Of a stretch of 26,259 nt of DNA, positions 1 to 26,259 are shown piece after piece. The stretch comes from a virus. Lineage: Duplodnaviria; Caudoviricetes. The stretch's first letter is position 1. Each line of letters begins with the position of its first letter. The notes beneath the pieces were generated by a model. It saw nothing but the letters and a program-made list of their open reading frames with translations. It was not told where the DNA came from and did no database searches. A program made the translations under genes and the position numbers. The stretch is from IMG/VR virus record IMGVR_UViG_3300011439_000043, positions 1 through 26,259 of that record. One strand, written 5' to 3'.

Positions 1-2352
1 CACATCCACCTCGTGCGTGGTGGTGTGCGCGGCCGGGTAGTCGGGGAAGAGCGTCGGAGCGTCGACGCCGAGTGCCGCGATCTCGTCGTGCCCATCTGCC
101 GTGCGGAAGTCCCGCCGCATGAAGTCGAGATCGATCCCGTCCGTCTCGCCCGTTCCAGTGCCCTCCAGGCTCGCCGTCGTCGCGAAGCGCGTGCCGTTCA
201 GGCTGAGCTCGCTCGGCGCGTACGGCCGGCGGACGCGATTCGTCATGGCGAACGCGATCGTGATGGCGTCGCCCTCGTCGACGACGTCGGTGGCGGACCT
301 CGGTAGGAGCTTCACGTCGACGTTGTTGCCGGCGGGGACGGTCTCGTCTGAGATCCCGGCGCCCACGAAGACGAGCCAGACGTCCGCGCCCGAAGCGTGA
401 GCCTCCTGCACGGAGTCGAGCACGCCGCGGTAGACGTTCAGAAGTTGCACGTTCGCCCCGCTCGCCTGCGCGCTGCGGCAGAGCAGGAACTCGTTGTCCA
501 CCATGAGCAGCGTCAGAAGGTCGGTCCCGAGCTCGACGAGATCGCTCGAGACGCTCGGGAGCGCATCGAGAAGCGTCGCCTGCGTGTCGGGGGTTGGGAC
601 GATCGTGAGCGACGCCGCCGGGTACGCAGACCCGACTGGGAGCGCGCCGGAGAGCTCGCCCAGGAACGCGAACCCCCACACCTCGCCAACCTCGGAGAAC
701 GCGCCGCCTGGCGTGCCAACAGCGTGGCGCTCCATGACCCTGAACGTGACCTCAACGCCTTGCTTGCGCGCGAAGGCAAAAAGCTTGTCCGCGTCCGCCG
801 TGGTGGCGAACGGATCGCGGTAGGTGAGTGCCCGAGGCGCTTCGAAGGCCTCCTGCTGATCAGCCGGAAACTCCACGAGCTCGTCTGCCGGCGGACCCCA
901 GCCCGAGTCGCCTGGCGGACCAAAGGTTCCAGCAGCCGCGCGAAAAACGTCCTGCACGACGTCGAGAACAATTCGACCGTCAGCGAGCTCCCCCAGGTCC
1001 GCGCGCTTCACGCGCACGGGCATGCGAATCACACCGAGGTCCTCGTCGGTCAGCGCGAACACGTCGCTTGGGTGCACGAGATAAAAGGTGCGGTCCACGA
1101 CGAGCTGCATCTGCGCGAGCGGGTAGGCGAGCGTGCGGATCTCCCGCCACGCAATCGCGTCCGCGAGCGCCTTGTCCTTCACGCCAGGGTAGGACTCGGT
1201 CGCGGAGACGTTGGCCCCTCCCTGGATGCGCACGTTCGCCATGTCCTGGGCGAAGCCGAACGCCTGCTTGTATTCGTCGGTGCGCTGGTGGAACTCGATG
1301 CGGAGTTGGTTGGTCGTTCCCTCCCAGGTGCTCCGCGTGAAACTTCGGATCTCGAGGATGTTCGACGCGTCGAGCTCTGGGATCAGGTCGACGTCGTAGT
1401 CGTCGCGCGCGAGCGCCATCTCCCATTTGCCGCTGACCTGGTTGAAGAAGATCACGCCATCGGCCTGCTTCTCGAGCATCTCGATCAGCTCCTCCGCCTC
1501 GATTGGCCGATCGAGAATCATGGAGAAGCCGTTTCCCTCCGAGGCGAGCACGAGCGCCTTCGTGGTGAAGTTGGTTGTGTTGATCTCCGCCGGATCGATC
1601 GAGAGGCCCCAATTCGTGTTCGTCATCGTTTCGAGGATGACATTCATGATGTTGGCGTCGTTGCCGCCATTCAGCGCAGCGTTCGCCATCGTGAGACCAA
1701 GCCCGTTCGGGATGCGACGGAGCTCGAACTTCCACGGCTTGATCGACGTGCTGTTGCCAACGTAGGTCGGCTCGGTATCCGGCGCGACGTAGCACTCGCC
1801 GTTGTATCCGGGAGTGTCCCCGATCTCCGGAGGCTCCTTCTGAAACTGCGAGAGGTAGCTCGAGGGAGCCTGCGTGAGCGAGCCTGCGTGGAACCTGAGC
1901 GTGCCGATCACGCCGCCGTTCCCGAGCTTGTCGCCGCCGAAGAGCTCGGGCTCGTCGATCGTGAAGGTGTCGCCGTCCTCGAGCAGGCCTTCGAAGACAC
2001 GCTTCTCGCCAATCCAGACGCCGAGCATTTGCACGTCCGGTCCGCGGCAGAGCGCCTGCTGGATTCCGAGCGAGTACTTGAAGCCAACGGTCTGATTCTC
2101 CGAGGAGAAGAGCCCGGTCTTCACCTTGTGCGTGATCGGGACCTGGCGCAGATCGCCCCACCAGGTGACGTTCGGGCCCTTCTGCATGCACGTGCCCCAG
2201 AGCAGCGGCACGACACGCCCCTCGGACGCAGTGGGGAACTGGAAGTCGCCGATGCCGGCGGGCTTTGCGTCCTCGAGCTCGGGCTTCGGAGTCAGGAGGT
2301 CCGTCAGCACGAAGAGTGCTGCGTAGACGAAGAACATCAGCCAGAAGCCCAT
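1..2352 (-). CDS. Tail tip / central tail hub protein (lambda gpJ-like, putative phage tail protein), 3' end outside window
   Basis: ATG at 2352 overlaps the TGA of the endonuclease gene. I translated both ends by hand: MGFWLMFFVYAALFVLTDLLTPKPELEDAKPAGIGDFQFPTASEGRVVPLLWGTCMQKGPNVTWWGDLRQV...VGFKYSLGIQQALCRG, and ...APTLFPDYPAAHTTTHEVDV at position 1 in the same frame. It is absent from the ORF track, consistent with no stop before the edge (784 codons). Motifs and position after a gpL-like gene fit siphovirus tail-tip proteins. Confidence 0.85.
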   Translation of the reverse strand, partial: MGFWLMFFVYAALFVLTDLLTPKPELEDAKPAGIGDFQFPTASEGRVVPLLWGTCMQKGPNVTWWGDLRQVPITHKVKTGLFSSENQTVGFKYSLGIQQALCRGPDVQMLGVWIGEKRVFEGLLEDGDTFTIDEPELFGGDKLGNGGVIGTLRFHAGSLTQAPSSYLSQFQKEPPEIGDTPGYNGECYVAPDTEPTYVGNSTSIKPWKFELRRIPNGLGLTMANAALNGGNDANIMNVILETMTNTNWGLSIDPAEINTTNFTTKALVLASEGNGFSMILDRPIEAEELIEMLEKQADGVIFFNQVSGKWEMALARDDYDVDLIPELDASNILEIRSFTRSTWEGTTNQLRIEFHQRTDEYKQAFGFAQDMANVRIQGGANVSATESYPGVKDKALADAIAWREIRTLAYPLAQMQLVVDRTFYLVHPSDVFALTDEDLGVIRMPVRVKRADLGELADGRIVLDVVQDVFRAAAGTFGPPGDSGWGPPADELVEFPADQQEAFEAPRALTYRDPFATTADADKLFAFARKQGVEVTFRVMERHAVGTPGGAFSEVGEVWGFAFLGELSGALPVGSAYPAASLTIVPTPDTQATLLDALPSVSSDLVELGTDLLTLLMVDNEFLLCRSAQASGANVQLLNVYRGVLDSVQEAHASGADVWLVFVGAGISDETVPAGNNVDVKLLPRSATDVVDEGDAITIAFAMTNRVRRPYAPSELSLNGTRFATTASLEGTGTGETDGIDLDFMRRDFRTADGHDEIAALGVDAPTLFPDYPAAHTTTHEVDV

Positions 2353-2758
2353 CAGTCGATTCCTAGAAACCGCTCGAGGTATTCAGCAGCCAGGCGCAGG
2401 AGCCGTGGATTGCTGCGGAAGTATCCAAGTGCACGATTGCAGCGCGAGCAAAGAAGGCCGCGTATCCGATTTGTTTCGTGGCAATGATCAATATGCAGCG
2501 TTTCCGGGAATGCTCCGCGCGGCGATTTGTTCGGAGGATCGCCGCAGACGTCGCAAGCACCTTCCTGCGCTAGACGCCGCAGCTCTTTGTATTGATCGAT
2601 GGCTAGTCCAAGTTGGCGCGCGCGATGTCGGTCGCTTATAGTTCTCCGATGCGCGCGGAGCGCCTCTTCGCTCATGCCGCGGATCTCTCTGGCGGCAACC
2701 CGGCGATGGCTGTGTTTTGATCCTTTCTTCGGTCCGCGCTTTGCCATTAGTCGATTCC
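2349..2758 (-). repeat. 15-bp imperfect direct repeats (2349-2363 and 2744-2758) flanking the endonuclease VII gene
   Basis: Minus strand GGAATCGACTAATGG versus GGAATCGACTGATGG (14/15 identical). Each copy encodes GID-stop plus an overlapping ATG. Confidence 0.85.
2352..2747 (-). CDS. Endonuclease VII-family (His-Me finger) protein, probable free-standing homing endonuclease
   Basis: CDVC...LHIDHCHETNRIRGLLCSRCNRALG...LLRLAAEYL is the endonuclease VII-domain signature. Basic N-terminus, visibly more AT-rich than the flanks, and located between two tail genes. Confidence 0.9.
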   Translation of the reverse strand: MAKRGPKKGSKHSHRRVAAREIRGMSEEALRAHRRTISDRHRARQLGLAIDQYKELRRLAQEGACDVCGDPPNKSPRGAFPETLHIDHCHETNRIRGLLCSRCNRALGYFRSNPRLLRLAAEYLERFLGID

Positions 2759-3565
2759 GGTCTCGAAAGGATTCCGAATCGGGGTGAACGCGTGTCCACC
2801 GTAGTTAAGGATATTTCCGAACTTCGCCCCGCACACCTGGATGTTGTGCGCGCATCCCGCGAACACGTTCACGGTCTCCGGTGTCGAGGCAAACGGCAGG
2901 AGGAGTGTCAGGTCGTCCCCGACCTGGCGGAGAATCAAGCGCACATCCGAGGATCCGATCGCCTCGACATAGCCGCCGTCGAACCAGCCGTCGCCGAATC
3001 CGGCGAGATCGTCGACCGTCAGAAGCGTTCCGTCCGATGCGGAGACGGTCTTTCCGGAAGCGCGGAAGCTTGAGTCGGTGTCGTCGACCTTGCAGCCGTC
3101 GTCGTAGAGGACGTGGTTGCACGGCATTTGGAAGGTGAAGCGTGGGATGACTCTCCCAAGGACCGCGATCGCCGGCCGGCAGGCGAGCTTGGCGATCTTC
3201 ATGTTCTCCTGGAAGGAGACCGCCATCACGAAGCCGTCGAAGATGCGCAGGGCTTCTGGTACCGGAGTGTCGTTGCGATGGAAGCGCAGCACCTCCACGC
3301 GCACGCGCACGCCTGGAACCATCAGGATGAAGAGGCGCGCGACTGGGTTGGTTCCTGGGACCGTCACCTCGAAGTTGGCGCCGCGCTCCTCGGGGCCATC
3401 CGTAACTACGCCGCGCTCGATCGTCTCGGGCAGGTAGTCCTGCGCGGAGAGCGTCACCATGTCCTCGCCCGAGGTGTAGAACCAGGACTGTGCGCCAGCC
3501 GTGAAGCGGTAGACCTCGACGGGCTGGCCGAGCTCGGTGCTCGTCTCGAAGGTTCCGTAGCTCAT
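2747..3565 (-). CDS. Tail tip protein, DUF2163/BR0599 (lambda gpL-like) family
   Basis: PVEVYRF N-terminus and C-terminal Cys pattern CNHVLYDDGC...AGCAHNIQVCGAKFGNILNYGG; lies upstream of the J-like gene. Confidence 0.85.
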   Translation of the reverse strand: MSYGTFETSTELGQPVEVYRFTAGAQSWFYTSGEDMVTLSAQDYLPETIERGVVTDGPEERGANFEVTVPGTNPVARLFILMVPGVRVRVEVLRFHRNDTPVPEALRIFDGFVMAVSFQENMKIAKLACRPAIAVLGRVIPRFTFQMPCNHVLYDDGCKVDDTDSSFRASGKTVSASDGTLLTVDDLAGFGDGWFDGGYVEAIGSSDVRLILRQVGDDLTLLLPFASTPETVNVFAGCAHNIQVCGAKFGNILNYGGHAFTPIRNPFETGID

Positions 3566-5268
3566 ACGAAGAGCGTCTTGAGCGGGGCCATGATTCGGGA
3601 AACCTGACCGCCGGCCCCCTCGTGGCGGATGCGAATCGTATCGCTGTCGAAGCGGACCTTCTCGACAATCTCGATCCGATCCACCTGCGCCGGCGTGTAG
3701 GTCGTTGGCCAGGTACCGTTCAGCGTGAGCGTCTCGCGCGTCGCGTCGACCTCAACCGACGTGAGAACCGAGCGCAGGAGTTGTGGGTCGCCGTTGTTGA
3801 ACGTGACTCGGATGGAGGCCTTCGGAACTCGCTGGCGCACAAACTGCGCGTAGCCGGCGTTCGCCACGTCGAGCGCCGCTGATCCGGAGTTGAGGTTCAT
3901 GATCGGCACCAGATCGTCGCGCTGCGTTGGCACGTAGAAGCTGATCTGCGGGCCGCGGATCGCGTGGAGCATCTGGCGGTGCTCCCAGCCGGCTTGCCTG
4001 CCGCGAACGACAGCCGTCCACGCGCTCGCGCGCTTGTTACGGTCCCACTGGGAGTCGCGATAGACGATGCCCGTCCCCGGATCGAGCTTCGTGATCTGGC
4101 GCTCGAAGAGCTCCTGCGACTGCCCATCGGAAAAGATGTACCCAGAGAGGAGTAGCTTTCCGTCGAAGGACTGGAAGGCCGCGAGACTCGCGATGCTGAT
4201 GTCGTTGTCGATCACGCTAAAGAGGAGCTTGACGCGCGAGACCTCGTTCAGCTCGCGCTGTCCCTGGATCAGTGGCTCGGCAGTGGCTGCGCGCAGCGGC
4301 AGGACGGCCGCGCCGGCGGGATAGCTGTTCGCAACGCCGTTGTCGAGCTCGATCGACGTGGGGTTGATGACCGTCGAGACCACCACGTCGGTGGCTCCGG
4401 TGAGCTCGTCGATCACCGCCACCAGGCCGTCGACGCGGAAATCCGCGAAGGCCGTCGACTGCACGGGGAGCGTGGTGGCGCCAGCCGTGACCGCGGCCGT
4501 GAGCGCGGTCTCCTCGTGCCAGACCGGGACGCCGAACACCTGGCTCTGCCAGTCGAAGAGGAAGTTCTCGAACCTCGCGCGTTCCTCGTCCAAGCCCTCC
4601 TCGAGAAACATCTCGAGGTCGAAGATTTGGCGAGGGTTCTTGCGTCCCGAGTTGCGTTGCTCGCTGCCGTCCTTGCGTGTTCGAATGTCGGTCAGAAACT
4701 CGAGGATCTCGTCGTAGCCGTTCTCCGGGCGGTTCACGAGCAGCACCACGCGCTGCAGCGTGATCGGCGTGTAGATCGTCGAGACGTTGAAGACGAAGTC
4801 GAGCGTGGTATCGACGATCGCTGGCCCATTCGGTGTCACCTCGAGATCCATCAGGATCCCGCCGAGCGCGAAGACCGTGACGGGGAGCGATGGCATGCCG
4901 AGCAGGCTCACCCCAGCGCCCGCATTGTTCACCCACGCGTTCCAGAGGTTGTCCTGCCGGCGGTATCCGTTGAAGACCTCGACCGGCACGAGCTGTGTCG
5001 TGAGCACGAAGCCGAAGTCGAACGAGCGCGGCAGGACGTGCATGAGCTCGAAGAAATCCTCGCCCGCGGCAAGACTCTGCACGACGGCCCCGGGTCGTGT
5101 TGTGGTGGGCGGGGGCGGCTCGGCGGCAAGCGTCAGTGGACCGGCGATGATCGGCGGAGAGCACTCGATCGCCTTACGCGGGAAGACTCCGATGTCCGCG
5201 CGGACGTCGTTGTTGACGGGCGTCGCCTCGATCGAGGTCGAGACGACCTGTCCGGGGCGCGTCGTCAT
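3562..5268 (-). CDS. Virion tail structural protein (568 aa, distal-tail/hub region)
   Basis: Long ORF with host-like codon use. LEFLTDI...DGSEQR..R..PRQ and F.VP.W motifs are typical of siphovirus tail proteins preceding DUF2163 genes. Confidence 0.75.
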   Translation of the reverse strand: MTTRPGQVVSTSIEATPVNNDVRADIGVFPRKAIECSPPIIAGPLTLAAEPPPPTTTRPGAVVQSLAAGEDFFELMHVLPRSFDFGFVLTTQLVPVEVFNGYRRQDNLWNAWVNNAGAGVSLLGMPSLPVTVFALGGILMDLEVTPNGPAIVDTTLDFVFNVSTIYTPITLQRVVLLVNRPENGYDEILEFLTDIRTRKDGSEQRNSGRKNPRQIFDLEMFLEEGLDEERARFENFLFDWQSQVFGVPVWHEETALTAAVTAGATTLPVQSTAFADFRVDGLVAVIDELTGATDVVVSTVINPTSIELDNGVANSYPAGAAVLPLRAATAEPLIQGQRELNEVSRVKLLFSVIDNDISIASLAAFQSFDGKLLLSGYIFSDGQSQELFERQITKLDPGTGIVYRDSQWDRNKRASAWTAVVRGRQAGWEHRQMLHAIRGPQISFYVPTQRDDLVPIMNLNSGSAALDVANAGYAQFVRQRVPKASIRVTFNNGDPQLLRSVLTSVEVDATRETLTLNGTWPTTYTPAQVDRIEIVEKVRFDSDTIRIRHEGAGGQVSRIMAPLKTLFV

Positions 5269-5271
5269 CGA

Positions 5272-6270
5272 TCAGGTCGTCACCTTCTTGTAGGCGATGC
5301 CGGAGTGGTATGTGCGCCCAGCGACGTTGTCCAGGGTCTTGAGCGCGAACGGGAAGACGACCCACGTCACGCCACCAATCACCACCTCTTCCTTCGGCTG
5401 GAAGTGCTTTATGTTGATTGCCCGCACGTCGGGCATGTCGCCGAGGAAGTAGACGCGCTGGAGCGTGTTGTCCTTGTGCCAGACGCCGATCGAGTACATG
5501 GGCACGTTGCCAGCGAGCGCGTCGCCGTTGAAATTGCCCATCTCGATCGCCGCCGGCCCGCCGCGGAATCCCCCCTGGCCGCGCTCGCGCGCGTTGCCGG
5601 CCGTGTCGGTCTCCGTGCTCGTCGCCGCGTTGCCGAAGACGACCATCCACTTCGACGCGCCCGCCTCGCCCTCGAGACCCTCCACGTGGAGCGTCGCCAT
5701 GTTGTCCGCCTCGTCCGCGATGCCGTCGAGGAGCGCGTAATCCGAGGCACTGATCGCGTTGTGGTTGGTCCCGGTGCTCATCCGGTTGCCGTACGCGTAC
5801 TCGCCGCCAGTCCAGTCGCCGATCTTCGGATTGAGCAGACCGAAGCCGAAGTGACGGAAGTGGTCGGTCGCCACCTCGACGACGACGTGGATGTAGTGGT
5901 CGTCCTCGAAGAAGTGGTAGCTCGGGAACGGGCCCACACCTAGGTCGGAGACGTGCCGCTCGAGCGCCAGGTTCGTGTCGACATGGCTCGAGGTCGCGTT
6001 GTAGCCGTTGCCGGAGTCGTTCGGATGGTTGCCTGGCTGATTGCCGCCTGTGTAGCCGAGCGCCTGGTGCACGGAGAGGTGTTGGGGGGTCGCCGTGTCC
6101 CAGCGAAACGAGACGTAGATGCTTCCAAAGGCGCCGGTCTTGTGCAGCGCGAAGCTTCCGCCTCCCGTGTCGAGCTGGTCCTGCACCCAGGTCCCAGCAA
6201 CCGTCGTCGCGAAGACGCCGAGCTTCGTGAGCAGGTCCGCGATTCCCGTCGCCGTTCCGGTCTCGAACAT
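5272..6270 (-). CDS. Virion tail structural protein (332 aa)
   Basis: Operon position. N-terminus FETGTATGIADLL resembles that of the upstream 537-aa gene; GGEY motif; C-terminus GVTWVVFP...GIAYKKV. Confidence 0.75.
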   Translation of the reverse strand: MFETGTATGIADLLTKLGVFATTVAGTWVQDQLDTGGGSFALHKTGAFGSIYVSFRWDTATPQHLSVHQALGYTGGNQPGNHPNDSGNGYNATSSHVDTNLALERHVSDLGVGPFPSYHFFEDDHYIHVVVEVATDHFRHFGFGLLNPKIGDWTGGEYAYGNRMSTGTNHNAISASDYALLDGIADEADNMATLHVEGLEGEAGASKWMVVFGNAATSTETDTAGNARERGQGGFRGGPAAIEMGNFNGDALAGNVPMYSIGVWHKDNTLQRVYFLGDMPDVRAINIKHFQPKEEVVIGGVTWVVFPFALKTLDNVAGRTYHSGIAYKKVTT

Positions 6271-6273
6271 CGA

Positions 6274-7887
6274 TCAGTCCTCCCGCATCGCGCAGAAGCT
6301 ATACGTCTGGATGCGGTTCCCGTTCTGGAAGAGCCTGTAGCGATTCGTCCCGACGAGGATGTCGTCCTCGGAGGACTGACCGCTCGCCGCGGAAGTCCAG
6401 TAGAGCCCGTCGATCTCCCCCACCTTGACGTTCTTCTGGGGAACCACGGAGCTGTCGGTTCGCAGCACGATCGCCGGAACCAGGATGTCAACGTCGGTTC
6501 CGGTGTTCGGTGTCGGGTAGACAGAGAGCGCGCCGCCAGAATCATTGAAGAGGATCGCGTCCCAGTTGAAAGCGTCGCCGCCGTCCGACGTGATTGTGTC
6601 CTCGGTTGCGAGGTTCGGGCCGCCGCGGAACATCGGATACACGCCGTTGTCGTCGTTCGACGTTCCGCCCGGCGTGACCGTCAACGTGGTGTCGCTCGCG
6701 ATGGACGCGTTTCGGATCGTGCTCCAGTAGGATCCGTCCGGCCACCAGAGCACCGCTCCCCCGCTGCTCACGCGGAAGATGCACTCGGTGAGGCCCGAGA
6801 TAATTCCGGTCGTGTCCGCGAAGTAGCCGGTGTTCCGATTGGTGGAGCCTGCGATGTACAGCGGGTAGTTGAACTCGGTCGTCGTGCCGAGCTGATTCAG
6901 AAGACCAAGGTGCCAGGGGACGTAGTAGGTCGTCGATGCCGTCTGCACCTTCGCCTCGCCCATGATTCGACGGCCAGTCGCGCTGATCCACCAGGTGATG
7001 TTAAACGCTGTCGTGTCCTTCAGCGGAACGAAGACGCCGAGGTTTCCGGCGATGATCGAGCCGTCCGCTGCGAGCCCGGGGCTCATGTCGTTCTGCTCGT
7101 GGAAGGCCTGCGTGTCGTCGAACGCGGTCATCCCGAACAGTGCCCAGTTGAAAGTCGTAATCGCACCAGTGCTGTTAAGGCCCTGCCAGAGCTTGATCCC
7201 GACGATCGGGTCGACAGCGCCGCCCGCGGTTCCCGTGAGGATCGCGAGCATGTTGTCCTGCGTGGTCGCGTTCCCCCACGTGACCGTGAGCGTTGCTCCG
7301 GTGCCAGCGCCGCCCGTCGTCGCCGCCGGGTTGGTGGGGACCTTCTCGTAGTTGCCGGCAGTGGAGAGCGTCACGGTCGCGACGGAGCCGCCACCTCCAA
7401 GGGTCGCTACCTGGAAGACGGCCGCCACGCCGCCGTGGCCCTGTACCCCTCCGTCGAGAACGACCGTGAGCAGGTTCCCGACCGAGTAGCCCGAGCCGCC
7501 GGCTGCGACGACGGCGCTCACCGCCTGCTGCGTGCGCATCTCGGTCGACCAGCCCGTCGCCGCGAAGGTGAGGTTCGCCGTTGCTAGCGTCCCGGTACCG
7601 CCGGTGAGCGCGTTGCCGGTCGTCGTCGTCGGATCGACCGTGTACGCGCCACCCCGCCAGATCCGCAGGCTCGTGATGGCGCCACCGCCGCCGACCGTGC
7701 GGACCTCGACCTGCGCGACGTGCGAGAACGTGGCGCCCGTGTTCGTGAGCCCGAGCACGTCTCCGACCACGTAGCCCGAGCCGCCTGCGTTGACTGCGAC
7801 CGTGGCGAGGTGGCGACTCGTGGCCACCTGGATGAGCTGGTTGAATAGATCGCGGTAGTTGGTCGCGGTTCCGCTGTTCCAGGTCAT
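6274..7887 (-). CDS. Virion tail structural protein (537 aa) with two Gly/Thr-rich inserted beta domains
   Basis: First gene after the tape measure (ATGA overlap). Contains YPLYIAGS and GEIDGLYW...SEDDI.VG..RYRLFQN motifs and two GGSGY-containing repeats. Confidence 0.78.
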   Translation of the reverse strand: MTWNSGTATNYRDLFNQLIQVATSRHLATVAVNAGGSGYVVGDVLGLTNTGATFSHVAQVEVRTVGGGGAITSLRIWRGGAYTVDPTTTTGNALTGGTGTLATANLTFAATGWSTEMRTQQAVSAVVAAGGSGYSVGNLLTVVLDGGVQGHGGVAAVFQVATLGGGGSVATVTLSTAGNYEKVPTNPAATTGGAGTGATLTVTWGNATTQDNMLAILTGTAGGAVDPIVGIKLWQGLNSTGAITTFNWALFGMTAFDDTQAFHEQNDMSPGLAADGSIIAGNLGVFVPLKDTTAFNITWWISATGRRIMGEAKVQTASTTYYVPWHLGLLNQLGTTTEFNYPLYIAGSTNRNTGYFADTTGIISGLTECIFRVSSGGAVLWWPDGSYWSTIRNASIASDTTLTVTPGGTSNDDNGVYPMFRGGPNLATEDTITSDGGDAFNWDAILFNDSGGALSVYPTPNTGTDVDILVPAIVLRTDSSVVPQKNVKVGEIDGLYWTSAASGQSSEDDILVGTNRYRLFQNGNRIQTYSFCAMRED

Positions 7888-10800
7888 CCGGTGATCCCTT
7901 TCACGCTCCGCCGGTGCTTGCGGATCACGTTCAGAACAGCCTGCTGCCCGGCCTCGGACTCGATACCCGAGGGGATCTCGTCTGGGTCGGAGACGTTGAC
8001 GATGTTCACCTTGGCAGGCGGTGCACTCACGTTGACGATCGGGGCCTGCTGCTGCGCACCAAGGATCGCTGCCGTCTCGCCGGCGGGAACGATCTTCCCG
8101 TCGCTCGGCGCGGTGAAGAGCTCGCGCCCGCGCTCGCCCACCACGTAGGTCTCGCCCTTCTCGACGGGGCCGCCGTGCTGCTTGCCCGCGAAGGCTCCGA
8201 AGAACGCCGTGCCGGCACTCGCGCCGCCTCCGGTGAACGCATCGAGCAGCGCGATCAGTGCCTTTTGCGCGAGCAGCCTCCCGAGGTCCTGGAGCAGGCT
8301 GATCGTGAACTCCTTGAAGCGGTCCTCGCCGGTGACCGCGAACTCGACGATCGCGGCACCTGCCTGCTGGAAGCCGTTCTTTGCGAAGTCGGCGAAAACC
8401 GAGGTCGACTTGGCCGTCTCGTCCTGCTTCAGGCGCAACGCCTCCAGCGCCGCCGCATACTCGTAGATGTTCAACGCCCCGGTGAGGAACGCCTTGCCAA
8501 GTGCCATCTGGTCGAGCTTGTACTGCTGCTGCGGCCCGCGCAGGCTCTCCAGGAGCTGGCCCTGGTGCTCGAGCGCCTGGAGGTTCTCGAGCCGCGTGCG
8601 CAGAGCCTCCCGCTCCGCCGGCTCGAGCGCGATGCCGTCCTCGCGGAGGTCACGCTCGATGGAGAGCAACTCGACCTCCACCGCGCGCGCGTCGTTCGTC
8701 ATGCCGAGCAGGCGCTGCTGCTCGTCGAGCGCGTCGTTGACCTGCATCAGTGCGTTGGCGCGCTTCTCCTCCGGCGACGCCGCCGCGAGCTCGGCAATCT
8801 GCGCACGCACATTTCCGATCGCGTTCGCGTACTCAGTGTCCGTGATGGTGCGCTCCTTGTGGAGCTCCTCCAGAATCCGCTCGCGCGCTGTGAGCTCCTC
8901 GATCGGGCCCTTGATCTCGCGCAGGACCTCGGCGCGCAGGAGATCCGCTTCGAGGGCTTTCTGGCTCTCCGCGATCAGGTCGCGCAGGCTCTGCACGCTC
9001 GACCCGAGATCCGGCCCTTCCGCCTGGCCGGGTACCGCGATCTTCGCCAGGTCGACTCCATCGGCGTTCGCCGCGAGATCGGCGATGGCCTTGTTGAACT
9101 CCTCCGTGGTGATCGTGCCCGCCTTGAGCAGCGCCTGCGCGGCTGCGAGCTTCGCGGTGAACTCCTCCTGGGGGCCGCGAAGCATGTCGAGGATCCCGGC
9201 TTGGTCCTCCAGGACCTGGTTGCGGCGCAGGAGGTCCTCGATCTCCTTCTTCTGCTCGGGATTGAGCGTCGCCCCGTCCTTCTCGATCGCCGCGATTCGC
9301 GCAAGCAGCGCCGCCTGAACCTCGCGCTCGCGGTTTGACTTCTGGAGGAGAACGGCGTCCTGCTTCAGCTTCTCGATCGTCTTGCCAAACTCGGAGTTTG
9401 CCTCCGCGAGCGCCTCGCGCTGCTTGCGAGCCGCCTCGCGCGCTGCCGCGGTGTTCAGCTTGAGCGCGTCCTGTTTCTTGATCAGCTCCGCGATCTGCGC
9501 CGCGTACCGATCCCGAATGCGGATGTTTTCGGCGTCGACCTTGCCAGTTTCTGCGAACGACCGATCGATCTCCGTCTGCACTCGGGCTGCGACACCCTGC
9601 AGGCGCGTGATGTCCGCGCCGACCTTGGCAAAGTCGCTCAGGCCAATCTTCGCGCCCTTTTGCATCGCCTCCTGGCTGTCCCTGACGAGATCCAGGTACT
9701 CGTCGAGTTTGCGAAGCGCCACCACCGCAGCCGCGGCGCTCGCGATCAGGATCAGGAACGGGCTCACCTTGAACTGCTGATGCATCAGCTTGTAGGCAAG
9801 CGTCGTCTTCGTCGTCGCAAGGGCGAGCTTCGCCTTCGCTGCCGCAGCCACCGCTTCCGCCGCAGCGTTCTCTACCTCGAGGGCTGTGAGCTGCTTCGTT
9901 GTGGCCGCCTGAACGACGGCGTTGGCCGTTGCCTGTTTCGACGCGGCGATCTCGGCTTCCAGGGCAACCGTCGCGGACGAGCGCGCCGTCGTAACCGATT
10001 GGGCCGCGATCGCCGCGCGTTCCTCAGCGGCCGTGAGCGCGGTTGTCGCCGCGATGTGCTCTTCTTCGAGGACAGTGAGCCGGCCGAGCGTCGTCGCGTG
10101 GGGGGTATAGACCGCCCCGAGCGCCGCGCCAGTCTTTGCCGCCTCGGCTTGGGCGACAGCGAGAGCGTTTGTTGCAACAGCGCTCTCCGCCTCGAGAATC
10201 GCGATCCGCTCCGCGGCGAGAACCCTGGCAGCGTCCGCCGCGCTCCGCTCGGTGACCACCAGCGCATTTGCCGCCTGGGCCCTCGTGCTCGCGAGCACCC
10301 CTGCTGTGTGCTCGGCTGCAGCCTCGGCAGCGTGGAACTCCTCGAGAGCCAACAGGCGCGCCGCCTCTGCGGATCCGAGCATGACCGCCTTCCCTGCAAC
10401 GACGGCCTGGCTCATCTGCAGGAAGTTGCTCGCCGCCGTTGCCGAGTCGGTGATGATCGGAGTGAGCTTGATCGCCGCCACTCCGCCAGCCAGGAGCAGC
10501 GCCGCGTTCGCTGCGTCGTCGATGTTGTCGGCAAGCACGAGGATCGCACTCGACACGCCAGCGCTCGCACCCTTCGACTCATTCATCTCGCCGACGAACT
10601 GCACCAGGTTGTTACGCAGCACCGTGAAGGACTGGCTGATGGTCGGAACGCTCTTCGCGAAGCGCCCCTCGAGCTCCTCGCGCGCGCCCTTGAAGGCGTC
10701 GAGAACGATGTCGGCGGTGATCTTCCCCTCTGCGCCGAGCTGGCGGAGCTCGCCGCGGGTGATCCCCATGCTCTTCGAGATGACGTCCGCCACCACAGGG

Positions 10801-11312
10801 AGCTGCTCGAGGACCGATCGAAGCTCGTCGCCGCGAAGGGCTCCCGACGCAAGACCCTGGGAGAGCTGTATCAGGCCGGCGCGCGCCTCGTCCGCGCTCG
10901 CGCCCGAGAGGATCACGGCCTGGTTCAGGGATTCCGTGAAGCGCAGGAGTTCCAGCTCGGTGCGCCCGAGCTCCTTTGCCGCCAGTCCCACGCGCGAGTA
11001 GACCTCGGCTGTTGCATCAAACGCAGATCGCGTTCGGTCCGCGATGGCGAAGACCTCGTCGGTGACGACTCCGAGCCGTTCCTGGTCATCGGTGACCGTG
11101 CGCAGCCGGTTCTGGACGTTCGTGTATGCGTCGGCGAGCTGGCCGAGCTCGCGCACGAGGATTGCGACGCTCACACCGGTGAGTGCCCGCGCGATCGCGC
11201 CACGCATCTTGTCGGCCTTGTTCTCGACCTGCGTGAGCGATCGCTCAACGGTCGCGATCCCGCGCGGTGCCTGCGCGGGATCGACAATTACATTTATACG
11301 GAAGTCGGTAAT
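7884..11312 (-). CDS. Tail tape measure protein (about 1142 aa if ATT at 11312 is the start; ORF open to GTG at 11339)
   Basis: Tape-measure N-terminal domain (QLSQGLASGALRGDELRSVLEQLP), Ala-rich and coiled-coil middle, C-terminal HGGPV...YVVGERGRELF. A strong SD AAGGAGGT lies at 11324-11317. Confidence 0.93.
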   Translation of the reverse strand: MTDFRINVIVDPAQAPRGIATVERSLTQVENKADKMRGAIARALTGVSVAILVRELGQLADAYTNVQNRLRTVTDDQERLGVVTDEVFAIADRTRSAFDATAEVYSRVGLAAKELGRTELELLRFTESLNQAVILSGASADEARAGLIQLSQGLASGALRGDELRSVLEQLPVVADVISKSMGITRGELRQLGAEGKITADIVLDAFKGAREELEGRFAKSVPTISQSFTVLRNNLVQFVGEMNESKGASAGVSSAILVLADNIDDAANAALLLAGGVAAIKLTPIITDSATAASNFLQMSQAVVAGKAVMLGSAEAARLLALEEFHAAEAAAEHTAGVLASTRAQAANALVVTERSAADAARVLAAERIAILEAESAVATNALAVAQAEAAKTGAALGAVYTPHATTLGRLTVLEEEHIAATTALTAAEERAAIAAQSVTTARSSATVALEAEIAASKQATANAVVQAATTKQLTALEVENAAAEAVAAAAKAKLALATTKTTLAYKLMHQQFKVSPFLILIASAAAAVVALRKLDEYLDLVRDSQEAMQKGAKIGLSDFAKVGADITRLQGVAARVQTEIDRSFAETGKVDAENIRIRDRYAAQIAELIKKQDALKLNTAAAREAARKQREALAEANSEFGKTIEKLKQDAVLLQKSNREREVQAALLARIAAIEKDGATLNPEQKKEIEDLLRRNQVLEDQAGILDMLRGPQEEFTAKLAAAQALLKAGTITTEEFNKAIADLAANADGVDLAKIAVPGQAEGPDLGSSVQSLRDLIAESQKALEADLLRAEVLREIKGPIEELTARERILEELHKERTITDTEYANAIGNVRAQIAELAAASPEEKRANALMQVNDALDEQQRLLGMTNDARAVEVELLSIERDLREDGIALEPAEREALRTRLENLQALEHQGQLLESLRGPQQQYKLDQMALGKAFLTGALNIYEYAAALEALRLKQDETAKSTSVFADFAKNGFQQAGAAIVEFAVTGEDRFKEFTISLLQDLGRLLAQKALIALLDAFTGGGASAGTAFFGAFAGKQHGGPVEKGETYVVGERGRELFTAPSDGKIVPAGETAAILGAQQQAPIVNVSAPPAKVNIVNVSDPDEIPSGIESEAGQQAVLNVIRKHRRSVKGITG

Positions 11313-11893
11313 TTCGACCTCCTTTGCTTCCAAGCACACACCGCAGCAGCGCTCATGTTCCTTCGACTATCCTCACTCGCCGAAGGCCGACCACTTTGCC
11401 ATGCGCTCATCTTGGCGCGGGCCTCATCCGAGTGCTTCGATCCAATCCTCGCCAGGCGAGACGCCGCCAGCGTTTCGGGCGATGGCGCACGACCGCGGTG
11501 CGCCGCACTCATTTTCTCGCGTGTCTCAAAGCTGTGCTTCTTGCCGAGCTTTGCTGCGCGCATCTTCTTCCGGGTCTCCTCGTGCGGGGACGACCTACTG
11601 CCCCCCTCTCGGAGGTTGTACCCGTGCGGACTCCTTGTCCCAAGCGCGACGATTGCCTTCGGCTCGATCTTGTTCAGGTAGTCCCAGTCCGCGAGGAGCA
11701 TCGTCTCCATTCGAAACGATGCTCTTCCGTACTTCCGGATCGCAGCGGCGAGGTGGCTCCGCCCGCCGCGCATAGCATGGCCAACGTGATCGCTCCATCG
11801 ACGACCGAGACTGCGGCAGGTAATGCCGACGTACCGCTTTCCACTCGGCGCTGTGACGAGGTATAGCCGTCCAGGCTTCTTAGAATCCGTCAC
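11294..11893 (-). CDS. GIY-YIG homing endonuclease with NUMOD3 repeats (about 199 aa)
   Basis: GRLYLVT...KRYVGIT..SLGRRWSDH...AIRKYG...E...GYNLREGG catalytic domain, then NUMOD3-like repeats (HEETRKKMRAAKLG, HSFETREKMSAAHRG, HSDEARAKMSAWQSG). GTG start at 11893 overlaps the TGA of the chaperone GT frame. Confidence 0.92.
   Translation of the reverse strand: MTDSKKPGRLYLVTAPSGKRYVGITCRSLGRRWSDHVGHAMRGGRSHLAAAIRKYGRASFRMETMLLADWDYLNKIEPKAIVALGTRSPHGYNLREGGSRSSPHEETRKKMRAAKLGKKHSFETREKMSAAHRGRAPSPETLAASRLARIGSKHSDEARAKMSAWQSGRPSASEDSRRNMSAAAVCAWKQRRSKLPTSV
11317..11324 (-). promoter_or_regulatory. Strong Shine-Dalgarno sequence for the tape measure gene, inside the 3' end of the GIY-YIG gene
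   Basis: Minus strand AAAGGAGGT-CGAA-ATT ACC GAC TTC; the GGAGG core is 5 nt from an in-frame ATT. Confidence 0.7.
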
Positions 11894-12312
11894 CGCCGTC
11901 TGCCGCCTGCGCGTCGCTTCACCTTGCGATCGCCTCCGGGCACGGGCTTCTTGACGCCGCCGCCCTCCATGGATCGGGCCGATCGCTTGTACTCGTTCGA
12001 CTGCCACTCCATGTACCCGCCGTCCATGAGATGAATGATCGTCCAGAACGGCCCGATCATATCGGCGTCAAGGCCCGCCTTCGACGCGTAGTCGATCGCG
12101 CGGCTCCAGGGGATCCATCCGAGAACCTGCCCAACGCTGCGCTCGGTGGACAGGCTCCAGAATGCGCGAAGGTAGAAACCCTCTCCCGGAAGGATCTCGG
12201 GCTCGTCCACGTACCAGTCGGGTGGCTCGCGGCCCTTCTTGGCCCCCTCCTCCACCGACCAACCGTCGCGGAGGTATCGGAGCTCCCAGAGGAGCCGCGC
12301 CCTCAGTTTCCC
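11890..12312 (-). CDS. Tail assembly chaperone, gpT-like portion, expressed as a G-T fusion (about 293 aa from 12770) by -1 frameshift
   Basis: The -1 frame relative to gpG reads GKLRARLLWELRY...FYLRAFWSLSTERSVGQVLGWIPWSRAIDYA...IIHLMDGGYMEW. It lies between gpG and the tape measure. Confidence 0.85.
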   Translation of the reverse strand, partial: GKLRARLLWELRYLRDGWSVEEGAKKGREPPDWYVDEPEILPGEGFYLRAFWSLSTERSVGQVLGWIPWSRAIDYASKAGLDADMIGPFWTIIHLMDGGYMEWQSNEYKRSARSMEGGGVKKPVPGGDRKVKRRAGGRRR

Positions 12313-12770
12313 GCTTGCTCCACGACCTCCGCGTGGGTGGGCATCTCGGGCTGGATGAAGTTCTCCTGGTCGGCGCAGAAGTTTCGGACCTGCTGGAAGA
12401 TCCACCTCGGGAGTGCCTGGATGTACTCCGCGGCCGCTTTCGAGGAGAACGGCGCGGGCTTGTTCCCGTCTTCGTAGACGTCCTCCCAGCCATCGATCAC
12501 GAACAGGGGGTATAGCCTGAGGTCCTCGTCGAAGTTGTCGTCGAGCACGTCTTGCGGAGTGCGCCCGCCCTTGTACGCCTTCGAGTTTTTCGCGAGCCGT
12601 TTGACGACCTGGTTCCAGAACTCCTTGTTCTCCTCCGTTGCTGGACGAACGATCAGCACCGGGTGCTTGTTCTTCGAACCGGGGGGCGTGTCAAGTTGGC
12701 TGATCTCGAAGCGAGCCGTTGTCTTCCCGTCGATGTGGAGCTTTTTGAGATGCTCGAATCTGCTAACCAT
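12303..12770 (-). CDS. Tail assembly chaperone (gpG-like)
   Basis: 155 aa directly downstream of the tail tube; ends EQAGN* at the slippery site; SD-like AAGGAAG upstream. Confidence 0.88.
   Translation of the reverse strand: MVSRFEHLKKLHIDGKTTARFEISQLDTPPGSKNKHPVLIVRPATEENKEFWNQVVKRLAKNSKAYKGGRTPQDVLDDNFDEDLRLYPLFVIDGWEDVYEDGNKPAPFSSKAAAEYIQALPRWIFQQVRNFCADQENFIQPEMPTHAEVVEQAGN
12306..12312 (-). promoter_or_regulatory. Programmed -1 ribosomal frameshift heptamer G GGA AAC
   Basis: GCG GGA AAC TGA at the end of gpG, in X XXY YYZ form and the correct phase; analogous to lambda G/GT GGGAAAG. Confidence 0.88.
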
Positions 12771-12797
12771 GCCGGGGCTTCCTTCTTGAAAGTACTA

Positions 12798-12827
12798 CGA
12801 GGCGCCCCTCGGTTGAGGAGCGCCTCG
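12798..12827 (-). terminator. Stem-loop after the tail tube gene (terminator or mRNA-stabilising hairpin)
   Basis: Minus strand CGAGGCGCTCCTC-AACC-GAGGGGCGCCTCG forms a 13-bp stem with one G-U pair, followed by TAGTACTTTC (weak U tract). Confidence 0.65.
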
Positions 12828-12868
12828 AAAGAATGCCAAGTCCCTGGATCCGGGTCTAGGCGTCGCGA

Positions 12869-14428
12869 TCAGGCCGTCGGAACAATCGGGATGATCGAGA
12901 CCCCCAGCGACGTCCCGAAAACCGGATCCAGGAAGGCTTGGCCGGTCAACGCAACCTTGACCGATTCGTTTCGCGGGAGCTCGCGGCCGCCGTTGCCGAG
13001 CGTGAGAGAGGGGATGTCGAAGCCAACCACGCCGTCGTCGTTGTGGATTGCCCAGTCCATTGAGCAGGTCGTGTTGCCGCGGATGCGCGCGATGACGTTC
13101 GGGCTCGTGAAGAGCGCGGTGGTCTCGATGTCCACCTCGAAGTTCCCGTAGTTCAGGAAGCGCGCACCGAGGAACCCGAGCACCTTCTCGGGGCCCACGT
13201 TGTTGGAGAGCGACGTGGTCATGTCGGTGAGATCGGTCGTGAGTCCGGTCTCGTCGACGTCCTGGATGCGCAAGCGAACGAAGTCGCTCGTCGTGTTGAA
13301 GGCAGCCGTCTGGCGAGGCTGCGCGGGCGTATCTGCGTTGGTTTCGCGATCGGCGTTGTCGACGGGCGGAACCGTGTCCGATCCGATGAAGCTCAGCGTG
13401 AGCGTCGCCTTGTCCTGGCCCGGCATGTTGATCTGCATGCCGTTCGCCAGGTTGTCCTCGGCGTACTCGAAGCCGTCAGGTTCTGGGACCGGCGTCGGCG
13501 GGTCCGTCTCGAAGAGGTTGGGCCACGAACCCTCGAAGTCGAAGTAGCGCTCGAGGAAGGAAGCATGGCTGACCGGGACGTTGCGGATGAAGAGCCCGAA
13601 GAGCAGGTCAACAGCATCGGCCGCCTGGTTGCCGCCACCGTTCAGTCCGGTTCCGAGCCTGTTCGTGATCTTGTCGACCACGATGTCACCACCGACCGTG
13701 TTCGCGATCGATCGCACGCGCGCGTACGCGGTTCCATTGGTGAACTGCGTCGCCCCGGTGAGTCCACCGATGTGGATAAGCTGCCCGACCGTGAGCCCAA
13801 TAAGGCTCGGGTTCGTGAGCGCAGAGGAAAGTGTGTTCGTGGCGTCCGTCCACACAAGGTCGGTGAAACGCCAGCCCGCGGTCTCGATCGTGGCGAGCGC
13901 CGTATTGCCGGGGTCCTCGTCGATGAACGCTGGCGATCCCTTGACGGGCGTTTCCGTCGTTGTGCCCGCCGCGTCCACCTCGAAGAGCGCATTCGCTATC
14001 GACTGCGCGAAGCCGCGGCCGTAGACGAGCTGGTGCTCGGGCATCGCGGCAGCAATCGCGTCGTGCGTGAAGCCTGCGACCCCCACGCCGGGAACGTCGT
14101 TGTCCACCTTCAGGTTGTCCCAGAGCGCCCCCGACTTCAGGCGGTAGTTGGTGGCGAGCGCGAAGATGAAGCCCTCGACGAAGTCGAGCCAGGAGTCGAC
14201 GGTCAGGTCGACCTCGAACTCGACCGTGGAGTCGAGGTCAACGATCGTGCCCTTGCGTCGCTGGCGATTCGGGGAGATCGGCGCGCGCGCGACAGTCGCG
14301 ATCTCCGCACCCCAGGTCGTGACGTCCTCTGGCTCGAGCAGCTTCCATGCGGGCGACGCGCCAAGCACTCCGAAGGACTGCTGGATTGCGAACGCCAGTG
14401 CGAAGTTGTTGGTGAGCGTGCGTCCCAT
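12869..14428 (-). CDS. Major tail tube protein (519 aa)
   Basis: VARAPISPNRQRRKGTIVDLDS N-terminal motif; C-terminal FDIPSLTLGNGGRELPRNESV; lies between the terminator and chaperone genes; SD GGAG. Confidence 0.88.
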   Translation of the reverse strand: MGRTLTNNFALAFAIQQSFGVLGASPAWKLLEPEDVTTWGAEIATVARAPISPNRQRRKGTIVDLDSTVEFEVDLTVDSWLDFVEGFIFALATNYRLKSGALWDNLKVDNDVPGVGVAGFTHDAIAAAMPEHQLVYGRGFAQSIANALFEVDAAGTTTETPVKGSPAFIDEDPGNTALATIETAGWRFTDLVWTDATNTLSSALTNPSLIGLTVGQLIHIGGLTGATQFTNGTAYARVRSIANTVGGDIVVDKITNRLGTGLNGGGNQAADAVDLLFGLFIRNVPVSHASFLERYFDFEGSWPNLFETDPPTPVPEPDGFEYAEDNLANGMQINMPGQDKATLTLSFIGSDTVPPVDNADRETNADTPAQPRQTAAFNTTSDFVRLRIQDVDETGLTTDLTDMTTSLSNNVGPEKVLGFLGARFLNYGNFEVDIETTALFTSPNVIARIRGNTTCSMDWAIHNDDGVVGFDIPSLTLGNGGRELPRNESVKVALTGQAFLDPVFGTSLGVSIIPIVPTA

Positions 14429-14440
14429 AGTCTCGTTCTC

Positions 14441-14848
14441 CTACTTCGTCTCGTGGAAGTCGAATGGCACCTCCACAATGGCCGTGTTCCAGATGCCGCG
14501 CTCCTGGCCCGTCTCGCGCGCGTCCGAAGCGAATGATCGAATCCCCGCGAAGCTGACTCCCTCGAAGAGGTCGTTTGCCGCCTTCATCAGCGGATCGAGC
14601 GCGCCCTCTCCGCTGTCGATTGGCGTGTACAAGTTCACGAAGATCGCCGCAATCCTCGTGAACTTGCGCGAGCCGATGGGCCCAAGTGTGTGGCTCGGCG
14701 TCACCTGATTTCGCACGGTGAGCCGCGCCCAATTCTCCTCTCGGGGCTCGTCGAACGGCTCGCCTGCGAACGTCCACTCGACGGTAGCCGTCCAGCCGTC
14801 GCGCCAGCGCTGGTAGATCGACTCGCGAACTTCCTCGAAGGTCGGCAT
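14441..14848 (-). CDS. Tail terminator-like protein (135 aa)
   Basis: Likely true start is ATG 14848 (MPTFEEVRESIYQRW...WARLTVR...VEVPFDFHETK), immediately upstream of the tail tube. Confidence 0.75.
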   Translation of the reverse strand: MPTFEEVRESIYQRWRDGWTATVEWTFAGEPFDEPREENWARLTVRNQVTPSHTLGPIGSRKFTRIAAIFVNLYTPIDSGEGALDPLMKAANDLFEGVSFAGIRSFASDARETGQERGIWNTAIVEVPFDFHETK

Positions 14849-14850
14849 GG

Positions 14851-15267
14851 TCAGGCCGCGCGCGCAACCTGTCGGATGGCTCGAAGGATAGCGGTCTGCA
14901 CGAACGCGCGCGGAGCCTGACCAGAGCTCCCGTCGTTCAGGCTCTCGATGTAGGGAACGCCGTTCGAAACGAAGATGGGGCCCTGCCGAAGCTTGTAGCG
15001 CGTCGCGACGATCGCGATGCCCCGCTCTGCCGGCCCAAGGTCGATGCTCCCCTTCTCGGCCGAGGCGCGCGTGCCCACGGTGCCCGATCGAGCAGATCCG
15101 ATGGCGGGCACCCAATTCGCTCGAGCCCAGCCCGTGTCGACGGGCGTGCCGCCCTCGCTCGGAGCCGCGACCAGGTTCGCGTGCACGAGCAGCGTGAGAC
15201 GCTTGATGTTCTTCTCCGTGAAGAGCGTCAGCTCCTGCACCACGAACCGGGTCTGCTTGCTGGCCAA
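14851..15267 (-). CDS. Neck / tail completion protein (HK97 gp10-like)
   Basis: TPVDTGWARANW and NGVPYIESLNDGSSGQAPRAFV motifs. Confidence 0.85.
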   Translation of the reverse strand: MASKQTRFVVQELTLFTEKNIKRLTLLVHANLVAAPSEGGTPVDTGWARANWVPAIGSARSGTVGTRASAEKGSIDLGPAERGIAIVATRYKLRQGPIFVSNGVPYIESLNDGSSGQAPRAFVQTAILRAIRQVARAA

Positions 15268-15279
15268 GGGTGAGCACTC

Positions 15280-15705
15280 TCAGGCCATCGGCTTGTAGCC
15301 GTGCTCCTCGAGCCAGCGGTTTGCCGCATCGGTCCCTTGCACCTTGGCGAGCTCCGCGCCGTCTTTCGACATGCGATACCAGCCGCCGCCGAGATTCTCG
15401 ATATCGAGCCCTTCATCGGCAACTGGGGTTGGGGGAATGCCGTCCTTAAGGCGCCGACGCGCGACCAGGTACTCGGTCCATGGATGGCCCTTTGGACCGA
15501 TCCGGTTCCGCCGCCAGAGCGCGAAGAGGTGGTGACGCCGAAACTCCGACGCCGCGATCTCGGTTCCGATCGGAATAAACTCCCGGCTCGTTCTGCGAAT
15601 GGGACGGACGACCACCCAGACATCGCTGCGCCGAAAGCGCGGCTTCCCAGGCATCCGGAGCTGTCCGGATCCGGGCGCTTGCGACTGTGCAACAGGTTCT
15701 GCCAT
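15280..15705 (-). CDS. Hypothetical phage protein downstream of the major capsid gene
   Basis: ATG with GAGG SD; fills the operon gap; C-terminal GGGWY motif. Confidence 0.65.
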   Translation of the reverse strand: MAEPVAQSQAPGSGQLRMPGKPRFRRSDVWVVVRPIRRTSREFIPIGTEIAASEFRRHHLFALWRRNRIGPKGHPWTEYLVARRRLKDGIPPTPVADEGLDIENLGGGWYRMSKDGAELAKVQGTDAANRWLEEHGYKPMA

Positions 15706-15733
15706 GTGCCGTCCTCTGATTTGAGCGTTTGCT

Positions 15734-15769
15734 GTAAGGGGGCGAAAGCCTGCGCTCCCGCCCCCTTAC
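15734..15769 (-). terminator. Long stem-loop immediately after the major capsid stop
   Basis: Minus strand GTAAGGGGGCGGGAGC-GCAG-GCTTTCGCCCCCTTAC forms a 16-bp stem with two G-U pairs; no U tract. Confidence 0.65.
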
Positions 15770-15775
15770 CCATCA

Positions 15776-16747
15776 TCAGGTCGTGACGTTGTTGAAGTAG
15801 TAGCCGAGCTCCGCCGCGATCTTCTTGTAGGCAAGAGCCATCTCCGCCTCGATGCGGTCCGCTTCGAGCTCCTCCATCCGGAAACGCTTCACGCGGATCC
15901 CGGAGGGGGTGCTTCCAAGGAGGCCGGTCCAGGAGAACTGGATGCCTGCCGTGACGTCGTTCAGGCCGACCGTCATTGGTGCATAGTAGAGCAGCACGTC
16001 GTCGGTCGGACCGATCAGGGCCCGCGTCGTCGTGGCAGCACCCTTCGTGCTCGTGACCCTGATGGCATCCATGATCTCGATCGAGTCGAGCTCGAGGATC
16101 TGCGCCAGAAACTGGCGCTGAACCATCGCCGGCATCGCCGTCGTGGCTCCACCGGTGATGCGAGAGAGGATGTCGTCGTTGTTGAGCAGCGTGTCGTACG
16201 CCTGCCGACCGAAGATCGCTCGGTTCAGACGCTTGCCGGTCGAGACCTGCGCAATAGCCTTCGCCGCCTGAAACTCCGCAATCGGATTGCTGGTCGAGAC
16301 ATCCCACTTCGTGGTCGGCGAGAAGTCCGTGCTCCAGATGCCGGTGCCCATGAACGCGGTGGCAAAGAGCCGCTCGCGCAGGATCATCAGCTTCTCGGTC
16401 ACGTACCTCGTTGCCGTGCGCTCGAGGTCGATCCCATCGTCCGCGTTCGCCCGTTGGCGATCCGTGACGTCCTTGTGGTGGGCGTACACGCGCGCGTAAT
16501 AGAGGTCGGTCGATTGAGTGAAGGATCCGCCGCTGGACTCGGTTCCGTCCGCACGCTCCTCGGCGTCATCACGCCAGAAGTCGTCTCGATCGAAGATCCA
16601 GTACAGGTCGGATTGTTTCGCGACAGGCATGTTCGGCATCCCGCGGAGGGCGACGAAGCCCGCCTCGTTCTGCAGATAGAGCTGCGCGAAGTTGGTAAGG
16701 GGCCGGTTGACGTGCACGTCCCCTGCGAGCGGCTTGGTAAGAGGCAT
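15776..16747 (-). CDS. Major capsid protein (HK97 fold, lambda gpE-like family)
   Basis: GDVHVNRPLTNFAQLYLQ...PVAKQSDLYWIF N-terminus; 323 aa; SD AAGGAG; follows the cement gene. Confidence 0.92.
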   Translation of the reverse strand: MPLTKPLAGDVHVNRPLTNFAQLYLQNEAGFVALRGMPNMPVAKQSDLYWIFDRDDFWRDDAEERADGTESSGGSFTQSTDLYYARVYAHHKDVTDRQRANADDGIDLERTATRYVTEKLMILRERLFATAFMGTGIWSTDFSPTTKWDVSTSNPIAEFQAAKAIAQVSTGKRLNRAIFGRQAYDTLLNNDDILSRITGGATTAMPAMVQRQFLAQILELDSIEIMDAIRVTSTKGAATTTRALIGPTDDVLLYYAPMTVGLNDVTAGIQFSWTGLLGSTPSGIRVKRFRMEELEADRIEAEMALAYKKIAAELGYYFNNVTT

Positions 16748-16779
16748 CTGTTTGTGCTCCTTCTAGACCCCCAATGGGA

Positions 16780-17148
16780 TCAGATGACCATTCCGCCCTT
16801 GACGAGCAGAACCGTGACGACCTCGCCGGCAGCCGCGGTGGCAGTCTGGGCATAACCCAGAATCCTGTCGCCAGTCACGGCAGTGACAGCACGACCCGTC
16901 GCATCGGATGCGACAGGAACACCGGCAACGATCGCCGCTCCCGCAGTGACCTCCGTCTTGCAGCCGTTGTATTTCGCAACGGCAATACGGTCGAGGTCCG
17001 CGGCAGCAGGCTCCATGCTCACGCCAACCGCGTCGTCGGTGTCAGCGGCGCATTGGATGACCTTCGCGCCACTCATCTTAACGAACCGAGCGATTGCAAT
17101 CGCAGCGCCGGCCGTCATCGAAATAGGGGATTCGACAGCTTCGAACAT
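16780..17148 (-). CDS. Capsid cement / decoration protein (DUF2190-like)
   Basis: Small Ala/Gly/Val-rich protein (AGAAIVAGVPVASDATGRAV...ATAAAGEVVTV) directly before the capsid gene; ATG 17148 with SD GAGGGG. Confidence 0.85.
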   Translation of the reverse strand: MFEAVESPISMTAGAAIAIARFVKMSGAKVIQCAADTDDAVGVSMEPAAADLDRIAVAKYNGCKTEVTAGAAIVAGVPVASDATGRAVTAVTGDRILGYAQTATAAAGEVVTVLLVKGGMVI

Positions 17149-17150
17149 GG

Positions 17151-18680
17151 TCAACCCCTCGCAGCCGTGGGCTGCTCATTGACCGCCGCCTTGGCGAGCT
17201 CGGGATGCGCCGTCGCAACTTTGTCGTAGGCGGTGTAGAAGTCGACCCCGGCGTTTTTCGCCATGTACTCGCGCGCCTTCGCCTCGAGATCACTCGAGGG
17301 ACTGCCAGGGCTGCCCGGAACTTCGCGGGTTCCGATGCGATCGCCACTCTTCGCCATGGCGCTGTTGCCGGCCCGAATCGCTTCGAGCACCGCCGTGCGG
17401 GTGGGCTCGTCCGTAATCGAGTCCACGGCCTTGAGCAGCGCAGATCGGACTTTCACGTCGCCGGGAAGATGCGAGGCATCGATGCCCGCACGCTTGGCGA
17501 GGTTCTCCTCTGCGCGCTCGAACTCCGACTTCGCAAGGCGCTGAGCGTTCTCGTCCGCCTGCTTCGCGAGCCGGATCATCCGATCGCCGTCGCTCGAGCG
17601 GAACTCGGTTCCGTCGAGAGCCTTGTAGAGAACAGGATCGCCCTTGCGGATCTCTTCGATCTCGCGCTGGCGCTCCGGCTCACTTTTCGAGAGAAAGGCC
17701 GCCTTCAGCTCATCGGTCTTCAGCGAGCCGTAGTGGGCTCGATGGGGATCCGCGAGCGCGGCGACCGCGGTAGCCGTGGCGTTGGCCTTCTTCAGCGTCT
17801 CGTTCTCCTTGCGGAGATCGTCGATCTGCTTTTGAAGGTCCACGCCACCAGCCGCCGGTTCGGTCTTGGTGGTCATCGTGGTTTCCTTGGTGTTGGATGA
17901 ACCGGCGGGCCCCGCAGCGATCTCCGCGAGCATCCCCTCCCCGGGTAGCTCGCTCTCCAGCCCAAGAGCCCGCGCGCGCTTCACGACGTGAGCCGCGGCT
18001 TGGTGCTGATCCCCATCGCCGCCGACGAGCTCGATCGCCGTGAGCAGGTCGGCCTTGCAGCGAATGGGGAATGACCCGTCGGGGAGAGCGGCAGCGTCGC
18101 CCATGCTCTCCCCTTCGGTGTTCTTCACGATCAACGACCCGCACGCGAGCGCCTGCAGGACCTCGGCGTCGCTCATCTTCTCGAGATCGACTGGCGAGCC
18201 GTCCGCGTGCGCGAAGACGACGTCGAGCACAACCTCAGGCGCGTTCGTTCGGTCGATCACGATCTCGCGCATCGCGGCGAGCAAGGACGCTTGGTCCACC
18301 GAGTGCGTGTGGTCCTCGTTCGCGCCGATCACGAGCTCGCCGGCGGCATTGATCATCCATGGATGGCCGTGCCCCTGCTTCGAGCCGCTCGAGATCCCAT
18401 AGGACGTCTCGCCAGCGCTCGACCCGTGCAGCAAGACGAGGTGCACGTGGCCCTCCTCCTCGCTGGTCATGATCGAGACGCCGTCCTGGTACTTCTCCAG
18501 CTCCGGCTTCCGCAGCATGGACATCAACCGCTGCTCGCGCGTCGGAACCACTTCCTCCGGTGCACGCTTGAAGATCAGCGCGAGCGCCGGCTCCATGGCA
18601 GGGCGATCGACGCCGGAGAATTCATCGACGGACAGCTTCTTGATTCGTCGCTTGACCTTCTTGCCACCGGAGAGGATCAC
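17151..18680 (-). CDS. Capsid scaffold-like multidomain protein (509 aa)
   Basis: N-terminal EFSGVDRPA motif, HxH repeats, an ALPDGSFPI...VKRARALG domain (DUF6582-like) and a charged helical C-terminal half; lies between protease and cement/capsid; GTG start with GGAGG. Confidence 0.75.
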   Translation of the reverse strand: MILSGGKKVKRRIKKLSVDEFSGVDRPAMEPALALIFKRAPEEVVPTREQRLMSMLRKPELEKYQDGVSIMTSEEEGHVHLVLLHGSSAGETSYGISSGSKQGHGHPWMINAAGELVIGANEDHTHSVDQASLLAAMREIVIDRTNAPEVVLDVVFAHADGSPVDLEKMSDAEVLQALACGSLIVKNTEGESMGDAAALPDGSFPIRCKADLLTAIELVGGDGDQHQAAAHVVKRARALGLESELPGEGMLAEIAAGPAGSSNTKETTMTTKTEPAAGGVDLQKQIDDLRKENETLKKANATATAVAALADPHRAHYGSLKTDELKAAFLSKSEPERQREIEEIRKGDPVLYKALDGTEFRSSDGDRMIRLAKQADENAQRLAKSEFERAEENLAKRAGIDASHLPGDVKVRSALLKAVDSITDEPTRTAVLEAIRAGNSAMAKSGDRIGTREVPGSPGSPSSDLEAKAREYMAKNAGVDFYTAYDKVATAHPELAKAAVNEQPTAARG

Positions 18681-19096
18681 AGCAGGTCAGCCTCCAGGCA
18701 CTTGCCGCCGAGCGAGAAGCCCGTGAGCTCGCCCGACTTGAACTTGGCAAGCATGTCCTGATCCGGGAGAAGGCCGATCATCAGGCCGTGCGTCTTGGTC
18801 TCGATGCCGAACGCTTTCGCGATCTCCGCTGTCATCGGAAACGCGAACACGATCTCGCCACGCGTTCCACCGCGGTGCATCTCCTTCGCCTTGCGCGAGA
18901 CGCGCATGAAGTCAAGCCCCGCCTCGAGCATCCCCTCCTCGGTGACCGAGTCCGCCTGCAAGTCGAAGTACTCGGAGCCATCGGACTTGCAGATGATCCC
19001 CCAACCGAGCACGAGGCCCAGCCGGTCGTCGACCTTGCAGACCTTGCTCTGGAAGCGGAAGTTTGCGGTTTCGTTCACGGGTACCGTGCGCGGCAT
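18677..19096 (-). CDS. XkdF-like prohead serine protease
   Basis: KVDDRLGLVLGW...YFDLQAD...KEMH...KFKSGELTGFSLGG. Start is uncertain: ATG 19096 (with GGAG) or GTG 19078. Confidence 0.85.
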   Translation of the reverse strand: MPRTVPVNETANFRFQSKVCKVDDRLGLVLGWGIICKSDGSEYFDLQADSVTEEGMLEAGLDFMRVSRKAKEMHRGGTRGEIVFAFPMTAEIAKAFGIETKTHGLMIGLLPDQDMLAKFKSGELTGFSLGGKCLEADLL

Positions 19097-19123
19097 TCTT
19101 CGTCTCCGAGGGTCGCGTTGCAA
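19095..19123 (-). promoter_or_regulatory. Possible sigma70-like promoter
   Basis: TTGCAA-17 bp-AAGAAT in the gap upstream of the protease-scaffold-capsid genes. Confidence 0.3.
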
Positions 19124-19184
19124 TGCCGGAGGCTTGGGCGAACCACCAGGAGGCTATCGCGGACGCCGTTCGCTTTGCGTGCTG

Positions 19185-20210
19185 CTAGAACGATTCGAGC
19201 GGGTCGGTGTCGATCTTGAACCGCGTGGAGAGCACGCAGCGGCACTGAACAGTCTCCTCTGCTGGCGCTGATGGGTCACCTGGGTACATGATCGAAACTC
19301 CACCACCAGTCGTGAACGGCTGGCCGATCTTGCGCTCCTGGCGGTGCATGAAGTCGTGCGTGTCGCGGACGCGCGAGTCCTTCGCGGTGTTCCAGGTTCG
19401 AACAAGCTCGTCTGGCGAGAGCTCTCCAGAGTCGAACGCCTGGCGGTACATCTCCTCGTTCCCCTGATGCACCGAGCGCAGTGCTTCGGTCCGCGCGATC
19501 ACCTCGGAGCGGTACTTGACGTAGCGCTCTCGGTACCGATCGACCATGGTCTTGATGGTCTTCGCGTCGAGTGCCGCCTCGCGCTCGAGCGCGCTGCGGA
19601 TCGTCGGGTCGAATCGGCGATCGCGAAGTCGGCGCGTCAGCGACGTCGCGTCGTTCTCCCGCAGCATCCGCTCGAAGTTGAGAACCGCACGCTCCTGCTT
19701 CGCCGTGAGACCGATAGAATCGCGCACGGCGCGCGCGGTCTGGCGAGGGTTCCACCCTTCGGCGACCCCCTCCAAGATGGCCTCGCGCGCCGCTTCCGCC
19801 TGCTGGCGCGTCAGCTCGCGCACGAGACGCAGCGTGTTCTGCTGCATCGCCGCCAGCGCGCGCATGTTCATCTGGTCGAAGACCGCGATGATGCCGATTT
19901 CTCGCCCCACGAAGCCGGCGGTGTCCTTCGCCGCCTTGATGTAGACCTCCACCCAGTCGTTCGCGAAGGCGGTGTAGTGCTCCTTCCCGAGCTCGATCGC
20001 GTCCTTGATCCGGCCGGCGAGGAGCAGGCGCTCCATCTTCTTGAGCGTCGCCGCGTCGCGCACGCGCGTGAGCGTCTTGACGAACTGCTCACGCAGACGC
20101 TTCGTCATCGACGCGATGATGCGCTCGAGCTCGAAGATCGGATCCTTGCTCGAGGCCTTCTCGAGCACGATCACGCGCGAGCGACGGCGTTGCACACAGA
20201 TCGTCGGCAA
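19185..20210 (-). CDS. Minor head / head morphogenesis protein (SPP1 gp7 / Mu gpF-like)
   Basis: RSEVIARTE...RTWNTAKDSRVRDTH...MYPGDPSAPAEETVQCRC. Start is TTG 20210 or a nearby GTG. Confidence 0.9.
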   Translation of the reverse strand: MPTICVQRRRSRVIVLEKASSKDPIFELERIIASMTKRLREQFVKTLTRVRDAATLKKMERLLLAGRIKDAIELGKEHYTAFANDWVEVYIKAAKDTAGFVGREIGIIAVFDQMNMRALAAMQQNTLRLVRELTRQQAEAAREAILEGVAEGWNPRQTARAVRDSIGLTAKQERAVLNFERMLRENDATSLTRRLRDRRFDPTIRSALEREAALDAKTIKTMVDRYRERYVKYRSEVIARTEALRSVHQGNEEMYRQAFDSGELSPDELVRTWNTAKDSRVRDTHDFMHRQERKIGQPFTTGGGVSIMYPGDPSAPAEETVQCRCVLSTRFKIDTDPLESF

Positions 20211-20213
20211 GCA

Positions 20214-20588
20214 TCACCCCCGCACGAGGCAGGTGTAGGTCGCCTTCGCCGGGTCGCGCCCGAGGAGGCGCTCGACGCCGTGGTTCTCGTCTTCGAGGAT
20301 GATTCGATCCCCGGGTTTGGGCTCAACGCCGCCCTGGATCGATCCGCCGATCAGGACGACGACACGATCGCCCGCCATGACCGTTGTCGGCGGCAGGAAT
20401 TGCAGCCGGCTGTCGTCGTAGAACCCCCTGAAGCGGTGCTGCTTCTGGGTCGGGTTCGTGCCCTTGGTGAGGCTCGTGCTCGTGCGCGTGCCGGGCGTCA
20501 CCTTGATCAACACGCCGTCGAGCGTGAGACCCGCGCGGACGATCTCGCGGTTGATGGTGTCGCGGATGAACGGAAAGATGCTCGCCAT
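20214..20588 (-). CDS. Head closure / head-tail joining protein (124 aa)
   Basis: ATG 20588 overlaps the upstream TGA; GDRVVVLIG...EPKPGDRI...RDPAKATYTCLVR. Confidence 0.72.
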   Translation of the reverse strand: MASIFPFIRDTINREIVRAGLTLDGVLIKVTPGTRTSTSLTKGTNPTQKQHRFRGFYDDSRLQFLPPTTVMAGDRVVVLIGGSIQGGVEPKPGDRIILEDENHGVERLLGRDPAKATYTCLVRG

Positions 20589-21088
20589 CACATGTACCCC
20601 TGCGTCAGGCCACCACCGATGTCGCCGAAGGTCGAGCACGCGCCCGTGCCGAACGACTCCGAGCCGCCAACGCCTGACGAGGCGCTGCTCAGGTAGGGGC
20701 CGAGCAGGCGCATAACGATCGGCGGGAAACGACTGCCACGCTCTGGACTCCAGAACTCCACCTCGGCGGAGCCCGCCTTCACGCGCTTCGTGTTCGAGCC
20801 GCCGCGGGTTTGCGATGTTGCGAGAGATGGATCCTGCGAGAAGGCGAACGCGAGCTCGGATTGCGCGTCCTTCACGGGCTGCGGAGCAAGCAGCGGATCG
20901 ATCGCGACGCCTGTCTCGGGATCGATCAGGTCGTAGATGCTAATATCCCGAAAGGCCGTGATCAGCGCGCGCTCCCTGGTGGCTGTCGGAAGGAACTTCC
21001 AAGGTCCACCGTGGATTGCACCGTCGAGGTAGGCGTTCGCCTCGACCAGTGTCTCGTAGCTGTTCGTTCCAACAGTGATGGTGGGCAT
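20588..21088 (-). CDS. Head-tail adaptor (family often annotated DnaT-like ssDNA-binding protein), 166 aa
   Basis: Likely true start is ATG 21088 (TGATG overlap): MPTITVGTNSYETLVEANAYL...ALITA...PQPVKDAQSELA...KRVKAGSAEVEF. Confidence 0.8.
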   Translation of the reverse strand: MPTITVGTNSYETLVEANAYLDGAIHGGPWKFLPTATRERALITAFRDISIYDLIDPETGVAIDPLLAPQPVKDAQSELAFAFSQDPSLATSQTRGGSNTKRVKAGSAEVEFWSPERGSRFPPIVMRLLGPYLSSASSGVGGSESFGTGACSTFGDIGGGLTQGYM

Positions 21089-21480
21089 CAGGTGTTCACC
21101 ACGTTTGCGAAGAGCGTCAGAACTCCGTCCGCCACCACGACTCCGTTCTCGCCGGCGTCGTCGAAAACCTCGAGCTCGAAGTGATAGTCGTTCGGGGAGA
21201 GCGCCGCGGTGTCCTCGTCTTCGATGTTGACGTCCACCACGCCACCGAGCGCGTCGATGATCACGACTTCGCCTGGGTTGTCGGAGGTCTTCTCGAGGAT
21301 CGCATCGGTCGAGTACTCGCCCGTGCTCGGGTCGATCTCGGAGAGCGCCCACTTGACGATCTTGTCCGTGAGGTCGAGCGGGGGCTTGGGGGCGTCCGTC
21401 GAGTCGTTGTCGACGAGCGTGTAGCGCTGGGTGTGCGGGTTGTTGGCGAAGGCCTCGTCCTCTTGCTCGCGGTTCGCCAT
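21088..21480 (-). CDS. Acidic Ig-like protein resembling the BppU N-terminal domain
   Basis: PLDLT...DALGGVVDVNI..EDTAAL...YHFELEV...VADGVLT pattern; coupled by TGATG on both sides. Confidence 0.7.
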   Translation of the reverse strand: MANREQEDEAFANNPHTQRYTLVDNDSTDAPKPPLDLTDKIVKWALSEIDPSTGEYSTDAILEKTSDNPGEVVIIDALGGVVDVNIEDEDTAALSPNDYHFELEVFDDAGENGVVVADGVLTLFANVVNT

Positions 21481-23972
21481 CAGTCACACACCTTCCTCTC
21501 GCCGATCAGGTTGGTCCTCGAAGCGTAGGCCCCGACGAGCTCCGTCACAATCTGGCGCGAGCCGTCGAGGCACGAGCGTGTACCCGCCACAGGGACCAGC
21601 GCCACGAAGGACGCCATGCGTGAGGACTGCACGCCCGCGAAGGTCCCGGTGATCGCCCCGAGCGCCGCTTCGCCCGCGAAAGCCGCAGTGCGCGAGCCCT
21701 GCGTCCCCGTGAACGTCGCGAGGAACCGTTCGAGCCCCGTGAGCGCGCCCGCGCGCGTACCCTGCGCCCCCGCGAACGCCCCCTGGAAGAACAGGCCGGC
21801 CGTGAACGCCGCCGTGGGGGAGCCCTGCGTGGCGCCCAGGGAGCCCAGGAACGAGAGCCCCCCCGTGAACGCCGCTGTGGGGCTCCCCTGCGTCGCGGCG
21901 AAGTCCCCCCGGAACACCAGGGCCGCCGCCATCGCAGCGACGCGGGGGGCCTGTGTGGCCGCTACGGTGGCCAGGAACGAAAGCCCCCCCTGGAAAGCCG
22001 CAGTGGGGCTCGACTGCGTGGCGGTGAAGTTGCCCACCAGCACGTCGCCCGAGACCCCAAAGAACGTCGCGGTGCGCGAGCTCTGCGCGCCGTCGAAGGC
22101 CCCAAGGAAGAGCTCGAGCGCCGAGAACGTGGCGGTGGGGCTCGACTGCGCGGAAGAGAAGGCTCCCTGAAAGACGAGCGAGCCTGTGGCAGCAGCCGAA
22201 GGCGAGCTCTGACTTCCGGTGAACGCCGACTGGAAGACGAGCGAACTCGCAAAGGTCGCGCTCGGCGAGCTCTGCGTGGCTGAGAAGGTCCCGATGTAGG
22301 GGATCGCCGCGGTGAACGCCGCGGTACGCGAGCCCTGCGTAGCGTCGAAGTCGCCTCGGAAGACCAGGAGCGCCGTACCAGTGGCCGTCCGACTCGACTG
22401 CGTTGCGGCGAACGTCGCTGTGAACGGAACGCGCGCTTCGAAGGCCGCCGTGCGCGAGCTCTGTGCCGCAACGAATGCCCCCTGGAAAACGAGCGACGCT
22501 GCAACCAGAGCGCTCGGCGAGCTCTGCGTCGCCGCAAACGCGCCCTGAAAGACGAGCGAGCCGGTCGCGGCCGCGGTCCGGCTCGACTGCGTGGCCGCGA
22601 AGGTTCCGACGAACGATTGCTTCGCTTGGAATGCTGCCGTGCGCGAGCTCTGTGTCGCGCTCGCCGTTCCGAGAAACGACTGCTTCTCCTGGAACGCCGC
22701 GGTTCGCGAGCTCTGCGTGGCAGTGAAGGTGCCGGAGTTGATGTCCTTCTCGAGAACGAGGATGAACTGCTTGCGCGCGGTACCCAGCACGACCGAGAAC
22801 GTGAGCACGAACGTAGTCGGCGTGAACGATGCCGCCGCCTGGAGGCCGGCTGTACCAGCAGCGGCTAGAACGTTGACCGCGTCGTCATCCGCGAGGCATC
22901 CATTGTTCATGGTTGCCTGGGCATCCTGCTCGTGCTGCGATAACGAGAACTCCTCACCCTGCTGCGCAGCGAAGCCCCACCCAAACTGGCCCGCGAGCGT
23001 GGTGGCGCTCTGGCCTATGCCGGTGAATATTGTCGAGTAGCAGATGGCACTCCAGGGCGTGAACCCCGGCGTGACCGTGGTCGTGCCGCTGACCGCGGTT
23101 GGACTGTCCTCGGTGGTGAGCGTGGCGCGCGAGGCACCCAGCTTGACGACGCAGTAGCCGATTGCGCCCGGGTTGCCGCCCAGCAGGTTCTTCGCCCGAA
23201 AGCCGGTGGAGAGCCACGAGTTAATGCCGACCGTCCAGTCGATGGTGAACGGAGCCGTGGTGGCTCCCACGAGGCTCTCGGCGACCTGGATGTCAGAGAG
23301 CTCCTGCGAGGGAGCGGAGGTGGCTACGTTGTCGGCGTGCGAGTACGCGACGCACCGCTGCGACACGCCCGAGAACAGGTTGACCGCCAGGCCGTAGCTG
23401 GTCTTCACGCCGGCCCCCGGCGGGCTCAGCGGAGGCTCGCTATTGTCGATGCCGCCGCCGAAGATGAACTCGCCGAACGTCGGCTCGAAACCGGGGGCGG
23501 TGACGTCGAGAGTGTCGTTGGCGGAGCCGTTCGGCATGTCGAACGATCCGACGCGCATCTGCGCCGCACTACCGAACAGCATGGTGACGTCGCACAGGTA
23601 CGCGACGCCGTCCGTCGCCTGCACGTTGATCCGGACGCCGTCCGTGATCATCGCGCTGTGCGCGACGCGCACGGCGTAGCCGCCGGCCCCGCTCAAGATC
23701 ACGATCCCGACCTGCGTCGAGCTGACCTTGGCAGCAGTATTCGAGTCGGCGACGTTGTCCTCGGAGGAGGTGACGAGGCATAGCGAGTTGGTGCCATCGC
23801 ACCACCCCTTGCTCATCCCGATGTGAGAGACCAGCGTCCCGTCGGTCACACCTCGCGAGATGTGGACCATGTAGCCGACGCAGGTGCCGGCGCCGGAGAC
23901 GGTGAAGTCCTGAGTGCCGGTCGTGGTCCGCAGCGCCGCGCGAACCGCTCGGAGGTAGGCCGCGCCCGCCAT
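21480..23972 (-). CDS. Fibre-like structural protein (830 aa) with 18 C-terminal 21-aa repeats
   Basis: ATG with GGAG SD; beta-rich N-terminal part of about 410 aa followed by a repeat array. Confidence 0.8.
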   Translation of the reverse strand: MAGAAYLRAVRAALRTTTGTQDFTVSGAGTCVGYMVHISRGVTDGTLVSHIGMSKGWCDGTNSLCLVTSSEDNVADSNTAAKVSSTQVGIVILSGAGGYAVRVAHSAMITDGVRINVQATDGVAYLCDVTMLFGSAAQMRVGSFDMPNGSANDTLDVTAPGFEPTFGEFIFGGGIDNSEPPLSPPGAGVKTSYGLAVNLFSGVSQRCVAYSHADNVATSAPSQELSDIQVAESLVGATTAPFTIDWTVGINSWLSTGFRAKNLLGGNPGAIGYCVVKLGASRATLTTEDSPTAVSGTTTVTPGFTPWSAICYSTIFTGIGQSATTLAGQFGWGFAAQQGEEFSLSQHEQDAQATMNNGCLADDDAVNVLAAAGTAGLQAAASFTPTTFVLTFSVVLGTARKQFILVLEKDINSGTFTATQSSRTAAFQEKQSFLGTASATQSSRTAAFQAKQSFVGTFAATQSSRTAAATGSLVFQGAFAATQSSPSALVAASLVFQGAFVAAQSSRTAAFEARVPFTATFAATQSSRTATGTALLVFRGDFDATQGSRTAAFTAAIPYIGTFSATQSSPSATFASSLVFQSAFTGSQSSPSAAATGSLVFQGAFSSAQSSPTATFSALELFLGAFDGAQSSRTATFFGVSGDVLVGNFTATQSSPTAAFQGGLSFLATVAATQAPRVAAMAAALVFRGDFAATQGSPTAAFTGGLSFLGSLGATQGSPTAAFTAGLFFQGAFAGAQGTRAGALTGLERFLATFTGTQGSRTAAFAGEAALGAITGTFAGVQSSRMASFVALVPVAGTRSCLDGSRQIVTELVGAYASRTNLIGERKVCD
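21591..22739 (-). repeat. 18 degenerate tandem 63-bp (21-aa) coding repeats
   Basis: Consensus FxGxFxATQSS(R/P)TAAFxxxLx with invariant Q. Sixteen units of 21 aa, one of 23 and one of 24 total 383 aa (1149 bp). Confidence 0.92.
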
Positions 23973-23981
23973 GAGACTCCG

Positions 23982-25208
23982 CTAGAACAGCTCCCCGGTG
24001 GCGTACTCCATCGCGATCTCGTCGTTTGGATTCGCGACGCTCATGGTGAGCTGTATCACGAGGTCCCGGTTGGCAGAGTCGGAGTCCACGGCCGCCGCTC
24101 CGCTGAACGGTCCGGAGACCTGGGAGCTGGACAGCACGCCAGGAACGATTATGTCGCCCACGCCTGTGGTCGGCGCTGTCTTCGCGGCGACCGGACCTAT
24201 CTTGAACGTCCCACTCAACGACTGATCATTGTTCGCCTGCGCGACCAGGACGAAGTCGAGGTTCCAGGCCAGCCTGTCGGCGTCCGCCGTCGCGGCGCCG
24301 GTCACGTCCTGGAACATCGTCGTCCCGCCGTACGAGATGGCGAGAGTGATCGTCGGGCTCCCTGAGTTGAGCAGCATGGTTCCGCCCATGGAGACCCGGA
24401 TCATCCGCCCCGCGAGGAACAGGCCGTTCGGAATCGTGAGCAACACGAACGTCTGCGCCGCGGAGGTGTTGGCACGCACCACGGGCGTGGTCACCTTGCC
24501 GATGCAGACCGGGCCTGTGGCGCGCACGATCCGCGTGTCGAGGATCTGGTTGGACTCGATCGCGGTGTCGCCAGGCGCCACGTAGACGATCGCGAGCGCG
24601 ACGTCATTGGCCGAGAGCTCCGGGGGCCGCGGGCTCGGCACCGCGCTGCCCGCGCGCACGACCTTCGCGCCCGAGGAGTCGACCACGACCATGTCGATGC
24701 GCGGCAGCGTCGCGTGCGCCGCTGTGATCGTCACGCTGGCCGCAACCACCGCGCGCATCGCGTTGCCGTTGAGCACCGCCCCCTTCGCCACGGCGAGCGT
24801 CATGTCGGGCACACCCTGCGCAGTCACGGCGCAGCCGGATAGCACGCAGTCGTTCAGCCCGCGCGCGATGATCTGGAACTGGCGCTGGTACGTGAGCGGG
24901 AGCAGGTCCGTCGGGACCGTGAGGTTGACGAGCCGATCCTCACAGTTCTCGATCGTGTACGTCCCGTACTCACCGAGCATCAGCACGTCGTGGACAAGCT
25001 CCCGCTGGATGCCGTCGATGTACTGGCGCGTTGCAAACGCCTCGAGCTCGGTCTCCTCCGCCGGTGAAAGCCCGAATGCCGTCGCAATGGACACGGTGGT
25101 CACGCCGGGGGCCGCGCGCTTAAGCTCCGCCAGCGCAGCCATGAACTGGTGCACCGGGAGCTTTTCCTCTCCCGGTGCAGGAGCGATGAGTCGAGAGAGC
25201 AGCGACAC
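23982..25208 (-). CDS. Fibre / minor structural protein (408 aa)
   Basis: Central VLSGCAVTAQGVPDMTLAVAKG...ATLPRIDMVVV...LAIVYV domain typical of phage minor tail/fibre proteins; beta-rich C-terminus. Confidence 0.68.
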   Translation of the reverse strand: MSLLSRLIAPAPGEEKLPVHQFMAALAELKRAAPGVTTVSIATAFGLSPAEETELEAFATRQYIDGIQRELVHDVLMLGEYGTYTIENCEDRLVNLTVPTDLLPLTYQRQFQIIARGLNDCVLSGCAVTAQGVPDMTLAVAKGAVLNGNAMRAVVAASVTITAAHATLPRIDMVVVDSSGAKVVRAGSAVPSPRPPELSANDVALAIVYVAPGDTAIESNQILDTRIVRATGPVCIGKVTTPVVRANTSAAQTFVLLTIPNGLFLAGRMIRVSMGGTMLLNSGSPTITLAISYGGTTMFQDVTGAATADADRLAWNLDFVLVAQANNDQSLSGTFKIGPVAAKTAPTTGVGDIIVPGVLSSSQVSGPFSGAAAVDSDSANRDLVIQLTMSVANPNDEIAMEYATGELF

Positions 25209-25213
25209 GGAGC

Positions 25214-25636
25214 CTAGTTTTCAGGAACGAGGATCGTGCCGGCCGTGATCTGCACCGAGGCGCCGGCCTGGATCGCCGCGCTGTTCAGGATGATCTCGGT
25301 ACCCGACGTGCCCGCCGTGAGCTGCACGATGCAGACGCCGCCGGACTCGAAGATCCGCGCGAAGGACGCCGTGCCCGTCGCGTTTGCCGAGGTGTCCTCG
25401 GGGATCGGCGTCACGTCGAGCGTGATCAGGGCGCCCGGAGCGTTGTCCGTCGCCGTCGCGAAGGAGGGGTCGCTCAGCGTCAGCTCGGCGAGGAGCGTGT
25501 TGCCAGAGAGCGCCGTGTCGGCGTCGGCCGGCGGGGTGCCCGAGTAGAAGCGGATCACTCCGGGGCCGGCGCCACCGTCGACTTTGGCGGTGATCGAGTT
25601 GGCTTCGTCGCGCGCGGTTAGGTTTGAAACGAACAT
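25214..25636 (-). CDS. Small virion structural protein (140 aa)
   Basis: IRFYSGTPPADADTA...LLAELTLSDPSF...ANATGTASFARI pattern seen in small phage structural proteins; SD GAGGAG. Confidence 0.72.
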   Translation of the reverse strand: MFVSNLTARDEANSITAKVDGGAGPGVIRFYSGTPPADADTALSGNTLLAELTLSDPSFATATDNAPGALITLDVTPIPEDTSANATGTASFARIFESGGVCIVQLTAGTSGTEIILNSAAIQAGASVQITAGTILVPEN

Positions 25637-25639
25637 GAT

Positions 25640-26259
25640 CTACTCCTCGTTTTTCGGCAGGGGCTCGCTGTCCCCCTCGTCGTTTGGGTTTGCGGGGTCG
25701 CCCTGGTTCATCGGGTTCTGTGGGTGCGTCGGATCATTCAGGATCACCTGCCCCATGTGGTCCTCGAGCTTCGGGCGGGTGAGCCCGAGGTGATCGAAGA
25801 TCTCCATGTAGGCCTCGTCCTGCGGACCAACTGCAGCGGAGGCCTGCGCCAGGTCGCGCAGCGCGCCGGTCACGACCTCGATGTCGCGGCTCTGCAGCGT
25901 GTCGACCTTGAGCGATGGGCGAAGCTCCATGGGCCAGCCGTTCATCTCGAACAGCCTGTCGACCAGGTCGCTCTCGTAGACGGCCACGAGCTCACGCAGC
26001 ACCGACTCGATGATCAGCACGAAGTTGGTGGTCTTGTCCTTCGAGAGCGCAAGGGAACCAGTGCTCGTGGCGCCAAGAAGCAAGTGCTCGGCGCCAACTA
26101 CGCGCGCGATCTCTCGGTTGACACGCTCGATCGCGGCCGCCACAGCCTCGTGGCCGTTCGACTGCGCGGTGAGGAGCTCGATGTCCCACTGGCGAATCGC
26201 GCTCGGCGCCTGAACCTCGTCGGTCGTCTGGTAGGTCGCGGAGTCGAGCAGCACCCCCA
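25640..26259 (-). CDS. Portal protein, C-terminal part (DUF935 / Mu gp29-like)
   Basis: WDIELL...IERVNREIARVVGAEHLLLG..TGSLALS...DLVDRLFEMNGW; the frame runs off the right edge. Confidence 0.85.
   Translation of the reverse strand, partial: GVLLDSATYQTTDEVQAPSAIRQWDIELLTAQSNGHEAVAAAIERVNREIARVVGAEHLLLGATSTGSLALSKDKTTNFVLIIESVLRELVAVYESDLVDRLFEMNGWPMELRPSLKVDTLQSRDIEVVTGALRDLAQASAAVGPQDEAYMEIFDHLGLTRPKLEDHMGQVILNDPTHPQNPMNQGDPANPNDEGDSEPLPKNEE

Follow-up and report, generated by a model that had tools for sequence, protein, structure and literature searches.

Where does a tape measure gene start when a homing-endonuclease gene occupies the place just before it? This question is raised by the stretch of 26,259 nt analysed here (the window), which is the structural module of a long-tailed phage; its minus strand encodes the head, the tail tube, the chaperones G and GT, the tape measure, and the baseplate. 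Between GT and the tape measure lies a free-standing nuclease gene, and the tape-measure frame, read from 11312, opens with ATT ACC GAC TTC CGT ATA AAT GTA ATT GTC GAT. An earlier note on this DNA had proposed that the nuclease took the native start of the tape measure and supplied a recoded replacement beginning with ATT. This overall interpretation is supported by the present analysis, also by the MTDF/MTQF N-termini in the nuclease clade, by the codon block of a second phage (L209), and by a second Ile-codon start (L051). We give a probability of about 0.6 to the joint reading, in which the nuclease would have kept the GT-coupled native start and would carry a protective replacement start and codons, the tape measure being predicted to begin at the ATT. 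One component, a cassette with a kept native start and a replaced tape-measure start, is highly probable. The features are collected in Table 1.

Table 1. Positions of the features discussed, in window coordinates
Feature	Position	Strand	Basis
Tail assembly chaperone G, 155 aa	12303..12770	-	PHROG 313 tail assembly chaperone, E 7e-7
T part of chaperone GT	11890..12297	-	Pfam Phage_TAC_18, E 8.6e-10
Free-standing GIY-YIG/NUMOD3 homing-endonuclease gene, 199 aa	11294..11893	-	Pfam, PHROG
GTG ACG GAT T at the nuclease N-terminus (M-T-D-S), probably left over from the native start of the tape measure	11884..11893	-	L169 junction and clade MTDF/MTQF (by inference)
Rival starts: in-frame GTG 11339 (no Shine-Dalgarno, SD) and TTG 11333 (weak GGTG)	11331..11339	-	SD scoring
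SD AAGGAGGT inside the last nuclease codons; strongest of 64 junctions	11317..11324	-	SD scoring
RNA hairpin (predicted; 8 bp, with the AUU in a loop of 7 nt) in which the SD pairs with codons 2-5	11300..11322	-	Folding, z -3.08
ATT, predicted tape-measure start codon at the conserved Met position	11310..11312	-	Comparison with relatives
Atypical codons 5-11 (CGT ATA AAT GTA ATT GTC GAT)	11280..11300	-	Codon-adaptation score, allele comparison
Tape measure protein, 1142 aa counted from ATT, open to the stop	7884..11312	-	Pfam TMP_3, E 8e-64; Tape_meas_lam_C

The GT/tape-measure junction with and without an insert

By analogy with the known G/GT arrangement, the slippery GGGAAAC at 12312-12306 (-) is predicted to give GT via a -1 frameshift. 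The GT stop TGA (11892-11890, -) overlaps the start of the nuclease gene, which reads GTG ACG GAT TCT from 11893, as had been noticed from the sequence earlier. At the other end, the nuclease ORF (11893-11294) and the tape-measure frame overlap by 19 nt, so that the 5′ end of the tape measure does run into the last nuclease codons, again as first described.

The cultured relatives nearest by T protein (40-43% identity), namely, Roseobacter phage RDJL Phi 1 (Xiamenvirus), Shewanella S0112, Pseudomonas KPP23, Ruegeria Tedan, and Erythrobacter ZS04, have the order tube-G-T-tape measure and a MADFRI-type N-terminus as in the window. Unlike in the window, the nuclease is absent from the junction in all five examined, and the tape measure starts with ATG (four) or GTG (one). 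An insert-free relative, L356, occurs in a Polyangiales bin, which gives a host hint only. Another free-standing nuclease gene (endonuclease VII-like, GC3 0.56) is located at 2352-2747 (-) of the window, between a tail gene and a baseplate-hub-like gene, with a 1-base overlap with each neighbour.

From 355 loci, 64 distinct junctions were obtained as a T match followed by the family N-terminus, with duplicates removed. The set omits, besides these duplicates, the loci lacking a T match, the MATERI-type clade (in which another gene lies between T and the tape measure), L018, L019, and L024-26 (N-termini outside the pattern), and L356-L361 (added later). Sixty-one junctions have no insert, two have this nuclease clade, and one has another GIY-YIG gene, that is, presence at this one site is patchy. 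Among the 61 insert-free alleles, the GT stop falls within -25 to +10 nt of the start in 53, and a 4-nt stop/start overlap is found in 18, 17 of which read x-T-D-F; L169 reads GTG ACG GAC TTC, with the same overlap with the GT stop as the window nuclease. The earlier note had expected such an overlap in relatives lacking the nuclease, and its postulated ancestral junction, M-T-D-F, agrees with these alleles. Across the 64 junctions, tape measures that belong to two different Pfam families share one 12-residue N-terminus, in which P12 is invariant.

The 10-nt stretch at 11884-11893 matches L169 and the clade N-termini; it has no close empty allele, and an in-frame remnant is absent from L209. 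No near-identical empty allele was found among the relatives, the best T protein being about 55% and the best tape measure about 70%, so that we infer the insertion point rather than map it. No joint skipping the nuclease was found in the contigs of the eight runs examined, of which X5, X6, and X10 do not cover the site.

Two other junctions deserve description. L003, whose tape measure is the closest to that of the window, has, between GT and the tape measure, a GIY-YIG gene of another, SegE-like kind (L003:2007-2504), with ordinary tape-measure codons, a GTGA overlap, and a similar hairpin; 9 of the 11 bases before its start are like those of the window (AGGAG..CGAA). An apparent insert in L305 was rejected as an internal stop in T with no nuclease: the in-frame TAG within the T part of GT (L305:1683-1694) would be an assembly error or a case of read-through.

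The nuclease clade and the atypical codon block

The nuclease has two stretches of NUMOD3 (PF07460; E 8.5e-10), its C-terminal DNA-binding repeats as in GIY-YIG homing endonucleases, and falls in PHROG 314 homing endonuclease (E 2e-26). Its Pfam GIY-YIG match (E 4.3e-4, 21 bits) is slightly below the cut-off of 22.6, above which P0008 and P0015 lie. The catalytic residues Y11, Y21, G23, R32, E77, and N93 are invariant across 11 aligned relatives, and the profile matches I-TevI (1mk0; E 0.007), the register near the Glu being uncertain. The GC3 of the gene is 0.67 versus about 0.85 for the structural genes, and a search for a sigma-70 promoter of the nuclease gene found none. A slippery-type heptamer, G GGG GGC, occurs at 11606 (-), at the end of the nuclease domain.

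In a tree of 57 nuclease domains with the N-terminal tails removed, the window nuclease belongs to a 13-row clade (support 96/91; the bootstrap is not fully settled). Among the 11 clade members having an N-terminus, three (P0008, P0112, and P0015) begin with MTDF/MTQF, as against none of the 242 nucleases outside the clade; for MT[DENQ], the counts are 6 of 11 and 7 of 242. The former tally amounts to about two to three events, since the clade members are kin. Two further members begin with MTER or MNERI, resembling another tape-measure clade, and P0006, P0013, P0019, and P0126 show no resemblance to a tape-measure start, or none past M-T. P0112 is a decaying copy, which starts with MTDF and has an internal deletion in the nuclease domain. 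Clade members were sought in GTDB (10 loci) and in cultured phages (best about 44%), and none was found there.

The context is known for 2 of the 13 members, the window and L209, and only these two lie at the GT/tape-measure junction among 132 nuclease loci. L209 has the order tube-G-T-nuclease-tape measure. Its nuclease starts with MERRG, not MTDF, in a TGATG overlap, and its tape measure starts with GTG and belongs to PhageMin_Tail, versus TMP_3 in the window. The two nucleases are 44% identical and share the same codon in 23 of 69 cases, that is, the silent sites are saturated. In L209, a 9-nt direct repeat, out of frame with the nuclease, is present in the nuclease 5′ end (1933-1941) and across the tape-measure start codon (2509-2517); it is possibly a start duplication or a chance repeat.

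The first tape-measure codons had been described as AT-rich and recoded. This holds for codons 5-11, whose codon-adaptation score is below those of all 6936 seven-codon windows of the window's genes; codons 2-4 are ordinary. For codons 6-10 (11297-11283, -), L209 agrees with the window at 14 of 15 bases, more than any other of the 63 alleles, as against a background of 11 of 54 cases in which L209 shares the A/T-ending codons of the window in four other genes. The pattern GAYTTYCGNATANNNGTAATTGTC matches three contigs of two phages (the window's and L209) in the 2.9 million viral contigs of IMG/VR, all with this nuclease. Among the insert-free alleles with GC3 of at least 0.7, ATA is found at codon 6 in 2 of 33, GTA at codon 8 in 4 of 32, and ATT at codon 9 in 3 of 28. 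The nuclease stop TAA (11296-11294, -) lies inside the block. Directly after it, an ATG-TAA start-stop is found at 11293-11288 (-), and the identical six bases are present in the block of L209.

The block can thus be described as a diverged synonymous copy of the host gene end, present in two unrelated families of tape measures, in both cases together with this nuclease clade and not otherwise (n = 2). It looks selected in its carriers, because the silent sites of their nucleases are scrambled to the extent given above. The simplest reason would be a putative self-immunity, for which we see even odds. This would name codons 5-11 of the conserved N-terminus as the likely target, which makes cleavage and immunity directly testable. 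Alternatively, what appears recoded may be an import from a lower-GC donor, or the A/T-rich codons and the +1-frame stops may be kept to aid translation from a weak, buried start. Insert-free L187 (47% GC) matches the block at 13 of 15 bases, and insert-free, high-GC L136 (TTG start, no nuclease) has five A/T-ending codons in codons 5-11; AT-richness alone is therefore not specific. The GC3 of the nuclease gene itself and the presence of its stop in the block also fit a donor leftover or a translational role. However, L209 has the same bases with a GTG start and a nuclease that stops earlier in another frame, and a neutral block should have been lost between nucleases so diverged. Overall, we regard a translational or leftover origin as unlikely.

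The nuclease might also be an ordinary intergenic gene upstream of an intact tape-measure start, with M-T-D as its own inherited N-terminus and nothing replaced in this lineage. Such an entry is compatible with the GTG-A, which is forced by the overlap, with the family-typical tape-measure codons 2-4, and with the 11 nt before the start in L003, which are similar with another nuclease. On the other hand, it leaves aside the restriction of MTDF/MTQF to the clade, the block shared with L209, and the GT end, which looks native: the window T ends in ...AGGRRR*, and the T of insert-free L356 in ...RAGRRR* with an ATGA overlap onto MTDFRI. Intergenic entry is accordingly rated as improbable.

The ATT codon as the predicted tape-measure start

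The ATT is identical in L001, L002, and L174 and in contigs bridging the site from runs X1, X2, X3, and X7 (4 of the 8 runs examined, of 10 listed), where the window may itself stem from X1 and X2 and the samples may be of one campaign; X4 covers the site with fewer than 31 letters on one side. It is constant where positions 12348 and 12201 vary, and an ATG at 11312-11310, the reading that would have undone the original proposal, appears in no contig. As far as contigs, which are all the evidence on this codon, show, ATT is almost certainly the true sequence and no assembly slip.

The well-spaced SD claimed before the ATT was confirmed: AAGGAGGT (11324-11317) lies 4 nt before the ATT at 11312 and contains the sole AAGGAGG on the minus strand of the window. 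SD strengths were scored with an E. coli-type anti-SD tail, which may differ from that of the host, and the value for the ATT is -11.2 kcal/mol. On this scoring, the start codons of the 64 junctions (49 ATG, 10 GTG, 3 TTG, 1 ATT, and 1 ATA) show mean strengths of -1.8 (ATG), -4.7 (GTG), and -4.5 (TTG); SD strength goes up on average as the start codon weakens. The ATT and ATA starts rank first and second (-11.2 and -9.5), which has a chance of 1 in 2016 if the two are independent.

The ATA belongs to L051 (2501-2503; same contig as L348), where it is the apparent start behind AAGGAGG in a nuclease-free junction, with an ATAG overlap with the T stop. There is no upstream in-frame start and none downstream before codon 85, in what is one contig only; the protein search that recovered L051 took no account of the start codon. 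An ATH-start pattern gave five matches: two of the window's phage, one of the L051 contig, and two unrelated chance matches. An internal AUU start occurs in T4 gene 26.

In all 27 other tape-measure database proteins, the conserved Met is the first residue, and the extension MCLEAKEVE, the conservation of which in homologs would have spoken against ATT, occurs in no relative. The window thus shows what is looked for in genes with non-canonical starts, that is, an Ile codon at the homologous Met position, a strong SD, and no better start, TTG 11333 being a weaker alternative. From these comparisons, ATT is likely, at the level of prediction, to be the main tape-measure start. A downstream ATG36 was rejected; its SD is -1.7, and the conserved N-terminus would be lost.

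The same cassette history could instead have left a tape measure starting at TTG 11333 (or GTG 11339) with a 7-9 residue extension, the ATT being a mutated old start. The earlier note was right that GTG 11339 has no SD (-0.4 kcal/mol), but it missed TTG 11333, a normal start with a weak GGTG at an aligned spacing of 6 and outside the hairpin, which the database gene call (P0259, 1149 aa) takes as the start; a 2-residue extension does exist in L018. Against this, the SD of TTG 11333 scores -3.5 versus -11.2 for ATT, the other tape-measure proteins start at the conserved Met, and the Ile-codon start of L051 has no alternative of this kind. Moreover, the range quoted for re-initiation, seven codons (PMC2988022), includes ATT, and TTG 11333, at 13 codons from the nuclease stop, falls beyond it. 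A start at TTG or GTG is therefore judged to have a small chance.

That the phage or prophage is defective, with the ATT as a harmful mutation that abolishes the tape measure, is very unlikely. ATT is one base from ATG and the samples may be from one site, but the structural genes of the window are open, the tape measure is intact over 1142 codons, the codon stays constant beside variable positions, its SD is the strongest of 64, and L051 offers a parallel. Least credible is a nuclease-tape-measure fusion by a -1 frameshift (suggested by the -1 frame of the tape measure relative to the nuclease and the internal SD upstream) or removal of the insert as an intron (as in the spliced tape-measure genes of ICP1; PMC10448857), since the only slippery heptamer is at 11606 and none is near the nuclease end, a 190-aa head would bury the conserved N-terminus, no Rfam intron match was obtained, and the ORF takes up all of the insert. 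A group I intron or intein was rejected on the same grounds, the ORF having its own stop and being out of frame with the tape measure.

Proposed history and comparison with known systems

Two points are new relative to the earlier proposal: the likely derivation of the ATT from an ATGA overlap by one change, and the folding of the SD into a hairpin. The predicted hairpin, matched in stability by 1 of 200 shuffles, is the second most stable of the 64 junctions, L003 being third; it hides the SD and leaves TTG 11333 outside. A terminal Trp motif is present in 12 of 18 relatives listed, and all 12 stop 4-8 residues after it (three at exactly 6). The window nuclease runs 11 residues past the motif and would stop at 6 if TTA (11311-11309) were TGA. 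The replacement start was therefore likely once an ATGA overlap with the nuclease stop, and judging from the sequence, one G-to-T change likely made both the ATT and five extra nuclease codons to TAA. The ATT is probably a late point change in the window's lineage, since L209 uses GTG. The idea that the cassette brought a replacement start is supported, and the ATT itself is probably not a trait of the cassette.

In the joint reading favoured here, the nuclease gene would have entered the tape-measure gene a few codons after its start, retaining the native GT-coupled start as its own N-terminus and bringing a substitute for the ribosome site, the start codon, and the coding sequence up to about codon 11. 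The altered bases of the block would protect the phage from the cut of its own nuclease, which may act on the first codons of empty alleles and be copied in, together with the block, by break repair. The G-to-T change would later have turned the ATGA overlap into ATT and extended the nuclease by five codons to TAA. Ribosomes finishing the nuclease would then melt the hairpin that holds the SD, terminate 16 nt downstream of the ATT, and start anew at the ATT; the low output would suffice for a few-copy protein. The nuclease stop does lie 16 nt past the ATT, within the published re-initiation window of seven codons (PMC2988022). Translational coupling of the tape measure to the nuclease, modelled in this way, falls a little short of an even chance in our estimate; coupling would make tape-measure synthesis dependent on nuclease translation, and would provide a mechanism for the persistence of free-standing nucleases once all targets are filled.

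Further points against the joint reading are that the other GIY-YIG gene of L003 comes to the same junction with ordinary codons, that the hairpin hides the SD and not TTG 11333, and that for most of the free-standing endonucleases of T4 the cut is hundreds of bases away from the gene (PMC2988022). A still wider picture is doubtful. It would have an endonuclease clade specialising on the first codons of tape measures, taking the native start and moving a self-immune replacement start between unrelated tape-measure families; here, the AUU start would be hairpin-locked and opened only by nuclease-finishing ribosomes, so that silencing or loss of the nuclease would mean loss of the tail, and Ile-codon tape-measure starts would have arisen twice in the phage group, missed by gene callers.

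AUU/AUA starts are rare in bacteria (PMC5499595), and those with strong SDs give about 10% of AUG output in S. aureus (PMC13009471). The occurrence of ATT and ATA with the two strongest SDs fits the dependence of such starts on strong SDs reported in the latter. The E. coli infC and pcnB and the S. aureus cvfC1, ccpN, and citZ likewise combine an Ile-codon start, a strong SD, and low output. Unlike them, the window case concerns an essential phage structural gene, has its start inside the end of another gene, and is predicted, not mapped. The graded link between start weakness and SD strength in the 64 alleles suggests that AUU/AUA starts, which annotation tools mis-call, are usable by essential structural genes of phages.

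In the part of the literature covered, no published description was found of a tape measure that starts at ATT or of one whose start is provided by a phage nuclease gene. The free-standing GIY-YIG endonucleases of the T4 type (SegA-G) and the gene-splitting MobE/MobA insertions (PMC2988022) resemble the window in that a promoter-less, intron-less nuclease lies in an operon, with an I-TevI-like domain and a start overlapping the upstream stop. However, the Seg enzymes cut far from their own gene, and a MobE/MobA insertion divides its host gene into two parts, each giving a working polypeptide, whereas the window's host gene would stay whole via a new start. The "HEG-islands" at the tail operons and tape measures of ICP1-like phages (PMC10448857) have different nuclease families at the same site beside tail genes, as do the window and L209 versus L003. 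A difference is that the ICP1 tape measure is repaired by splicing; the terms "start codon", "recoded", and "synonymous" are not mentioned in the main text of that report.

The nearest parallels are fungal mitochondrial endonuclease ORFs that replace gene ends, in atp6 of Allomyces macrogynus and in atp6, atp9, cox2, and nad3 of Glomus, with a GIY-YIG type in atp9 (PMC3630166). In these, as in the window, an intron-less endonuclease insert in a conserved gene is accompanied by a copy of the gene end that it displaced, diverged mostly by synonymous changes. The fungal ORFs replace a 3′ end, whereas in the window it is the 5′ end of a phage gene, with a ribosome site, a start codon, and only about 11 codons, and the displaced piece would have become the nuclease's own N-terminus. 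By this analogy, the window nuclease would work like the fungal gene-end-replacing ORFs, mirrored to the 5′ end, not being a member of them. Splicing and gene splitting are two means by which phages live through the arrival of a nuclease in an essential gene; the case of the window would add a third.
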